A program made the position numbers and the translations under genes. Below, piece after piece: positions 1 to 64,000 of a stretch of 64,000 nt of DNA (positions are counted from its first letter, which is position 1; the number at the start of each line of letters is the position of its first letter). The stretch comes from an uncultured delta proteobacterium (GTDB lineage Bacteria; Desulfobacterota; Binatia; Binatales; Binataceae). The stretch lies in the NCBI GenBank assembly GCA_963805315.1, contig CAWDTQ010000014.1, positions 523,058 to 587,057 on the forward strand, written 5' to 3'. The notes under the pieces are model-generated. The model saw only the letters and a list, made by a program, of their open reading frames with translations. It was not told the origin of the DNA and did no database searches.

Positions 1-189
1 CCGCTGATCGATATTGCAATCTTCGTCGAAACTCCGCGCGACGAACGTCGAAAGCGGATGTTGGCGCGCGGGCACCTCGAAAGAGACCTTAACAACGATT
101 GGTTGACACCGTGGATGGCGGCGGAGGATTGGTACTTCGCCAACGTCCGGCCGTCTGAGCATGCCGACCTGGTCGTGGCGGGAATCTGA
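1..189 (+). CDS. 3' end of a CDS cut by the window edge; possibly a P-loop nucleoside/uridine-kinase-like protein
   Basis: Frame 1 is open from base 1 to TGA at 187-189 (PLIDIAIFVETPRDERRKRMLARG...ADLVVAGI*). Only 62 aa are visible, so the family call is weak. Confidence 0.3.
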   Translation, partial: PLIDIAIFVETPRDERRKRMLARGHLERDLNNDWLTPWMAAEDWYFANVRPSEHADLVVAGI

Positions 190-199
190 TCTGGAGAGT

Positions 200-1648
200 G
201 TGACTGTGAGTAACTTCGGGGCTGCCGTCTGCGAAACGTCTTTTCAGGAGCGACTCGACAGACTCCGCGCGAGTTATGCGAACCATGACGATTTGGTCCG
301 CGAGCTTGAGAGATTTGTGCGGACGGCGCCGGACGATCAGATCGTGCGCATCAATCCGATCCAGTATGCGGCCGATCACGGACGCGACGAGGCCCAGGTC
401 ATCGACCTGTTCCTGAATGCGCGCAAGGCGGGTCTGTTCATCATGGAGTGGCTTTACGTGTGCCGCAGTTGCGCGTCGATCATCGAAAGCTTTCAGGCGC
501 TGAACGCGGCGGGTGAGCACGCTTTCTGTAACACCTGCCTCGTCAACCGCGATGCGGACCTGAGTGATTTCGTCGAGGTCGGATTCACTGTCTCGCAAGC
601 GGTGCGCACGTCGCGGTTCCACGATCCCGAGAGCTTGAGCGCGAAGGAGCGGGCTATCGACTACAACATCTCTCCCAGTGCGCAGGCGAGGGACGGCACG
701 AAAGCGCGCGACTTCTATTGGCGCCACACCGTGTTCGTCAGCTATGTCGAACCCGGCGAAACCAGGAAGTTCCAAATCAACCTGGAGCCTGGATTTTTCG
801 CATTACGGTACGGTCCGGAGCTTACTGTGGATCCCTCATCGGACAATCGCGTTGAGCGCGTCGATATTATACATCGTGATGGCCGGCCGGCCGAGAAGAT
901 GCAGACCGTGGCGCCGGGATCGTTGACATACAATCTGACGAACGCCAGCCCCGCTCGCATCATCGCGTCCGCGATCAGCGTCAGTGAGGCAGAACGTACG
1001 TCCTTGAACGAGAAACCTCCGGGCTTCAAGCTGGGAGGCTTCCTGTCGGGCTCGCGACTCTTGTCGACGCAGACATTTCTGGATCTCTTCCCGTCGGAAA
1101 CAGTGATGAGCGCCGGCGGCCTGGCGGTCAAGCGCGTGGCGGTGCTGTTTACCGACATCAAGGGCTCGACCGCACTCTACGATCGTATCGGGGACATGAA
1201 GGCGTTCAACCTGGTGCGCCAGCATTTCGGCGTGTTGCGCGATGTGATTGCGGCGAACCACGGCGCGCTAGTCAAGACGATTGGCGATGCGGTCATGGCG
1301 AGCTTTCACGAACCGCTGAATGCCATTCGCGCCGCACTGGACATGCTCGCGCAGATCAGGCGCTTCAACGACAGCGCAGGCCAGGAACTGATCACGCTGA
1401 AAATTGGCGTGCATGTCGGGGAATGCCTTGCGGTGACGCTGAACGAGCGGCTCGACTATTTCGGGCGGACGGTCAACCTGGCGGCGCGCGTGCAGGGCCT
1501 GGCGACGGAGAACGAAATTTACCTGAGCGACGAGATGTACAACTTGCCCGGCGCCGCGGATTTGCTGGCGGCGATGAAATGTGACGCACGGACCGTCCAC
1601 GTCAAAGGCATCCAGCGCGAGATCGCCGTTCACGCATTGCGCGCCTGA
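200..1648 (+). CDS. Class III adenylate/guanylate cyclase with an N-terminal Cys-containing sensor-like domain (DUF5939-like)
   Basis: The C-terminal half carries cyclase motifs VAVLFTDIKGSTALYDRIGD, KTIGDAVMASF and GRTVNLAARVQGLA. The longest ORF starts at 161 but overlaps the upstream stop. GTG at 200 or 206 after GGAG (193-196) is the more likely start. Confidence 0.85.
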   Translation: MTVSNFGAAVCETSFQERLDRLRASYANHDDLVRELERFVRTAPDDQIVRINPIQYAADHGRDEAQVIDLFLNARKAGLFIMEWLYVCRSCASIIESFQALNAAGEHAFCNTCLVNRDADLSDFVEVGFTVSQAVRTSRFHDPESLSAKERAIDYNISPSAQARDGTKARDFYWRHTVFVSYVEPGETRKFQINLEPGFFALRYGPELTVDPSSDNRVERVDIIHRDGRPAEKMQTVAPGSLTYNLTNASPARIIASAISVSEAERTSLNEKPPGFKLGGFLSGSRLLSTQTFLDLFPSETVMSAGGLAVKRVAVLFTDIKGSTALYDRIGDMKAFNLVRQHFGVLRDVIAANHGALVKTIGDAVMASFHEPLNAIRAALDMLAQIRRFNDSAGQELITLKIGVHVGECLAVTLNERLDYFGRTVNLAARVQGLATENEIYLSDEMYNLPGAADLLAAMKCDARTVHVKGIQREIAVHALRA

Positions 1649-1711
1649 CATCAGCGCCCGACTCGACACTGCCGCTGCCGCAGGCTGGAGTCTTCCATGC
1701 CGGGAAATGGC

Positions 1712-4700
1712 CTAGGTGGCGATCGGCGGTCTGCGGCCGAGCGCCGAATAAAGATCCGCGACCGGCTGGGACGCGAGTAGCGCCTTCTTCAGGCCCGGTG
1801 TGTGGAGGTTGTTTGCAATCGCCTCGAGCGTCCGAAGCGCGCCCGTGAATTGCTCCTCCGCCTCCCGCTCTCTGCCTAGCTTAAGCAGAATCTGTCCGAG
1901 GGAGCATCTCGCCATCCAGACATCAGGCTGCGTTCCGATTCGCGCAGCTAGGGTGACCGACGATTCGAGGATTCTCGCCGCGTCTTCGAGCCGGCCATTG
2001 GCTGCCAGCACCATCCCCTGGAGCCGGCGGGCGCGCGCGATGTGCTTGCGGGAGTCGTGGTAGGTCGCCATCTCGAGCGACTCCGCCGCGAACTTGGTTG
2101 CGTCATCGAAGCGCCTCTCCGCCAGGGCCAACGCGCCGCGGGCACAGAGCAGCGGGATGTGCCAGCGCCACCGATACCAGGTGTCTTCCTCCAGCAAATT
2201 CCAGGCACGCTGCAGAAATTCCTCGGCCTTTCCGTGCTCGCCTTTTTCGAGGTGAGCCAGGCCGACTTTCAGTAACGAATGCCCGCGTGGCTCCGGCCAC
2301 GGCCACGCCGCTCGCGCGATCTCTTCAGCCTCAAGGTTGCGTTCCGCCGCAACATCCAGGTCGTAGAGTTCCAGATGCACTGCGCCGATCAAGTTGGGCG
2401 TGCGGGCGATCCAGAACTTGTCGCCGGCGGCGGAGCCATAGTCTCCCAAGCGCTGGTACCAGCGCAGCGCTTCCTCGTAGTTTCCCTGAGACAAGTGCGC
2501 GTTGCCCGTCAGGAAGACGCCGAAGCCATAGTGGAATCCCGAGTGAATCTTCTGGGCCAACTCGAGTCCTTCCTTGAGATGAGCCAGGCCTCGGTCAAAC
2601 TCGCCGCGCCACTGTAGTGCTCCGCCCAGGTACACCAGCGACCTGGCGAGCAACGGCTGGTTCTTGATCTCCTTGGACAGACGAAGAGCTTCTTCAGCGT
2701 CGGGTGTGGTCTCGACGATCTGACCCCACCCGGCTGTCCGGATCGCGACCCGGCTCGCGAGGCAAATTGCCTGATACTCGCGGTCGCCAAGTTCCCGCGC
2801 GATCGCGAGTGCCTGCTCGTTGTATTCGATCGGCCGGCTCTCCGCGATGCGAAAGGTCATAGGCCGCGCTGAGCCAGACCAAAGCTTCCATTTCGCGGCG
2901 TCGATCGCCCGCGCTGCGCGCCAGCTCCAACGCCTTCAAGTACTCCGCGGCTGCGTCGTCGTACTCGCTCAAGTTCAGCAGAATTTCGGCGTACTTGGAG
3001 TGGAGGGTCAGCAGAGCCTCCCAATCCGGAGGTGTGGAGAGCTTCGCCGCCGCGTCGAGCGCGCTGGCATAGTGCTTTTTCGCCTCTGCGTTCGCAAAGA
3101 CGTGCGCGGCCTGGTCTCCCGCGAGCGTGCCGTACTGCATCGCCTTTGCCCAATCCTCGCCGCGGGCGAAGTGATGCGCGAGTTCCCCGAAGTGCTCGGT
3201 CAGACGGTCGCGGTACAGCTCCTCGATTGCCTCGCCCACGGCCCGATGTAGGTCCTTGCGGCTCTGGACTAGCAGGCTGCTGTAGGCAACGTCCTGGATC
3301 ACCGCATGCTTGAAGATGTACCCCGGCTCGGCGAGCAGTCCCTGCTCGTAGATGATCTCCAGCGCTTTTAGTTCACCTAGCAGCCCCTCGAGCTTGCCGC
3401 TAAGTCCGGCGACCCGCTCGAGCAATCTCACGACGAATTGCCGGCCGATCACGGAGGCAAGCTGAACCATTCGCTTTCCATCGCCGCCGAGCCGATCGAG
3501 ACGCGCCATGATGATGCCCTGCATGGTGTCGGGCACGCTCAGATCTTCAAGGGCCCTGGTCACCCGGTAGTGCCCGTTCTCGCGCTCAAGAAAGCCGAGG
3601 TCAACCAGCGACTTGGTCATCTCCTCGACGAACAGCGGCACCCCTTCGGCCTTCTCCTCGAGCGCGATCTTTAATTCCTCGGGAAATTCCGTCGTCCCGA
3701 GCACGCGCGTCGCCATCTCCAGTGCTTGTGCTCCGGAAAGATGATGAAGATTTAGCGTGGTGTGAAAGCTTCGACCGGGAAATGGATGCATCTGCCCAAG
3801 GCGATGCGTCAATATCACCATCACGCGCGCGCCAGCGACCGAATCCATCGCGAAATCCAGGTATTCCCGCGTGCTGGTGTCGATCCAATGGAGATCCTCG
3901 AATACCAGCACCAGCGGCCTGAGCGACGCGCCGCGCAGCATCAGTGCGCGCAACGCATCGAACAACCGTTTTCGGCGCGCTGACGCATCCATGGCGGCCA
4001 CAGATGCATCGCCCGGGTCGGCGGAGAAAAGGTATCGCACGTATGACGTCTCGGCCTCGAGCCCGCCCATCGTGCGCATTCCCTGCTCGACTTTGGCGAT
4101 CAGTTCGGGCTCGCCATCGTCCTCGCGAACACCGAAAGTTTCATGCAGCTGATCGATCAGTGGCAGCATCGGGATGCTCTGGCCGAACGAGACGCATCGC
4201 CCTTCGAGCCAGGTGATTGGATCGCCGGCGGCCTCGAGCCGGCGGCGAAACTCGAGCAGGAGCCGCGACTTTCCAATCCCGGCCTCGCCCGCGATAAACA
4301 CGACCTGCCCGCGTCCGCCAAGGACTTCGCGAAAGAGATCCTGGAGGGCCGCAAGTTCCCTCTCCCGGCCGACCAGCGGAGTGAGCCCGCGCTCCGCGGT
4401 CACTTCCAGTCGCGTGCGTCGCGAGCGCGCCCCTGTCACTTCGAACGCGCGCACAGGGGCGTGACCTCTGATCTGCAGCTCGCCCAGGTCGACGGTGTCG
4501 AAGAACCCCTCGATCGCCCTGTGAGTCGCTTCACTGATTATTACGCTGGTCGGGCGAGCGGCGGACTGGAGCCGTGAGGCAAGATTGATCGTATCTCCAA
4601 TGGCAGTGTAGTCCATGCGCAAATCGTCGGTGATCCGGCCCACCACGACGATCCCCGTGTTGAGCGCGATTCGCATCTGCACGACCAGCCCGCTACTTTT

Positions 4701-5267
4701 CTCAAGATCCTTGCCGAATGAACCGAGCGCCCGTTGAATGGCCAGTGCCGCATGTACGGCGCGCCGCGGCGCGTCCTCGTGCGCGATCGGCGCTCCGAAC
4801 AACGCCATGAACCCGTCGCCGCCGTACTGGTTGATGGTGCCCTCGAAGCGGTGAATTTCGGCGGCGACCAGCTCGAAGCAGCGTTGAACGATACGATGGA
4901 CTTCTTCGGGATCGAGCTTCTCGCTGAGCGCCGTGAAGTTCGCGATATCCCCGAACAGGACCGTCACCTGCCGCCGCTCGCCTTCCAGCGCCGCGCGCCC
5001 GCTCAGAATCTTCTCGGCAAGATGACCGGGTACATCAGGAATGAACGCGCCGGCCGAAGGGCCCCGGGCTCCGCGCGGTTCTGAGTGTGAAGGTTCGGCA
5101 GAGGGAGCGGCGGGCGTTACAAGCTGGTTCCCGCACGCGCTGCAGAACCGCGCGCCGGCAGACACGGTCGCGCCGCAGCGCGGACATTTCAGTTCAAGCG
5201 GCGTTCCGCATTGCTCGCAAAACCGCGCGGCAGAGGGGTTGTCGAAGTTGCACGACGGGCACGTCAT
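1712..5267 (-). CDS. Double Zn-ribbon / class III nucleotidyl cyclase / P-loop STAND-like ATPase / TPR protein, split by a frameshift near 2855-2875 (ORFs 2694..5267 and 1712..2860)
   Basis: The N-terminus has CPSCNFDN..CEQCG and CPRCG..CSACG. The cyclase block is VTVLFGDIANFTALSE...YGGDGFMALFGAP. The Walker A motif is FIAGEAGIGKSRLL. TPR-like repeats continue seamlessly from ...EALVWLSAAY (frame 1) into TFRIAESRPIEYNEQALAIAREL (frame 2). Confidence 0.85.
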
Positions 5268-5604
5268 TGGATTACACAGTCCGCCGCTCAGAACCTATCG
5301 TCCCAAGTCTCGAAATCATAGTGCCATCCGACCGCGGCGCAATCTGAAATTCAAGACCGCTTCTACGACCGAAACCGCACGCGCCATTTGATTCAAGGAT
5401 CGAGATTCGCGATCCTGCGTGTGCACGCCGATGGCTACGTAAACCGATGTTGCGCGAAAGCGATACGGGCATATGGGCGACTGAAGCGCCTCAAAGATTT
5501 CTCGGCGCGGAGGTCGGCAGCCGCGAAATCCGTGCTGCCGGATGCCTACTCGTTCCTGTAGAATGGACACTACCCGCCGCGCAACCCGACATGGGAGCCG
5601 CAAC

Positions 5605-7128
5605 ATGGATAATCTGCTGACGATACAACGAACCCAGCCGGCGCCGCCGTGCACGGTTGTGATATTCGGCGCGTCGGGCGATCTCGCCAAGCGCAAGCTG
5701 ATTCCGGCGCTGTACAACCTGATCGCGTGCGGCAGGGGCGTGATGCCGAAGAAAAGCGCGGTGCTGGGATTTGCGCGGCGCGAAATGTCGCTCGACCAGT
5801 TCCGCAAAAGTGCGCACGATTGGACGGCCAGGTTCTCGCGCCTGAAAGTGGACGAGGGCTGCTGGGCAACCTTCGCCGATGGCCTCGACTATCTTTCCGG
5901 GCTCGACCATCCCGACGGTTTCGCAAAACTTAAAGCTAAACTTGAAGCTCTGGAAAAGGCCCGCGGCCTCCCGCCCAATCGCGTTTACTACCTGGCGATA
6001 CCGCCCGAAGCGATTGGCGATTCGGTCGAGCGGCTCAGCAAGGCGGGTCTTATCGCGGCGCCGGGCGCACCAAACTTCACGCGTGTCGTCGTCGAAAAAC
6101 CTATCGGCCACGACCTGCCGAGCGCGCTCGCGGTGAACAAGTTGCTGGTGAAGTATCTCGACGAGTCGCAGATTTTCCGCATCGATCATTACCTCGGCAA
6201 GGAGACCGTGCAGAACCTGCTGGCGCTGCGCTTCTCAAATAATATTTTCGAGCGACTGTGGGGCAGCCGCAACGTCGATCACGTGCAGATCACGGTGGCG
6301 GAGGTGGAAGGCGTCGGCACGCGCGCGATGTACTACGATCATTCGGGAGCGCTGCGCGACATGGTGCAGAACCACATCCTGCAAACGCTGTCGATGCTCA
6401 CGATGGAAGCGCCGGTGTCGCTCGACTCGTCGGCAATTCGCGACGCCAAGCTCAACGTGTTGCGCACGCTGCGCCCGATCACTCCGGCGGACGCGCGCGA
6501 GAATACCGTGCGGGCGCGCTACAGCGCGGGCGTCGACGAGAACGGCAAGCCGGCGCCCGCCTACATGGACGAACAGGGCATCGCGGACAACTCGAAAATC
6601 GAGACGTTCGTCGCGCTGAAGATGCACCTCGACAACTGGCGATGGTCGGGGGTGCCGTTTTTCATCCGTACCGGCAAGCGGATGAAGGCGCGCGCAAGTT
6701 CCATTTACGTGCAGTTCAAGGACGTGCCGCAAATTCTGTTCAATCGCGATTCGAAGGTTCCCGCCAACGCGCTGACGATTCGAATCCAGCCCGACGAAGG
6801 TTTTTCATTCGACGTGATGACCAAGCGGCCGGGGCTGGACCTCGTGCTGCAACCGGTGCGGATGAATCTCAGCTACAACGCCGCGTTCGGCGACGGCGCT
6901 TCGCCCGAAGGCTACGAGCGGCTGCTGCTCGACGTGATGGATGGCGACCATACGCTGTTCATCAGCGCGCAGTTCGTCGAGAAGTCGTGGGAGTTCGTGC
7001 AGGGAATCCTGGATTCGTGGAGCGACGCCGCGCGCGTGCCGATTGTCGAGTATCCGGCCGGGAGCTGGGGGCCGAAGGAAGCCGACGACTTGATTGGCTC
7101 GGTGGGCAGGGTGTGGCATGAACCGTAG
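5605..7128 (+). CDS. zwf: Glucose-6-phosphate 1-dehydrogenase
   Basis: Contains VVIFGASGDLAKRKLIPALYNL (NADP site) and the RIDHYLGKETVQNLLALRFSN signature. ATG 5605 is preceded by GGGAG (5593-5597). The longer ORF from 5542 is unlikely. Confidence 0.95.
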   Translation: MDNLLTIQRTQPAPPCTVVIFGASGDLAKRKLIPALYNLIACGRGVMPKKSAVLGFARREMSLDQFRKSAHDWTARFSRLKVDEGCWATFADGLDYLSGLDHPDGFAKLKAKLEALEKARGLPPNRVYYLAIPPEAIGDSVERLSKAGLIAAPGAPNFTRVVVEKPIGHDLPSALAVNKLLVKYLDESQIFRIDHYLGKETVQNLLALRFSNNIFERLWGSRNVDHVQITVAEVEGVGTRAMYYDHSGALRDMVQNHILQTLSMLTMEAPVSLDSSAIRDAKLNVLRTLRPITPADARENTVRARYSAGVDENGKPAPAYMDEQGIADNSKIETFVALKMHLDNWRWSGVPFFIRTGKRMKARASSIYVQFKDVPQILFNRDSKVPANALTIRIQPDEGFSFDVMTKRPGLDLVLQPVRMNLSYNAAFGDGASPEGYERLLLDVMDGDHTLFISAQFVEKSWEFVQGILDSWSDAARVPIVEYPAGSWGPKEADDLIGSVGRVWHEP

Positions 7129-7140
7129 AGAGGGTTTCTG

Positions 7141-7473
7141 ATGGCAAACGACGGATGCTGCAGTTCCGAAGCGCCGCTGGCGTGCGACCTCGACTCGATC
7201 GCCGCCGGCGATCGTCCGCGCTACAACGAATTGCGCCGGATGGTCGGCGCGGCGGTCGTCGGCAAGCGCGAACTGCCCGACGGCGTCGCACTGCAAATCT
7301 CGACTGAGCGCATCGCGCTCGCGCAGCTCGCGGAATGGATTTCGTTCGAGCGCAAGTGCTGCCCGTTTTTCGAGTTCAGAATCGACGTCGCGCCGAAGTC
7401 CGAGCCTGTGTGGCTGAGCCTGACGGGTCGCGAAGGCGTCAAGGAATTCTTGTCGCAAGCTTTCGCGCGGTAA
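7141..7473 (+). CDS. Hypothetical small Cys-containing protein (110 aa)
   Basis: An ATG follows GAGAGG. The composition is protein-like (..LAEWISFERKCCPFFEFRIDV..). The gene lies 12 nt downstream of zwf. No family was recognised. Confidence 0.5.
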   Translation: MANDGCCSSEAPLACDLDSIAAGDRPRYNELRRMVGAAVVGKRELPDGVALQISTERIALAQLAEWISFERKCCPFFEFRIDVAPKSEPVWLSLTGREGVKEFLSQAFAR

Positions 7474-7660
7474 CTTTCGCGCCCAGGCGCGCCCTCGCGC
7501 GGCGGGTAAGGGATCGCATCTTCGAGATTTCGGATGTGCGGCGCAACAGACAATCGCCCCGCACAGATGTCTTTCACCCTAACCCTCTCCCGACAAACGG
7601 GCGAGGGAACCAGAGGCGAAGTCCCGCGTCCCGCCGGGCAATGCCGATTTTCTTAATACT

Positions 7661-7677
7661 GGGTGCAGGGGTCACCC
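7661..7677 (+). repeat. Partial copy (first hairpin only) of an intergenic REP/MITE-like repeat, core GGGTGCAGGGGTCACCC
   Basis: This exact 17-mer is shared with 35089-35105 and 38062-38078, and in reverse complement with 62217-62233. The upstream flank cttaatact resembles the flank of the 62-kb copy. Confidence 0.7.
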
Positions 7678-7768
7678 CTACCTGACTGTGGCATAGCAAA
7701 CCGACCTCGGCTAACATCTTTCGGCCCGCGACTGGGAAACCATAATTCCACGAGGATCGGAGAGCTAC

Positions 7769-9082
7769 TTGGCCGACAACAACAAGGTCGTAATTATCGG
7801 CGCCAACGGCACGATGGGCGCGGGCGCCGGATGCGTGTTCGCGGGCGCGGGATACCACGTCACGATGCTGGCGCGGTCGCCCGGCAAAGCGGCTGAAGGA
7901 TTGGTCGATGCGCAGAACGATGCGCGTGCGGAAGCGATCGCCGAGCGCATTTCGCTCGGCGCGTACGACAGCGACCTCGGCCGCGCGGTTGGCGAGGCCG
8001 CATTTGTCTTCGAGTCGCTGGCCGAAGACCTGCCGCTGAAAAAACAATTCTTCGAGCTGATCGACAAAAGCCGGCGTCCAGACGCGATTGTTGCGACCGG
8101 CTCGTCGGGACTGTCGATCGCGGAGATGGCGCGCGGCCGCAGCGATTCATTCCGCCGCAATTTCCTCGGCGTCCACCTGTTCAATCCGCCGCACGTGATC
8201 GTCGGCACCGAAGTCATCCCGGGACCCGACACCGATCCCGCGGTCGTGAAGAACGTCGTGGCGATGCTGACGAAACGGCTCGGCCGCAAGGTGATCGTCA
8301 CCAGGGACATGCCCGCGTTCGTCGGCAATCGGGTCGGCTTCAAGGTCCTCAACGAGACTGCGCAACTCGCGGCCGAGCACGGCGTCGCGTTCATCGACTA
8401 TTTGATTGGCCCGCATACCGGGCGCGCGATGGCGCCGCTGGCGACCGTCGATCTCGTCGGCTGGGACGTGCACAAGGCGATCGTCGACAACGTGTACGCG
8501 AATTGTAAGGACGAGGCGCACGAATACTTCGCGATGCCCGCGTACATGAGCGCCGCGCTTCGCAACGGATGCCTCGGTGACAAGACGCCTGAGCGCGGCG
8601 GCTTCTATCGTCGCGCCGGCAAGGAAGTTTTCGTGCTCGATCCGGAAACGGGCGGGCACGAGAAGTTGCAGAAGCCGGCGCCGATCGAGTTCGTCGAAAA
8701 GATGAAACAGTTGCATCGCGTCGGGCGCTACTCGGATGCGTTGAACGTCCTCGCCGACGCGAAGGGCGCGGAGGCCGACCTATGCCGCCGCGTCGTGCTC
8801 GGCTACGTCAGCTACGCGCTCAACCGCGTCGGCGAAGTGGCGGCGAGTGCCGCCGACGTGGACACTATAATGTCGTATGGCTTTAATTGGGCGCCGCCAA
8901 CCGCGATCGTCGATTTGCTCGGCGCGAAGAACACCATCGCGATGCTGCAAAAGCTCAAACTGCCGGTGCCCGCGACGGTCGAGCAAGCCGCGTCGCGCGG
9001 TGCTAAAATGTTTGCGCGGCGGCGTCCTCGAATACGGCCGGACTTTTGTTGGATGATGAAATTCCTGCGTTGGATGGTTTAA
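7769..9082 (+). CDS. 3-hydroxyacyl-CoA dehydrogenase family protein
   Basis: The N-terminal Rossmann motif is VVIIGANGTMGAGAGCVFAGAGYHVTML, followed by the usual 3HCDH N- and C-domains. The TTG start follows GGAGAG. The last ~25 aa (..RRRPRIRPDFCWMMKF..) look non-native, so the 3' end may carry another indel. Confidence 0.8.
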   Translation: MADNNKVVIIGANGTMGAGAGCVFAGAGYHVTMLARSPGKAAEGLVDAQNDARAEAIAERISLGAYDSDLGRAVGEAAFVFESLAEDLPLKKQFFELIDKSRRPDAIVATGSSGLSIAEMARGRSDSFRRNFLGVHLFNPPHVIVGTEVIPGPDTDPAVVKNVVAMLTKRLGRKVIVTRDMPAFVGNRVGFKVLNETAQLAAEHGVAFIDYLIGPHTGRAMAPLATVDLVGWDVHKAIVDNVYANCKDEAHEYFAMPAYMSAALRNGCLGDKTPERGGFYRRAGKEVFVLDPETGGHEKLQKPAPIEFVEKMKQLHRVGRYSDALNVLADAKGAEADLCRRVVLGYVSYALNRVGEVAASAADVDTIMSYGFNWAPPTAIVDLLGAKNTIAMLQKLKLPVPATVEQAASRGAKMFARRRPRIRPDFCWMMKFLRWMV

Positions 9083-9125
9083 TTCTTCGTGGTATGATTA
9101 CGTTGGTAATCAATAGGAGGGCGCG

Positions 9126-10361
9126 ATGACGAAACCAGCGCCGGTGTACGTATTGGGCGGAGCGCAAACTGACTTTGCCCGCAATTGGTCGAAGGAAGGA
9201 AAGCATTTCGTGGCTATGATGCGCGAGGCGACTTTGGGCGCGCTCGAAGCTACGAAAATCGAGCCGCGCGAAGTTGAAACCGCGCACGTCGGCAACTTCG
9301 CCGCCGAGCTGTACGCCAAGCAGGGCCACATCGGCGCGTTTTTCGTCGAGATCGATCCCACTTTTTCCGGGCTGCCGACCAGCCGTCATGAGGCGGCGTG
9401 TGCGTCGGGCTCGATCGCGCTGATCGCGGCGTCGGCGGAGATCGAAGCGGCGCGCTACGACCTCGCGTGCGTGGTCGGCGTCGAGCAGATGAAGACCGTC
9501 GATTCCACCACCGGCGGCGACTACCTCGGCACCGCGGCGTGGTACGAACGCGAAGCGAAGGGAATCGAGTTCCCGTTTCCGAAACTGTTCGGCCGGCTCG
9601 GCGACGAGTACGACAAGCGCTTCGGCCTCAAGGACGAACACCTCGCGCACATTTCGGCGGTGAATTATTCCAACGCCAAGCGCAATCCGAACGCGCAGAC
9701 CCGCAACTGGTTCATGAGCGAGAGTCACGCGCAGCACGAAAGCAAGTTCAACCAGGTTATCGGCGGCCGCATCAAAGTTAGCGATTGCTCGCAGGTGACC
9801 GACGGCTCGGTCGCGATTTTCCTCGCGTCGGAAAAATTTGCGAGCGCGTGGGCCAAGCGCAATGGCAAGTCGCTCGCCGACATCCCGCGCATCCTCGGCT
9901 GGGGCCATCACACGGCGCCGCTCGAGTTCGACACCAAGGTGGCGGAGAGCCGCGACAACACTTACGTGCTGCCGCATACGCGACAGGCGATCGTCGACGC
10001 GTTCAAGCGCGCGGGCATCGCGGGCGTCGGCGAGTTGTCGGGAATCGAGACGCACGACTGCTTCACCACCTCGGAGTACATGGCGATCGATCATTTCGGA
10101 ATCACCAAGCCGGGCGAGTCGTGGAAGGCGGTCGAGGAAGGCGTGATCGAGCTCGGCGGCAAGTTGCCGATCAATCCGAGCGGCGGCCTGATTGGCGCGG
10201 GCCATCCGGTCGGCGCCACGGGAGTGCGCCAGATGCTCGATTGCCATCGGCAGATAACGCACAGCGCGGGCGAGTACCAGGTCGAGAACGCGAAGAAGTT
10301 TGCGATGCTGAACATCGGCGGCAGCGGCACGACCAGCTGCGTGTTTGTCGTCGGCAAGTAA
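9126..10361 (+). CDS. Thiolase-fold protein (acetyl-CoA acetyltransferase / SCP-x-type thiolase)
   Basis: The RBS is AGGAGG. Features include MTKPAPVYVLGGAQTDFARNW, an active-site-type AACASGS, and C-terminal GGLIGAGHPVGATG and NIGGSGTT. Confidence 0.9.
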   Translation: MTKPAPVYVLGGAQTDFARNWSKEGKHFVAMMREATLGALEATKIEPREVETAHVGNFAAELYAKQGHIGAFFVEIDPTFSGLPTSRHEAACASGSIALIAASAEIEAARYDLACVVGVEQMKTVDSTTGGDYLGTAAWYEREAKGIEFPFPKLFGRLGDEYDKRFGLKDEHLAHISAVNYSNAKRNPNAQTRNWFMSESHAQHESKFNQVIGGRIKVSDCSQVTDGSVAIFLASEKFASAWAKRNGKSLADIPRILGWGHHTAPLEFDTKVAESRDNTYVLPHTRQAIVDAFKRAGIAGVGELSGIETHDCFTTSEYMAIDHFGITKPGESWKAVEEGVIELGGKLPINPSGGLIGAGHPVGATGVRQMLDCHRQITHSAGEYQVENAKKFAMLNIGGSGTTSCVFVVGK

Positions 10362-10383
10362 TAGCGGCAATTTCGAGTTCTTC

Positions 10384-10422
10384 AAGCGGCGGTCCTCAAA
10401 GAGGGGTCGCCGCTTTTTTTTC
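10384..10422 (+). terminator. Rho-independent terminator after the thiolase gene
   Basis: A GC-rich hairpin aagcggcgg..(cctc aaa gagg)..tcgccgctt is followed by a run of 8-9 T. Confidence 0.75.
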
Positions 10423-10460
10423 TGATTGGCTCGCGCGCGCCGGCGCGGCACAATCGCCGA

Positions 10461-11369
10461 ATGCCAAGGAAAACACCGTTCACCCTCGTCGACGTCTTCA
10501 CCTCGCGGCCCTTCGGCGGCAACCAGCTCGCAGTTTTCACCGACGCCGCCGCGCTCAGCACGAGCGAGATGCAGGAGCTGGCGCATGAGATGAACTTCAG
10601 CGAATCGACGTTCGTGATGCCGCGCGAGTCTTCGGGCGCACGCCGCGTGAGGATTTTCACGCCGCGGCGCGAAATTCCGATGGCCGGGCATCCCACCGTC
10701 GGCACCACCTGGGTGCTCGCGAGCCGCGGCGAGATCGTGCTCGAAGCGGCGATCGTCGACGCGACGTTGCAACTCGGAATTGGGCCGGTGACGGTGACGA
10801 TCGAAAGCAGCCACGGCAAGCCGGATTTTGTCTGGATGGCGCATCGCGAGGCCGAGTTCGGTGCGAAGCGCAACGATCGCGAGCGCGTCGCGGCAGCCCT
10901 CGGAATCACGGCGGCGGACATTCGCGACGATCTGCCGATACAAAGCGTCTCGACCGGGTTTCCATTTACTTTCGTACCGCTGAAAACCCTCGCCGCGCTC
11001 GCGAAATGCGCGCCCAACGAGCCAGCGCACACCGCTTTGTTGAAGCCGGGCGAGCAGTCGCTTCCTTTATATATGTTTGTTGCGAGCGAGTCGGGCGAGT
11101 TCTCCGCGCGCTCGCGGATGTTCTCGCCGCATGACGGAGTTGCCGAGGACCCGGCGACCGGCGGTGCCGCAGCTCCGTTCGGCGCGTATGCCGCCTCATA
11201 CGGTTTGATCAAACCCGCGCCCAAGACATCATTCTTGATCAATCAAGGTGTCGAGATGGGACGGCCCAGTGAAATATGCGTCGAGGTCGCCCGCAAAGAC
11301 AGCGGCGCGTTCGCACTCCGAATCGGCGGTCGATGCGCGATCGTCGGCGAAGGCGCGATGTTCCTCTAA
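10461..11369 (+). CDS. PhzF-family isomerase-like protein
   Basis: The N-terminus FTLVDVFTSRPFGGNQLAVF...EMNFSESTFV and the 302-aa length are typical of the PhzF family. Confidence 0.9.
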   Translation: MPRKTPFTLVDVFTSRPFGGNQLAVFTDAAALSTSEMQELAHEMNFSESTFVMPRESSGARRVRIFTPRREIPMAGHPTVGTTWVLASRGEIVLEAAIVDATLQLGIGPVTVTIESSHGKPDFVWMAHREAEFGAKRNDRERVAAALGITAADIRDDLPIQSVSTGFPFTFVPLKTLAALAKCAPNEPAHTALLKPGEQSLPLYMFVASESGEFSARSRMFSPHDGVAEDPATGGAAAPFGAYAASYGLIKPAPKTSFLINQGVEMGRPSEICVEVARKDSGAFALRIGGRCAIVGEGAMFL

Positions 11370-11396
11370 CGCGCAGGCGCGGCTATTGTTGTGCGG

Positions 11397-11990
11397 ATGG
11401 ACGAAGGCCAAATCCCGTCGGTCGGTGAAAAGGCTCCCGAGTTCGCGCTCACCGACTCGACCGGCACCATGCGCCGGTTCGACGACCTGATCGCGCGAGG
11501 AATTTGCGTTATCGTTTTCTACCGCGGACATTGGTGACCGTTCTGCCTCCGCCAGTTGGCGGACTACTCGAAGCATCTCGAGGATTTTCGCGCAGCCGGC
11601 GCCGAGCTGGTTGCGATCTCCGTGGACGACGCGGCCCGCGCGGAGCCGGTCCGCAATGAGCTCGGCATCAAGTTTCCTCTCCTGTGCGACACGCGGCGCG
11701 AAGTCGTCACGGCCTACGGCCTGCTCAACACGCGTGAGAATGGCGGCATCGCTTTTCCTGCCTCCTTTGTAATCGACCGCGATCGCGTCGTCCGTTTCCG
11801 TGCGCTGGAGGATGTCGCATCGCGCGTGAGCGTGGACCAATTGCTTGGACTGGTGCGCGAGCTTGGCAAAGGCGGCGAAGCGACAACAACGAAAACACAA
11901 CCGCGCAAGCGCGGCGTGTGGCCCGGTGCGATGTTCGTCCGCGCGACGATGAACGCGCTTCGGCGCGGCGTTCGCGTCCAGTATAAATAA
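11397..11990 (+). CDS. AhpC/TSA (PRX_like2-type) peroxiredoxin with in-frame TGA at the first active-site Cys position: candidate selenoprotein (U-P-F-C)
   Basis: ATG 11397 reads ...KAPEFALTD...GICVIVFYRGHW-TGA(11535-11537)-PFCLRQLADYSKHLEDFRAAGAELVAISVDD... in a single frame through to 11990. A hairpin at 11548-11563 lies downstream of the TGA. The ORF track reports only the part from TTG 11556. Confidence 0.65.
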
Positions 11991-12015
11991 CTTTCCATTC
12001 CGGAATGGCGAGCCT

Positions 12016-13305
12016 ATGATTTTGCGCTCGGAGCGCATGGATCGTCGATACCTTATCGCGCTATCTCTTTTCTTTGCGGCCGCGCTCAGCGCGTGCGCAG
12101 GCGGTGTGCCCCAGGCGCCGCCGGCGTTTGTCACGAGTCCGCAAGGGGTTCGCGTCGAAGCGCTCGCGATGACCACGCCGCGCGCCGACGCGGCTGCGAT
12201 TCGGCTCCGCGACGGACGCATATTGATCTGCGGCGGCACGGCGACCGGAGAAGTCGGCGGTGTGCTGTCGAGTGCGGAGCTTTACGATCCTGTCGCCCGC
12301 ACCTTCACTCCTACCGGCGCGATGACGGTGCCGCGAGCTGGACAAACGATCACGATGCTCCGCGACGGACGCGTGCTGCTCACTGGCGGCGTGCGGAACG
12401 TCGGCTTCCGCTCGCAGCTAGCCAGCGCGGAGATTTACGATCCGGCCGGCGGCGCTTTCAGCGCAACGGCCTCGATGTCGACGCCGCGGGAGGGTCACAC
12501 CGCGACGATGCTTCGCGACGGGCGCGTGCTGATTGTCGGCGGCAGCGCCAACGGCGTTCAGACCTTGGGCTCGGCTGAGATTTATGATCCTTCGAGCGGT
12601 ACTTTCAGCCGCACCGGCCATTTGAATCAACCGCGCGTCGCGCACGTCGCCGCGCTGCTGGGCACCGGCAAGGTTCTGATCGCCGGCGGCGGCCGCGGCG
12701 GCATGCCGGGCGGCTACATCTCCTACGACACCGCGGAAATGTACGATCCGGCCACGCGCAGCTTTACCGCGATGCGCGCCCACATGAAGAGCGATCGCGT
12801 CGGCGCGGCCGCCGTCAGATTGACCGACGGTCGGGTGCTGATCGTCGGCGGCAAGAGCGGACGAGTAGTGACGAGCCGGCATCCGAGTCTCGGCTCGCTT
12901 ACGCCGCTCAACACCGCGGAGATTTACGATCCCGAATCCGGCTCCTTCATCCGAACCGGCGACATGAGCGCGCCGCACTACCTTGCGACTGCGACGAAGC
13001 TCGTCGATGGCAACGTGCTGGTCGTCGGCGGATGGACCATCAAGGGACCGGTAGTAGTCGGGATGCACGACGCCGAAGTCTACCAGCCCGCAACGAACCG
13101 GTTTTCGCGCGTAGGGCAAACCAACGTCGCGCGCCTGACCAACACCGCAACACTGATGAACGATGGCGAGGTGCTGATAGCCGGCGGCGTCGCCGACAAA
13201 GCGCTGATAACCGCGTCAGTCGAGTTCTATTCCCCGCTGCAACATCGCTTCCTGATGCTGCCCGAATCCACCCCCGCCACCCAGGCCACGCCGGCCCAGC
13301 AATGA
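12016..13305 (+). CDS. Kelch-repeat (beta-propeller) lipoprotein
   Basis: The signal peptide has a lipobox (LFFAAALSAC). The units DGR(V/I)L(I/L)xGG...SAE(I/L)YDP...F are repeated about 7 times. Confidence 0.8.
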   Translation: MILRSERMDRRYLIALSLFFAAALSACAGGVPQAPPAFVTSPQGVRVEALAMTTPRADAAAIRLRDGRILICGGTATGEVGGVLSSAELYDPVARTFTPTGAMTVPRAGQTITMLRDGRVLLTGGVRNVGFRSQLASAEIYDPAGGAFSATASMSTPREGHTATMLRDGRVLIVGGSANGVQTLGSAEIYDPSSGTFSRTGHLNQPRVAHVAALLGTGKVLIAGGGRGGMPGGYISYDTAEMYDPATRSFTAMRAHMKSDRVGAAAVRLTDGRVLIVGGKSGRVVTSRHPSLGSLTPLNTAEIYDPESGSFIRTGDMSAPHYLATATKLVDGNVLVVGGWTIKGPVVVGMHDAEVYQPATNRFSRVGQTNVARLTNTATLMNDGEVLIAGGVADKALITASVEFYSPLQHRFLMLPESTPATQATPAQQ

Positions 13306-14239
13306 AACGACTCGTCAGAAAGGACAGCTTCGCGACCAGCGAAGCCGGCGGTCCTTTGCCGCTGCCGTCGCGCAAGCCTCCGGCATCTTCATCTGTTGCA
13401 GACGGCGAGCGAGCGAGCAGGCTGCCCCGCGCTCAGTATCCACCGTTGCTAATAGGCTGTCGATTGCCCGACATCGATTTGTCGTAGTCAGGACTCTGCT
13501 CGGCGCACCATCCGCGGCTCCTCACGTATTGCACCTCCAGCATCGTTATCGGTGGTCCGGAAAGCAGGCGCGTTGTGAAACCCTGCGGTTCTGGGTATCA
13601 AACTGGCACTCGGCGGTACCGATCAGAATCTGCCATTGGGCATTTTGAACGGCAACTCGACATCCGTGTGGCGGACGCCGTTCTGTTCCAGCAGCTGTGA
13701 GTAGTATTCAACTCCGTTGAGTGTGAAAGTGGGTTGATCGATGAATGCCTCGAATTAGCTCGAGGTCAACGGTACTTCCGCTTTGGCTGATGGTACGACC
13801 TTTCGGCATTCGGATAGTCCGGCCGCGGCCGAAGTGACTGTTGAGCATTTCGAGACGTCCACTGCCGGTGATAGTTAACAGGAAATCTTCCTCACGGAGA
13901 TTCCCCCCTCTTCCGTGCTATTCGTGTGACACGAACGCCAAAGCGTGATAGCAAGTACCGGCAGACAGGCGCGAGCGCGGTGGCGTGGCGGAGACTCATC
14001 GACATTGAGTTAGCAGACCATCCGCGCGACCGACAAATAACAACGGACTTGCTTCTCGCTCATGGTCGCCGGGTACGCCGTTTGCTACTACTTCATTCGG
14101 ATTCACGCGAATGGGCAGGCAAAACAGAAATCGAACTCAAACTGAGACATTGCCCGCGTTTGAGCTGCGCGACGGGCGTGGCGCTGCGCGCTCCTTTCCG
14201 TCTGCGCGGCCATCGCTGCTTTGTTTCGTTGAGGCCGCG

Positions 14240-14665
14240 TCAATTTCGCTGACGTTTTCGCGGCGCACGCGTAGCCAGGTTCCAGAATTCGCGCGGGCTT
14301 ATGATCCGCAGGCCTTCGAGCTTCTTCTTGAGCGCGAACATCTCTCGATCGCCGGTTATCAGGATTTCCGCATTCGCGTTGATCGCCGAACCTACAACAA
14401 TCAGATCGCCTCGCTCGCTGAGACTTAGCCTCGGCAACTGGCGTGGCTTCGGTTCAACGTGATAGCCGCGAAGGAACCTTTCGACTTCCTTCACCTTGTC
14501 CGCTCGTGTATCGAACTTCCTGATCAACACCCGGCGTAGTTCCTCGAGCACCACTTCTCCAGTCACAAGCTCGTGTTCGCCTAGGACGACCTGCAACACA
14601 TCGGCGCACAGGCCGCGCGTACCGAACGCGCTTACGAGCACGTTGGTGTCGAGGAAGACCCTCAC
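14240..14665 (-). CDS. vapC: PIN-domain toxin (VapC-like)
   Basis: Contains MRVFLDTNVLVSAF with acidic PIN residues, and ...EILITGD near the C-terminus. It overlaps the upstream RHH gene by 4 nt. Confidence 0.8.
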   Translation of the reverse strand: MRVFLDTNVLVSAFGTRGLCADVLQVVLGEHELVTGEVVLEELRRVLIRKFDTRADKVKEVERFLRGYHVEPKPRQLPRLSLSERGDLIVVGSAINANAEILITGDREMFALKKKLEGLRIISPREFWNLATRAPRKRQRN

Positions 14666-14892
14666 GATACGCTATCGAAAACGTCCTCATCCGTGAGAAA
14701 GCCGCGTGCTGCGGCATACGGCATCACGCTTCGGCGCAGTTGTTGGAACCGAAGTTGAGCCAGGTGCCGCTTCAGCGCCGTGCGCATCACTTCGCTTCGC
14801 GTGCGTCCCGAGCGGCGGCAGACCTCGTCGAGGATGGGCGCGAGGTCGTCGTCGAGCCGAACCGTTATAGTGTTTCCTTTCATGTGTGACAT
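14662..14892 (-). CDS. Ribbon-helix-helix (CopG/VapB-like) antitoxin
   Basis: The RHH pattern is TITVRLDDDLAPILDEVCRRSGRTRSEVMRTALKRHL. The gene is translationally coupled to the PIN gene. Confidence 0.8.
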   Translation of the reverse strand: MSHMKGNTITVRLDDDLAPILDEVCRRSGRTRSEVMRTALKRHLAQLRFQQLRRSVMPYAAARGFLTDEDVFDSVS

Positions 14893-15026
14893 AGTAACAC
14901 ATCGTCGGCCGTGCTCTCAACCGGCTGTACGCGGATCGGATACCCGCGAATGGGAGGGTTTATTTGACGCCTCTCGCGTGATGAAATCTTGGACGGGATC
15001 GAAGAGCCGTTGCGGGAGTCATCGGG

Positions 15027-16151
15027 GTGGAATCGGAAAACATTCGGCGTCAGGAACCGCTTGATTCGCGCACGCCGTCATTGTCGGCGTCCGCGGCGCC
15101 CGTCGTCATGCTCGATCCGCCGCCGAACCGAATCCTGGTCAAGGAAGTCAACTGGCTTGGCGACGTCGTGATGAGCCGGCCGGCGTTGCGGGCGATTCGC
15201 CGCGCGTGGCCGCGCGCGCATCTCGCGGTGTTGGTCAAGAAAGAGCTGGCGAGCTTCTTTGACGGCGCCCGGTGGCTCGACGAGGTGATTGCATACTCGG
15301 TCGGGCGCGGACTCTCCGGGTTTTTCGATCGGCGCAGAATCGTCGGCGAAATTCGGTCACGGCGATTCGACCTGGGGGTTTTGTTTCCGAACAGTTTCGA
15401 GTCGGCACTCTGGCTCGCGATGGCGGGAGTCCGGCGGCGCGCCGGTTTCGTCGCCGATGCGCGCGGCGCGATGCTGACGTTGAAGGCCACGCCTCCGCCC
15501 GAAGCGCTTATCGATCACCAGGTGAACTATTGGCTGACGATGGTGCGCGCCACGGGCGTGGCTTACGGCAGCGCCGACGATTTTGCGATCGACGTGCATG
15601 GACCCTATCGCGAACGGATGCACGAATGGCTGGCGGCGAATCGCAAGCGCCCCGGCCGTCCGATCTTCGCGATCGCACCTGCGGCGGCGTACGGACCGGC
15701 CAAAGAGTGGCCCGCGGACAGCTACGGCGCGCTGATCGATCTGCTCGCGTGTCGCGAAGACGCCGAAGTAGTGCTGGTCGGCGCGCCGTCCGAGCGCGTG
15801 AAATGCGAGGAAGTCGCGGCCGCCAGCAAAGCGGGCGCGATGATCGCAGCCGGGCACACGAACATCGGCGAGCTGATCGCGCTCCTGTCGCTGTGCGACG
15901 GGTTCATCGGCAACGATTCAGGCTGCATGCATCTGGCGGGCGCGCTCGGAATTCCGACGGTCGCGATTTTCGGATCGACCAATCCGAATCGCACCGGGCC
16001 GCTCGGCCCGAACACCCGCGTGATTTACCGCAAGCTCGAATGCAGCCCGTGCCTGGCGCGCACTTGCCGCTTTGGGCATTACAACTGCCTGACGCAGATC
16101 GAACCGGCTGAGCTGGCCGACGCGATCGCTTCGATGCGCGCGCCGGTTTGA
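15027..16151 (+). CDS. waaF: GT9 lipopolysaccharide heptosyltransferase (type II-like)
   Basis: Contains ILVKEVNWLGDVVMSRPALRAIRRAWP, GNDSGCMHLAGALGIPTV and C-terminal CSPCLARTCRFGHYNCL. The start is uncertain (a later ATG near 15108 is possible), and the I versus II assignment is not certain. Confidence 0.8.
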   Translation: MESENIRRQEPLDSRTPSLSASAAPVVMLDPPPNRILVKEVNWLGDVVMSRPALRAIRRAWPRAHLAVLVKKELASFFDGARWLDEVIAYSVGRGLSGFFDRRRIVGEIRSRRFDLGVLFPNSFESALWLAMAGVRRRAGFVADARGAMLTLKATPPPEALIDHQVNYWLTMVRATGVAYGSADDFAIDVHGPYRERMHEWLAANRKRPGRPIFAIAPAAAYGPAKEWPADSYGALIDLLACREDAEVVLVGAPSERVKCEEVAAASKAGAMIAAGHTNIGELIALLSLCDGFIGNDSGCMHLAGALGIPTVAIFGSTNPNRTGPLGPNTRVIYRKLECSPCLARTCRFGHYNCLTQIEPAELADAIASMRAPV

Positions 16152-16199
16152 ATCCGGACGCTTGAAAAACTTTCGCGAACGGAAGACCAGGACATCAAG

Positions 16200-17220
16200 A
16201 TGAAACTCAAGGAACTCGCATCGAAGCTGGGATTGGAGTTGCGCGGCGACGGCAGCGTGGAAATTTTCGCGCCGGCGCCGATCGAGGCCGCCGCGCCCGG
16301 CATGATCGTTTTCGTGGCGAGCGCGAAGTACGCATCCGCGCTGCAGTCCAGAGTATCGGCGGCCATCACGACGGCGGCGCTGGCGGCGGACGCAAAGTGC
16401 GCGACGCTTATCAGCGCGAATCCGTACGCGGACTTTGCGCGCGTGCTCGGGATTTTCTTTCCGCCTTACCGCCCTGCGCCGGGAATCGATCCGCGCGCTT
16501 CGGTCGCGCCCGACGCGACGATCGGTGAGAACGCGTCGATCGGAGCGGCGGCGGTGATCGGCGCGGGCGTAACGATTGGGCGCGACGCGGTGATTCATCC
16601 GAACGTGACGATTTACCCGGGCGTGCGCATCGGCGATCGCTTCACCGCGCACAGCGGCGTGTCGATTCGCGAGGGCACGGTGATTGGAGATCGCGTGACG
16701 ATTTTGAATGGCGCGGTAATCGGCGCCGATGGTTTCGGCTTCGTCGAGGAGAAGGGCGATTTGATCAAAATTCCGCAAGTCGGCAGCGTCGTAATAGACA
16801 GACGATGTGGAGATTGGCGCGAATTCGACGGTCGATCGCGCGATGATGGGAGCGACGGTGCTGCATCGCGGCGTGAAGCTCGACGACCAGGTGCATATCG
16901 GGCACAACTGCGAAATCGGCGAGTACTCGCGATTTTCAGGGCACACCGGAATCTCGGGCTCGACGCGAATCGGCAAATGGTGCCTGTTCGGCGGACAAGT
17001 GGGATGCGCCGACCACGCGACGATCGGCGATCGAGTCATGGTGGTGGCGAAATCCGGCATCCCCGGCGACGTGAAAGACGACGCGATCGTCGGAGGCATC
17101 CCGGCCGTGGACGTGCGCAAGTGGCGTCGCTACTCCGCCGCGCTGACGCGGCTGCCCGAATTGATTCGGCGCGTGCGCGCGCTGGAGAATCGCGCCGGTA
17201 TCGACAATCGCGAGGCGTAG
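16200..17220 (+). CDS. lpxD: UDP-3-O-acylglucosamine N-acyltransferase, interrupted by a +1 indel at ~16800
   Basis: Hexapeptide repeats run IGENASIGAAAVIGAGVTIGRDAVIHPNVTIYPGVRIGD... up to QVGSVVID. The sequence then continues in another frame as DDVEIGANSTVDRAMMGATVLHRGVKLDDQVHIGHNCEIG (ORF 16807..17220). Removing one A in gacAgacgat restores a single frame. Confidence 0.9.
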
Positions 17221-17243
17221 CGGTCCGGGCCGGCAGTGATGGA

Positions 17244-17465
17244 ATGCGCAAGACGCGCCAATCAGTTGCGACGATCGCGTTGGTCACGGCGGCGGCGTTC
17301 TTTTGTTCGGGATGTCTGGCGATGATGGTTCCGGGTCTCGCGTACTCGGGCTACAAGTACGAGCATGACAAGAACAATGGCGCGCAGAGCGCGTCGAATA
17401 CGCAGAGCAACAAATCGACCAGCTCGACGCCGCAGCAAAAGATTCCTGACAGCGAAATCGAGTAA
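17244..17465 (+). CDS. Small lipoprotein (73 aa), hypothetical
   Basis: Reads MRKTRQSVATIALVTAAAFFCSGC..., followed by a polar Ser/Thr/Asn/Gln-rich tail. It lies by chance in the same frame as the 5' part of lpxD, which is why the ORF track shows one ORF 16200..17465. Confidence 0.5.
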   Translation: MRKTRQSVATIALVTAAAFFCSGCLAMMVPGLAYSGYKYEHDKNNGAQSASNTQSNKSTSSTPQQKIPDSEIE

Positions 17466-17483
17466 CGGATTCGGCCGCCGCTT

Positions 17484-18422
17484 GTGCCAGAGCTGACGTT
17501 CACACTTGCGCCGCGGCCGCCATTCAGACTCGACCTGACAGTGTGGGCGCTTCGCCGGCGGGCGCATAACGTCGTCGATAGATTCGACGACGGAGTCTGG
17601 CGGCGCGTCCTGGTGATTGGCAGGTCGGCGGTGGCGATCGCAGTCGGGCAGACGCGACGCGGTGCGCGTCCGGAAATCGAAGTGCGGATTTCAGCGGCGC
17701 GCCCGCATGCCGTTAAGGCTGAAGTCGCCGCGATCGTGACGAAGATGCTCGGGCTCGAGTGCGACCTGTCGGACTTCTACAAGCTCGCGCGCGGCGACGC
17801 CCGGCTGCGCGAGCTGGCGGATCGGCTGCGGGGAATGAAACCGGTGCGTTACGCGACGGTGTTCGAGGCGTTCGCCAATGCGGTCGCGTGCCAGCTGGTT
17901 TCGCTGAGCGCCGGGATGCATGTGCTGAACCGGATGGCGGAAGCATTCGGAGTGCGCAGCGAGATCGATGGCGCGGCGGCGTCGATGCGATCGTTTCCGC
18001 CCGCAACGGCGGTAGCACGATCGAATCGCGACGCGCTGCGCGCGCTCGGGCTGAGCAGGCAAAAGGGTGAATATCTGATCGGGCTGGCGCGGCTGGCGAT
18101 CGATCCCCACGACCGGGATTTCGCGTCGATCGAGCGGCTCGACGACGCCGACGCAGTCGCGCGCCTTTCGAAGATTCGCGGCGTGGGACGCTGGACGGCC
18201 GAGTACGTGATGCTGCGCGGCTTCGGGCGGATCGACATTTTCCCGGGCGACGACGTCGGCGGCCGCAACAAGCTCTTCGAATGGCTCGGCGCGAGCGGCG
18301 AGCCGACCTACGACGGCGTCGGCAGGATGCTCGAGCGGTGGCGTCCGTACGCCGGACTCATCTATCTTCATCTGATTGTGAACGCAGTCGTCGACGATGG
18401 CCGCGTCAAGCTTGGAACCTGA
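17484..18422 (+). CDS. HhH-GPD DNA glycosylase (AlkA-like 3-methyladenine glycosylase II family)
   Basis: Contains LSKIRGVGRWTAEYVMLRGFGRIDIFPGDDVG (helix-hairpin-helix plus a catalytic Asp context). The size is ~310 aa. Confidence 0.8.
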   Translation: MPELTFTLAPRPPFRLDLTVWALRRRAHNVVDRFDDGVWRRVLVIGRSAVAIAVGQTRRGARPEIEVRISAARPHAVKAEVAAIVTKMLGLECDLSDFYKLARGDARLRELADRLRGMKPVRYATVFEAFANAVACQLVSLSAGMHVLNRMAEAFGVRSEIDGAAASMRSFPPATAVARSNRDALRALGLSRQKGEYLIGLARLAIDPHDRDFASIERLDDADAVARLSKIRGVGRWTAEYVMLRGFGRIDIFPGDDVGGRNKLFEWLGASGEPTYDGVGRMLERWRPYAGLIYLHLIVNAVVDDGRVKLGT

Positions 18423-18440
18423 CGGGAGGTTTTTTTCCTG

Positions 18441-18833
18441 GTGCTCGCGTATTTTCTTGATTGCGATCGGCAGCGCGCTCGGCGGGATGGGACGTTATTT
18501 TGTTTCGGGCGTCATCACGACGCTCACCGGCGGCACGTTTCCGTACGGCACGATGCTCGTGAACATCACGGGGTGCCTGGTGATCGGATTTTTCGCGACG
18601 CTGACGGGGCCGGACGGGCGCTTGCTGGTCGGCACGCCGGCGCGGCAGTTCGTGATGGTCGGAATTTGCGGCGGCTACACGACGTTCTCGAGTTCTCGCT
18701 CGAGACGCTTTACCTGATGCGCGCGGGCGAGTGGATGCCGGCGACATTGAACGCCGTGGGTTCGGTTTTCCTGTGCATGCTGTCAGTGTGGATCGGGTAC
18801 GTCGCCGCGACGGCGCTCAACCGGGGAGTGTAG
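18441..18833 (+). CDS. crcB: Fluoride channel CrcB, with a 1-nt deletion-type frameshift at ~18691-18694
   Basis: Frame B reads IFLIAIGSALGGMGRYFVSG...FPYGTMLVNITGCLVIGFF...GICGGYTTFSS. Frame A continues FSLETLYLMRAGEW...SVWIGYVAATAL. The start is ambiguous: GTG 18441 after GGGAGG is in frame A, and TTG 18457 is in frame B. Confidence 0.8.
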   Translation: MLAYFLDCDRQRARRDGTLFCFGRHHDAHRRHVSVRHDAREHHGVPGDRIFRDADGAGRALAGRHAGAAVRDGRNLRRLHDVLEFSLETLYLMRAGEWMPATLNAVGSVFLCMLSVWIGYVAATALNRGV

Positions 18834-18835
18834 CG

Positions 18836-19180
18836 ATGCAAATCCCACGCGATGCGGTGTTGCTCAGAATTTTCATCGGCGAGAGCGAACGCTCGGACCA
18901 CAAGCCGCTGTACGAAGCGATCGTGTTGAAGGCGCGCGAGCTTCAACTCGGCGGCGCGACGGTGATCCGCGGGCCGATGGGCTTCGGCCGATCGAGCCAT
19001 CTGCATTCGGCGAAACTTCTGCGGCTGTCGGAAGACCTGCCGATGATCATCGAGATCGTCGACAGCCAGGCAAAGATCGACGCCTTCATCCCGGTACTCG
19101 ACCGGATGATGGGCTCGGGACTGATCACGGTCGAGAAAGTCCAGGTACTGCAATACGGCGACGACAAACCCAAAACCTAG
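18836..19180 (+). CDS. DUF190 (PII-like) protein commonly paired with crcB
   Basis: Reads MQIPRDAVLLRIFIGESERSDHKPLYEAIVLKAREL..GATVIRGPMGFG. It lies immediately after crcB. Confidence 0.8.
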   Translation: MQIPRDAVLLRIFIGESERSDHKPLYEAIVLKARELQLGGATVIRGPMGFGRSSHLHSAKLLRLSEDLPMIIEIVDSQAKIDAFIPVLDRMMGSGLITVEKVQVLQYGDDKPKT

Positions 19181-19189
19181 GAGACGGAC

Positions 19190-19591
19190 GTGGAAAAAAA
19201 ATATATCAATCCCGACACGTTGATGACGCCGCGCGGCTTTACGCAAGTCGTGACGATTGCGGGACCGGCGAAGCTGGTGTTCATTTCGGGCCAGGTGGCG
19301 GTCGACAAGGAAGGCAAGCTGGTGGGGCCGGGCGACCTGAAGACGCAAATTCGCCAGGCGGCAAAGAACCTGAAAGCCGCGCTGACGGCTGCAGGAGCCA
19401 CGGCGGGCGACATCGTGAAGACCAACACCTACATCGTGAACTACAAGCAGGCGGACTATTCCGCGATGCGCGAGGCGCGCGCCGAGCTGTTTCCGGAGGG
19501 CGAAGCGCCGGCGTCGACGATGGTGGGCGTGACGTCGCTCGCGGTTGACGGGCTGATGGTCGAGATGGAAGCGATCGCGGCGGTGAAATGA
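19190..19591 (+). CDS. RidA/YjgF family protein
   Basis: Contains FISGQVAVDKEGKLVGPGDLKTQIRQAAKNLKAAL...DIVKTNTYIV. The GTG start follows AGGAGA. Confidence 0.85.
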   Translation: MEKKYINPDTLMTPRGFTQVVTIAGPAKLVFISGQVAVDKEGKLVGPGDLKTQIRQAAKNLKAALTAAGATAGDIVKTNTYIVNYKQADYSAMREARAELFPEGEAPASTMVGVTSLAVDGLMVEMEAIAAVK

Positions 19592-19821
19592 GGGGCTGCG
19601 GCGGCAGGCTGGAGATGAGAATTAACCCTTGGCAGCCTCTGAGTTATAATTTCGTACAATTTGACGCGCTTGCAAAGTCAGTGTAAACCATTATGTGCGT
19701 CGGCGTTGTTGCCGGGCTGCGGGAACCTTGACCGCCGCGGCGAGATGCCCGCAAATGATGGAGGAATAAGATGGAAGCAGAAGCGCAGGCGCTGGTTGTA
19801 CCTCGGCGGGAGATTGGAACG

Positions 19822-21078
19822 ATGAGTATCGAGGATACCTATCGCGCGGCGACCGAAAAATCCGCGCAACTCGCCAAGCGGGCCGAGCGCGTGATGCCCG
19901 GCGGGGACACGCGAACCACAACCTACTACCGGCCCTACCCGCTCGCGCTCGAGCGCGGCGAAGGACCTTTCTTGTGGGACATCGACGGCAACCGGTACAT
20001 CGATCTGCTTGGCAATTACACCAGCCTGGTTCACGGCAACGCGTATCCGCCGATTGTCGAGGCTGTAACCAGGGCGGTGCGCGACGGCAGCTCGTGGCCG
20101 GCGCGCTCGGAGGCGCAGACGGAGCTGGCGGAGCTGCTCTGCGAGCGCGTGGCGTCGGTGGAGCGCGTGCGATTCTGCAATTCGGGGACGGAAGCCGGGA
20201 TGCTGGCGGCGCACGTCGCGCGGCGCCTCACCGGCCGCAAGCTAATCCTGATGGCGCGCTACGGCTATCACGGATCGTACGAAGATTTGGAAGTGGGACT
20301 GGCCGGGCAGGACGGTGAGCGCACGATGCTGGCGGACTTCGGCGAGGCGACGGCGTTCGAGGCGCTGCTTTCGGAGCGCGGCTCGGAAATCGCGGCGGTG
20401 TTCCTGGAGCCGATTCTCGGCTCGGCGGGCGTGGTGGAGCCGCCGGTGGGTTTTTTCGAGCGGGTGGCCGAAGCGACGCGGCGCGCGGGCGCGATGTTCG
20501 TCGTCGATGAGGTAATCACGCTACGGCTGGCCGAAGGCGGCGGGCAGCAGATTTTCGACGTCAAGCCGGATCTGACGATGTTCGGAAAGATCATCGGCGG
20601 CGGATTCCCGGTCGGAGCGATTGGCGGCAGCGAAGAAGTGATGTCGGCGTTCGACCCGCGAAATCGTGGCGCGCTTTTTCATTCGGGCACATTCAACGGC
20701 AATCCGGTCACCTGCACCGCCGGCGCGGTGTCGATTCGCGAACTGACCCAGGCGCGCATCGACAAGATGGCCAAGCAGGGCGAGCGCCTCGCCGCGGAGC
20801 TGGCGCGGGCGGCGCGCCAGGTCGAGCTGCCGTTCTCGGTACGGCACTACGGATCGCTGATGAACGTATTTTTCCTGAAAGAGGCGCCGGCCGCGACGAT
20901 CGCGCGCGACGACGCTCGCGCGATTGCCAACTTCCATCTGGCGGCGCTCAACCAGGGCTTGTTTCTCGCTCCGCGCGGGATGATCGCGCTCTCAACGGTG
21001 ATCACCGACGAACTGTTGAGCGAGATTTGCGAGCGCGCCGCCAAGGCGATGGCCGACGTCGCGCAGGCCGGCAAGTAG
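19822..21078 (+). CDS. Class III PLP aminotransferase (glutamate-1-semialdehyde aminomutase-like)
   Basis: Contains MPGGDTRTTTYYRPYPL..GEGPFLWDIDGNRYIDLLGNYTS, VRFCNSGTEA, FVVDEV and a FGKIIGGGFPVGA Lys motif. Confidence 0.85.
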   Translation: MSIEDTYRAATEKSAQLAKRAERVMPGGDTRTTTYYRPYPLALERGEGPFLWDIDGNRYIDLLGNYTSLVHGNAYPPIVEAVTRAVRDGSSWPARSEAQTELAELLCERVASVERVRFCNSGTEAGMLAAHVARRLTGRKLILMARYGYHGSYEDLEVGLAGQDGERTMLADFGEATAFEALLSERGSEIAAVFLEPILGSAGVVEPPVGFFERVAEATRRAGAMFVVDEVITLRLAEGGGQQIFDVKPDLTMFGKIIGGGFPVGAIGGSEEVMSAFDPRNRGALFHSGTFNGNPVTCTAGAVSIRELTQARIDKMAKQGERLAAELARAARQVELPFSVRHYGSLMNVFFLKEAPAATIARDDARAIANFHLAALNQGLFLAPRGMIALSTVITDELLSEICERAAKAMADVAQAGK

Positions 21079-21308
21079 GCGCAGGAATCGGCACATAGCT
21101 TCCGTTAAGCGGCGAGCGCGTGCGCGTTCTCGTTGACGCGGGTCTCCGTTTATAATCGCGACGCCGAATTGACTTGCGCCCGTCACACGAAATTTGTGGC
21201 GGTGAAAACTCTCATTCATCGTCCCGTCAACTTCCCCGGTTAGTGTGCGCCTCTCGCGGATCGAGTTGGTCCGCGCGCAAACCACAAATCCAGGGAGGAA
21301 TACTCAGT

Positions 21309-22928
21309 ATGCGAGGAACCAAGCTACTCGCGCGCGCTATCAGTGCGCTCGCGATCACCGCCATGTGCACCGGGACCGTAAGCGCGGCGACGCCGACTAC
21401 GCCGATTCAGCACGTCGTCGTGATCTTCCAGGAAAACGTGTCGTTCGATCATTACTTCGGCAGTTACCCGAACGCGGCCGGCTTCGTCGCGCAACCGGGA
21501 ACCCCGACCGTGAACGGACTGACGGGCTCGCTGCTGAGCAACAACCCAAATGCGGGCAACGCCGCCAACGTACCGCAGATCAATCCATTCCTGCTCGATC
21601 GCAGCCAGGCGTCAACTTGCGATCAGGATCATAACTACGGTGACGAGCAGAAGGCCTTCGACATGGGCCTGATGGATCTGTTCCCGGCCAGCGTCGGCGT
21701 GGGAGAAAGCGCCTTCTGTCTCGACAATTACTCGTACGGAATGGGCAAAGGGATCGTCGAGGGTTATTTCGACGGTAATACCGTAACCGCGATGTGGAAC
21801 TACGCGCAGAACTATGCGCTGAACGACAATTTCTACGGGACGACCTTCGGGCCGTCGACGCCCGGCGTATTGAACCTGGTGGCTGGCAACACGAATCCGG
21901 CGACGCTAACCGGGTCATCGACCAAAGTCGTGGACGGAACGCTGGTCGGCGACCTCGATCCCACCGGTGACGTGTGCTCGAGTGCGACCAATGTTCAGAT
22001 CGGCGGGCAGAACATCGGCAATCTGCTTAGCGCGCAGGGGTTGAGTTGGGGCTCGTTCATGGGGGGCTTCGATTTGACCATTACCAATCCCAACGGAACC
22101 ACCGGGTGCAAACGGTCGAGCCCGGCGACTGCTGCAAACGACACCACAAATTTTCCCCCACAGCCGGGTGATATGAATTTCACCGCCGACTACATTCCGC
22201 ATCATGCTTTCTTCCAGTATTGGGCCAGCACCGCAAATCCTACTCACGCACGGCCCACAGTTCCCGCTAGCGAGTACGGCATGTTCAGCAGTCCCACTGA
22301 CGCCGCCAACCACAACTACGACATCAACGATTTCTACGACGCGCTCGGCGCCAACAATCTGCCAGCGGTCAGCTTTCTCAAGGCACCGGCGAACATGGAC
22401 GGTCATGCCGGCTACTCCGATCCTCTGATGGAACAGGAATTCGTGGTCAACGTCATCAACGCGATCCAGAACTCCGGCTTGTGGAGCAGCACTGCGGTTG
22501 TGATCACGTGGGACGATTCAGACGGCTGGTACGACCATCAGATGAGCCCGATCGTCAACTCGTCGGCGGTCCTGCAGACCGGCTCCGCGTCGAACAGCGA
22601 CCAGCTCAACGGACCCGGCAAATGCGGCAATGGCACGCCGCTCGACGGCATCGAGGGCCGCTGCGGCTACGGGCCGCGAATCCCGATGCTGGTGATCTCG
22701 CCGTGGGCGAAGCAGAACTTTGTCGATCACACCTTGACCGACCAGAGCTCGATCATCCACTTCATCGAGGACAACTGGGGCCTCGGGAGGATCGGCGGCG
22801 GTTCGTTCGATGCAGAGTCGGGATCGATCGAGAACATGTTGGACTTCTCGCAGAAGGTGAACCCGGGGCATCGCCACCAGGTGTTCCTGAATCCTTCGGA
22901 CGGAACGATGGCTGGCGGGCACAAGTAA
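21309..22928 (+). CDS. Secreted phosphoesterase family protein (AcpA / non-haemolytic phospholipase C family)
   Basis: The RBS is GGGAGG. A signal peptide (MRGTKLLARAISALAITAMCTGTVSA) is followed by IQHVVVIFQENVSFDHYFGSYP and ...ITWDDSDGWYDH. Confidence 0.8.
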   Translation: MRGTKLLARAISALAITAMCTGTVSAATPTTPIQHVVVIFQENVSFDHYFGSYPNAAGFVAQPGTPTVNGLTGSLLSNNPNAGNAANVPQINPFLLDRSQASTCDQDHNYGDEQKAFDMGLMDLFPASVGVGESAFCLDNYSYGMGKGIVEGYFDGNTVTAMWNYAQNYALNDNFYGTTFGPSTPGVLNLVAGNTNPATLTGSSTKVVDGTLVGDLDPTGDVCSSATNVQIGGQNIGNLLSAQGLSWGSFMGGFDLTITNPNGTTGCKRSSPATAANDTTNFPPQPGDMNFTADYIPHHAFFQYWASTANPTHARPTVPASEYGMFSSPTDAANHNYDINDFYDALGANNLPAVSFLKAPANMDGHAGYSDPLMEQEFVVNVINAIQNSGLWSSTAVVITWDDSDGWYDHQMSPIVNSSAVLQTGSASNSDQLNGPGKCGNGTPLDGIEGRCGYGPRIPMLVISPWAKQNFVDHTLTDQSSIIHFIEDNWGLGRIGGGSFDAESGSIENMLDFSQKVNPGHRHQVFLNPSDGTMAGGHK

Positions 22929-22951
22929 GTCGATCGTTTACGATGTAACAG

Positions 22952-22989
22952 GGCGGGCGGGTGCGATGGACGCGCCCGCCTTCTCTTTT
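22952..22989 (+). terminator. Putative Rho-independent terminator between the convergent phosphoesterase and mscL genes
   Basis: An 8-bp GC stem (ggcgggcg ... cgcccgcc) is followed by ttctctttt. Confidence 0.55.
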
Positions 22990-23012
22990 GCGACAATCGA
23001 TCCTGGGGTGAG

Positions 23013-23456
23013 CTACGCCGCCTTCAGTTCCGACGTGCAATGAGGGCATCGCGTGGCGGCGAGCGGGATCGCGGTTGCGCAGTAGGTGCAGTCTTTGGTC
23101 GAGGGAGGCGCAGGCTTGTCGGCGCCGGTCAGGTGATTGATCCATTTGACCAGCAGGAAGACTGCGAACGCGATTATCACGAAATCGATGATCGTGTTCA
23201 GGAACAGTCCGATGTTCAGCGTCGGCGCACCCGCAGCCTTTGCGGCCGCGATTGTCGGGTAACTCTTCGACGACAGATTGATGAAGAGGTTTGAGAAATC
23301 GACTGCGCCGAGCGCCAGCCCAATCGGCGGCATCAGGATGTCGGTGGTGAACGAAGTGACGATTTTCCCGAATGCGGCGCCGACGACGAAGCCCACGGCG
23401 AGATCGATCACGTTGCCCTTGATTGCGAACTGCTTGAACTCTGAGAGCATCGACAT
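23013..23456 (-). CDS. mscL: Large-conductance mechanosensitive channel MscL with a C-terminal CxxC..CxxC extension
   Basis: Reads [33 protein letters not shown]...MPPIGL. The extra tail is [24 protein letters not shown]. The RBS is GGAGGA. Confidence 0.9.
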
Positions 23457-23635
23457 GAATGCATCCTCCGTTGGACGGTTGGATTGGCAAAGAGCCTCGC
23501 CTACAAAAGCATCGCGGCGCGGCAATGTAAATCGACTCGGATTGACTTTGCGGAAACGCTTCTGTTAGCCGATGTAGCGTAGGATTTCGCCGCGGCAGAT
23601 CTGCTGCAAATACGCGCGATCGGGGAGGACGCCGA

Positions 23636-24757
23636 ATGGGATCAGTTCATATCAAGGATGAAGAGCGGGTCGGCTCGGAAGCGAAATTCAAACTCGAGCC
23701 GTCGGTCTATCTGCAGAAGCTCTACGAGTCCGGCACTCCCGACCTCGGCTGGATGAACCAGATGGGCGAATGGGGCGTGCGCGCCAAGCCGGGTAACCTC
23801 GGGTTGCGCCTGAAGGACATCCAGATCGGCAGCTATGGAATCATTCCCGAGCACGGCGGAGCGCATCGCTCGATGGCGCCGCGCGGCGCGGTGATTTCCG
23901 ACGACCTGCCCTCGCTCGGATTCACGATTAACGAGAAAGCCGAGTGCTGGGCCGACAACGTGACCGAGCTGTACGAAGAGGCGGTCGCGCGCCAGTGGAG
24001 CTCCGCGCGCGACATCCCGTGGACGGAACTCAAGCCGCTGCCCGACGACCTCGAGCGCGCGATGTGCCAGTTGTGCACGTTCCTGACCGAGGTGGAATTC
24101 ATCGCCGCCGACGCGCCGACGCGATGGATGGGGCAGATGAATCACGACTTCTTCGAAGTGAAGATGTTTCTCGCGACGCAGGCGATGGACGAGGCGCGTC
24201 ACATGGACGTGTTTCGAAAGCGCGCGCTCGCCAACGGCGGCGGACTCGGCAAGGCCAGCCCTATAAGCGAGCTGTCGTTGAAACGAATCTTCGATTGCCC
24301 GAGTTTCTCCGCGCAGACCGGCCGCCTGCAACTGCTCGGCGAGGGCTTCGTGCTGACGATGTTCCGCCAGGGCGAGTTCCTGGCGCCGAGCCGCGTCGAT
24401 CAGGAGATCTTCCGGCGCTGCATGCAGGACGAATCGCGGCACGTCGGCTTCGGCACGATGCATATCCGCGCGCAGCTCAAAGCGAATCCCGCGGTCGCGG
24501 AAGAGCTCCACGAGCAGCTTGACGACGCGGAGCGGATTCTGCTCGAGACGTTCAGCGTGCCGGAGGCCGTCGAGCCGATGGCGATCCTGATGGGCGGCGG
24601 AGTCGATCATTTCGACAAGGGCATGGAACTGCAGGGGCAGTTGTGGCGGCGAATCGTGCACGAGTACCTGCAGCGATGCGACTCGGCGGGACTCGACCGG
24701 CGTCCGCGATGCATCCTGCCGACGGACTTCAACAAGCTGTTCGAAGCGGCGGCGTAA
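23636..24757 (+). CDS. Ferritin-like diiron-carboxylate protein (oxygenase/desaturase-like; exact family not resolved)
   Basis: It has two E..(D/E)ExRH-type motifs: EVEF...QAMDEARH and GEGF...CMQDESRH. The RBS is GGGGAGGA. Confidence 0.6.
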   Translation: MGSVHIKDEERVGSEAKFKLEPSVYLQKLYESGTPDLGWMNQMGEWGVRAKPGNLGLRLKDIQIGSYGIIPEHGGAHRSMAPRGAVISDDLPSLGFTINEKAECWADNVTELYEEAVARQWSSARDIPWTELKPLPDDLERAMCQLCTFLTEVEFIAADAPTRWMGQMNHDFFEVKMFLATQAMDEARHMDVFRKRALANGGGLGKASPISELSLKRIFDCPSFSAQTGRLQLLGEGFVLTMFRQGEFLAPSRVDQEIFRRCMQDESRHVGFGTMHIRAQLKANPAVAEELHEQLDDAERILLETFSVPEAVEPMAILMGGGVDHFDKGMELQGQLWRRIVHEYLQRCDSAGLDRRPRCILPTDFNKLFEAAA

Positions 24758-25197
24758 TGCCGTCGTTTCCCGATTCAGAGTGGTTTCGCACCCTCGGCAA
24801 GCTGATGCATGCCGAGGGTGAACTTTTCCGGCGCCTCGGCTACGCGGAGACGCGCTTCGCGGTGCGCGTCGTGCCGAACAATACGGGTAACGGCGGCGAT
24901 CGAATCGTGGGGCTGGTGATCGACGGCTATCAGCTGACGGAAGCAAAGCCCGTCGTCGATCTGAATGACTACGATCCCGACTTCGTGATTTGCGGCAAGC
25001 GCGAGATTTGGGATCGGATGCTCGGCGAGATTGCGGAGCACGGTCGTCCCCAGCTTCGGCATACGCTGAGCTCGCTGGCGCTGGTGGGCGAGGAACTGTG
25101 GCTGGAGTCGACCGATCAGTTGCGCGAGGACAAGTTCTACCGCTTCAATCAGACGCTTCAGGAGCTGCTGAATCTCGCCGCGAAAGTTCCCGACTGA
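24757..25197 (+). CDS. SCP2 sterol/lipid-binding-domain protein
   Basis: The start overlaps the upstream stop (TAATG). The sequence MPSFPDSEWFRTLGKLMH...FVICGKREIWDRMLGE...GEELWLE is typical of bacterial SCP2-like proteins. Confidence 0.7.
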   Translation: MPSFPDSEWFRTLGKLMHAEGELFRRLGYAETRFAVRVVPNNTGNGGDRIVGLVIDGYQLTEAKPVVDLNDYDPDFVICGKREIWDRMLGEIAEHGRPQLRHTLSSLALVGEELWLESTDQLREDKFYRFNQTLQELLNLAAKVPD

Positions 25198-25216
25198 TCG
25201 CGGCGCCTCGACGAAA

Positions 25217-25342
25217 TTATAGCGTCGCTACGGCGGACGAAGCCGCGACCTGGGTCATGCCCGCATTCGCGGCGGCCATCACCGTTCCAAACATAATTAC
25301 TGCGGAAAGGATCGCGGCGAAAATAAAGCCGGCGGTGTTCAT
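25217..25342 (-). CDS. Possible 41-aa hydrophobic micropeptide (below the ORF-track cut-off)
   Basis: Reads MNTAGFIFAAILSAVIMFGTVMAAANAGMTQVAASSAVATL, preceded by GAGGAATGCAC. It contains a single predicted TM helix. There is no homology evidence. Confidence 0.3.
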   Translation of the reverse strand: MNTAGFIFAAILSAVIMFGTVMAAANAGMTQVAASSAVATL

Positions 25343-25418
25343 GTGCATTCCTCTGGTAGAGAATACGCACGGCGAGACCGCCGGTTACGTAGACTAAACG
25401 CCCCGTAAGGTTTGGTGA

Positions 25419-26336
25419 TTATGCGGCCTTGACGATCAAATCGTCAGATTCGCTCCTGCCGCCCCGGTCCCGACCGTGCGGAGTGCCGTGGCGAACGTCG
25501 GTGGCGAGGCCGAGTTTCTCGAGCGCGAGGATCAGCATGTAGCCGGCGTCGGGTTGGCGCCAGCTCCATCCGAGCCGGGCGGAGCCGGGGCGCGCGTGAT
25601 GGTTGCGATGCCAGTTCTCGCCCTGGAACAGATGCATCAGCGCGAGCCACCTGACGTTGCGGCTGGAATCCTGGCCGACGGTGATGCCCGGTTCGGTGTG
25701 GCAAACGCTGTTGACGAAACATTGCGCGTGAAGTCCGAAGCACAAGCGAATCGCGCCCAGCCAGAAAAATGCGGCCGGGCTGAAATACAAACCGCCGAGA
25801 TATGAAAGCGCGAGGATCGGCGTCTGGAACCATCGCCAGGCTCGATACTCGACGCCGCTGAGATCGGGGCAGTAGCGATCGACCGGCGGCTCGCCGGCCT
25901 GCCACAACCATCGCAGATGCGCCCACCAGAAACCGCCCCACACCGGGCTCGAGATGTCTTCCGGGGTGTCAGCCTTGGCGTGATGCAGACGATGGCCGGC
26001 GGCCCAGGTGGTCGGCGCGCCGGAGCCGTTGAACATCGCAAAGAAAATCAGCACTCCGCGCGCCCACGGATTCAGCGTGAGCGAGCGATGCGCAATCGCA
26101 CGATGGTACCCGACCGTGGTGCCGAGTCCGCCGATGAACACGAGCGCTACCGCGCCGAGAAATACCGGCCATCCGGGAATCGGATACAGCACCAGTCCAA
26201 TCGCGGCGGTAATATGAATGAGGCAAACCCAGAACAGTATCGAAATGTCGCGACCCGCGGCGTGCCACCAAGGCTTCTTCCACGGCTCGTTCTTTAAGGT
26301 TTCTGTCGTGCTCAACGTCTTGAAAGCTGCTGCCAT
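25419..26336 (-). CDS. Membrane fatty-acid (acyl-CoA/acyl-lipid) desaturase
   Basis: It has three His boxes: HRAIAH, HRLHHAKAD and NHHARP (with HTEPG nearby). ATG 26336 follows AAGGTGGAG. Confidence 0.85.
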   Translation of the reverse strand: MAAAFKTLSTTETLKNEPWKKPWWHAAGRDISILFWVCLIHITAAIGLVLYPIPGWPVFLGAVALVFIGGLGTTVGYHRAIAHRSLTLNPWARGVLIFFAMFNGSGAPTTWAAGHRLHHAKADTPEDISSPVWGGFWWAHLRWLWQAGEPPVDRYCPDLSGVEYRAWRWFQTPILALSYLGGLYFSPAAFFWLGAIRLCFGLHAQCFVNSVCHTEPGITVGQDSSRNVRWLALMHLFQGENWHRNHHARPGSARLGWSWRQPDAGYMLILALEKLGLATDVRHGTPHGRDRGGRSESDDLIVKAA

Positions 26337-26637
26337 TCGTTTCTCCACCTTCTGAATTTTGCCCACACCGCCACCCATGCCTGTCTGCGTTGCACGGATG
26401 TTGATGCCTCGGGCTGCCACGCGCGCGTGCTTGCGCGCTCCTGGCTGCCGCCAGCATCAGCACATTTTCACTTTTACCGAGATGCCTTCGATTCCAAGGC
26501 GGGGAGCGGAATGTGCTTGCCGTCGCGGCCTAGGACATTACAGCATACAGACGCCGCGCGCTACATCCGGTTGCATAAACATAGCAAGTCGCGCCGGTTA
26601 AACTTTTGTCAGATGTCCCCCAGGTAACACGGGAAAA

Positions 26638-27838
26638 TCAGCGCCACGCGCTCATCGCAAGACCGATTAGTCCACCGCCGAGCACCAGCCACGCGGAATT
26701 CACGCGATAACGAATCAGGACGAACGCGCTCAAGGCCGCGAGAATCATCGTCGTCACGTCCACGATCGCGGCGCGCGCAAGAAACAACGTCACCGCCGCC
26801 ATCAGCGCCCACGCGCCGACATTGACGCCGTCGAGAAACGCGCCGGCGAGCGGAGAGCGTCGCAGGTGTGGAATCAGCGGGCCACTGATCGAGACGAAGA
26901 AAAACGAAGGCAGGAAAATTCCAAGCGTAGCGACCACCGCGCCGCGAAATCCGCCGAGGAGGTAGCCGATGAAGGTCGCGGTCGTGAACACCGGGCCGGG
27001 AGTGATCTGGCCGACGGCGACGGCGTCGAGCAACTGCGCCTGGGTGAGCCATCGCAATCGATCGACGAGATCGGTGCGCAGGAACGCGAGCAATACGTAG
27101 CCGCTGCCGAACAGCACCGCGCCGACTTTCAGGAAGAATAGAAATAAAGTGGTGAGGCTGAACGGGACCGCCACCACGGCCGCCGCGAGCGCGGCTCCTT
27201 TTATGGCGGGCGCGCGCGTGGCGACCGTCGGGATCGCGGCGAGCGTCGCGCGTGCGGCGCCGCGATCTTCGACTGCGCGAATCGCGAGCATCACGACTCC
27301 GCCGCCGAGCAGCACTATCATGTCGTTGACGTCGAGGATGCGACGCGACCAACGCCACGATCGCGATTGCCGCGAGCAGCCGCGACTTGATCGCTGTGCG
27401 GCCGAGTCCCCACAACGCCTGCAACACGACCGCGATGATCACCGGCTTGACACCGTAGAGCAGACCTACCGCCTGCGGCATCGTGCCGAATCGCACGTAC
27501 ATCCACGCGATCGCCAGCACAATGGCGGCCGCCGGCAGAATGAAGCACGCGCCCGCGACGACGAGCCCCGCAAATCCCGCCCGCAGTTGCCCGATGTGAA
27601 TCGCCATCTCGGTCGAGTTGGGGCCGGGAATCAGGTTGCAGACGCCGAGCATGTCGAGGAACCGCTCATGCGTCATCCATCGCCGGCGGCGAACGACCTC
27701 GTCTTCCATCATCGCGATGTGCGCGGCGGGACCGCCCATCGCAAGCGTGCCGAGTCGAAGAAACAGCAGGGCCAGCTCCCACAGCGCATCGCGTCGCGTC
27801 GGGGGATTCTCGATGCTGTGAGAAATCGGTTCGCCCAT
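26638..27838 (-). CDS. chrA: Chromate transporter ChrA (two CHR domains), with a frameshift near 27325-27345
   Basis: The N-terminal half reads LLFLRLGTLAMGGPAAHIAMMEDEVV..RRWMTHERFLDMLGVCNLIPGPNSTEMAIHIG. The C-terminal half (ORF 26638..27321) reads FLKVGAVLFGSGYVLLAFL...GQITPGPVFTTATFIGY. Confidence 0.85.
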
Positions 27839-27922
27839 CTGGTAGTGTCCTAACTTGCCGGACTGTCCGAAGCGAGAGTCCCCGACACTCAATTCGCGCT
27901 ACCCTTCTGCTATCATCCGCAC

Positions 27923-30724
27923 ATGCCTCTGTCCTGGAATGAAATCCGCCATCGCGCAATTGCTTTTTCGAAGGAATGGACGGGCGCGAAAAGCGAAATA
28001 GCGGAAAAACAAACTTTTTGGAACGACTTCTTCAATGTCTTTGGCATCCGCCGTCGAGTTGTAGCGAGTTTTGAAGAACCGGTGAAGAAAATCTCTGGCG
28101 AGTACGGCTACATCGATTTGTTCTGGCCCGGGATCCTGCTCGTCGAGCACAAGAGTTTCGGGAAAGACCTCGGCAAGGCGGAGTCGCAGGCGTTCCGTTA
28201 CATCCAAGACCTCGCGCGCGAAGGACGCACAATTGAGGTTCCGCGCTACGTTATAGTCTCAGATTTTGCACGCATCGCGCTGCACGATCTTGAACCAGAA
28301 GCGAAAAACAAGCTGCAGCTGTCTACAGGGCGCCCCGTGGCCTCGCTGGAATTTCCCCTCGCCGACTTCCATCAACAGATACACCAGTTCGCATTCATCG
28401 CTGGCTACAAGCAGCACAAGTTTGCGGAACAAGACCCGATCAATATTGAGGCGGTCGAAATCATGGGCCGCCTCCACGACGCGCTTGAAGAGGGCGGCTA
28501 CTCAGGACATCAACTCGAACGTTTCCTTGTCCGCATCCTCTTTTGCCTCTTCGGCGAAGACACGGGCATCTTCGAACGTGAATCGTTCAAGCTCTACCTG
28601 CGGGACCGCACCGCTGAGGACGGCTCCGACCTCGGGTTGCACCTAGCGCGCTTGTTCGAAGTTCTGGATACGCCGCTAGAAAAGCGCCAGAAAAATCTCG
28701 ACGAATCTCTCGCCGCATTCGCCTATGTCAACGGTGAGCTTTTTGCCGAACATCTCGGCTTCGCCGACTTTAACAGCGACATGCGGAACGCCCTGCTCGC
28801 GTGCACTCACTTCGATTGGTCGCGCATCTCACCCGCGATTTTCGGATCGCTCTTTCAAGCTGTCATGGATCCGAAGGAACGGCGCCAAATAGGCGGCCAC
28901 TACACCAGTGAACGCGACATCCTGAAAGTCATCCGCTCGCTTTTCCTCGACGACTTGCAAGCCGAATTCGAGCGTGTCAAGAGCACCAAAGCCTGATTTA
29001 AGGCGCTTCCACAATAAGGTCGCTAAACTTCGCTTCCTCGACCCGGCGTGCGGCTGCGGCAATTTCCTCGTCATCACCTACCGCGAGCTGCGCTCGCTCG
29101 AAATCGAAATACTCAGGCTGCTTTATCCCGGCACGCAGCGCGAACTCGACATCCAGCATCTCTCGCTCATTGACGTGGACGCCTTCTACGGAATCGAGAT
29201 CAGCGAATGGCCGGCGCGCATCGCCGAAGTCGCCATGTGGCTAATGGACCACCAAATGAATATTCGACTCTCCGAGGCTTTCGGCCAATATTTCGTGCGC
29301 CTTCCGCTGAAGAAATCTCCCAAGATCGTCTGCGGCAATGCGCTCCGACTCGACTGGAAGAAGATCCTAGCGCCCAGCGCTTGCAGCTACGTGCTAGGCA
29401 ACCCACCGTTCGTGGGTGCTATGTACATGACTCCAGAGCAACGAGACGACATGCTTGGTGCATCGCACAACTTAAAAGGCGTGGGCGTCTTGGACTACGT
29501 GGGAGCGTGGTATTTCATCGCTTCTGAATACATAAAGGGAACGCAAGTCCGTGTTGGCTTCGTTTCTACAAACTCAATTTCGCAGGGCGAGCAAGTTGGC
29601 ATCCTCTGGTCTGAGCTTCTGTCGCGGCGAGTTAAAATCCTCTTCGCCCATCGAACCTTCACGTGGGAAAACGAAGCTCGCGGGAAGGCCCACGTTCACG
29701 TAGTCATCATCGGCTTCGGTGCTTTCGACGCAGGAGGCAAGCTGATTTACGATCACGATTCAAAAAGCGAGAAGGTCTCCGCGACGCTGGCCAGGAATAT
29801 CAGCCCTTATTTGGTGGAGGGAAGTGACTTCTGTCTCGCGAACCGCAGTATGCCTTTATGTGCAGTCCCCGAAATGCGATTCGGAAGTATGCCTCGGGAT
29901 GGAGGGCATTTCATACTCACAGATTCAGAGCGAGAGGAACTGCTGAAACTAGAACCAGAAGCCGCCAAATTCCTTCGCCCCTACACAGGGGCACAAGAGT
30001 TTATCAATGGTGGCTATAGGTGGTGTCTTTGGTTAGTGAATGCGAATCCGGCGGAACTGAAGAAACTTCCGTTGGTTCTTGACCACGTTGCCAACGTCAA
30101 AAAATTCCGTCTTGCAAGCAAAGCCGCTTCGACCAGGAAGTTTGCTGCAACTCCGACGCTGTTCTGCCAGATCGCGCAGCCCGACACCAAATACCTCTTA
30201 GTGCCAAGAGTTTCTTCGGAGAAGCGAAAGTACGTTCCGATCGGATTCGCGTCCCCGGACTTAATCGCGAACGATCAAACTTTGCTTATCCCCGATGCTG
30301 CGCGCTCTACCACTTCGCAGTCCTCTCTTCGGCAATGCATATGGCATGGGTTCGGCAACTCTGTGGCCGATTGAAGTCGGATTTCCGTTACTCAAAAGAC
30401 ATCGTGTACAACAACTACCCGTGGCCCGACGCGCCAAGTGTCAAGCAACGGGCGGCTGTGGAAGCTGCCGCCCAAGCGGTGCTGGATGCGCGCAAGGAAT
30501 TTCCCGGCGCCACGCTAGCAGAGCTTTATGACCCGTTGGCGATGCCGCCGACGCTCGTCAAAGCCCATGCCGAGTTGGACCGCGCCGTTGATCTCTGCTA
30601 CCGCCCGCAACCTTTCGAGAACGACCGCCAACGGGTCGAATACCTCTTGTTCCTCTACGAAAAACTGACCGCGCCTCTAATTGCCCCCTCCAAGAAAGGC
30701 CGACGAAAAACGCGCTCAATTTAG
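27923..30724 (+). CDS. MmeI-family type IIL restriction-modification enzyme (nuclease + N6-adenine methyltransferase + TRD in one polypeptide), broken into three ORFs by indels at ~28975-28995 and ~30298-30305
   Basis: The N-terminal nuclease motif is YIDLFWPGILLVEHKS (D...ExK). MTase motif I is FLDPACGCGNFL and motif IV is VLGNPPFVG. The conserved C-terminal region is AMHMAWVRQLCGRLKSDFRYSKDIVYNNYPWP. The three ORFs total ~930 aa. Confidence 0.85.
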
Positions 30725-30812
30725 GACACTACCGTCTATCCAACTCGGATCAGATGATCACGAATCGTCGTGGATTCCAACCGGCGCTTTGTCATTGGCG
30801 CAGGCGTGCGGT

Positions 30813-31715
30813 ATGGATCGAGCCACTATGCCGTCGCAACCGAAGAATCGAGTGGTCCGCGCATCGAACATGAATTTCACGGTACTCGAGATGGGCGAAT
30901 CAGAAGATCCGCTGGTGCTGTGCCTGCACGGCTTTCCCGACACCGCGCATTCGTTTCGCCATCAGATGCCCGCGCTGGCCGCGGCAGGATACCACTGCGT
31001 CGCCCCGTTCATGCGCGGCTACTCGCCAACCGAGCCCGCACCGGACGGCCGCTACGATTCTCCCGCGCTATCGGAGGACGCGCTCGCGCTGATAACCGCG
31101 CTGGGCTACAAGGACGCGATCGTGTTCGGGCACGATTGGGGCGCAGTCGCGGCATACGGCGCCGCGGCCGCGGCACCGGATCGCGTGACGAAGCTGGTCA
31201 CGGCCGCAGTCGGGTACGGCTCGAAATTTTTCGAGGCGCTCGTCACCAGCTACGCGCAGCAGCGCCGCTCCTGGTACATGTTTTTCTTCCAGACAAAAAT
31301 CGCCGAGGCGGCGGTGAGCCTCAACGACTTCGCGTTGCTGGAAAAGCTCTGGGCCGACTGGTCGCCCGGATGGAAATGGGCGGCCGAGGATATGGAAACG
31401 CTCAAGCGATGCTTTCGCGCCAAGGGCACGCTCGAGGCCGCGCTCGGCTACTATCGCGCAACGCTCGGTCCGGTGTTCAACATGCCGGTCGATCTGAAAG
31501 CTTTGGCGCCTGCGATGAACATACCGATCAACGTGCCCGCCCTGATGTTTCACGGGCGCGACGACGGATGCATCGGCAGCGAAACGCTCGACGGGATGGA
31601 GAAACTATTTCCGAAAGGATTGAAGATCGAGCTGGTACCGGGCGCCGGCCATTTCGTGCATCAGGAACGCCCCGATCACGTCAACGAACTGCTGCTGAAG
31701 TTCCTGAAGTCCTGA
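30813..31715 (+). CDS. Alpha/beta hydrolase (epoxide hydrolase-like)
   Basis: Contains PLVLCLHGFPDTAHSFRHQ, the nucleophile elbow FGHDWGA and C-terminal GAGHFVHQERPDHVNELLLKFL. The start is at 30813 or 30869. Confidence 0.85.
   Translation: MDRATMPSQPKNRVVRASNMNFTVLEMGESEDPLVLCLHGFPDTAHSFRHQMPALAAAGYHCVAPFMRGYSPTEPAPDGRYDSPALSEDALALITALGYKDAIVFGHDWGAVAAYGAAAAAPDRVTKLVTAAVGYGSKFFEALVTSYAQQRRSWYMFFFQTKIAEAAVSLNDFALLEKLWADWSPGWKWAAEDMETLKRCFRAKGTLEAALGYYRATLGPVFNMPVDLKALAPAMNIPINVPALMFHGRDDGCIGSETLDGMEKLFPKGLKIELVPGAGHFVHQERPDHVNELLLKFLKS
31677..31715 (+). repeat. Direct repeat A1 (3' end of the hydrolase gene), paired with 33773-33811
   Basis: cacgtcaacgaactgCtgctgaagttcctgaaGtcctga aligns with cacgtcaacgaactgAtgctgaagttcctgaaAtcctga. 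There are 2 mismatches in 39 nt by my hand alignment. Confidence 0.85.
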
Positions 31716-31794
31716 GCGCGACCCGGATTGAGCAGAGCCGCCGCGCGCAAGACAAGGCTGCGTCTTGTGTTGATATTTTGCACAGCCTTATACT

Positions 31795-32352
31795 ATGAAC
31801 GCCAGCGCGGCTCATCGCTTGACCCCGGAAATGTGCCGAGCCGGCCGCGCCCTTCTGGGTATCAGCCAAGCTCAGTTGGCGCGGGCGGCAGGCGTATCGA
31901 GGCTGACTATCGCTCATTTTGAGCGCGCGGCAAGCAAACCAATTCCGGTGAGTCTCGCGGCAATTCGCTCGGCACTTGAATCGTCCGGCATCGAACTGCT
32001 TCCGGGTGGCGCCGTACTACGCGAGCCCACCACCTCAGCGGTCCGGGGTCCCTCTCGGGAGGTTTCCGAGGTTCTACAAATTCTCCGGACTGCGGCGCCG
32101 CAGCTTCGGGAACTGGGCGTCAAACACGTCTCGCTTTTCGGCTCAACGGCGCGCGGCACTCAGCGCCCTGACAGTGACATCGATCTGCTACTCGACCTCG
32201 ACGAGCAACGAAAGATCGACCTGCTCGACTACGCGGGAATTGTTGCCGAGATCCAAAAATTGGTTCCGCAACGCGTGGATGCCGCCCTGCGCAGCACACT
32301 CAAACCTCACGTCGCTCGAAACGCTGTTCGAGACGAAATCAGTGTCTTCTAG
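31795..32352 (+). CDS. mntA: HTH(XRE-like)-fused minimal nucleotidyltransferase (MntA-like antitoxin)
   Basis: The N-terminal HTH is GISQAQLARAAGVSRLTIAHFE. The C-terminal NTase motif is LFGSTARGTQRPDSDIDLLLD. Confidence 0.8.
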   Translation: MNASAAHRLTPEMCRAGRALLGISQAQLARAAGVSRLTIAHFERAASKPIPVSLAAIRSALESSGIELLPGGAVLREPTTSAVRGPSREVSEVLQILRTAAPQLRELGVKHVSLFGSTARGTQRPDSDIDLLLDLDEQRKIDLLDYAGIVAEIQKLVPQRVDAALRSTLKPHVARNAVRDEISVF

Positions 32353-32693
32353 CGACCCCGAACAACGCTTGCGCGATATCATCGATAACATCACGCGGAT
32401 TCGATTCCTACGTGCAGGGCATCGCCGCCCCACAACTCGCCGCCGACCACAAGACGCAGGATGCCGTCGAACGATGCCTCGAGAAACGAATTTGCGAAGC
32501 TGCGCGAAAACTCGGCGATGCACTCGACGCCAAATATCCGGAAGCGGAATTTCCAAAACTCCGTCAACTCGGAAGCGTACTAAGACACGATTACGACGAT
32601 ATCGACACAGATATGCTCTGGCGCTCCGTGACAGAACGTCTGGATCCTCTCGAACACGCCTGTCGCAAAGAGTTAGGCGAGACTCTGAAATGA
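32342..32693 (+). CDS. hepT: HepT/DUF86-like toxin, with a frameshift near 32395-32410
   Basis: GTG 32342 overlaps the mntA stop. SSDPEQRLRDIIDNITRI (frame 1) continues as SYVQGIAAPQLAADHKTQDAVERCLE...LGSVLRHDYDDIDTDMLW (ORF 32412..32693). Confidence 0.7.
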
Positions 32694-32703
32694 GCTCAAA
32701 CTG

Positions 32704-32795
32704 TGATCACTGCCTTGAGCGCCGACGATGTAGCCTCGGAACATCGCCTGCGCGTTCATCGCGGGCCGGTATTCCGAAATCGAGCGCGAGCCGAG
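32704..32795 (-). repeat. Direct repeat A2: an orphan copy of the 3' end of the cupin gene, paired with 33809-33901
   Basis: About 92 nt align with 4 mismatches and 1 indel by my hand alignment. On the minus strand it encodes LGSRSISEYRPAMNAQAMFRGYIV, the same as the C-terminus of the intact cupin. Confidence 0.85.
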
Positions 32796-32920
32796 CTGAA
32801 GCCCACCGGCCAGTGGAGCAGTTCAAGTCCCAGCCCCATAGCCAGCAGCATCGCGGGATTGGCGCGGTCCCCGAAAGTTTCGTAGCAGAGCTCGATGCGG
32901 TTGGACTTTGCGGTCGGCAT
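32756..32920 (-). pseudogene. N-terminal remnant (~41 codons) of a second alpha/beta hydrolase, fused out of frame to the orphan cupin tail
   Basis: GGAGGTGA is followed by ATG 32920. MPTAKSNRIELCYETFGDRANPAMLLAMGLGLELLHWPVGF is a typical alpha/beta-hydrolase N-terminus. The reading frame then runs into repeat A2 at ~32796. Confidence 0.55.
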
Positions 32921-32922
32921 TG

Positions 32923-33762
32923 TCACCTCCATTCTTTTCCGGCCTTTGCCGCTCCTTCGGAGCCGCCCGGCGGGCGGCGTCCCCACACCGCCATGGTGAT
33001 GGCCGACATGGTGGCGAAGGCGGGGTCATTCAATCGTGCGAGCGCCTCCTCAACTTCCTCCGCCATGATCGCGCCCGACTTGACTGCGAAGCCCGCAGTC
33101 TTCTGGATCGCCAGACGCAGAGACGTGCAATGACGCCCGCCGCCCCGCATCATCTCGACCCTGCCCAGCGCTTCGACGTCAAGCAGGTCCTGCGCGCTCA
33201 CGTCGTCGAAAAGGCGCCGGCCATACTGGGAATGATCGGTCCTAGCAGACGGGCCCAGCACGCGGCGCGCTGCCACCACGAAGGCCGTCAGCACCTTTGT
33301 GACGATGTCGGACTGGCACCCGTGATGAAGGGTCACGAAGTCCGACGCTTCCACGAGCAGCCATCCGCCGGGCTTAAGCGCCGAGACCATGCGTGCGAGG
33401 GCTTTTCTACGGTCGGGAATCCACTCCAGCACCCAGCGCGCGTGCACGAGATCGAACGGGCCGCCTTCGGGAAGATCGTCGGCAACGATGTCGTGCCGAA
33501 GAAGTGCCAGGTTTGGGTACGACAGCCGCTCAAGGAAGGTCATTTCCAGGTCGGTCGCCATGACGTGGCCTTCATCTCCCACACGTTGACACAGCCACGC
33601 CGCGATCGACCCCGCGCCAGCGCCAACCTCCCAGCAACGCCATCCCGGGCCAACCCCGAGTGCCTCCAGGTGACGGATCGTTCCCGGGTCGAGCCCCTGC
33701 TCCAGGGCGGTCAGCCGCGCCCGCTCTTGGTCCCACGCTTGGTCGAATGGGTAGTTGCTCAT
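32923..33762 (-). CDS. Class I SAM-dependent methyltransferase
   Basis: Motif I is CWEVGAGAGSIAAWL, followed by DLVHARWVLEWI and LKPGGWLLVE. Confidence 0.85.
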   Translation of the reverse strand: MSNYPFDQAWDQERARLTALEQGLDPGTIRHLEALGVGPGWRCWEVGAGAGSIAAWLCQRVGDEGHVMATDLEMTFLERLSYPNLALLRHDIVADDLPEGGPFDLVHARWVLEWIPDRRKALARMVSALKPGGWLLVEASDFVTLHHGCQSDIVTKVLTAFVVAARRVLGPSARTDHSQYGRRLFDDVSAQDLLDVEALGRVEMMRGGGRHCTSLRLAIQKTAGFAVKSGAIMAEEVEEALARLNDPAFATMSAITMAVWGRRPPGGSEGAAKAGKEWR

Positions 33763-33772
33763 CGGCGCTCCT

Positions 33773-33811
33773 CACGTCAACGAACTGATGCTGAAGTTCC
33801 TGAAATCCTGA
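33773..33811 (+). repeat. Direct repeat B1: an orphan 3' tail (HVNELMLKFLKS*) of an alpha/beta hydrolase gene
   Basis: It aligns to 31677-31715. No hydrolase body lies upstream of it. Its TGA (33809-33811) abuts the cupin stop (TCA 33812-33814). Confidence 0.8.
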
Positions 33812-34186
33812 TCACCGACTTGAGCGCTCGACGATGTAGCCTCGGAACATCGCCTGGGCATTCATCGCGGGCCGGTATTCCGAAATCGAGCGCGAGCCGA
33901 GGCGGTCGTCGTTCCATACGGCGTGTGGCGTGCCGGGCGGAATGACCATCACACTCCCCCGCTCCAGGACGTACTCCTTTCCCGCCACGCGACATCGCAC
34001 GGTACCCTCGACGACTTCCAGGCGCTCCTCCTGATGCGTGTGAATGTGATCCCTGGGCGCGGCCGAGACTACGCGCGCGATATATTCGCATCGGAAGAGC
34101 TCGCCGGCGGTCTCCTCCGCCGACTTGAGGACGATCACTCGATCTTGTGTCGTTGTCGCGGGACGATCCGAAACCTGAGTCGCCAT
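33812..34186 (-). CDS. Cupin-domain protein (124 aa)
   Basis: Contains HIHTHQEERLEVVEGTVRCRVAGKEYVLERGSVMVIPPGTPHAVWN (cupin motifs 1 and 2). Confidence 0.8.
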   Translation of the reverse strand: MATQVSDRPATTTQDRVIVLKSAEETAGELFRCEYIARVVSAAPRDHIHTHQEERLEVVEGTVRCRVAGKEYVLERGSVMVIPPGTPHAVWNDDRLGSRSISEYRPAMNAQAMFRGYIVERSSR

Positions 34187-34261
34187 GATCTTTCTCCTCC
34201 GCCGAATGTCGCGTAAGGAGAGAATCTAACACCCCGACACCGATGACCTGATGCGCTACTC

Positions 34262-34279
34262 CTGACAGCCGTCTGTCAG
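34262..34279. promoter_or_regulatory. Candidate operator: perfect inverted repeat CTGACAG-N4-CTGTCAG upstream of the cupin gene
   Basis: The repeat lies 76 nt upstream of the cupin start. CCTGACAG occurs again at 34314-34321. The site sits between the WYL regulator gene and the cupin gene. Confidence 0.35.
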
Positions 34280-34350
34280 CAGCGTGCGTCGGGACGCGCG
34301 CAATCGGGAAGATCCTGACAGCATACCTTCAGGAGCCTTTGCAGCCGCGG

Positions 34351-35034
34351 TCAGGACTTGCTGAGAAGGTGGCGGAAGAGGTCTTCCGCCGACTTGCCGT
34401 CCTCCTGCTCGAAGGCTTCGCTCAGGAACTCAACGTTGTTCATGCGGTCGACGCGAAAGAACCGGAAATCATCGCGCAGTTCGCACCACGACGCCGCGGT
34501 CCAGAACGGCGGATAGAACCAGAGGCTCAACGGACGCACCTTGCGACGCGTCTCGCCGCCTTTCTCGTCGCAGTAGCGGAACCGAACTTTCCGGCCACCG
34601 CGAATCGCGGCGCGCAACCGTCCAAGATCGAACGAGACTGGCACCCGGCGCACATCCTTCGGCGCCCATAACGATCGATCATCCAACATCCGCTGCAGAT
34701 GCGCCGGCAACACATTCTCGATCTTCGACAATGCCGCGTCGGCCGCGCGACCCAGCTCGGCGTCGCTCCAGTTCTGCACCATGCGGGCGCCGAAGACGAG
34801 CGCCTCGAGCTCGCTCTCGCTGAACATGAGCGGCGGCAGATCGTATCCCTTGCGCAGCGAGTAACCGATCCCGGCCGCACCCTCGATAGGGACCTTGCTC
34901 GCGATCAGGTCGCTGATGTCGCGGTAGATAGTGCGCTCGCTCACGTTGAACTGTTCCGCGAGCGAGCCGGCGGTGACCACGCGCCGTCGGCGCAGCCGCT
35001 GAATGATCTCGAACAAGCGATCGGCGCGACGCAT
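34351..35034 (-). CDS. YafY-family transcriptional regulator (HTH + WYL domain)
   Basis: Reads MRRADRLFEIIQRLRRRRVVTAGSLAEQFNVSERTIYRDISDL, then the WYL region VRFRYCDEKGGETRRKVRPLSLWF. ATG 35034 is preferred over the longer ORF from 35103. Confidence 0.85.
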   Translation of the reverse strand: MRRADRLFEIIQRLRRRRVVTAGSLAEQFNVSERTIYRDISDLIASKVPIEGAAGIGYSLRKGYDLPPLMFSESELEALVFGARMVQNWSDAELGRAADAALSKIENVLPAHLQRMLDDRSLWAPKDVRRVPVSFDLGRLRAAIRGGRKVRFRYCDEKGGETRRKVRPLSLWFYPPFWTAASWCELRDDFRFFRVDRMNNVEFLSEAFEQEDGKSAEDLFRHLLSKS

Positions 35035-35085
35035 GATAATTGAGCTTCTCTCACTGTCACCGCCTAACGGCAACCCCCACTCGGC

Positions 35086-35146
35086 ACTGGGTGCAGGGGT
35101 CACCCCTGCCCAAGGAAGTGTGAAACCCAGGCGGGTTTCACATTAG
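35086..35146 (+). repeat. Full copy of the two-hairpin REP/MITE-like intergenic repeat
   Basis: Hairpin 1 is gcagggg-tca-cccctgc within GGGTGCAGGGGTCACCC (35089-35105). A 13-nt spacer follows. Hairpin 2 is tgtgaaaccc-aggc-gggtttcaca (35119-35142). It aligns almost base for base with the reverse complement of 62178-62236. Confidence 0.8.
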
Positions 35147-35147
35147 A

Positions 35148-37118
35148 TTAAGTTCCGTCGCGGGGCGACGGCGAGACCATCAATCCATAGGCCGTCACTG
35201 CGAAGAAGACGACGAGGTTGACTGAGGCAGCCGCGATCAGCGCCGGGTTCGGATGGTTGGGGAAATATGACGACGTGTCGGCGAGGTGCTTGATATAGAT
35301 GAGGTTGAACAGGAAGGTGGCGCTAACGACGGCGAAGGTCGAGGTGAGAAAGCCGCTGTCGAGCGCGATCGGAATCAAAAATACCAGCGGGTAGTACAGG
35401 TAACGCTCGTGCATCCGCGGCGCGAACATGAAGAAGCCGAATAGCGCGACGAAAATCGCGAGCATCGCGGCGCGCGCCGACCGCGCGCGCCAGATCAGAT
35501 ACGACGCGACCAGGTAAACGGCGCACGTCAGCGACAGGCCGAACGCGCTATACGAAACGCCGCCGAAGATTTTGTCGGTGTCGGGCGTGCCGATCCCGCC
35601 GATCAGCCCCATGAAGTTGAAAGCGCCGACCGAGGCTTCGCTGAATCGCGTGCCCAGGTCCTTATATACGTTGATTATCCAGTCCCACGAATGTCCAAGC
35701 TGGTACGGAAGGATTCCGATTGCGACCGTGCCCAAAAACGCACCCGCGCACCATCCCCATTCGGCTACGCCCGCGTTGAAGAGCGTCCAGAGTGCCAGCG
35801 GCGGCGTGAACGCGAGTGCTTGCGGCTTGGCCAGGATCGCAATCGCGGCCGCACTCCATCCGAGGCGATAGCGGCCGGTGAGGATCAGGACAGCGGCGGC
35901 GATCATCGGCAGCGCGACCACCGAATCGCTCTGGCCCCACACCACGGTATCGAAGATGAGCGCGGGGTTGAGCGCGAACAGCATCATTATAATGATTGCG
36001 CGGATGCCGCGGCCGTCGCGCCACGCCGCAAAGTAAATCGTGAGGCCGATCAGAAGATCGGCAATCAACGGCGGCGTCTCGACGATCACGCGAAAGCCGT
36101 TCGCTGTCGGCTCGATCAACCTGCCGATCCATCCCGACAGCCACAGCAGATACAGCGACCCGGGCGGATAGGCGTCCACCGGCAGGCCGGGATCGTAAAT
36201 CTTCGAGGGGCCCAGCGTGGCGGCGAGCAAAGCGCGATTGGTCTTCGCCCAGATGTCCCAGTAGAAGCCGGTAAAGTGAAACAGCGCGGCAAACTTGACG
36301 GCCGTGATCGCGAGCATCAGGCAGGCCGCGACCGTCCACGCCGATCGCCCTGCCCCAAGCGCCGGCCGCCATATTTCCGCGAGCGCCGCGCCTAGCAGCG
36401 CAAGCAGGATCAGGCCCGACACGATCCCCGCGACTCGAATCGAGACCCGGTTATCCGGCTCGAATAGCTGGCTTTTGCGTTGCTGCCGAATCGCGACGAG
36501 ATCGAAGCTGAGCGCGCCCGTCGGCGGCGGGCCGAAAACTTCGACGACTTTGATATTGCGAAACGACGCGCGACCCGTATCCGGATTTTCCAATGCACCG
36601 AGCTGGCAGAGCAACTCAGTGGTATCGCCCCATCGATCCACCGTGAGAAAGAACGAAAGCGGCTGCCAGTCTGCGTTGCGTAGCAGATGGTTCGACGTGA
36701 TTTGGATGCCGTCGAAGGTGGTGATCGCGACACTCGCGCCGCCGTCGCGCACGGTGGTCCCGATGACGCGCGCTTCGGCGGTGACATGGTAAATCCCGGG
36801 CCGCAGCATCAGCGCCTGATGCCAGCTCGAGTAGGTCCGGCTTTGGTTTGAGATTCCAAGCACGCCGCCCTCGGCCTGCGACCAGGTCCACGAAAACCCG
36901 GTTAGCTTCTTGTCGGAGGACAGCGCGTACCAGTCGGCCGGCGCGCCGGCGAAGCCATCGGCAAGGTCGCCGTTTTTCACCAAGTTTGTCCCGGCGAAGG
37001 CGCAGATCGGCTCGCAGAGCCATGATGCGCACAGCGCGAGCGCCACAACTCGCGATGAATCGCCGCATTGGTTCAGGGAATCCGATGCCGTGACGGGTAC
37101 CGATCCAAGCGCATCCAA
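35148..37118 (-). CDS. Polytopic GT-C-fold membrane glycosyltransferase (ArnT/PMT/ALG-like) with an N-terminal extracytoplasmic beta-rich domain
   Basis: A ~200-aa soluble-looking N-terminal region is followed by many TM helices. The loop motif is DAYPPGSLYLLWLSGW, and ...LNPALIFDTVVWGQSDS is present. The family assignment is approximate. Confidence 0.6.
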   Translation of the reverse strand: MDALGSVPVTASDSLNQCGDSSRVVALALCASWLCEPICAFAGTNLVKNGDLADGFAGAPADWYALSSDKKLTGFSWTWSQAEGGVLGISNQSRTYSSWHQALMLRPGIYHVTAEARVIGTTVRDGGASVAITTFDGIQITSNHLLRNADWQPLSFFLTVDRWGDTTELLCQLGALENPDTGRASFRNIKVVEVFGPPPTGALSFDLVAIRQQRKSQLFEPDNRVSIRVAGIVSGLILLALLGAALAEIWRPALGAGRSAWTVAACLMLAITAVKFAALFHFTGFYWDIWAKTNRALLAATLGPSKIYDPGLPVDAYPPGSLYLLWLSGWIGRLIEPTANGFRVIVETPPLIADLLIGLTIYFAAWRDGRGIRAIIIMMLFALNPALIFDTVVWGQSDSVVALPMIAAAVLILTGRYRLGWSAAAIAILAKPQALAFTPPLALWTLFNAGVAEWGWCAGAFLGTVAIGILPYQLGHSWDWIINVYKDLGTRFSEASVGAFNFMGLIGGIGTPDTDKIFGGVSYSAFGLSLTCAVYLVASYLIWRARSARAAMLAIFVALFGFFMFAPRMHERYLYYPLVFLIPIALDSGFLTSTFAVVSATFLFNLIYIKHLADTSSYFPNHPNPALIAAASVNLVVFFAVTAYGLMVSPSPRDGT

Positions 37119-37216
37119 TCAAGTGTGGATACGCGTATGCAAGACCTGATGCGTTTGTGGCGCGGCGCGACTAGGATGAGCCGCAATCGGCTCGTAACCC
37201 AGGGGAGGGAATCACG

Positions 37217-37618
37217 ATGGCTGAGAAATCACGCGGCCCCGCTCTGACAATCCTCGCGCTACTGTTTGTGCTGCTCGCGATCTCGGATTTTCTGAAACCG
37301 TTTCATCTGAACCCCAATGTAGGCTTCGTCTTCGCCGGCACCAAGCTGACGGGCACCGCCAACGCGATCATGGGTCCGCTGTTCGGGTTATTCCTGCTGT
37401 ACTACGCCTATGCCATCTGGACGATGCGCCGCTATGCGTTGCCGGCGTCATGGGTCTTTGCCGGTTGGGTAGTCGGGAACATGATCATGTTTACGATTAA
37501 GAACAGCGGCGCTCCGAAACCTTCGCTCGTCGTTGCGATTGTTTCGACCGCAGTCGGGATTGGCGTGCCACTCGCGACTGCAATCATTCTGTCGCGCCGA
37601 CGCGCTGAACTCAGCTAA
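37217..37618 (+). CDS. Hypothetical 4-TM membrane protein (paralog 1)
   Basis: Reads MAEKSRGPALTILALLFVLLAISDFLKPF...GTANAIMGPLFG. It is a clear paralog of the next gene. Confidence 0.65.
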   Translation: MAEKSRGPALTILALLFVLLAISDFLKPFHLNPNVGFVFAGTKLTGTANAIMGPLFGLFLLYYAYAIWTMRRYALPASWVFAGWVVGNMIMFTIKNSGAPKPSLVVAIVSTAVGIGVPLATAIILSRRRAELS

Positions 37619-37635
37619 CCGGCGAGCGTGCGTTG

Positions 37636-38046
37636 GTGGCGGAAAAATCGCGCGGCGCGACTCTGACGATTCTCGCGATCCTGCTCGCGCTGATGGCGGT
37701 GTCCGATTTCGGCAAGCCGTTCTCGCACAATCCCGGCGTCGGTTTCGTTTTCTTCGGTGCGCGGCTCTCGGGCACGGCCAACATGATTGTCGCGCCGATT
37801 TTCGGGATTATGCTTGCCGTGTACGTGTACGGAATCCTGGCGATGCGCAAGTTCGCGCTGCCGCTCGGAATGTTTTACGCCGCGTACGTAATCGTCAACA
37901 TGCCGCTGTTTGTCCTGCGGTACCACGGCACCCCGGTCATGCAGGAGCATTCGTGGGCCTACCTGGTACCCTACCCGTTCGTCGCGATCGGCGTGTCGTC
38001 GGGCGCAGCCTGGATGTTGTACCGTCGCAGACGCGATCTCACCTGA
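37636..38046 (+). CDS. Hypothetical 4-TM membrane protein (paralog 2)
   Basis: Reads (V)AEKSRGATLTILAILLALMAVSDFGKPF...GTANMIVAPIFG. GTG 37636 aligns with the paralog's start. The ORF track starts one codon earlier (TTG 37633). Confidence 0.65.
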   Translation: MAEKSRGATLTILAILLALMAVSDFGKPFSHNPGVGFVFFGARLSGTANMIVAPIFGIMLAVYVYGILAMRKFALPLGMFYAAYVIVNMPLFVLRYHGTPVMQEHSWAYLVPYPFVAIGVSSGAAWMLYRRRRDLT

Positions 38047-38061
38047 GAATTGACTTTCACA

Positions 38062-38078
38062 GGGTGCAGGGGTCACCC
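38062..38078 (+). repeat. Partial or diverged copy of the REP/MITE-like repeat (17-mer core)
   Basis: It carries the exact GGGTGCAGGGGTCACCC core. The downstream ~45 nt resemble the full element only loosely. Confidence 0.65.
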
Positions 38079-38211
38079 ATGCCGGGGTGCGGGCGCGGAG
38101 CCACGCATCTAATTTCGGATCGCTTTATGCGCCTCGCGTTCGACAACCGCCTGGCGTTAGAATCGGCTGGAGCCGCGACGCTCCCGACTCGCGGCTTTGC
38201 GAGGTGCCAAG

Positions 38212-39450
38212 ATGAAACGATCGCGCGACGGATCGATCATTGGACGACGCGAATTCCTGAAGCGCGGCGTGCTGGCCGGCGTGGGCGTCTCGATCTTGCC
38301 GCTGGCGGGCAGTGCGAGCGCGTCGCTCAAGGGCCCGGCGCGCGTCCGCCGCTACTCGACGCTCGGCCGCACCGGACTCAAGATTTCCGACATCTCGTTC
38401 GGCGCCAGCCGTCTGACCTCCGGCAACGAAGACCTCGTCCGCCACGCATTCGATTGCGGCGTCAACTACTTCGACTCGGCGGAGACTTACACCGACGGCG
38501 AGTCAGAAACCGTCATCGGCAACGCGCTTAAGGGCAAGCGCGACAAGGTCTTCCTGACTTCGAAGACGATCGCGCGCGCGGACGACAGCCGCGCCTCGAT
38601 GATGACCGCGCTCGAAGGAAGTCTGCGCCGCCTGCAGACCGATCATATCGACGTGTACTTCAACCATGCGGTCAACGATCCGGCGCGCCTGAAGAATCCC
38701 GAGTGGCACGAATTCGTCACCCAGGCGCGCGGCCAGGGCAAGATTCGATTCACCGGGATGTCGGGACACGCGGGGAATCTGGCCGAATGCCTCGACTACG
38801 CGATCGACAGCGGCAATTGCGACGTAATCCTGTGCGCGCACAACTTCGGCCAGGACCCGCGCTTCTACCAGCGCTTCCTGCGCAACTTCGACATGGTCGC
38901 GATTCAGCCCGAGTTGCCGCGCGTGATGGAAAAGGCGAGGCAACACGGCGTCGGCGTGGTGGTGATGAAGACCCTGATGGGCGCGCGGTTGAACGATATG
39001 CGGCCGTACGAATCGGGAGGCGCGACCTTCTCGCAGGCGGCGTTTCGATGGGTGCTGTCGAATCCAAACGTCGACGCGCTGATCGTCTCGATGACGAGCC
39101 GGCAGATGATCGACGAATACCTCGGCGCGTCGGGCGCGCGCGCGACTGCGGCCGGCGACTTGCCGCTGTTGAATCGCTACGCGAGCCTCAACGGCGATTC
39201 GCAGTGCCGTCCCGCGTGCAACGCGTGCGCGAATGCGTGTCCTTACGGCGTGCCGATAGCCGACGTGATGCGCACGCGGATGTACGCGCGCGACTACGGC
39301 GACATCCGCTTTGCGCGCAGCGAATACGCGATGCTCTCACAGAACGCGGCGGCGTGTCTCAGTTGCGATGCGAAGCCGTGCGCGGGCGCGTGTCCGCACG
39401 GAATCGCAACCGACGTGCTGCTCGCGCCCACGCATCGCATGCTCGCATAG
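38212..39450 (+). CDS. Tat-signal aldo/keto reductase with a C-terminal 2x[4Fe-4S]-type Cys cluster domain
   Basis: The twin-arginine motif is GRREFLKRGVLAG...ASA. The AKR core is GLKISDISFGA..CGVNYFDSAETY. The C-terminal Cys motifs are CRPACNACANACPYG and CLSCDAKPCAGACPHG. Confidence 0.85.
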   Translation: MKRSRDGSIIGRREFLKRGVLAGVGVSILPLAGSASASLKGPARVRRYSTLGRTGLKISDISFGASRLTSGNEDLVRHAFDCGVNYFDSAETYTDGESETVIGNALKGKRDKVFLTSKTIARADDSRASMMTALEGSLRRLQTDHIDVYFNHAVNDPARLKNPEWHEFVTQARGQGKIRFTGMSGHAGNLAECLDYAIDSGNCDVILCAHNFGQDPRFYQRFLRNFDMVAIQPELPRVMEKARQHGVGVVVMKTLMGARLNDMRPYESGGATFSQAAFRWVLSNPNVDALIVSMTSRQMIDEYLGASGARATAAGDLPLLNRYASLNGDSQCRPACNACANACPYGVPIADVMRTRMYARDYGDIRFARSEYAMLSQNAAACLSCDAKPCAGACPHGIATDVLLAPTHRMLA

Positions 39451-39452
39451 AT

Positions 39453-40310
39453 TCAGAACGGAATGCGCGCGGTCAGGATGAGGTTGTGATTGTAGTTGCG
39501 GCGAAAGGTAACCGCGACCTGCTCGCCGACACCGAAGGTCAGACCGACCCGGTCATGAATCGGAATCCTCCCGATCAGGATTCCAGGCGTTAGAAAAAGC
39601 ATTTGATGCCCGGTGTCGGCGCCGTACGATTGCCAGGTGTAGTTGGTCTCAAACTCCGGCCAGAAATATTTGAAGAGGCGATACTGGAAAGCGGTATTCC
39701 AGTTCACCGGCATCCCAAGCCGGTCCAGGCCGCCGCTGGGGAACGCGACACCGACCGTCGACTGCACGTCGAAGTCGCCGAATCCTTTGCCGGCCGCCAG
39801 CGTCGGCGTGAAGAGCGAGTGCCCATTGCCGTTGACCGTCGAGCCGGTCGGGACGGTGAAGCCCATGAAGGCGGTGACGATGTAGTTGCCGTGCTCCTCG
39901 TTGGCGGAGAGCAGCCGCAGCTTCAGCAGGAACGGCCAGTCGGCGAAACCGTCGGTGTTGCGTGGCGTGTTGCGGTTCAGGAACCCGGGAACTCCGATTA
40001 TGACTTCGGTACGTTCAAACGGAATCAGCTCGATTCCCTTGCTGCCGCCGAAGTTGTCGGTCGCAAGCCCGTCGCGCGACGACTGGAAGAACTGGTCGTA
40101 GCGGACTTCCTCCTCCAAACGCGGCGTGACGGTTACCAGCGGAGTTACCCAATGCGGCTGCTCGCTCTGGATTTGAGTGACGCGCGGAAACCAGTTTATG
40201 AAATAATTTTCTATGGCGGACCCAAACTCCGAGACGCTTTGTGCGCGGCACGGCGTCGTCACGGCGAACATAACGGCCAGAACAATCGTAGCGGAGCCAG
40301 GGATTTTCAT
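39453..40310 (-). CDS. Outer-membrane beta-barrel protein (MetA-pathway/phenol-degradation-like transporter family)
   Basis: It has a signal peptide (..TTPCRAQS), an alternating beta-strand pattern and a C-terminal ...LTARIPF. Confidence 0.7.
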   Translation of the reverse strand: MKIPGSATIVLAVMFAVTTPCRAQSVSEFGSAIENYFINWFPRVTQIQSEQPHWVTPLVTVTPRLEEEVRYDQFFQSSRDGLATDNFGGSKGIELIPFERTEVIIGVPGFLNRNTPRNTDGFADWPFLLKLRLLSANEEHGNYIVTAFMGFTVPTGSTVNGNGHSLFTPTLAAGKGFGDFDVQSTVGVAFPSGGLDRLGMPVNWNTAFQYRLFKYFWPEFETNYTWQSYGADTGHQMLFLTPGILIGRIPIHDRVGLTFGVGEQVAVTFRRNYNHNLILTARIPF

Positions 40311-40342
40311 ATTAGCGACCGGTATGCCATGTTAAGAGCGGA

Positions 40343-41476
40343 TTGACAAGTATTATGGCATCGATTGGCAAAGCCCTGGCGCAAGCGCGAAGCGCGCGGA
40401 ATCTCACGCAGACCGAGCTGGCGCGGCGCGCGGGAATCTCGCGGCAGGCGTTGGGCGCGATCGAGTCGGGCGCGTATCATCCGGGCGTGGCGATTGCGAT
40501 CCGCATCGCGCGCGAGCTCGGCGCAAGCGTCGAATCGCTGTTCGGCGAAATCGACGACGAGACCTCAACCGTCGTCGACGCGAGCTGGCTCGGCGACGAG
40601 CGCCGCCGAACTGTCGCCGCGCAAACCCGGGTCGCGCTCGCGCGCGTGCGCGGAAAAATCGTCGCCGTCGCGCAGCCCGCGGCTCATCTCACGCTCTCGG
40701 CGGCGGCCGGAGTATTGCAGCGTGCGCGGCGCCGCCGCGCGGAGGTCGCCACCTTTCAACCGCCGGATGAAATCGACTCAACGCTATTGATGTCGGGATG
40801 CGACCCTGCCGCCGCGATCCTGGCGGACTGGCTGGCGCGCCGGCGCTCGCCGGTTCACGCGGTCGCCCTCTCCTGCTCGAGTCGGGAAGCGCTGCGCGCG
40901 ATAGTCGATGGACGCGCGCACGTGGCCGGCGTGCATCTGCGCGATCAGAAGAGCGGCGAGTACAACATTGCGCCAATCAAGCGCGCTTTGGGCAGCCGCC
41001 GTTCGATGGTCGTCAACTTTGCGCGGTGGGAACTCGGGCTGGCGACGGCGCATGGCAACCCGCTGGCCGTTCGCGGTTTCGCCGACCTGCAAAGGACCGG
41101 TCTCAGAATCGCGAACCGGGAAGATGGGTCGGGAGCGCGCTCGGTCCTCGACGATGCGCTTGGCGAGTTGGCCATCCCGCCCGAGCGCGTCGCAGGATAT
41201 CAGTTCGAAGTCGGCGGCCATCTTGAGGTCGCTGCCGCAATCGCGGCGGGACTGGCGGATGTCGGCGTCACTATCAGGCTCGGCGCGGATGCCTACGGAC
41301 TGCATTTTGTTCCGTATCGCGATGAGCGTTACGACCTCGTGATCTTGGAGCAGGAAGCCGATTCGATGCCGATCAAGGCGATGCTCGACGCGCTGAATTC
41401 GCGGCGTTTTGCGCGTGAGATCAGCCAGCTATGTGCCTACGATACCGCGCAGATGGGTCAGGTTGTCCGCACCTGA
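40343..41476 (+). CDS. XRE-type HTH regulator fused to a periplasmic-binding-protein-like (oxyanion/molybdate-binding-like) domain
   Basis: The HTH is LTQTELARRAGISRQALGAIESG. The ~270-aa C-terminal domain has a PBP-like alternating pattern. Only ~32 nt separate it from the divergent outer-membrane gene, so a later start (ATG 40355) is possible. Confidence 0.7.
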   Translation: MTSIMASIGKALAQARSARNLTQTELARRAGISRQALGAIESGAYHPGVAIAIRIARELGASVESLFGEIDDETSTVVDASWLGDERRRTVAAQTRVALARVRGKIVAVAQPAAHLTLSAAAGVLQRARRRRAEVATFQPPDEIDSTLLMSGCDPAAAILADWLARRRSPVHAVALSCSSREALRAIVDGRAHVAGVHLRDQKSGEYNIAPIKRALGSRRSMVVNFARWELGLATAHGNPLAVRGFADLQRTGLRIANREDGSGARSVLDDALGELAIPPERVAGYQFEVGGHLEVAAAIAAGLADVGVTIRLGADAYGLHFVPYRDERYDLVILEQEADSMPIKAMLDALNSRRFAREISQLCAYDTAQMGQVVRT

Positions 41477-41748
41477 GCTGCGCGCCCGCGTCCCCGACAG
41501 GGGCATCGAGCCCACCTCAAACTGTGGATTTCCACTGATCTTCGACGCCTTGCCGCGTAAGAATTCGCGCGTTCGTAACAATCGACTCATCATGTCGTAA
41601 CGAGCCCTCTTTAGTTTGCCCGTGCCGCGGAGGAACGGCGACGATCCCCTGTGCTTAATGGGGTCTCGCGCGTCCTTCAGGTTCTCGCCGGAAGCGGTTC
41701 GGACGACGAGAGTTTTCGCATCGTGGATAGGAGAGTCCAGGGAGGACG

Positions 41749-43480
41749 ATGATGAGACGAACGATACGAATAGTTGCGCTGTCGATGGTTGGCGCGGCGA
41801 TGACGCTCAGCGCCGTCGTGCTCACGCCAAGGCTTGCGGTGGGCTCGGAGGTGCGGTCGATAACGCTGTACACCGATCCCGCCAGCGGCCAGGTTTTCAC
41901 GAAGCGGTGCAAGCGTTGCGTCAGGCTCGGCGATTACGTCCCGGCCGGATCGACCGATGAGATCGAGCGCAAGGTCGAGCGGCGGACGCAGCAGCAATTG
42001 GATCAGGAACACGCCGCGATGGAGGCCGAAGAAGCGCAGCGGCAGACGCAGCAACAGCAGTGGAACGCCGAGATGGCCAAGCAGGTCGGCGAGATCCAGC
42101 CGTACGCGCAAGAGTTCGGCGATCGGTGGTATAAGAAGATCTCGGTCGGCACTCTGATCTACGCAGATTACCGATACTACACTCACACTGGATTTGGCCC
42201 GCAGTTCCTGACTCAGCAGGTCTGGCCCGGTCCCGGCAACAACAGTTTCAATTCGTTCGATATCACGCGCACCTACCTGGATTTCAAATTCACACCTACT
42301 GAGGACGTTTCGGCACGCGTGACGCCCAACATGTTCCTGATCGTTAACACCGGGTCCAAGTGCACAAATTCATCGGTAACAGTGACGATCGGAGGCGTAA
42401 AAACTACGATTCCCGGTCAAAAGTGCACCGCGAGCAGTGGCGACGCGGACGGCCTCAGCACCGGATTCGGCCAGACCACCGATGGGAATCTCGGCTTTCG
42501 GGTGAAGTACGCGTATCTCGACTACAACACCTTCTTCAAGAAGATATTGAAAGTCGCTCCGATGAGCGACGATAAGTTCACCTTCGGCCAGCAGCAGAAT
42601 CCGCTGGTGGATTGGGAAGAGAATCTGTGGGGCTTCCGCTATACCGCGCTGACCCCGTGGAACTTCCTGAGCCTGAGTTCCACACAGGTCGGCTTTGCAA
42701 TGAAGGGGCCGATCAAATTTCACGAGAAGCAGTATGCCGACTACGACGTTGGCGTGTACGACGACGCCAGCTTCCACGCCACCGAGACGAGCGCATACAA
42801 GCAGGTGATGGGCCGCGTGACGGTCAATCCGTTTGGCGCCAACTCACGTTACGACGGCCTTGGCCTCACCGGCTTCTATGACTACGGCTACAAACAGACG
42901 TGCACGCCAGACGAGAATGCCTTCAACGCCACCTGCGGACATGTCGCACGCGCCGCGGGGATAGCGCACTATACTGCTGAAAGTTGGGGCGTGATCGGCG
43001 AGTGGGACTACGGCCACAACGCGTTCAGCGCCGGCAACCTGTTCTCGGGCAGCGGTCCTTCCGACGCAATCGGAGTCGCCAGTCCGGCCGGAAAGTTCGG
43101 CCAGACAGTTTCGCACCCTGGAACACGATGGTCGGCAGGTATTCTGAACAGTCAGGCACGTACAGATGGGCGCGGACTTGATGGGCCACGTCGATATTCC
43201 GCACACTCCATTTACGGCCTTCGGCCTGCTCCAGTGGTTCCAGCCCAACACGCGCATACAGAAAGACCCGCTCGACTTTACCCGCTACGACCTGGGCGTG
43301 CAGTGGTTGATTAACAAGTATCTGCGCGTGGCCTTCGACTCACAGGCCATCCAGTACTACCACAGCCAGTTCACGTACCCCGCGACGGCGGTGCCGGGGC
43401 AGGCGAAAACGTCCGCAGTGCCGTACGCGGTGCCGCGCGACACGCACGGATTCTTCTTCCACCTCGAATTCAGATACTAG
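41749..43480 (+). CDS. Putative outer-membrane porin with an N-terminal coiled-coil segment, with a frameshift near 43148-43165 (ORFs 41749..43314 and 43166..43480)
   Basis: The RBS is AGGGAGGA. A signal peptide is followed by a Gln/Glu-rich coil (QQQLDQEHAAMEAEEAQRQTQQQQW). Then come beta-strand-rich repeats of aromatic-X-aromatic type. The C-terminal piece reads ...FGLLQWFQPN...GFFFHLEFRY. Confidence 0.6.
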
Positions 43481-43494
43481 TCAGCGATCGGGAG

Positions 43495-43540
43495 GGCCGG
43501 TGCGAGCACACAAATTGCTCGCACCGGCCGGTGTTTCTGG
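43495..43540 (+). terminator. Strong hairpin terminator after the porin gene
   Basis: A perfect 13-bp stem (ggccggtgcgagc / gctcgcaccggcc, 43495-43507 and 43517-43529) has a 9-nt loop and is followed by ggtgtttctgg. Confidence 0.65.
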
Positions 43541-43596
43541 CCGTCGCCCGACCATTCTTGTGACTTCGATGGGTCGCAGCTATCCTTAAAATCGGA

Positions 43597-43968
43597 GTGT
43601 TGAGAAGTCTTCTGAAATCGAGCGAGCGAGCGATCGGCGCGTTTCTCCGTTCGGCCGCATGCATCTTAAGCGTGGCAATGCTGCTCTCCTTCCCTGCTGC
43701 GATACCGCATCATTTTGGCCAACATTTTGGCTCTACCGAGATACGACAAAATATCGTACGCCACACTTTCGTTGCGGGACCTGAAGCCGGCGAAGAGAAA
43801 ATTGCACAAATCGACGCTCAGCCGGCGATTCCTATGCCGGTGACGATCGAGGGCGTCGCGAAGAGGTTCTTGCCGCCGGCAACAATTTCGGACGTTCCGA
43901 CGTTTCGCATCCTGCTGCATTTCAAGCTCGGGCCTTCGCGCTCGGACGCGTCCGACCCGCTGCTCTAG
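43597..43968 (+). CDS. Hypothetical protein (123 aa) upstream of the RND operon
   Basis: The ORF has a weak GGAG-proximal GTG/TTG start and one hydrophobic N-terminal segment. No motif was recognised. Confidence 0.3.
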   Translation: MLRSLLKSSERAIGAFLRSAACILSVAMLLSFPAAIPHHFGQHFGSTEIRQNIVRHTFVAGPEAGEEKIAQIDAQPAIPMPVTIEGVAKRFLPPATISDVPTFRILLHFKLGPSRSDASDPLL

Positions 43969-44085
43969 CCCCACATTCGGCGATCCAGTTCTCGCCGCCA
44001 CTGTACCTCTGAGTACAACCGGCGGGATTGATCCGGAAACATTGCTGGAGTTCGCTCCAGCCCTGATCGCACGAGGTCACATACA

Positions 44086-47000
44086 GTGCCAGGTTTTTCA
44101 TTGCGCAATCCGCATACCGTAATCGTGGGCGCGTTGCTCACGATAATTCTGGGCGTCGCGGCATTTCTGAGCATGCCCGTCGATGTCTTTCCCAATCTCG
44201 ACATCCCGGTCGCGGTCGTCGCCACGTTCTATCCGGGAATGCCGCCGCTAGATATCGAGGCGGACATCACGACCCGCTTCGAGCGTTTCTTCACGCTCGG
44301 CAGCGACATCGATCACATGGAGTCGCGATCGCTGCCGGGCGTCAGCATCATCAAGGTCTTCTTCCAGCCGGGCGTCGATCTGAGCGCCGCGACCGCGACG
44401 CTGGGCAACCTCGCGATGGCCGACTTGCGCCACCTTCCGCCCGGCACGCTGCCGCCGCTAATCCTGAAATCCGGGGCGTCGTCGCTGCCGGTGACTCTTG
44501 TCACGGTGGCAGGCCAGGGCTTCAGCGAGGCGCAGCTCCGCGACCAGGCGCAGTACAACATTCGCAACTGGATCGCGACCGTGTCCGGCACGTCGGTGCC
44601 TCCGCCATTCGGCGGCAAGTACCGGCAAATCATGGCGTACGTCAATCGCGACGCATTGCAGGCGCGCGGTCTGACCCTGATGGACGTCGTCCATTCGCTC
44701 GACGACGCCAATCTCATCATTCCCGCCGGTGACGCGAAGATCGGAACCACCGACTACTTCGTTTACAGCAACAGCATGATCGACGACCCAGCCGACATCG
44801 ACCAGGTGCCGGTGAAAGTCGGCCCCGGCCAGCAACCGGTGCTGCTGGGCGACGTCGGTCACGTCGAGGACGCGGCGCAGATTCAGCAGAACATCGTGCG
44901 CATCAACGGCCAGCGCTCGGTGTACATCCCCGTAATGAAGCAGGGCAACGCCAATACGATCGCGGTCGTCGACGGCGTCGGCAGTGCGATCAAGCGAATC
45001 GCCGGCCTGCCGAACGGGATGAATGTCAAGGCGATCTTCGGGCAGGACTCGTACGTGCGCGCCGCGATCGAGAGTCTCGAGCATGAAGCGGCCTCGGGCG
45101 CGGTGCTGGCCTCGTTGATGATCCTGATTTTCCTCGGCAGCTTCCGTTCGACGGTCGCGATTTTCCTGTCGATCCCGCTTTCGATACTTGCCGGCGCCTT
45201 CGGCCTGCGGATGAGCGGCGCCACCATTAACGTGATGACGCTCGGCGGCTTCGCGCTCGCGATCGGCCGTTTGGTTGACGACTCGACGGTCGTGCTCGAA
45301 AACATCAACCGCCATCTGGCCCAGGGCAAGGCACCGCCCGACGCGGCGCGCGACGGCGCCAACGAAGTCGCGCTGGCAGTGCTCGCGTCGACGATCACGA
45401 CCATCATCGTGTTCTCGCCGGTGATGTTTCTGTTCGGCGTTGCGAAGTCGCTGTTCAGCGCGCTGTCGCTGGCAGTGGTGCTCTCGATGCTCGCGTCGTA
45501 CGTGGTCGCGATGACGGTGATCCCGGTTTTCTGCGCGCATTTTCTGACGGCGGAATCGGCGCACGAGGCTGAAGAAGGCACCGGCCGCGGCCTGCTGGCG
45601 GCGTTCATCCGCAGCTACGACCGCTTTGCGGAGCGCTACGAGCACCTGCTGGATCGGGTGCTCAATCATAAAGGCCTCGTGGTCGCGGGCGCATCGATTC
45701 TGTTCGTGGTGAGCATGGCCGCGTTTCCCCTGCTGGGAACCGAGCTGTTTCCCAGGACCGATGCCGGCCAGTTTGTCATCCAGTTCCGCGCGCCGCTCGG
45801 AACGCGTATCGAACTTACCGAGCAGCTGGCTGAGCGTCTGGAAAATACGATTCGAGAGGTTATACCGCCGGCTGAACTCTCGACGGTGGTTTCGAATCTT
45901 GGGTTGGCGCCCGGATTTTCGTCGATCTACTCGTCGAACGCGGCGAGCGACTCCGGCTTCGTGATGGTGGCGCTCAAGCACGATCATCGCGTCTCGACCT
46001 GGGACTACGTCGCGAAGCTGAAAGCGACGCTGCCCGCGCGGATCCCTGAAATCCGGACGTTCTTTTCGTCGGGAAGCATCATCGACTCGGTGCTCAATTT
46101 CGGATTGGCGGCGCCGATCGACATTCAGTTGAGCGGCCAGCATTACGCCGAACTGTTCGATCTGGCGCGCAAAGTCAAAGCGCGCGTGAAGGGCCTGCCC
46201 CAGGTCGCTGACACGTTCATCCCCGAGGAGTCGGACTATCCTACCCTCAGGATCAACGTCGATCGGGTGAAAGCCGGCGCGGCTGGGCCTCAACCAGCGC
46301 GACGTCGTGACCAACGTGATCACCGCGCTCACGTCGAATCAGATGATCGCGCCGTCGATCTGGATCGATCCGAAGAGCGGCAATGATTATTTCCTGACCG
46401 CGCAATACGCTGAGGACAAGATCGACTCGCTCGACACGCTGCGCGACATTCCGGTGCGAAGCAGCGACGGCGATCACTCGCGCGCCGACGCCCTGCTGCT
46501 GCGAAATGTCGCCACGATCACGCGCGAGACAGCATCCGGCCGAAGCGGACCACTACAACATTCAACGCGTCGTCGACATACTGGTTGCGCCGAGCACCGA
46601 CGACATGGGCGGCACGTTGAAGGCGGTGCAAAAGGCGCTGGCCAATTTCGAGCTGCCGGCGGGAACCGCAATCGCTTATCGCGGGTCGGTCGAATCGATG
46701 CAGCGATCGTTTTCCAGTTTCGGTTATGGGCTCATGATGGCGGTGGTGCTGCTCTACCTCGTGATGGTGGCGCAATTCCGATCGTTCCTTGACCCTTTCA
46801 TCATAATGTTCGCGGTGCCGATGGGTCTGATCGGTGTCGTGTGGACGCTTTATCTCACCGGCACGACGCTCAACATCGAATCGTTCATGGGGATCATCGC
46901 GATGGTCGGGATCGTCGTGTCCAACGCGATCCTGCTGGTGGACTTCGCCAATCGGCGCTTCCGCGGCGGCGAGGAACTGCGCATGGCGATCATCGAGTCG

Positions 47001-47216
47001 GCGAAAATCCGGATGCGCCCGATCCTGATGACGACGCTGGCGACGGTGGTGGGGCTGATGCCGATGGCGCTCAAGCTGGGCGCCGGCTCGGAAGCCTCGG
47101 CGCCGCTCGCGCGTGCGGCCGCGGGCGGACTGGCAGTTTCGACGCTGCTTACGCTGTTCCTGGTTCCCGCGCTTTACGAAATCTTCTACAGCCGTGATCA
47201 GCAGGTGTCTAAATGA
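44086..47216 (+). CDS. RND efflux permease (AcrB/CzcA superfamily), with two frameshifts (~46272-46280 and ~46535-46545); ORFs 44086..46386, 46307..46792 and 46506..47216
   Basis: The N-terminus reads NPHTVIVGALLTIILGVAAFLSMPVDVFPNLDIPVAVV. The middle reads LGGFALAIGRLVDDSTVVLENI. The junctions continue as ...DRVKA|ARLGLNQRDVVTNVITALTS and ...ITRET|HPAEADHYNIQRVVDI. The C-terminus reads GIIAMVGIVVSNAILLVDF..MRPILMTTLATVVGLMPMAL. Confidence 0.9.
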
Positions 47217-48427
47217 GCAGGTATCTCGCCCGCACAATGGCGGCTCTTTGCATACTGGCGGCGGCCATTGGATGTTCGCATGCGCCTGTCGATGCGCCGG
47301 ACAATTCGCGACGCACGGTCGTGGTCGTTCGGCCGCAGCGCGGCGACATCGTCCGTTCGATCACGTTGCCGGGGGATTTGGTTGGCCTATACCAATCGAC
47401 ACTCTATGCGAAGGTCACTGGCTATTTGAAAAGTATCTCGGTCGATAAGGGCGACTGGGTAAAAGAAGGACAGGTGCTTGCCGTAATCGAGGTGCCCGAG
47501 CTTGAGCAGCGGCTCGCGCGCGCGCGCGCCGACATGGAAGTTCAGCACCTGACCTATCAGCGTCTCGAGCAGGTCTGGAAAAGCGATCCGCGACTGGTCG
47601 CGCGCCAGGATGTCGACATCGCGCAAGGCAAGTACCTCGAAGCGAAAGCGCAGACGTGACGAGCTCGAGGCGATGGCCTCGTACACGAGGATCGTCGCGC
47701 CGTTCGACGGAGTCATCACCGGCCGGTTCGTCGATCCGGGCGCGCTCATCAAGGCCGGCGGAGAGCAGACGACGTCCACTCCAGACCAGGGCTCGGCGCA
47801 TCCGAGCGGCGGCTCGTCGCCGGTCGTCAGTCTCGCGATGATCGACACGATGCGCACGTACGTTTACGTGCCGCAGGGCGAAATCGCGTCGATCAGGCGC
47901 GGAATGCCCGCGAAGCTGACCCTGCAGGATTTGCCGGGACACTCGTTCGAGGGAGTCGTCGCGCGCTACTCGAACTCTCTTGACCTGGGAACGCGCACCA
48001 TGCTGACCGAGATCGATCTGAAGAATCCGCGGCACGAGCTCTACCCCGGGATGTACGCGAATGTGACGCTCGAGCTCGAGCGGCATCCCGACGCGCTCAA
48101 GCTGCCCGAGTCGGCCATCGGCAATTCGCAAAACGGCAGGTACGTGATGATCGCGCAGGACGGGAAGCTGCGGAGAGCAGAAGCGTAACAGTCGGAATCA
48201 ACACCGGCAAAAGTGCGGAGATAGTCCGCGGTCTCAGCGGCGGAGAAATGGTAGTGGCTAATCTGGATCCTTCAATAGTCGCCGGCGAAGTAGTCAATGT
48301 CGTGCAGCAGAAAGCGCGAGCCCGACGAACGATCGAACATGGTTGCGGAAACCCAGTGAGTATCGGAGCTATACTATGCGGATATCTACTTCCGGAACTG
48401 CAGTTGTATTTGCGAGTTACCTACTGA
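47213..48427 (+). CDS. RND periplasmic adaptor (HlyD/MFP family) lipoprotein, with two frameshifts (~47657 and ~48175-48187); 3' end uncertain
   Basis: The lipobox is LAAAIGC. Motifs include YAKVTGYLKSISVDKGDWVKEGQVLAVIEVPE and YTRIVAPFDGVITGRFVDPGALI, and the tail is VTVGINTGKSAEIVRGLSGGEMVV. The last frame runs on to 48427, overlapping the next gene, so the true stop may be earlier. Confidence 0.8.
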
Positions 48428-49773
48428 CTATAGTCAGTCCAGGAAGCGCCGACGCGCTCGAGACCTTGCAGCCCGGTGAGAGGCTCACGCTGGAGCGAGC
48501 AATTGAGCTGACTCTCCGCAACCATCCGCGCGGACTCGAAATGAAGTCCGAGGCCGACGCCGCCCGTGAGCGCACGGGAGAGGCTCGCGCAGCGTTGCTG
48601 CCGCAGGTCTATAGCGCGGCAGAGTATTTGCGTTCCACGGACAATCCGATCGGAAACACCACCTATCTGAATCCGGGATTCATTCCGCGCATCACCGGCA
48701 CGCTGCACGACGCACCGGCAAATGCCGCGCAAAGCTTTTCGACCTCGACCACCAACAATTATGCCGGCGGAGTTGGGATTCAGCAGTACCTGTTCGATTT
48801 CGGGCGGGTTCGCGGCCGAATCGAGCAACTCGATGAAGAAGCGCACGCGGCGATATCCCAGTCGCAGGCGACGGAACTCGATCTCGTGTTCGAAGCAGCT
48901 CAACGCTATTTCGCATTGTTGGCCGCGGGGCAAAAGGTAAAGGTCTATAAGAAAGCGATCGATCAGCGCTCCGAGCAGCTCCATGCCGCGCAGGTCAAGG
49001 CCAGCGCCAACCTGACTCCTCAGATCGATGTACTTACGGCGCAGGCCGCGCTGACACGCGCGCAAACCGACCTGCTGGAGGCGTCGGATCAGCAGGACAT
49101 CGCCAGAGTGGCTCTCAACAATACGATGGCGATTAGCCGCAACGCGCCGGACTACGAGCTCGCCGACGTGCTCACTTACAAGCAGGTTTCGGGGAGCCTC
49201 GAGTCGTTCTTCGCTTCCGCAATCGCACTGCGGCCGGACCTGCGCGCGCTGGAAGCCGAAGCGCGAGCGGCCGGCGCGCAAATCCAGCAGGCCCGCAGCG
49301 ATTACTATCCTTCGGTGGGAGCAACGGCCGGTTACAGCGCAATCGGGACCGGTCAGCCGGCGGCGAATAATTTCAACGCGGGAATAGTAGTGGTTTGGCC
49401 TATATTCAACGGCTTCGCAACCGAGCATCAGGTCGAAGAAGCAAAAGCCACCCAGAACGCCATTCGCTATTCGATCGAGGATCTGGAACTGCGCGTTTGG
49501 CTCGACGTGAAGAGTGCTTATCTCGAGTTGCAAACCGCGGTGCAGCGAATCCATCAGGCAGAGGCAACGCTGGCGGCCTCTTCGGGCCAGCTGGAACTGG
49601 CAGACAAACGCTACAACGCGGGCCTCGGCAATATCATCGAGCTTACCGACGCCGAGCGTTTCTATATCCAGGATGACGCGGCCTATGTCGACGCGCTTTA
49701 CGGATACTCAGTGGCGAAGGCGACCCTCGATCGTGTAACGGGCATGTCACTTCAGTCGGTGCCTGACAAGTGA
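48376..49773 (+). CDS. TolC-family outer-membrane efflux protein
   Basis: A signal peptide is followed by LTLERAIELTLRNHP. The two-repeat coiled structure contains ...AQAALTRAQTDLLEA... and ...RYNAGLGNIIELTDAE. Confidence 0.85.
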   Translation: MRISTSGTAVVFASYLLTIVSPGSADALETLQPGERLTLERAIELTLRNHPRGLEMKSEADAARERTGEARAALLPQVYSAAEYLRSTDNPIGNTTYLNPGFIPRITGTLHDAPANAAQSFSTSTTNNYAGGVGIQQYLFDFGRVRGRIEQLDEEAHAAISQSQATELDLVFEAAQRYFALLAAGQKVKVYKKAIDQRSEQLHAAQVKASANLTPQIDVLTAQAALTRAQTDLLEASDQQDIARVALNNTMAISRNAPDYELADVLTYKQVSGSLESFFASAIALRPDLRALEAEARAAGAQIQQARSDYYPSVGATAGYSAIGTGQPAANNFNAGIVVVWPIFNGFATEHQVEEAKATQNAIRYSIEDLELRVWLDVKSAYLELQTAVQRIHQAEATLAASSGQLELADKRYNAGLGNIIELTDAERFYIQDDAAYVDALYGYSVAKATLDRVTGMSLQSVPDK

Positions 49774-50060
49774 AAGGAACGAAAAGTGGTTCGCGGAAGA
49801 ATTCTGGTAAGACGCAGAGGCTTCGAACTAGAGGTGAGCCTACTTGCTGTAACAAAAGGGGCTCTTTCAGCAACTTGCGCTATGCGAGGACAGGGACTAA
49901 GCATCAGGTTGGCAAAGGGCAGCTTTCGGTTTAAGTCTTCCCCTCGTTGAACTCCTGTCAATCTTCGACTGCGCGGCCTTCTTTAGGCCGTGGCAGGCGT
50001 TTTATGGGGAAGAATCGGGTACTCAACTTTAACGTTTTTGGAACACCTAAGGAGATGGCT

Positions 50061-50432
50061 ATGGCATCGGGAAAACCAATCGGCGAATTTTCACTCAAAA
50101 TGATCAGTCAGACTAACAGTGCCGGGCCGGCCGGCAGCGTTCTCGTCCAGGTGAATTTCGAAGGGACTGGAACGGGGTTTGGCGCGATCTTCGACACGTC
50201 GACTTTCGTCGGCGGCGGCAGGGACGGGACTTTCAGCCAGGTCGGGTCGGCATACCTCGACAACGGCGAGGTTCTCAGCGGCATCGGTCAGGGAACCTAC
50301 GAGAGCAAGGGAAAGCATCGGTGGTCGACGTCGTCCATCATTCAGATCTCGGATGGCCGCCGACTCGCGAGCACGGGTGAGATAGATCTGGCCTCACGTA
50401 CCTGGAAAGGGACGCTCTCCGAATTGAGCTAA
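50061..50432 (+). CDS. Hypothetical beta-rich small protein (123 aa)
   Basis: AAGGAG is followed by ATG 50061. The sequence is Gly/Ser/Thr-rich (..VQVNFEGTGTGFGAIFDTSTFVGGG..). No family was recognised. The ORF track extends it to 49947. Confidence 0.45.
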   Translation: MASGKPIGEFSLKMISQTNSAGPAGSVLVQVNFEGTGTGFGAIFDTSTFVGGGRDGTFSQVGSAYLDNGEVLSGIGQGTYESKGKHRWSTSSIIQISDGRRLASTGEIDLASRTWKGTLSELS

Positions 50433-50464
50433 GCTCCTGCAAAGGACTCCTATAGGAGGAAAAA

Positions 50465-50782
50465 ATGGGAACAGTTTCATACATAGTCATGATTAAACCG
50501 CGACCCGGTCACCTCGAGGCCTTCATGAAGGACCTGGGAAGGGTTAGCACTGTGGTTAAGCGGGCAGGCGCAAGGATCCGGGCGTGGAACCAGGCTTCTG
50601 GGCCGGACGCCGGCGTCGTCGGAGTGGTTATCGAGAATGATGACTGGAAGGCTTACGCCGCGTACCGGTCGAAGCTCGATTCCGATCCTGAATTCCAGAA
50701 ACTGCGCGCCGAAATAGAGGCGAGGAAGGATCCCGTCGCGGAGACTATATCCACGGGAATGAACGAGGAGCTTGCGAGCTGA
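50465..50782 (+). CDS. Small protein (105 aa), possibly a dimeric alpha/beta-barrel fold; paralog of the next gene
   Basis: The RBS is AGGAGGA. The KPRPGHLEAFMKDL...VIENDDWKAYAAYRSKLDSDPEFQKL pattern is shared with 50833..51150. Confidence 0.55.
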   Translation: MGTVSYIVMIKPRPGHLEAFMKDLGRVSTVVKRAGARIRAWNQASGPDAGVVGVVIENDDWKAYAAYRSKLDSDPEFQKLRAEIEARKDPVAETISTGMNEELAS

Positions 50783-50832
50783 GCGGAATCGTTCGCGCAT
50801 CGGATAATTCCTCAACCAATTTGGAGACAGCA

Positions 50833-51150
50833 ATGGCAATCGCACAAGTATTTTCCTGGCATCCGCGTCCGGGACGCCTCGCGGATTTTATGGCTATCGC
50901 GAAGAAGGCCGACAAAATTATCCGGGCCCACGGTGCTACCACCCGAACCCTCAACTCGGTTTCCGGCGGAGTCGCCGGCGGCCTCACTTATGTAATCGAG
51001 ACTGCGAACTGGAAAGCATTCGGCGACCTCGAGGCGAAGCTCGAAACCGACAAGGCCTGGCAGGCGCTGCTCGCGGAGGTAAACTCGACCGATAAACCTA
51101 CTGCCGATTTGATTTCGTCGGCGGTCTATTCGGAGATTCCGCTAGGCTGA
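50833..51150 (+). CDS. Small protein (105 aa), paralog of 50465..50782
   Basis: GGAG is followed by ATG 50833. It reads HPRPGRLADFMAIA...VIETANWKAFGDLEAKLETDKAWQAL and has the same length as its neighbour. Confidence 0.55.
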   Translation: MAIAQVFSWHPRPGRLADFMAIAKKADKIIRAHGATTRTLNSVSGGVAGGLTYVIETANWKAFGDLEAKLETDKAWQALLAEVNSTDKPTADLISSAVYSEIPLG

Positions 51151-51227
51151 CCTGATTCGCTTTTCCGATCGCTAGAGTGAAGGGAGGGACCAACGAGGGC
51201 TCTCCCCTCTTTTCTTTCCCGGCATCT

Positions 51228-51303
<76 letters not shown>

Positions 51304-51335
51304 ACCGTCGAAGCTTGCTTACGTAGCAAGATGTT

Positions 51336-51412
51336 TGGGGTGAGTGAAGGGATTTGAACCCTCGACCGCCGGAGCCACAATCCGATGCTCTGCCAACTGA
51401 GCTACACTCACC
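51336..51412 (-). tRNA. tRNA-His (anticodon GTG) with the extra 5' G(-1), CCA encoded
   Basis: The acceptor stem is G-GTGAGTG / CACTCAC-C. The anticodon loop is TTGTGGC. The T-loop is TTCAAAT. Confidence 0.9.
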
Positions 51413-51498
51413 ACCTCGATCTTTTCAAGCGACCCGTTTCAATCCACACGATCAATCCAGCCGGCGCGTCGAGCCGCCGCTATCAGAGTTCGCCTCCG

Positions 51499-51575
<77 letters not shown>

Positions 51576-51578
51576 GTA

Positions 51579-51652
51579 TCGGGGCGAGCCGATTTGAACG
51601 GCCGACCCCCTGCTCCCAAGGCAGGTGCGCTACCAAGCTGCGCTACGCCCCG
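51579..51652 (-). tRNA. tRNA-Pro (anticodon TGG), CCA not encoded
   Basis: The acceptor stem is CGGGGCG / CGCCCCG. The anticodon stem CCTGC/GCAGG carries the loop CTTGGGA. The T-loop is TTCAAAT. Only 3 nt separate it from tRNA-Arg. Confidence 0.9.
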
Positions 51653-52393
51653 AGCCTTTAGGAAGTAACACACCGACGATCGGCTCTCAACCAATGTTCG
51701 TCCGCGCGCGGGTTTTCGTCACAAATTTATTCGTGCAATACGCGCCGAGTCACTATAGATGTTGGGATCGCAAGTTCGAGGCGCGAATTCTCCGAACGAA
51801 TTCTTGGCGAGCGTGAACCCGCCAAGCTGCATTCGGGTTTGATCGAAGCGGCGATCCTGCTCCTGGAGGGTGCAGTCCGGTTGCTGAGGATGCATCCTTT
51901 TGGATGCACCGTTCCAGATGCGCATGCAGTCAGATGCGAACATCATGGATCGCATGTAGCGGTTCGGTCGCAACTTGCAAAACCGCGATTTTCAATGGAA
52001 AGTGCTCGAATTCGGGACTTTCAGCGGTTCGCCGTCGCAGAAAGAGAAAAAAATTGGGTGGGGACGCCTTGGATTCGCCTCGATTTTCTTGAGGCACAAT
52101 GTTTGCTTCAGATAGACACCAGCGCTGACAATCTCCTCCCCCGAGACCAACAGCGTCTGTCCCCAAGCCAAGGCCGGGCTACTTGAACCGTGGCTCCCCA
52201 CTGCGGTTCCCCCAAATGTAGCCCGGCCGTTCTTTTTTCTCGAAACCCACTGTGACTCGGCCGCGCGATTTGCCACGGCCCGGCATCCTCCACGTTAAAA
52301 TCCACGGCGAGCTTTCGCCCAGGCATTTATGTTTCGCAAATTCTGCTAGGCTGATGCAGTCTGGGCTGACGCGTCCTCACCTGAAAATTTTCG

Positions 52394-53076
52394 TTGGGGT
52401 ACGCAGAGGGTCCGGTGGTGGGGGTTGATCTGCGGCAAGAGAAACAGATTTGCGCGCCGCTGGTGGTAATATTCGCGGCCGCGCTCGCTGTCGGGACCAG
52501 CGGATGCTGGATGGCAGCTGCTCAGCTCGCACCCATCGCCGCCAACGTCGCCGAGAGCGTCGGTGCCGGAGCCGTTCAGTTGGCGTCGGGGATCGGCGCG
52601 TCTGCCCATCATCAGAGCGATCTCGAAAAGAAAGCAGAGGAAGCGCGCGCGAGCGCGATGGACAGCGACGACAGCTGCAACCAACTGGAGGTCGAAGTTC
52701 CGGGTGTGATCGAGTTGCGAAGGAGTGCTGCGGGCGCGGCCGAATATCGCGAGCTGCAGATCAGTCGATTCCTTGGATCAGCGACAATGGGCGCCGAACG
52801 ACAGACGGTTGGCAGCCGGCGGTTAATTTTCTCCAGATGAATTTCTCGCCGCCGCTCGGCGCGGTAATTCCCGAGAACACGAGCAACTTCCTGGCCTACG
52901 CGCCGTCGAAATTCGTCTCGCAGGCCGACAGCGATCGCCTGACCGCGATGACTTCGAATTTCGGCAAACCGGCAGGGACGTTTATCTGGAAGGGACAATT
53001 CTACCACTACGTGGTGACGAGCACGCTGCCATGTTTTCCGCCTCCACCCGAACGGATTGCGCAGGACAGTCACTGA
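52394..53076 (+). CDS. Hypothetical (lipo)protein, apparently frameshifted near 52750-52770 (ORFs 52394..52840 and the 3' part of 52450..53076)
   Basis: The signal-like segment is ICAPLVVIFAAALAVGTSGC. The downstream frame has protein-like sequence (WISDNG...NFLAYAPSKFVSQADSDRLTAM...FIWKGQFYHYVVTSTLPCF). The start is uncertain. Confidence 0.4.
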
Positions 53077-53297
53077 AATACTCTGTCGACTCTCCCACCT
53101 GAAGGCCCGGCAATATTCGCGCATGGCGCCGGGATGCCTGAAGGTTGTTCATGCTCGCCCAGGAATCGTGAAGAAATTACTGCCGGAGATTCGAAAAAAT
53201 CCTTGTAAGGCTAGGACTTACGTGCATGGCCCTACACTTGCTCCCCCTTGGTTGCATTGGGAATGACGATCATTCCTGATACTGAGGAGGTTAGATC

Positions 53298-53669
53298 ATG
53301 AAGATTTCCACAAAGATTGCAGTTTCGATTCTGAGTCTCGCCGTTATACCTTTCATCGGCGGGTGCGGCTCGTCCACCGAACAGGTCAAAGAGTCGACCG
53401 TCTCGACGAGGTACGTTCCCTTGCCGCCACAGCAGGTTGTCGTTCAGCCGGCCCCGGTCGTAACCTTGCCGCCGACCACTGTCACAACCACTGAGGAGAA
53501 GAGCGCATCGAATTCCTCTGACACTGGAAACAATGCGACCGATGAAAGCTCGAACTCCTATCACAGTGAGTCTTCGACAGTAACGCCGATGGCTGCGGTT
53601 CCGGTGGCTCCACCGCAGACCGAGACCACGACGACCTATCAGAAGAAGACCTACCAGGAAACCAACTAA
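53298..53669 (+). CDS. Hypothetical lipoprotein, Pro/Thr/Ser-rich (123 aa)
   Basis: The RBS is GAGGAGG. It reads MKISTKIAVSILSLAVIPFIGGC (lipobox), followed by a low-complexity PPQQVVVQPAPVVTLPPTTVTTT region. Confidence 0.6.
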   Translation: MKISTKIAVSILSLAVIPFIGGCGSSTEQVKESTVSTRYVPLPPQQVVVQPAPVVTLPPTTVTTTEEKSASNSSDTGNNATDESSNSYHSESSTVTPMAAVPVAPPQTETTTTYQKKTYQETN

Positions 53670-53680
53670 CTGCTGCCTGT

Positions 53681-53714
53681 GGGCACGGACAGACGCCGCC
53701 GTTTGTCCGTGCCC
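53681..53714 (+). terminator. Hairpin (candidate terminator) after the lipoprotein gene
   Basis: A perfect 11-bp stem (gggcacggaca / tgtccgtgccc) has a 12-nt loop. The downstream T tract is weak (ctttatttcc). Confidence 0.5.
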
Positions 53715-53730
53715 ATGCGACTTTATTTCC

Positions 53731-54159
53731 ATGACTCACTTAAAAACCAAATTCATCCGGGCGATACTGGTATGCGGTCTCGCGGCCACATCGCTGTTTG
53801 CTCCGAGCGCGCACGCACAGCAGACGACATCCGATCCGGCCGCCCCGGCGGCGAACGCTCCCGCCGTAACTACGGATCGCTCGCAGACGGTCGAACATGA
53901 CAAGGTGCGAACCTCGGCTGAGCACATTTACAATTCTCCCGCCGAACGCGCAAACGACGACCTGCTGATCACCGAAGTAAAAAGTTCGCTCGCCGAACGG
54001 GGCATCTCCGATAAATACCCGGTGGAAGTCGATTGCGATCACGGAACCATACAACTGACCGGAGTGGTGGCGTCGGCCGATGACGCCCGCGATGCGGCGA
54101 AGATCGCGTTGAACACCAGGGGCGTAGTCGGCGTCAAGAACAGGCTGACCTGGCGGTAG
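53731..54159 (+). CDS. BON-domain protein (OsmY-like), secreted
   Basis: The signal peptide ends ..LFAPSAHA. The BON domain is DDLLITEVKSSLAERGISDKYPVEVDCDHGTIQLTGVVASADDARDAAKIALNTRGVVGVKNRL. Confidence 0.85.
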   Translation: MTHLKTKFIRAILVCGLAATSLFAPSAHAQQTTSDPAAPAANAPAVTTDRSQTVEHDKVRTSAEHIYNSPAERANDDLLITEVKSSLAERGISDKYPVEVDCDHGTIQLTGVVASADDARDAAKIALNTRGVVGVKNRLTWR

Positions 54160-54171
54160 CCGCGCGGGATT

Positions 54172-55119
54172 TCAGCGTCGCAGCAGCGGGATTACTTCCC
54201 TGGCGAACTGCTCGTGCTGCGAGTCGCGGTCGGCCGGCGCGCAAACGACATCTATGTTGACGTCGCGAATCCCAGCCTTGACGAACTCGTCGATACGCGC
54301 AGCTACGTCGGACGGCCGCCCGATGGCGGCGTAGCGTTTGGCGGGTTCGCGGAAATCCATCGCATAGCGCTTGCCCAAGTGCGTGGCCGCGACGTCGAGC
54401 GCGGCTTCGTAGCTCGTCCCAAGCGTCGCGAACAAATGGATCGCCGTGCCGAAGTGCTCGAACCTGCGGCCGGCTTTTTCCGCCTCGCGCGCGATGAACT
54501 CCAGTCCGTCGCCGACCCGCTTGGGCGTCACGACGTACGGCATCCAGCCGTCGCCCAGCCGCGCCGCACGCCTGAGGGCACCTTCGGCGCGTCCGCCGAC
54601 CCATACTGGAGGACCGCCCGGAGTGCGCGGTTTCGGCAGCATCGTAATTTTTTCGAAGCTGAAATACTTGCCGTGATACTCGACGGGTTCCCCGGTCCAC
54701 AGCCTTTTGATTATTTCGATGGCCTCGTTCGCGCGCCCGCCCCGTTGTTTGAGTGGAACGCCGCACGCCTCGTACTCGCGCGGAAATTCGCCGCCGACGC
54801 CGACGCCGAAAATGAAATGTCCCGCGCCCATGAGGCGGTCCACCGTCGCGACCATCTTCGCCACCGTCGTCGGATGGCGCAGCGGCAGCAGGAAAATGCT
54901 GGTGCCGAAAATCAGGCTCGGGTTCAGCGCCGACAAGTACGTCAGCTGGCTCAGGGCGTCGTCGATCGGTCCGGTGAATGCAACGTGATCCCCCGTCCAG
55001 ATACTGTCGTAACCCCACTCCGACAGCGCTTTGACGGTCTTCAGCGCATGCTCGCGATCGGCCGCCGTCGCCATCGCGCCAAACCGGATCTTCGAATTCA
55101 GCGGTAGCGCGTTGTTCAT
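54172..55119 (-). CDS. Luciferase-like monooxygenase (LLM) class flavin/F420-dependent oxidoreductase
   Basis: Contains YDSIWTGDHVAF, LLPLRHPTTVAKMVATVDRL and GRFIFGVGVGGEFPREYEACGVP-type motifs. Confidence 0.85.
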   Translation of the reverse strand: MNNALPLNSKIRFGAMATAADREHALKTVKALSEWGYDSIWTGDHVAFTGPIDDALSQLTYLSALNPSLIFGTSIFLLPLRHPTTVAKMVATVDRLMGAGHFIFGVGVGGEFPREYEACGVPLKQRGGRANEAIEIIKRLWTGEPVEYHGKYFSFEKITMLPKPRTPGGPPVWVGGRAEGALRRAARLGDGWMPYVVTPKRVGDGLEFIAREAEKAGRRFEHFGTAIHLFATLGTSYEAALDVAATHLGKRYAMDFREPAKRYAAIGRPSDVAARIDEFVKAGIRDVNIDVVCAPADRDSQHEQFAREVIPLLRR

Positions 55120-55141
55120 GTTTTGAACTCTTCCTGCCGCC

Positions 55142-55927
55142 TCAGACCGATCGAATTGCGCCGCCGTCGACGCGAATCAACGAGCCTGTCACGTAAGCCG
55201 CCAGCGGACTGGCAATGAATGCGGCGACCGCCCCGAACTCCGCGGGCGTGCCGAGTCGTCCGATGGGAATTGATTGCGCACTGCGCTGGATTGCTTCCTC
55301 GACGGAAATTTTCTGGCGCTCCGCGGCCGCGCGGCTGAGCTGTACAGTACGATCCGTCGCAATCGCGCCCGGCAGCAGCGTGTTGACCGTAATTCCATCG
55401 CGCGCGGTTTCCGTCGCGAGCGTCTTGGCCCATCCGACGATCGCGGCGCGCAGAGTATTGGACACTCCGATCGTGGCGATCGGCTCGACCACGCTCATCG
55501 AGGCCACGTTCAGGATTCGGCCCCACCTGCGCGCGCGCATGTCGCCGATCAACAAATCGGTTATTCGAAACAGCGGCAGGACCATCGCGTGATACTGATC
55601 TTCCCACACTTTGGCCGACACGCCGACCACGCCGGACGGCGGCGGACCGCCGGAATTGTTGAGCAGGATGTCGATCGCCCCGAGCTGTTTGCGCGTCGCG
55701 ATGACGGCAGCCTCGACGCTCGGCCAATTCGCCAGGTCCGCCGCGAATCCGATCGCGCTGGCGCCCCGCGAGTTGATTTCGGTAACCGCGCGATCGAGCG
55801 CCTCCTGTCCGCGCGCAATCAGCGCGACCGCGACGCCCTCAGCCGCGAGCGCGTCGGCGACGCCGCGTCCAAGACCCTTGCTACCGCCGAGAATCAGCGC
55901 CGTTTTTCCTTTGAGTTGAAGATCCAT
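55142..55927 (-). CDS. SDR-family oxidoreductase (FabG-like)
   Basis: Contains KGKTALILGGSKGLGRGVADALAAEGVAV (TGxxxGxG-type), NNSGGP and a typical SDR length of 261 aa. Confidence 0.9.
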   Translation of the reverse strand: MDLQLKGKTALILGGSKGLGRGVADALAAEGVAVALIARGQEALDRAVTEINSRGASAIGFAADLANWPSVEAAVIATRKQLGAIDILLNNSGGPPPSGVVGVSAKVWEDQYHAMVLPLFRITDLLIGDMRARRWGRILNVASMSVVEPIATIGVSNTLRAAIVGWAKTLATETARDGITVNTLLPGAIATDRTVQLSRAAAERQKISVEEAIQRSAQSIPIGRLGTPAEFGAVAAFIASPLAAYVTGSLIRVDGGAIRSV

Positions 55928-55948
55928 CTTTCGCCTGCGCGATCTCGC

Positions 55949-56509
55949 TCATGCGTTCTGCTTCTGTGCGCCCGGCAGGTAGTCGTCGAGCGGCACGCCG
56001 AAGCTGTTAAGCGCCCACGAGACCAGGTTGTACTGCCCGATCGTAAAAACCGCGTCCATCATCTGCTCGATGCTGTAGCGCTCGGAGAGCTGCTTCCAGG
56101 TCTCGTCCGAAACCACGGATCTCTCGCGCAAATCGTCGGCCGCCTGCAGCAGCGCGGCGTCATGTTTGTCCCAGCCCGCCTTCGGACCCTTGCTGACTCG
56201 ATCGATTTCGTCGTCGGTAAGGCCGGCGCTCTTGCTGATTCGCACGTGCTGCTCCCATTCGTACGGGGCCTGGTTGAGCCAGCCGATCCGCAGAATCAAA
56301 AGCTCGCGATCGCGAACCGGCAGCGATAGACGACCCATGATGTAACCGGCGAAGCGCGCCCAGCTTCGCGTCAGTTTTGGATTCTGCATCAACACTTTGA
56401 AGATGTTGATTACTTCGCCGTTGACCTTGTTGCGCTCGGCCATTTCGCGATCCTCGGCGCTCAGGGTCGAAAGGTCGCGAAAAGGGATTCGTTGCTTTCT
56501 CGCAGTCAC
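55949..56509 (-). CDS. Carboxymuconolactone decarboxylase (AhpD-like) family protein
   Basis: Contains LLILRIGWLNQAPYEWEQHVRISKSAGLTDDEI. GTG 56509 lies 6 nt after GGAGGA and is preferred over the longer ORF from 56578. Confidence 0.75.
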   Translation of the reverse strand: MTARKQRIPFRDLSTLSAEDREMAERNKVNGEVINIFKVLMQNPKLTRSWARFAGYIMGRLSLPVRDRELLILRIGWLNQAPYEWEQHVRISKSAGLTDDEIDRVSKGPKAGWDKHDAALLQAADDLRERSVVSDETWKQLSERYSIEQMMDAVFTIGQYNLVSWALNSFGVPLDDYLPGAQKQNA

Positions 56510-56643
56510 TGGTATTCCTCCGTCATCGTTGTTGCGCGCGGGACGAACTTGCTTCGCGCGATCAGCTTTAATCCACAATCGGAATTTTCTCCAGCCGGTC
56601 GGCCTTGCGCGGCGGTGTCGTGTCGCGCGTAATTACCTCGGCG

Positions 56644-57819
56644 ATGGAATCGTTTGACGTAGTGATCGTGGGCGCCGGAGCGGCCGGGCTGATGTGTGCG
56701 ATGACAGCCGGGAATCGCGGCCGGCGCGTGCTGCTGCTCGAACACAACGATCAGCCGGGCGCCAAGATACTCATCTCGGGCGGCGGCCGCTGCAATTTCA
56801 CCAATCTTGAAATAACACCGGAGCGCTTTCTTTCAGACAACCCGCATTTCTCCAAGTCCGCGCTCAGCCGCTACACGCAGCAGGACTTCATCGCGCTGGT
56901 CGAACGCCATCGAATTCGCTATCACGAGAAAACTCTCGGCCAACTTTTTTGTGACGGCTCGGCGCGCGAGATTCTCGCAATGCTGTTGGCAGAGTGCGCG
57001 GCGGCGCGCGTCGATTTGCGCACCGGACACAGCGTAGCCGGCATAACCCGCGCCGATCGCTTTCGCGTCGAGACCAACCAGGGCAGCTTCGTCTCATCGG
57101 CTTTGGTGCTCGCGACCGGCGGCCTCTCAATTCCAAAGATGGGAGCGACCGGCTTCGCCTACGAGGTCGCGCGCCAATTTGATCTCAAAGTCATCGAGCC
57201 GCGGCCAGGGCTGGTGCCGCTGAAAGTCACGGGCGAGACCCTCGCTCTGTGCCAAAATCTCGCCGGTGTTTCGGTGGGTGCGATCGCTTCATGCGGCCGC
57301 GACAGTTTTCGCGAGAACATATTATTCACGCATCGCGGTCTGTCAGGTCCTGCGATTTTGCAGATTTCGTCTTACTGGCGCGAAGGCGGCACGCTGTCGC
57401 TCAACCTCGTCCCTTCATTTGATATCGAAAGCTTCCTCGCGGACCGAAAGCGCGCGCGGCCCAAGGCCGAACTGAAGACCGTGCTCGCTGAAGTGATACC
57501 CACTCGCCTCGCACTATCAATGGTCGATGCCGCGGCGTCCGACATCCCAATCGCGAATGTTCCCGACCGCGATCTTTCGGCGCTGGCAACTCGGCTCCAG
57601 CGATGGCAGCTACAACCAAGCGGCTCCGAAGGATGGGCCAAAGCCGAGGTGACAGTTTGCGGAATCGACACCGCGGGATTCTCGTCGAAGACGATGGAAT
57701 CGCGCGCCGTGCCCGGTCTGTTTGCGATCGGCGAAGCGGTGGACGTAACGGGATGGCTGGGCGGCTACAATTTCCAATGGGCGTGGTCGAGCGGATGGTG
57801 CGCGGGTCAGGCTGTCTGA
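56644..57819 (+). CDS. HI0933/BaiN-like NAD(P)/FAD-dependent oxidoreductase
   Basis: Contains FDVVIVGAGAAGLMCAMTAG, KILISGGGRCNFTN and C-terminal GEAVDVTGWLGGYNFQWAWSSG. Confidence 0.85.
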   Translation: MESFDVVIVGAGAAGLMCAMTAGNRGRRVLLLEHNDQPGAKILISGGGRCNFTNLEITPERFLSDNPHFSKSALSRYTQQDFIALVERHRIRYHEKTLGQLFCDGSAREILAMLLAECAAARVDLRTGHSVAGITRADRFRVETNQGSFVSSALVLATGGLSIPKMGATGFAYEVARQFDLKVIEPRPGLVPLKVTGETLALCQNLAGVSVGAIASCGRDSFRENILFTHRGLSGPAILQISSYWREGGTLSLNLVPSFDIESFLADRKRARPKAELKTVLAEVIPTRLALSMVDAAASDIPIANVPDRDLSALATRLQRWQLQPSGSEGWAKAEVTVCGIDTAGFSSKTMESRAVPGLFAIGEAVDVTGWLGGYNFQWAWSSGWCAGQAV

Positions 57820-57833
57820 CTTGGTCGATTGCG

Positions 57834-58451
57834 TCACGCTTCGTGATGAGAGATCAGCAGGCGGCATGCGGTCTCCATATTTTCGTAGAGGCGACTGACC
57901 AGGATTCGGCCGCTGACCCATAGCAGCAAGTTCGCGTACCAGACCTGGCCGAGGATGTCACGGATTCCCTCGCGGTCGATGGGCCGCAGACTCGCCAGCT
58001 CTTCCTCGACGACTCGCCCCATAACGGCGCCGACTTCTTTGCGCGGCTCCTCGGCGCTCAAGTCCGGCGACAGCATCGACTTGACGAGGGCGCTGGCGAG
58101 CTTGGGCTCGCGCTCGAGCGCGCGCGTAACCCGGCGCACGAAGTCCATGATGCGATCCGCTCGATTCGCGCCGCGCAGCGGATGACGCCACAGGTGCTCC
58201 TGGAGCTCCTGCGACCAATCGGTCCAGGTGAATGCGAGCAACTGATCCTTCGACGAGAAATAGCGGTACAGAGTTCCGAGCGCGACTTTCGCGCGCGCCG
58301 CCACGTCGCGCATCTGAACGGCGTCGTATCCCCCTTGCGCCGCGAGATCCATCGCGGCAGCAACGATACGCTTGCGGCGCGCGAGCTGCGTCGCCCGCAG
58401 CGCGTCAGCCTGCGGGATTCCATTGACGAACGATTCTGTCGGTCTCTTCAA
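57834..58451 (-). CDS. TetR/AcrR-family transcriptional regulator
   Basis: The HTH is RIVAAAMDLAAQGGYDAVQMRDVAARAKVALGTLYRYFSSKDQLL. It overlaps the upstream CoA-transferase stop by 4 nt. Confidence 0.85.
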   Translation of the reverse strand: MKRPTESFVNGIPQADALRATQLARRKRIVAAAMDLAAQGGYDAVQMRDVAARAKVALGTLYRYFSSKDQLLAFTWTDWSQELQEHLWRHPLRGANRADRIMDFVRRVTRALEREPKLASALVKSMLSPDLSAEEPRKEVGAVMGRVVEEELASLRPIDREGIRDILGQVWYANLLLWVSGRILVSRLYENMETACRLLISHHEA

Positions 58452-60823
58452 CTGCGCGCGCCTGCAGACTCTTCGAGCACGCCTTCGGCGACCAGTTGGG
58501 ACACTTCCGCGTCGTCCATCGCGAGGATCGTGCGGCAGATTTCGCGCGTGTGCTCGCCGAGCGCGGGCGCCGGCGCGACGATTGGATCGGGAATCGAGGT
58601 GGCGTGAAAGGCCGGCCCTTCGAACATCATCGCACCCACGCCGGGCTGCTCAATTTGTTGCGGGTAGCCGCGCGCAATCAGATGCGGATCGGCCGGCATG
58701 TCGCTCGCATACATCATGAACCCGGCGGGCACGCTGGCACGCTGCAGGATGTCGGTCACTTCGCGATCGCTGCGTGCGGAGGTCCACTCGGTCACGCGTC
58801 GATCGAGTTCCGCGCGCGCTTCGATTCTTCCGCCGGCAGTTTCGTAGTCGCGTGAGCGCGCCCAGTCAGGATCGCCGATAGCGGCGCGGAAGCGGCGCCA
58901 ATCGTCCTCGTTGCGAACTGTGATTGCGCACCATCGCTCGTTGCCGGCGCATGGATAAACGCCCCACGGCGCGCAGCGAGCGTTGTGATTGCCTTGCGGC
59001 TGGACGGACCCAGGTTCGAGCGACGCCTTGAGCATCAGATCGGCCAGCAGGCCGATGATCGTTTCGACTTGCGCCACTTCCATGTGGCCGCCGACGCCAC
59101 GGCGCTCGCGCGCGAGAAGCGTCGCGACAGCTCCCAGAGCTAACATGCGGCCGGCGAGGTGATCGGGATGAATCGCGCCTGACCCGGGCGGCATCCCACC
59201 TTCCGGAAAGTTCCACAGCCAGGTCATCGCGCCGGCGGTGCGGCTGTTGGGGCCAAACCCGATCCAATCTTTCCACGGACCGCTCGCGCCCATGAGCTGG
59301 CTCGAAGCAAATACGATGCGCGGATTGATTTCGCGCATCTGCGGATATCCCAGGCCCATTTTTTCCATCGTTCCGGTGGAACTGTTCTCGATGACTACGT
59401 CGGAAACTGCGACGAGCCGTCTGATGATGTCGAGTCCCTGCTGGCTGCGCAGGTTGATGCCGAAGCTGCGCTTGCATCGGCTCGACGAGGCGAACGACGG
59501 ATTCATTTCCGTGCCGAATATCGCGCGGATGAAGTCGGGGTGCGCTCGCGTTTCGATCTTGATTACATCGGCGCCGTACTCGGCGAGTAATCGCCCTACT
59601 TCGACACCCACGCCGCCGATTCCGAAGTCCAGCACGCGCAGCCCGGTGAAAGGATGTCCGCGTTGCGCAGAGGTCGCGGCCGGCGCCGACTTTGCGACAG
59701 GTGTCGGCGTGTCGCGATTGTGCTCTCCGATGGCGGGAGCACGGCCCGTGAAGCCGAGGCGGCTTCCGTCGAGGATGAAGAAGCCGTCGGCCACGTCTCC
59801 ATGCACGCCGACCGCCGCTTCGGTTTCGCGAAAAGTCTTGCGAGCCGCGAAATGATCCGCCTCGAGCACTTCGTCGGGGCTCAGCACCGGCGTCATCGCG
59901 AGGCCGCGCCGCTGCGCCTCGACCGACAGTTCGATCCTGGTCTTGTCCTTGAAAAAATTCGCAAACATCGGATCGAGAATGTCCGTCTGAATCGACATCC
60001 GCGCCAGCAGATGGTCGAAGTGGTCGGCCTGGAGGACTGGCGGTTCGCCGAGCCACGCGCGCATCGCGCGCCACTGCCGCGGACTCACGATGATCAGGCG
60101 GACGTAGCCGTCGGCGCATCGGTACATCGTGTAGAGCGGCGCGTTGCCGCTGCGGAGTTCGAAGTATGCACCGCCTTTTGCAGCGCTGAAATTCGGCAGC
60201 GCCCAATCGGTAGTCTGCGCCGCCGCCTCCATCACGGATACGTCGAGATGCTGCCCGCGTCCCGTCTTCGCGCGATCCCACAGCGCCGCGACCGTGGCGA
60301 ACGCGGCAGTCGTGCCCGCGATGTCGGATGCGAGCGCGCCCGGCGGCAACAGCGGAGGCTTGCCCGGGACGCCTGAGCGGAAGAGCAATCCAGACATCGC
60401 AACCAGGACCGCGTCGGTCGCGTCGTAGTCGCGATACGGCCCCGTAAGTCCGAAGGGGGTTATCGATGTGATGATCAGTGAGGGATGACGCTCGAGTACC
60501 TCGCGACGATTGAGATCGCCGGCACGATGCGATTCGACCCATACGTCAGCTGCGTCGAGCAGACCGTCGAGTCGCCGACGCCCTTCGGCGGCTTCGAGGT
60601 CGAGCGTGATGCTCTTCTTGCCGAGGTTGCGGACCGCGAAATACAGGCTGGTGTCGCTTTCGTTGTGAAACGGTGGGATTCCTCGAGACGCGGCGCCGCG
60701 CGGCGGCTCGACGCGGATCACTTCGGCGCCAAGGTCGGCGAGCAGCCGCCCGCATAGCTCGCCGTGGTCCGCGTGATCGATCACGCGGATGCCAGCCAGC
60801 GGACGGTCGGAAGCAGACGCCAT
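58448..60823 (-). CDS. Fused tandem family III (CaiB/BaiF) CoA-transferase, two complete modules in one 791-aa protein
   Basis: Module 1 reads LAGIRVIDHADHGELCGRLLADLGAEVIRVEPP. Module 2 reads FTGLRVLDFGIGGVGVEVGRLLAEYGADVIKIE. Each is followed by ~350 aa of CaiB-like sequence. Confidence 0.85.
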   Translation of the reverse strand: MASASDRPLAGIRVIDHADHGELCGRLLADLGAEVIRVEPPRGAASRGIPPFHNESDTSLYFAVRNLGKKSITLDLEAAEGRRRLDGLLDAADVWVESHRAGDLNRREVLERHPSLIITSITPFGLTGPYRDYDATDAVLVAMSGLLFRSGVPGKPPLLPPGALASDIAGTTAAFATVAALWDRAKTGRGQHLDVSVMEAAAQTTDWALPNFSAAKGGAYFELRSGNAPLYTMYRCADGYVRLIIVSPRQWRAMRAWLGEPPVLQADHFDHLLARMSIQTDILDPMFANFFKDKTRIELSVEAQRRGLAMTPVLSPDEVLEADHFAARKTFRETEAAVGVHGDVADGFFILDGSRLGFTGRAPAIGEHNRDTPTPVAKSAPAATSAQRGHPFTGLRVLDFGIGGVGVEVGRLLAEYGADVIKIETRAHPDFIRAIFGTEMNPSFASSSRCKRSFGINLRSQQGLDIIRRLVAVSDVVIENSSTGTMEKMGLGYPQMREINPRIVFASSQLMGASGPWKDWIGFGPNSRTAGAMTWLWNFPEGGMPPGSGAIHPDHLAGRMLALGAVATLLARERRGVGGHMEVAQVETIIGLLADLMLKASLEPGSVQPQGNHNARCAPWGVYPCAGNERWCAITVRNEDDWRRFRAAIGDPDWARSRDYETAGGRIEARAELDRRVTEWTSARSDREVTDILQRASVPAGFMMYASDMPADPHLIARGYPQQIEQPGVGAMMFEGPAFHATSIPDPIVAPAPALGEHTREICRTILAMDDAEVSQLVAEGVLEESAGARS

Positions 60824-60845
60824 TTGACCCCTTCGCGGGCGCTGC

Positions 60846-62156
60846 TCAGGCGGCTTTGCGCGCGGCCGGCGTCAGGCGCACCGGCAGATGCTTGAGTCCG
60901 TTGATGAAGTTGGATCGCAGCCGCTTGACCGGGCCCGTGCGCTCGACCGACCCGACCCGCTTGACGAGCTCTTCGAACAGGATGCTCATTTCCATCCGCG
61001 CCAGGCTGGCGCCGAGGCAGAAGTGCGGGCCGCCACCGCCGAACGCCACATGCTGGTTGGGCGTGCGCCTGATGTCGAAGGTGAACGGATAGGGAAATAT
61101 TTCTTCGTCGCGATTTGCCGAGATGTACCAGATGCTGACCTTGTCGCCCGCCTTGAATTTTTGTCCGCGCAGCTCCGTGTCGCGCGTGACGTTGCGGCGA
61201 AAGAACATCACCGGCGACGCCCAGCGCAGGATTTCCTCGGTGGCCGACGGCGCCAGGGCGGGATCCTTCGCCAGCATCGCAAACTGCTGCGGGTAGTCGA
61301 GCAGCGCGTTCATCCCGTGCGACATTGCGTTGCGAGTCGTCTCGTTGCCGGCGACCGCGAGCAGCAGAAAAAATACGTTGAAGTCCATCTCCGAGAGCTT
61401 GTCGCCGTCGAGGTCCGCCTTGAGCAGGGCCGTTACGATGTCGTCGCGCGGCTCTTCGCGCCGCTTTTTCGCGAGCTCGTTCGAGTACATGTACATCTCG
61501 ATCGCGGCATTCTGCGCCATCTGCTGGCTGACCGAGTACTCGGGATCCTTGCTGCCGATCATGCGGTTGCTCCATTCGAAGAGCTTGTGCCGATCCTCGT
61601 ACGGCACGCCCAGCATCTGCGCGATTACCTGGAGCGGAAGTTCGGCGGCGACGTCGGTCACGAAATCGCAATCGCGCTTTTCGAGCGCCGGCTCGAGGAT
61701 TTCAACTACCATCTTGCGGATGTGAGGGCCGAGCGCGTTGATCATGCGCGGCGTGAATCCGCGATTTACCAGCGAGCGGTAGCGGGTGTGATCGGGCGCG
61801 TCCATCGACAGCATCATGCGGCCCTGCGCCGACAGGTCGGCCGCGGCGTCGGCGTCCTCGAGCGCGACCACGCCTCCGCGCGACTGCTCGGAGGAGTAGG
61901 TGACGCCGTCGCGACCGACTTCGACAACGTCGTCGTAACGCGTGATCACCCAGAAGCCGGGACCGCCGGGCTCGTGATGCTTGTAAACGGGCGCGTTGTG
62001 CCGCAGGTAGGTGAACCACTCGTGCGGAACATTATCTTCGAAGATGAGTGGGTCGAGCAGATTGATCTCGCGAGCGTCCACGGCAGTGCCTCCTCGAAGC
62101 AAATCACCAAAATAGAATGCGTTCCAATGTACCAAGAATTCCGCCGCGTGCGTCAA
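60846..62156 (-). CDS. Cytochrome P450 (actinobacterial CYP124/125/142-like lipid or steroid side-chain hydroxylase type)
   Basis: The heme loop is HVAFGGGGPHFCLGASLAR. Also present are the ExxR motif (EEILRW) and the I-helix LLAVAGNETT. The subfamily resemblance is from memory only. Confidence 0.9.
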   Translation of the reverse strand: MTHAAEFLVHWNAFYFGDLLRGGTAVDAREINLLDPLIFEDNVPHEWFTYLRHNAPVYKHHEPGGPGFWVITRYDDVVEVGRDGVTYSSEQSRGGVVALEDADAAADLSAQGRMMLSMDAPDHTRYRSLVNRGFTPRMINALGPHIRKMVVEILEPALEKRDCDFVTDVAAELPLQVIAQMLGVPYEDRHKLFEWSNRMIGSKDPEYSVSQQMAQNAAIEMYMYSNELAKKRREEPRDDIVTALLKADLDGDKLSEMDFNVFFLLLAVAGNETTRNAMSHGMNALLDYPQQFAMLAKDPALAPSATEEILRWASPVMFFRRNVTRDTELRGQKFKAGDKVSIWYISANRDEEIFPYPFTFDIRRTPNQHVAFGGGGPHFCLGASLARMEMSILFEELVKRVGSVERTGPVKRLRSNFINGLKHLPVRLTPAARKAA

Positions 62157-62177
62157 TGGAGATGAGGAACTTAATTT

Positions 62178-62236
62178 GATGTGAAACCCGCGGTGGGTTT
62201 CACGCTTCCTTCAGCAGGGTGACCCCTGCACCCAAT
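62178..62236 (-). repeat. Full inverted copy of the two-hairpin REP/MITE-like repeat, in the divergent P450 / nitronate-monooxygenase intergenic region
   Basis: Hairpin gtgaaaccc-gcggt-gggtttcac (62181-62203), a 13-nt spacer, then GGGTGACCCCTGCACCC (62217-62233). Its reverse complement aligns to 35086-35146. Confidence 0.8.
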
Positions 62237-62320
62237 GTTAAGTATTCGTGGCTGGACTTTTGGGGTGCGCGATTTTAGTGTTCGGAGTTAGAACACGTTC
62301 TCTCCACGAGGATTCTCACG

Positions 62321-63451
62321 ATGCATACCGAGCTTTGCGACCGACTTGGGATTGAGTTTCCGATCTTTGCTTTCAGCCATTGCCGCGACGTGGTTGCCGC
62401 CGTTACCAAGGCCGGCGGATTTGGAGTGCTTGGGGCGCTCGCCTATCCAGCGGCTCAGCTCGAGTACGAACTGAAGTGGATCGATGCGCAGGTGGGGGAC
62501 AAGCCCTACGGCGTCGATATCGTCATCCCGGGAAAATACGAGGGCATGGGCGAAGTCGATCCGGTTAGACTCGAGCAGCAGCTGATCGCGGCGATCCCAC
62601 AGCAGCATCGCGCGTTCGTCGACAAGATCCTCGAGCAGCACGGTATCCCCGAGCTGCCGGTGGAGGAGAGAGGCGGCAGCGACCTGCTCGGATGGACGGC
62701 GGCCACGGCTGCGCCGCAAATTGACGTCGCGCTGCGGCATCCGAAGGTAAAACTCGTCGCCAACGCGCTCGGCACGCCGCCCGCCGACGTGATCGAACGA
62801 ATCCACGATTCGGGCCGGCTGATGGCGGCGCTGTGCGGCGCGACCAAGCATGCGCTCGCGCAGAAAAAGGCCGGCGTCGATATCTTGATCGCGCAAGGAC
62901 ACGAAGGCGGCGGGCACTGCGGCGAAATCGGCAGCATGGTGCTCTGGCCGGAAGTGATCGACGCCGTCGCGCCGATCCCGGTTCTCGCCGCGGGCGGAAT
63001 CGGAACGGGCAGGCAGATCGCCGCGGCGCTCGCGATGGGCGCGCAGGGCGTGTGGACGGGATCGATCTGGCTCACGGTGCAGGAGGCGGAGTCGACTCCC
63101 GCGCAGCGCGAGGCGTACTTCCGCGCGACGAGCTCCGACACGGTGCGCTCGCGCTCGTTCACCGGCAAGCCCGCGCGCATGTTGCGCAACGATTGGACGC
63201 AGGCGTGGGAATCGCCAGACGCGCCCAAGCCGCTCCCGATGCCGATGCAATATCTCGTTGCGGCGCCAGCCGCGGCACGCGCGCGCCGCTACGGGGAGAA
63301 GGGAACCGCGCTGGGCTTCAATCCGGTCGGGCAAATCGTCGGTCGCATGAACGAGATTCGGTCGGTCAAGGAAGTCGTGTACCAGATGGTCGAGGACTAT
63401 CTCGCGGCGGTCGAGCGGCTCGACAAATTGACGTCGGCGCAAACGACTTAA
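62321..63451 (+). CDS. Nitronate monooxygenase / FMN-dependent NPD-family oxidoreductase
   Basis: Contains [40 protein letters not shown] and [28 protein letters not shown]. Confidence 0.85.
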
Positions 63452-63483
63452 GTACCTCGACCGCAACAACTGGAGAATTACCG

Positions 63484-64000
63484 ATGAGCGAGCAGCCGCA
63501 TGCGATCGTCGAGCGCCACGGGCACGTTCTGACGATCACGTTGAACCGGCCCGAGGCGCGCAACGCGCTCTCGCCCGAAATGATGGAGATCATGTCGAGC
63601 ACCTGGGACGAGGTGAACTCGAATCCTGACATCCGGGTCGCGATCATCACCGGCGCCGGCGGCGCGTTTTGCGCGGGCGCGGATCTGAAGGCGATGACTC
63701 GCATACATCCCGGCGACAACTTTCGCCAGGGCAACGCCGGCGGTCTCAGCGCGGGCGTGATCAAGCCGCTGCTGAAAGGATTTCGATTGACGAAACCGCT
63801 TGTCGCCGCGGTCGAGGGTGCAGCGATTGCCGGCGGTACGGAAATTTTGCAGGCCACCGACATCCGCGTCGCCGGCGAGAGCGCGCGCTTCGGCGTCTCC
63901 GAAGTCCGATGGGGACTTTTTCCGCTCGCGGGCTCGACGGTGAGATTGCGCCGCCAGGTTCCGTACACCGTCGCGGCCGACATCCTGCTGACCGCGCGAC
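63484..64000 (+). CDS. Enoyl-CoA hydratase/isomerase (crotonase) family protein, 3' end outside the window
   Basis: Contains [37 protein letters not shown] and [15 protein letters not shown]. Confidence 0.85.

Follow-up and report, generated by a model that had tools for sequence, protein, structure and literature searches.

Prx-like thiol:disulfide oxidoreductase selenoproteins ('Prx-like protein' or 'Prx-like 1'; PF00578; UxxC) have been described in Geobacter, Syntrophus and Desulfotalea, and also in the Sargasso Sea/GOS metagenomes (PMC1088965, PMC1794560, PMC2398784, PMC13188914). The family was defined by a thioredoxin-like UxxC in place of the TxxC or TxxU of peroxiredoxins (PMC1088965). 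We analysed a 64-kb stretch of DNA (the window) in which one gene, as judged by its match to PF00578 and its predicted UxxC motif, belongs to this known kind of selenoprotein. In common with the published members it has the PF00578 fold, abundant Cys homologues, a predicted SECIS element with a small G-containing loop directly after the UGA, and routine mis-annotation as a truncated open reading frame. It differs from them in its host, Candidatus Binatus/Binataceae from soil and peat being absent from the hosts that those papers list, and in a basic, conserved tail of some 30 amino acids at the C-terminus. The host lineage belongs to the phylum Binatota and is uncultured.

Several other systems resemble the window protein. 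PRX_like2 (CDD cd02970) comprises Cys-containing AhpC/TSA proteins with a W-C-P-x-C motif, called 'peroxiredoxin-like family protein'. Likened by description, these proteins appear to share with the window protein the motif FYRGHW-[C/U]-PxC, a second Cys at the peroxidatic position and the absence of the other Prx catalytic residues, whereas the window protein would carry Sec for the first Cys. A 2026 review lists one cd02970 selenoprotein, with UxxS and not UxxC (PMC13188914). PrxU of Eubacterium acidaminophilum (TxxU; NF040737) is, as the window protein is predicted to be, a selenoprotein of the AhpC/TSA fold with its SECIS in the coding region. In PrxU, however, Sec is located at the peroxidatic Cys (PxxxTxxU), whereas the window protein has its predicted Sec at the Thr position and keeps the Cys at the peroxidatic position. 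ResA/TlpA-type thiol-disulfide oxidoreductases, with a W-C-x-x-C motif and an attacking N-terminal Cys, are about as similar to the window protein as true peroxiredoxins are. The lowest NCBIfam E-value was obtained with NF002854 (1.3e-15; 57.8 bits, far below the cutoff of 170), and PDB matches to ResA reached 3e-13. ResA is extracytoplasmic and membrane-anchored, whereas the window protein lacks a signal peptide, and all scores fell far below the family cutoffs.

The gene forms one 198-codon open reading frame by conceptual translation, running on the plus strand from ATG 11397-11399 to TAA 11988-11990. Its sole internal stop is TGA 11535-11537, in the context ...VFYRGHW*PFCLRQLADY.... The first-pass annotation had proposed this frame as a candidate selenoprotein gene, and its coordinates all held on rechecking. 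As it had also pointed out, the list of open reading frames gives only the part after the TGA (11556..11990, TTG start, 144 aa). The features of the gene are as follows.

11397..11990, plus strand: very probable selenoprotein gene, 197 aa plus stop, AhpC/TSA-fold 'Prx-like', with predicted redox centre U47-P-F-C50
11397..11534, plus strand: N-terminal 46 codons, start of the AhpC-TSA/thioredoxin-fold domain (Pfam match from residue 9) and FYRGHW
11535..11537, plus strand: predicted UGA selenocysteine codon (U47), next base C, from the TGA of orthologues and the Cys of homologues
11535..11546, plus strand: predicted redox motif U-P-F-C, a thioredoxin-like UxxC, from alignment to solved peroxiredoxins
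11538..11547, plus strand: 10-nt spacer from the UGA to the base of the hairpin
11548..11563, plus strand: putative SECIS hairpin, 6-bp stem (11548-11553 with 11558-11563) and AGUU tetraloop (11554-11557)
11556..11558, plus strand: TTG (Leu54) within the putative SECIS loop, apparently mistaken for a start codon in the ORF track and in database gene calls
11901..11987, plus strand: conserved basic C-terminal tail (PRKRGVWPGAMFVRATMNALRRGVRV...), subfamily-specific

A PhzF-like gene lies 27 nt upstream, and the gene order G6PD-3HCDH-thiolase-PhzF-PrxU-Kelch is conserved. Pfam analysis of the product gave AhpC-TSA (PF00578) at 9e-31, with a bit score of 106.8 (cutoff 26) and a match spanning positions 1-123 of the 124-position profile, and Redoxin at 7e-21. 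The AhpC/TSA-type family and the W-C-P-x-C motif proposed at first reading were borne out by this match and by the FYRGHW-C-PxC of Cys homologues. Across 41 sequences, the C-terminal tail has P169, R172, G173, P176, G177, M179, A183, N186, A187, G191 and R193 as invariant residues. A related tail is also present in Sec and Cys relatives of other lineages.

Conservation of the internal TGA was examined among orthologues and more distant homologues. All 20 Candidatus Binatus/Binataceae orthologues, which are collinear with the window protein across residues 1-197, have TGA at codon 47. At least 120 metagenomic contigs encode homologues with FYRGHW-TGA-PxC, and nearly all of them keep an open frame before and after the TGA, a few being frameshifted or too short to judge. 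In 60 of 60 more distant homologues the TGA column is occupied by Cys, within FYRGHW-C-PxC, although the retrieval pattern favoured Cys. The expectations that orthologues share the TGA and that its column is Cys in homologues were both confirmed in these checks. TGA is not generally reassigned in the window; it is the commonest ordinary stop there and ends 16 of the 29 long ORFs.

Both halves of the gene evolve as coding sequence. The 46 codons upstream of the TGA, read in the same frame, have a pN/pS of 0.31, indicating purifying selection, and their variable sites by codon position number 24/19/42 of 45. Their translation can be aligned to the N-termini of Cys homologues of full length. Downstream of the TGA, pN/pS is 0.20.

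The active site was placed by alignment to peroxiredoxins of solved structure. There U47 falls on the Thr of the peroxiredoxin motif PxxxTxxC, and Cys50 on the peroxidatic Cys. Compared with the Aeropyrum Prx (5xbs, 2cv4), the window protein has Gly44 for Pro, the predicted Sec47 for Thr and Pro121 for Arg, so that only the Cys is kept. Because the Pro and Arg are replaced and Sec would stand at the Thr position, the protein is better described as Prx-like than as a canonical thiol peroxidase. The initial proposal that Sec falls on the first catalytic Cys holds in the sense that a thioredoxin-like UxxC would begin with it, but this is not the position of the peroxidatic Cys. The motif of a canonical peroxiredoxin (P-x-x-x-T/S-x-x-C plus Arg) was not found, and no NCBIfam model, those for selenoproteins and peroxiredoxins included, reached its cutoff for the window protein. 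Scores were 48.7 bits against a cutoff of 120 for the SelL-related redox protein (NF040769), 36.1 against 270 for PrxU (NF040737) and 20.9 against 300 for the WAxxUGC ResA-like model (NF041054).

We then considered the hairpin tccgcc-AGUU-ggcgga (11548-11563), which is the minimum-free-energy structure. It had been described as beginning 10 nt past the TGA, with its loop 19 nt from the U and a G at loop position 2, and all of these features hold. The SECIS of Escherichia coli fdhF is likewise an in-coding hairpin about 10-11 nt past the UGA, with the apical loop GGUC (work of Bock and Engelberg-Kulka). As a minimal upper stem-loop it resembles the window hairpin in spacing and in a four-base loop with G-U at positions 2-3 (GGUC versus AGUU), whereas the window hairpin has only 6 bp and lacks the bulged U and the extended lower helix. 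On its own, the hairpin is not significant. Its folding energy was no better than that of shuffled sequences (z = -0.42), a comparable SECIS-like hairpin follows 6% of the 1708 TGA trinucleotides in the window, and any stem of at least 6 bp follows 24% of them. No Rfam family matched 11548-11563.

The comparative data, in contrast, put the UGA together with its putative SECIS far above chance. A stem of at least 6 bp was present in 88% of 131 TGA forms and in 24% of 59 Cys forms (Mann-Whitney p = 2e-15), and the difference was also seen in the high-GC subset (p = 7e-7). The AGUU loop occurs at nt 20-23 in 75 of the 131 distinct TGA forms, and TTG or TTA encodes the Leu of the loop in 62% of Sec forms, compared with 20% of Cys forms. 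Codons 52-55 (11550-11561), the core of the hairpin, show no synonymous variation and are nucleotide-invariant in the 20 genomes; an invariant run of four codons has a permutation P of 0.02. The sole stem change within Binatus is C-G to U-G. Because only this one pair varies there, the evidence for covariation comes from more distant relatives, in which 4 of 7 pairs of the window-type register changed on both sides in a compensatory manner. In that register 88% of cells were paired, against at most 69% with the partner slid, percent-paired figures being inflated in both hairpin registers by the assignment of sequences to registers by best fit. In the sister register the covariation score was 0.608, compared with 0.183 in shuffles. 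Specific to TGA forms, covarying and frozen at synonymous sites, the hairpin behaves as the SECIS that it had been suggested to be. It appears to be under selection as a structure, which marks a bacterial selenoprotein gene.

Genes for selenocysteine insertion were found beside homologues of other lineages only. At locus L156, selB (TIGR00475; 422 bits against a cutoff of 242), tRNA-Sec (called by ARAGORN and matching Rfam RF01852 at 69.9 bits) and a TGA-bearing homologue follow one another on one strand. At L089, about 2.5 kb separate the homologue from a selD that itself contains Sec. The two homologues are 38% and 32% identical to the window protein. The linked homologues carry the same loop, AGUUG, and the adjoining tRNA, with a UCA anticodon, scores as tRNA-Sec. 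A six-frame scan of 201 sequences (2.0 Mb) for SelA, SelB and SelD motifs returned only SelD in L089, SelB in L156 and an EF-Tu-like sequence in L033. Neither the 64-kb window nor the 20 Binatus loci (about 0.4 Mb, largely syntenic) yielded a selA, selB, selD or tRNA-Sec: ARAGORN, run on the window and L001-L020, called no tRNA-Sec, and Pfam analysis of about 40 window ORFs gave no sel genes. For the window, ARAGORN, the motif scan and Pfam thus agree with the first-pass annotation, and its four tRNAs are indeed Lys, His, Arg and Pro only. In-frame TGAs flanked by high third-position G+C were also inspected for a second selenoprotein in the window, and none was convincing.

On these grounds the original reading proved essentially right: 11397-11990 is very probably a single gene for a 197-residue Prx-like thiol:disulfide oxidoreductase selenoprotein, with an AhpC/TSA fold and a U-x-x-C motif, in a Binatus/Binataceae-type host. 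The main competing possibility is that UGA 47 is recoded to a residue other than Sec, yielding a full-length, sulfur-only protein, either as Cys through a tRNA-Sec-like tRNA with SelB and the hairpin, or as Trp or Cys by near-cognate read-through at UGA-C. Cases of Sec sites recoded in nature are known, and a UGA followed by C, which is found in all TGA forms, is a weak terminator. The lack of Sec machinery in the Binatus sequence examined (the window and 20 loci) and of reports of Sec use in the phylum in the literature searched also speaks for such recoding. We nevertheless regard it as highly unlikely. A conserved, covarying, TGA-specific hairpin at SECIS distance with a G in its loop is the signature of SelB-dependent decoding; homologues with the AGUUG loop adjoin selB, selD and the tRNA that scores as tRNA-Sec; and residue 47 is a redox-active Cys position, a classical site of Sec/Cys exchange. 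Slightly less credible again is the more specific proposition that Binatus-type bacteria lack the canonical Sec pathway and read the UGA as Cys or another residue by means of a SECIS-like hairpin and a non-canonical tRNA. Such decoding, if true, would provide an example from nature of a SECIS element that directs a standard amino acid to a UGA, in a phylum from soil for which no selenium use is known.

That the TGA is a genuine stop is more improbable still. The product would then be the 144-aa protein from TTG 11556, with the upstream 46 codons as a leader or a separate peptide, which is how the ORF track and the best 120 database entries call it, several of them named 'peroxiredoxin' by JGI. 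Such a product would be without the N-terminal part of the AhpC-TSA/thioredoxin fold and the whole redox motif. The upstream codons evolve under constraint in the same frame and match the N-termini of Cys homologues, and the supposed TTG start codon encodes the conserved Leu54 and lies within the loop of the hairpin. Moreover, uniform truncation is a known artefact of selenoprotein annotation (PMC1088965). The last possibility, that a TGC or TGT was miscalled or that the TGA is a recent nonsense mutation, making the gene an artefact or a pseudogene, draws on the many indel errors suspected at first reading. That suspicion is plausible, with an AcrB gene probably split by a frameshift at about 46390, but the Prx-like ORF shows no such break. 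Among the orthologues, those at L019 and L020 are frameshifted in a later part of the gene. The 20 orthologues, however, come from different assemblies, studies and platforms, some of them short-read to judge by contig names (k127_, k141_, 'ilm_asm'). With the identical TGA in all of them a miscall is ruled out, and together with the metagenomic contigs and the purifying selection on both gene halves this leaves the possibility effectively refuted.

Under the preferred reading, selenocysteine insertion at UGA 11535-11537 would follow the known bacterial pathway. As the ribosome nears the codon, the mRNA 10 nt past it would fold into the 6-bp AGUU hairpin. SelB with GTP and Sec-tRNA(Sec) would bind this hairpin and, competing with release factor 2, bring selenocysteine to the UGA, after which translation would run on to the TAA at 11988. 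Motif and homologues suggest the chemistry that may follow. Sec47 would take the position of the attacking N-terminal Cys of a thioredoxin-fold CxxC, with Cys50 at the peroxidatic position, and the pair probably alternates between selenol/thiol and selenenylsulfide. The substrate that it reduces would be a disulfide, a sulfenic acid or a hydroperoxide, with a thioredoxin-type system re-reducing the oxidised pair.

The window gene is very probably a real but ordinary selenoprotein gene, and it leaves the understanding of selenoproteins unchanged, family and mechanism having been known for about two decades. With the UGA read as selenocysteine, database annotations cut the protein short. The best 120 database homologues all lack the N-terminal part, being 141-148 aa long with 71-73% coverage and truncated at the same point, and the entry that matches the post-TGA ORF (P0001) has 144 aa. 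More than a hundred database entries would thus be truncated, starting inside the SECIS loop and missing the active site, where the correct product would have 197 aa with Sec47. The comparison also provides a compact, family-wide SECIS model, with a stem of 6-7 bp and an AGUU(G) loop that begins 20 nt from the U of the UGA, which is backed by cross-phylum covariation and may be used as a search model. In the literature searched there was no report of selenocysteine use in Binatota/Binatia. The gene implies that Candidatus Binatus/Binataceae would use selenocysteine, which may bear on selenium needs in attempts to cultivate them.

The reading frame of the Prx-like gene was examined by translation. 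From ATG 11397 to TAA 11990 the gene has 198 codons, and its single internal stop is TGA 11535-11537 (codon 47), in the context ...CVIVFYRGHW*PFCLRQLADYSKH.... The mechanical ORF list holds only the part 11556..11990, with a TTG start (144 aa). The first-pass annotation had described the frame, the TGA and the truncated entry with these same coordinates. Because the upstream PhzF-like gene stops at an in-frame TAA (11367-11369), ATG 11397 remains as the start, and the orthologue N-terminus M-D-E agrees with it. There is no general reassignment of TGA, as it serves as the stop codon of 16 of 29 long ORFs in the window. When Cys was put in for Sec, the window protein matched the full-length Pfam domain AhpC-TSA (9e-31) and Redoxin (7e-21).

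We investigated whether the TGA is conserved in related genomes. A protein search gave 420 homologues, the best 120 of which were 141-148 aa long, covered 71-73% of the query, and had all been cut by gene callers at one same point. Scanning a single genome for each species revealed 20 orthologous loci (L001-L020) in MAGs named Candidatus Binatus/Binataceae or 'uncultured delta proteobacterium', that is, the Binatota lineage, with 72-86% identity to the window protein over residues 1-197. The gene order G6PD, 3-hydroxyacyl-CoA dehydrogenase, thiolase, PhzF-like, Prx-like gene and Kelch-repeat protein is conserved and assigns the window to the Binatus/Binataceae lineage. Codon 47 is TGA in every one of the 20 genomes (motif W-TGA-PFC), as the selenoprotein proposal would have it, and the N-terminal 46 residues are kept in frame throughout. 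Variable sites in codons 2-46 number 24/19/42 of 45 by codon position, with a pN/pS of 0.31 (0.20 on the 3' side of the TGA); by this pattern the segment evolves as coding sequence.

The contig names k127_, k141_ and 'ilm_asm' mark some of the TGA-bearing orthologue assemblies as short-read, which rules out a long-read miscall. The first-pass remark on indel errors in the window fits with a split AcrB/AcrD/AcrF gene, which looks like the product of an indel or frameshift. Separately, the Prx-like frame is lost 3' of the TGA in two long-read MAGs, near codon 160 in L019 (~10480-10566) and near codon 84 in L020 (~10250-10583), probably through indels in the assemblies and not because either gene is a true pseudogene.

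Other features of the window
107-5294: two adenylate/guanylate cyclase-domain proteins, then a TPR protein
7141-7473, plus strand: small Cys-rich ORF, MANDGCCSSEAPLACDL..., ~110 aa, GC3 0.80, directly 3' of G6PD
44032-47216, plus strand: AcrB/AcrD/AcrF transporter, broken into two ORFs that differ in frame and match profile positions 3-729 and 799-1020
51228-51653, minus strand: four clustered tRNA genes, Pro-TGG, Arg-TCT, His-GTG and Lys-CTT, none of them tRNA-Sec
55949-56632, minus strand: carboxymuconolactone decarboxylase (CMD/AhpD-like) family protein

Selenoproteins are common among CMD/AhpD-like proteins elsewhere; the gene at 55949-56632 showed no TGA in frame. The G6PD gene stops at TAG 7126-7128, and the Cys-rich ORF that follows it had no Pfam match. 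In the cluster at 107-5294, one cyclase protein carries DUF5939 and the other a double zinc ribbon, a cyclase domain and AAA_16; these signalling proteins are unrelated to the selenoprotein gene.

RNA folding reproduced the hairpin described at first pass, which begins 10 nt past the TGA and pairs tccgcc (11548-11553) with ggcgga (11558-11563) around the loop AGUU (11554-11557). Its folding energy was no better than that of dinucleotide shuffles (z = -0.42), and a comparable SECIS-like hairpin follows 6% of 1708 TGA trinucleotides (window 62% GC). The hairpin by itself is not more than chance, and the case thus rests on comparison with related sequences.

Such comparison indicates that selection maintains the hairpin as a structure and that it goes with the TGA. 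Codons 52-55 (CGC CAG TTG GCG, 11550-11561) show zero synonymous change across 20 Binatus genomes, and the codons flanking them vary freely. Of 70 conserved degenerate codons 11 are invariant, and the run of four has a permutation P of 0.02. The sole stem change within Binatus, CTC to CTT, turns a C-G pair into U-G. In metagenomes, at least 120 contigs match the DNA pattern FYRGHW-TGA-CC, nearly all with the frame open on both sides, and these split into several very different subfamilies. Cys forms also exist: FYRGHW-C-PxC occurs in 60 of 60 more distant loci from the genome scan that gave the 20 orthologues (Gemmatimonadota, Planctomycetota, Bacteroidota, Myxococcota and others), a count that demonstrates the existence and alignment of Cys forms, not their frequency, since the retrieval pattern contained the Cys. 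The catalytic-Cys column proposed for the TGA is thereby matched by homologues. Of 131 distinct TGA forms, 88% had an uninterrupted stem of at least 6 bp, versus 24% of 59 Cys forms, and the mean folding z was -1.58 versus -0.14 (Mann-Whitney p ~1e-15; as the compared sequences are phylogenetically related, the hairpin p-values are indicative only). This difference persists in the high-GC subset. Counted from the U of the UGA, the hairpin loop begins at a distance of 20-28 nt in nearly every family sequence; in 75 TGA forms nt 20-23 are exactly AGUU, and the loop Leu codon is TTG/TTA in 62% of TGA forms versus 20% of Cys forms. In the window's register, with a 4-nt loop, 88% of cells pair (slid partners at most 69%) and both sides have changed in 4 of 7 pairs, as in CUCCGUC/GACGGAG and UCAACC/GGUUGA. 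In the sister register, with an AGUUG loop, the covariation score was 0.608 (shuffles 0.183), and 48 cells carried a double change. Each sequence was placed in its better-fitting register, which biases toward pairing, not toward double changes.

The family is linked to Sec machinery on two contigs of other lineages, whose homologues are 38% (L156) and 32% (L089) identical to the window protein.

Sec-related genes beside TGA-bearing homologues
L156 1-2452 (metagenome contig Ga0153915_10159383), minus strand: compact one-strand cluster of selB, tRNA-Sec and the TGA-containing Prx-like gene
L156 429-2264, minus strand: selB, TIGR00475 422.6 bits (cutoff 242)
L156 381-476, minus strand: tRNA-Sec, ARAGORN anticodon UCA, Rfam RF01852 69.9 bits (cutoff 47)
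L156 ~365 down to the contig end, minus strand: Prx-like TGA gene, starting ~16 nt past tRNA-Sec
L089 75-1160, minus strand: selD, TIGR00476 400 bits, with the TGA-bearing Prx-like gene ~2.5 kb away

In the L089 selD, too, the active-site codon is an in-frame TGA (HGAG*ACK). No sel gene and no tRNA-Sec was found in the 64-kb window or the syntenic Binatus loci, and the tRNAs of the window are indeed the Pro, Arg, His and Lys species listed earlier.

In an alignment to solved peroxiredoxins, Sec47 falls on the Thr of PxxxTxxC and Cys50 on the peroxidatic Cys, and Gly44 and Pro121 replace the Prx Pro and Arg. The assignment of the TGA to the first catalytic Cys therefore holds for the CxxC motif but not for the peroxiredoxin motif, in which Sec47 takes the Thr position. 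Match scores to ResA-type thiol-disulfide oxidoreductases (W-C-x-x-C) equal those to true peroxiredoxins, and no curated NCBIfam model scored above its cutoff. Judged by these alignments, the window protein should not be called a canonical peroxiredoxin. The family has been named 'Prx-like thiol:disulfide oxidoreductase, PF00578, UxxC' (PMC1794560, PMC13188914) and 'Prx-like 1', with 225 Sec sequences (PMC2398784). Beyond the thioredoxin fold lies a conserved basic tail (11901-11987; P-G-x-M-F-x-R-A-x-x-N-A-x-R-R-G), common to Sec and Cys subfamily members of several lineages, with related tails in loci L021, L026, L027, L101, L135, L171, L190 and L193. That it forms an amphipathic helix or binds a partner is only a guess.

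Four things were observed: conservation of the UGA, its pairing with Cys in homologues, selection on a hairpin at SECIS distance, and linkage of the family to selB/selC/selD. The UGA very probably encodes Sec through the hairpin at 11548-11563. Following the known bacterial route, a complex of SelB, GTP and Sec-tRNA(Sec) would bind the hairpin and decode the UGA. By thioredoxin-fold chemistry, Sec47 would attack the substrate, Cys50 would resolve the intermediate to a selenenylsulfide, and a thioredoxin-type reductant would then reduce it. The gene is a true selenoprotein gene, and its kind has been known since 2004-2005. A literature search found no report of Sec use in the host lineage. The new elements are modest, namely this host lineage and the subfamily-specific C-terminal tail, together with a compact, well-supported SECIS model common to the family.

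Follow-up and report, generated by a model that had tools for sequence, protein, structure and literature searches.

A variable slot in Candidatus Binatus, bordered by two convergent core genes, probably records an old toxin-antitoxin cassette and a captured methyltransferase fragment

Results

Two convergent core genes of the uncultured soil bacterium Candidatus Binatus, the alpha/beta-hydrolase gene hyd1 and a cupin gene, border a variable slot. For the copy of this slot in the 64-kb window (the whole stretch of DNA that was analysed), the explanation that we favour, with modest confidence, is that an ancestral stop-to-stop junction came to hold an old toxin-antitoxin (TA) cassette and, with duplication of its target, a captured methyltransferase (MT) fragment. 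The locus as it stands is probably a recombination scar within the variable slot and not a functioning system.

The left border is formed by intact hyd1 (30870-31715, plus strand; Pfam Abhydrolase_1, E 6e-28), which is 86-92% identical across 22 related loci, and the right border by the intact cupin gene (33812-34186, minus strand; Pfam Cupin_2), for which 36 related loci were found. Upstream of cupin lies an HTH-WYL regulator (34351-35103, minus strand; Pfam HTH_11 and WYL), a conserved neighbour as judged by synteny, and this regulator, cupin, the MT gene and a remnant of a second hydrolase gene all run in the same direction on the minus strand. A terminator-like hairpin (31745-31770, plus strand) is located 3′ of hyd1, just upstream of the TA promoter. 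Exact-protein look-ups of cupin and MT gave no match, and an Rfam search of the whole window returned only four tRNAs near 51 kb, with none in the 31.6-34.0 kb region.

Comparison of the window with itself confirmed the imperfect direct repeats reported in a preliminary description of this DNA. The true 3′ end of hyd1 (copy h, 31676-31715, plus strand) matches an orphan hyd1 tail (h″, 33772-33811, plus strand) at 38 of 40 nucleotides, and 32704-32795 matches 33809-33901 at 88 of 92 nucleotides, with four mismatches and one indel. The latter repeat pairs the last 90 nucleotides of cupin (copy c, 33812-33901) with an orphan cupin tail (c′, 32707-32795, minus strand), in which tblastn matches cupin residues 95-119. 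When 31600-34000 was compared with the window as a whole, these hyd1-tail and cupin-tail repeats were the sole other matches. The sequence TGA/TCA at 33809-33814 does constitute, as had been described, two convergent stop codons with zero spacer.

More than 20 species share both core genes in conserved form. A search of related genomes for hyd1 running directly into cupin revealed an empty slot with zero spacer between the stops in three related species (L001, L006 and L030) and with a spacer of 1-4 nt in another (L004), bearing out the view that the unsplit junction represents the ancestral empty site. The HTH-MNT/HepT cassette occupies the same slot in L007, L011, L018 and L036, with cassette remnants in L016 and L020. 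An alpha-amylase-family gene is present in the slot at 10 loci (eight with hyd1, plus L002 and L003), with a remnant in L016, and some species contain other cargo. Sister species carry different slot content; in the case of L006 (empty) and L011 (TA), the cassette is the only difference.

The TA pair in the window comprises an antitoxin gene (31795-32352, plus strand), in which an Xre-type HTH is fused to a nucleotidyltransferase (Pfam HTH_3 and NTP_transf_2, the latter with E 3e-14), and a HepT toxin gene (32342-32693, plus strand; Pfam HepT-like) whose frame is interrupted. The MNT translation carries the nucleotidyltransferase motif GSTARGTQRPDSDID, of the pattern GSx2RGx5SDxD. The promoter/operator upstream, TTGATATTTTGCACAGCCTTATAC (31771-31794, plus strand), is without 11 nt that are present in relatives, a gap located at 31793 in comparison with L036; the promoter motif TTGATATTTTGTATA..TATACA is kept in seven cassettes from four different contexts. 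Compared with L036 and two metagenome contigs, HepT has one additional nucleotide at about 32404, a +1 frameshift that splits the open reading frame; three extra nucleotides lie at about 32484. Deleting one T from HepT gives a full-length match to seven relatives, and the +1 nucleotide may be a sequencing error. Judged from these three changes to promoter and toxin, the pair looks decayed in this window. At the HEPN Rx4-6H site, all eight homologs read LRQLGSVLRHDY (LGSVLRHDY), with the His and Tyr present and Gly at the position of the usual Arg. The HepT frameshift had been missed in the preliminary description, as had the shared direction of the WYL regulator, cupin, MT and the hydrolase-2 remnant.

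That description held the TA pair to be a self-contained cassette, which is upheld by its own promoter and by the occurrence of the same cassette in three unrelated contexts (L054, L055 and L056). In the corresponding model, the junction was duplicated first and the cassette then inserted here, precisely between the stops of that junction's left copy, duplicating 3 bp (TGA). The pair is not a recent insertion at this place, because the same cassette occupies the same slot in related species; it is old, since at least six other species share the slot position at 75-92% identity. Nor does entry exactly between the stops agree with L007 (29/32), L016 and L018, where a hyd1-tail copy of 21-43 nt, not 3 nt, lies between HepT and cupin; the original TA event therefore appears to have duplicated the hyd1 tail. 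TGA is found on both sides of the cassette in the window, the HepT stop abuts the cupin stop in L011 and L020, and L006 and L011 differ as insertion would predict. However, presence or absence between sisters is equally expected from allele replacement via the flanking core genes, and no TGA duplication flanks the cassette in L054-L056. We consider this order of events rather unlikely. The extra TGA beside the cassette is possibly a leftover of the duplicated hyd1 tail: 13 nt ending in TGA (32694-32706, plus strand) match the end of h″ at 9 of 12 positions. We had considered these nucleotides as a clear hyd1-tail remnant and grade them only as a possible one, because the local alignment is not significant alone.

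The other insert carries an intact SAM-dependent methyltransferase gene (32923-33762, minus strand; 279 aa; Pfam Methyltransf_11/12/25), 95-96% identical to copies adjoining a GntR/aminotransferase regulator. Its dN/dS of 0.26-0.28 shows purifying selection. The fragment begins, at its 5′ end, with the native MT leader and ribosome-binding site GGAGCGCCG (33763-33771, minus strand), homology to other MT loci stopping at 33766-33773. The 3′ end is hyd2′ (32796-32920, minus strand), the first 41 codons (32920-32798) of a second alpha/beta-hydrolase gene, for which L038 supplies a full-length Abhydrolase_1 protein whose N-terminus aligns with them at 17/41, in line with the earlier observation that this gene is cut off after about 41 codons. 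hyd2′ continues out of frame into c′, and the resulting chimeric open reading frame (P0001) was found on this contig only.

The two gene remnants at the locus, previously attributed to a duplication/deletion, are real, but we reread the event as one insertion of ~0.98 kb comprising MT and the 41 hydrolase-2 codons. Both orphan tails are likewise present as described and are reread as a target duplication flanking this insert. The upstream copy would be h″ with the cupin tail, the intact ancestral junction, and the downstream copy c′; the same topology is seen in three independent insertions of this type of fragment. That the repeated junction is a 92-132-nt target duplication arising from insertion of the MT fragment is, in our judgement, fairly probable. 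We rejected a large tandem duplication that took in a native MT locus nearby and was then reduced by deletion, since the 64-kb window contains neither MT nor hydrolase 2 a second time.

Other Binatus lineages carry near-identical MT fragments, at two further sites. In the native context, the GntR/aminotransferase regulator adjoins MT, hydrolase 2, DUF2461 and a second MT, in that order; the two MT genes of the native locus are thus tandem paralogs, and the relocated MT combines both as a hybrid. In L041 and L138, the fragment is flanked by a 26-nt duplication that is single-copy in seven relatives. In L142 and L146, the duplication measures 103 nt and comes from the tail of the NicO-family gene upstream, the copies being identical at 95-99 of 103 positions. 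All sites share one topology, namely an intact upstream gene tail, a co-oriented insert of 0.8-1.0 kb and an orphan tail copy, and the relocated copies group together in the MT tree. The 5′ ends of the fragments differ (at least −66, −37, −13/−11, −11 and +10); among five fragments, they fall within about 80 nt and the 3′ ends within about 185 nt. We attribute this clustering to selection together with a size limit, and it could also reflect defined element ends. Two further candidates were rejected. The 26-nt repeat of L041 is not a dispersed repeat family, as it is absent elsewhere in the 57 loci compared and relatives are single-copy at the site. A 76-nt MT 5′ remnant in L038 at first suggested a further insertion with a duplicated target; since two MT paralogs lie in tandem at the native locus, it is read instead as the leftover of the first of them.

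Some of these features are also expected from Campbell-type integration, whereby a small circle bearing a junction copy and the MT fragment would enter by a single homologous crossover in the cupin tail. This predicts the exact order hyd1-TA-cupin tail-fragment-hyd1 tail-cupin, the tandem paralogs of the native locus could excise circles, the hybrid nature of relocated MT is compatible with it, and L046 resembles a circular permutation. Such a circle must nevertheless already contain the target sequence, a separate circle is needed for each of the three sites, and the L041 repeat, at 26 nt, lies at about the lower limit for homologous recombination. We regard integration of this kind as quite improbable.

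RNA-mediated or dedicated mobility, in which a transcript, or else a nick-defined strand, would have been copied into the target by target-primed synthesis, predicts a defined 5′ end with variable 3′ ends and duplications. The MT fragments are without a promoter, every insert runs in the direction of the gene upstream of it, the first position of the L142 fragment, −37, falls within the intergenic leader of the native locus, and both the 185-nt spread of 3′ ends and the range of duplications (26, 103 and 92-132 nt) would fit. The 5′ ends, however, are not uniform, the TA cassette has its own promoter, and the clustered ends are accounted for if selection favoured fragments of up to 1 kb that hold an intact gene. 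We judge this reading very unlikely.

The earlier statement that neither insert shows a transposase or terminal inverted repeats was substantiated by repeat and Pfam searches. No terminal inverted repeats pair the ends of 31716-32703 or 32796-33771, and no transposase or integrase was detected within the inserts, the TA insert containing only MNT/HepT and the other only MT and the hydrolase-2 remnant. The target duplications are not of a fixed short length (26, 103 and 92-132 nt for one fragment type). No integron attC-type palindrome is present at either cassette end, the 3′ end of the MT fragment being hydrolase coding sequence. As in an integrase island, direct repeats of gene ends are present, but the inserts are devoid of an integrase; the MT fragment brings no att copy of its own, because three unrelated target sequences flank it at the three sites. 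The joints examined show 0-2 nt of microhomology. At joint 32795/32796, L057 hints at a shared AGCTCGGC.

That the locus is an assembly artefact, a chimera of TA+ and TA− strains with a mis-joined MT locus, is highly improbable. In its favour, the source is a 941-kb metagenome contig, the relatives are long-read MAGs in which frameshifts are frequent, the ChrA-like and MmeI-like genes of the window are frameshifted, none of the public sequencing runs checked holds this strain (in the best of them, 23% of the sampled words were present) and neither joint is spanned by a contig. Against it, neither joint lies within a repeat on which an assembler could go astray, a pair of mis-joins separated by 1 kb would have had to set an intact gene and its ribosome-binding site right behind cupin, the 5% divergence between the repeat copies fits age better than collapse, and four independent assemblies show the same architecture at the two further sites.

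Discussion

In the history that we favour, hyd1 and cupin would ancestrally have met stop-to-stop (TGA/TCA), and two unrelated inserts of ~1 kb would have come between them. The first would be the TA cassette with its own promoter, an old occupant of the slot in several species that is decaying here and that, where best preserved, is flanked by duplicated hyd1 tail. The second would be a promoterless MT fragment, extending from 11 nt upstream of the methyltransferase to codon 41 of the next gene. This fragment appears to have landed directly behind cupin and co-oriented with it, so that readthrough from the cupin transcript may be possible, and to have duplicated 92-132 nt of the target, so that the intact cupin tail and a hyd1 tail lie at one end of it and the orphan cupin tail at the opposite end. 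Two orders of events can be envisaged. The MT fragment may have entered a TA-bearing allele, the hyd1-tail copy beside HepT later being mostly deleted; or it may have entered an empty allele, into which the TA allele was subsequently imported by homologous recombination, with hyd1 and the orphan cupin tail as the recombination arms.

The inserts were most probably acquired by transposase-independent illegitimate recombination, followed by allele exchange via homologous recombination. Candidate routes are end joining that seals a DNA fragment into a staggered break and a replication template switch that returned behind its point of departure; selection would then have retained only fragments holding a whole gene. 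To our knowledge, a staggered break with overhangs of 26-132 nt is not a standard intermediate, which counts against this explanation. In the literature on TA cassettes with long target duplications, we found nothing specific. In Streptomyces, experiments showed that pieces of genomic DNA of between 30 bp and 18.8 kb are captured at breaks during end-joining repair (PMC5869714). Capture at double-strand breaks by bacterial end joining or double illegitimate recombination shares with our inserts the genomic fragments from other loci, the limited microhomology and the absence of recombination sites; it differs in that every event here carries a long target duplication, insert size is confined to 0.8-1.0 kb and the same fragment recurs, at a minimum of three sites. 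Direct target duplications also flank transposons and insertion sequences, whereas our inserts are without terminal inverted repeats or transposase, their duplications span a five-fold range in length and their ends vary by event. The slot resembles chromosomal hotspots of accessory genes ('islets'), which lie between core genes and are turned over by homologous recombination in the flanks, in its conserved core genes, in content that varies between sister species and in cargo that includes a TA module, here with a restriction-modification gene next door. Unlike those hotspots, it has a zero-spacer empty state and single ~1-kb inserts, and no integrase or tRNA gene is involved.

On this reading, a confusing locus would become a legible history of a stop-to-stop junction, a TA cassette, a captured MT fragment and allele exchange between lineages. 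A TA module that seems precisely inserted may arise from target duplication, erosion and homologous replacement, and site-specific insertion is not required. The pattern of a ~1-kb insert with long target duplication, co-orientation and no mobile-element genes recurs in four events at three sites; if common genome-wide, it would suggest that genes in an uncultured soil phylum are relocated by a separate route, one that could place promoterless genes behind active ones. It is conceivable, although unlikely, that an undescribed transposase-independent process in Binatus moves gene-sized fragments of 0.8-1.0 kb, co-oriented, to the 3′ ends of other genes with 26-132-nt duplications, perhaps primed from a transcript or nascent DNA strand, and that the TA cassette and MT fragment are two of its products.

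In type VII HepT-MntA (HEPN/MNT) systems, the toxin is an RNase that is neutralised through AMPylation by the antitoxin. The toxin frame interrupted by the extra nucleotide at about 32404 and the Xre-type HTH at the antitoxin N-terminus set the pair in the window apart from such systems; at the Rx4-6H site, all eight homologs depart from the usual motif in having Gly at the Arg position, with the His and Tyr kept. Like them, it has MNT first and HepT second, co-directional with an 11-nt overlap, together with the NTP_transf_2 and HepT-like Pfam domains and the motif G[GS]x9-13Dx[DE].

The hyd1/cupin region and its repeated gene tails

The intact alpha/beta-hydrolase gene hyd1 (30870-31715, plus strand; Pfam Abhydrolase_1) is followed on the same strand by the toxin-antitoxin (TA) cassette, which Pfam resolves into an MNT antitoxin gene encoding an HTH_3 and NTP_transf_2 fusion (31795-32352) and a HepT-like toxin gene (32342-32693). 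The minus strand carries, in order of transcription, genes for an HTH-WYL regulator (34351-35103), the cupin (Cupin_2; 33812-34186) and, after 49 nt, a SAM-dependent methyltransferase (MT; 32923-33762) with its own ribosome-binding site, all three assigned by Pfam. MT is followed by a 41-codon remnant of a second alpha/beta-hydrolase gene, hydrolase 2 (32920-32798), recognised by alignment to the N-terminus of a full-length alpha/beta-hydrolase (17/41 identical, E 3e-10) that adjoins a related MT in locus L038. Since no terminator is predicted between cupin and MT, it is plausible that MT is expressed by read-through from cupin.

The last 40 nt of hyd1 (31676-31715) match 33772-33811 at 38 of 40 positions, and the 92-nt segment 32704-32795 matches 33809-33901 with four mismatches and one 1-nt indel. 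At 33809-33814 the TGA stop of the orphan hyd1 tail directly abuts the opposite-strand TCA stop of cupin. These two tail repeats, already reported in the preliminary description, were the only matches when 31600-34000 was compared with the whole window by BLASTN.

Variable content between hyd1 and cupin in related genomes

Relatives of the cupin gene were found at 36 loci, all in metagenome-assembled genomes of Candidatus Binatus or other Binataceae, mostly from soil (for the phylum, see PMC8262859). In 22 of the 36, hyd1 is convergent on cupin, with variable content between the two stops. The empty site postulated in the preliminary description, with hyd1 directly convergent on cupin, does exist: the stops abut with zero spacer in L001, L006 and L030, and lie 1-4 nt apart in L004. 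Spacers of 75-300 nt occur in L013, L015, L019 and L026, remnants in L016 and L020, and a DUF2157-like open reading frame in L010. An alpha-amylase-family gene occupies this position in L005, L008, L009, L012, L014, L028 and L035, and also in L002 and L003; the same MNT/HepT cassette as in the window is found in L007, L011 and L018, and L036 contains both the cassette and an amylase-family gene. Because the hyd1 stop in the amylase-family loci is still followed by a few cupin-tail nucleotides, and cupin there has lost its last three codons, the abutting junction appears to be ancestral. Trees of the left and right flanks concur in recovering sister pairs with unlike content, namely L006 (empty) and L011 (TA), L005 (amylase-family gene) and L036 (TA plus amylase-family gene), and L008 and L010. 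Sister species differing so cleanly in presence and absence would be expected if the intervening segment had been replaced by homologous recombination through the flanking core genes.

Origin of the methyltransferase segment

Close relatives of MT (82-96% identity) sit in another locus, in which a divergent GntR/aminotransferase-type regulator gene is followed by MT, hydrolase 2, DUF2461 and a second MT paralog, and which is found in variously deleted forms. Homology of the window to these native loci begins at 33766-33773, 4-11 nt 5' of the MT start, and stops between 32974 and 32790. As homology is confined to these limits, 32796-33771 is a piece of the native MT locus, 976 nt long and lacking a promoter. 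No second copy of the fragment was detected by BLASTN in the whole window, and dN/dS of MT relative to the native copies is 0.26-0.28.

In three regulator-linked 'native' loci (L139-L141), no more than the first 6-8 codons of hydrolase 2 remain, so that the relocated fragments keep more of this gene than these native loci do; in L139 the cut gene is followed by one annotated AbiEi_3 (antitoxin-like). A 1,849-bp metagenome contig (L046, protein P0147) reads like a circular permutation, with the MT 3' part, a C-terminal remnant of hydrolase 2, DUF2461 and the MT 5' part in this order and ~21 nt shared between its ends, and may represent the native MT locus, either arrayed in tandem or excised as a circle.

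Inserted fragments are flanked by duplicated gene tails

Read in the direction of MT, the window contains the intact cupin tail with 40 nt of hyd1 tail (33901-33772), then the MT fragment, then the orphan cupin tail, which is joined to at least the hyd1-tail TGA (32795-32704). This layout was seen twice more, in other Binatus lineages. In L041, an MT fragment extending to codon 31 of hydrolase 2 lies behind an Lhr-like helicase gene and is flanked by a 26-nt direct repeat; the same insertion is present in an independent assembly (L138), and the 26-nt sequence is single-copy at this site in seven related genomes. In L142 and L146, from two samples, a fragment from -37 to 16 codons short of the MT stop lies behind a NicO-family gene, flanked by a 103-nt duplication of the last ~90 nt of that gene plus 13 nt (95/103 and 99/103 identical, respectively). 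A short contig, L057, carries MT and ~42 codons of hydrolase 2 fused to unrelated sequence. The relocated copies group together in the MT tree and are hybrid, their leader and first ~50 nt resembling the second paralog and their body the first.

On this comparative evidence, the junction copy in the window is probably a target duplication arising from insertion of the MT fragment. The preliminary description had proposed a duplication/deletion that left two gene remnants; the remnants are real, but are better read as the target duplication flanking one captured fragment. Campbell-type integration of a circle already containing the junction predicts the same segment order, yet would need a separate pre-formed circle for every site, and we consider it improbable. 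An RNA-mediated or otherwise dedicated process moving MT fragments appears likewise improbable, given that the 5' ends of the fragments are scattered (at least -66, -37, about -12, -11 and +10). Misassembly of the window is unlikely: the joints lie outside the repeats, the repeat copies have diverged, and four independent assemblies show the same architecture at other sites. No public sequencing run was found to contain this strain.

The TA cassette

The part of the cassette that is conserved begins with the promoter/operator (TTGATATTTTGTATA...TATACA) and ends just short of the HepT stop. Its self-contained nature is borne out by its occurrence in three contexts with neither hyd1 nor cupin (L054-L056; MNT identity 72-76%). 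In L007 (32 nt), L016 (28 nt) and L018 (21 nt), the HepT and cupin stops are separated by a second hyd1-tail copy, its length measured by local alignment to the hyd1 of the same genome; the primary TA event therefore duplicated the hyd1 tail. The cassette did not enter precisely between the stops, as originally envisaged, and a recent arrival is not supported either. The copy is absent from L011 and L020, in which HepT and cupin meet stop to stop; in the window, HepT is followed by 13 nt ending in TGA, whose 9/12 identity to the end of the hyd1 tail is not significant alone.

The closest relative of the window's cassette is that of L036 (92% identity), from which it differs by three indels: an 11-nt deletion at 31793 in the promoter/operator, one extra nucleotide at 32404 that splits HepT, and three extra nucleotides at 32484. 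The single-nucleotide insertion is absent from two metagenome contigs of relatives and the 3-nt insertion from three. With one T removed, HepT aligns end to end with seven homologs, and the extra nucleotide at 32404 may be a sequencing error, since ChrA-like and MmeI-like genes in the window are also frameshifted. We regard the 11-nt and 3-nt changes as untypical of read errors.

Proposed mechanism and order of events

Four events at three sites, TA behind hyd1 and MT behind the cupin, Lhr-like and NicO-family genes, have a common topology: an intact upstream tail, a co-oriented 0.8-1.0-kb insert and a 21-132-nt orphan copy of the tail. None of the four inserts contains mobile-element genes, in agreement with the preliminary description, or terminal repeats; no inverted repeats were found at the insert ends, and microhomology is 0-2 nt at joints for which both parents are known. 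We infer that the insertions were made by illegitimate recombination. One plausible route is that end joining captured a DNA fragment at a staggered break; breaks in Streptomyces are documented to take up genomic DNA (PMC5869714). The other plausible route is a switch of replication template in which synthesis resumes upstream of the point it had left. That the fragment ends cluster so tightly around MT can be explained by a size limit of ~1 kb, combined with selection favouring a gene that is intact and expressible.

The window is compatible with two orders of events. The MT fragment may have entered a TA-bearing allele, with later erosion of the HepT-adjacent hyd1-tail copy. Alternatively, it may have entered an empty allele, duplicating 132 nt, after which homologous recombination, with hyd1 and the orphan cupin tail as its two arms, would have brought in a TA allele. 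The orphan cupin tail shows states that relatives commonly share, and the functional tail has two synonymous derived changes; later import of the TA allele would explain the 5% divergence of the repeat copies. The locus is a scarred hotspot of an ordinary kind, with one unusual recurring signature, the co-oriented insert with tail duplication, that merits a genome-wide count.

Neighbouring elements

Directly upstream of hyd1, a 2,893-bp insertion (27841-30733), absent from about 20 relatives, is filled by an MmeI-family restriction-modification gene (Pfam MmeI_N, MmeI_hel, MmeI_Mtase, MmeI_TRD and MmeI_C) split into three frames (27923-28996, 28974-30374 and 30335-30724). Inverted repeats of 17 nt (27841-27857 and 30717-30733; 16/17 identical), and possibly an ~8-nt target duplication, mark its ends, and it contains no transposase. 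The insertion resembles a non-autonomous inverted-repeat element with a defence gene as cargo. A conserved ChrA-like transporter gene (26609-27892, minus strand) is split into two frames; with the MmeI-like gene and HepT also frameshifted, the assembly may contain indel errors. Between the WYL regulator gene and that of a large membrane protein lies a double-hairpin element (GGTGCAGGGGTCACCCCTGCC...GTGAAACCCAGGCGGGTTTCAC; 35088-35141) with no Rfam match, which looks like a REP-like intergenic repeat; extra copies occur between hyd1 and cupin, next to the cupin stop, in L002, L003, L013 and L036. Four tRNA genes are clustered at 51231-51652 on the minus strand.
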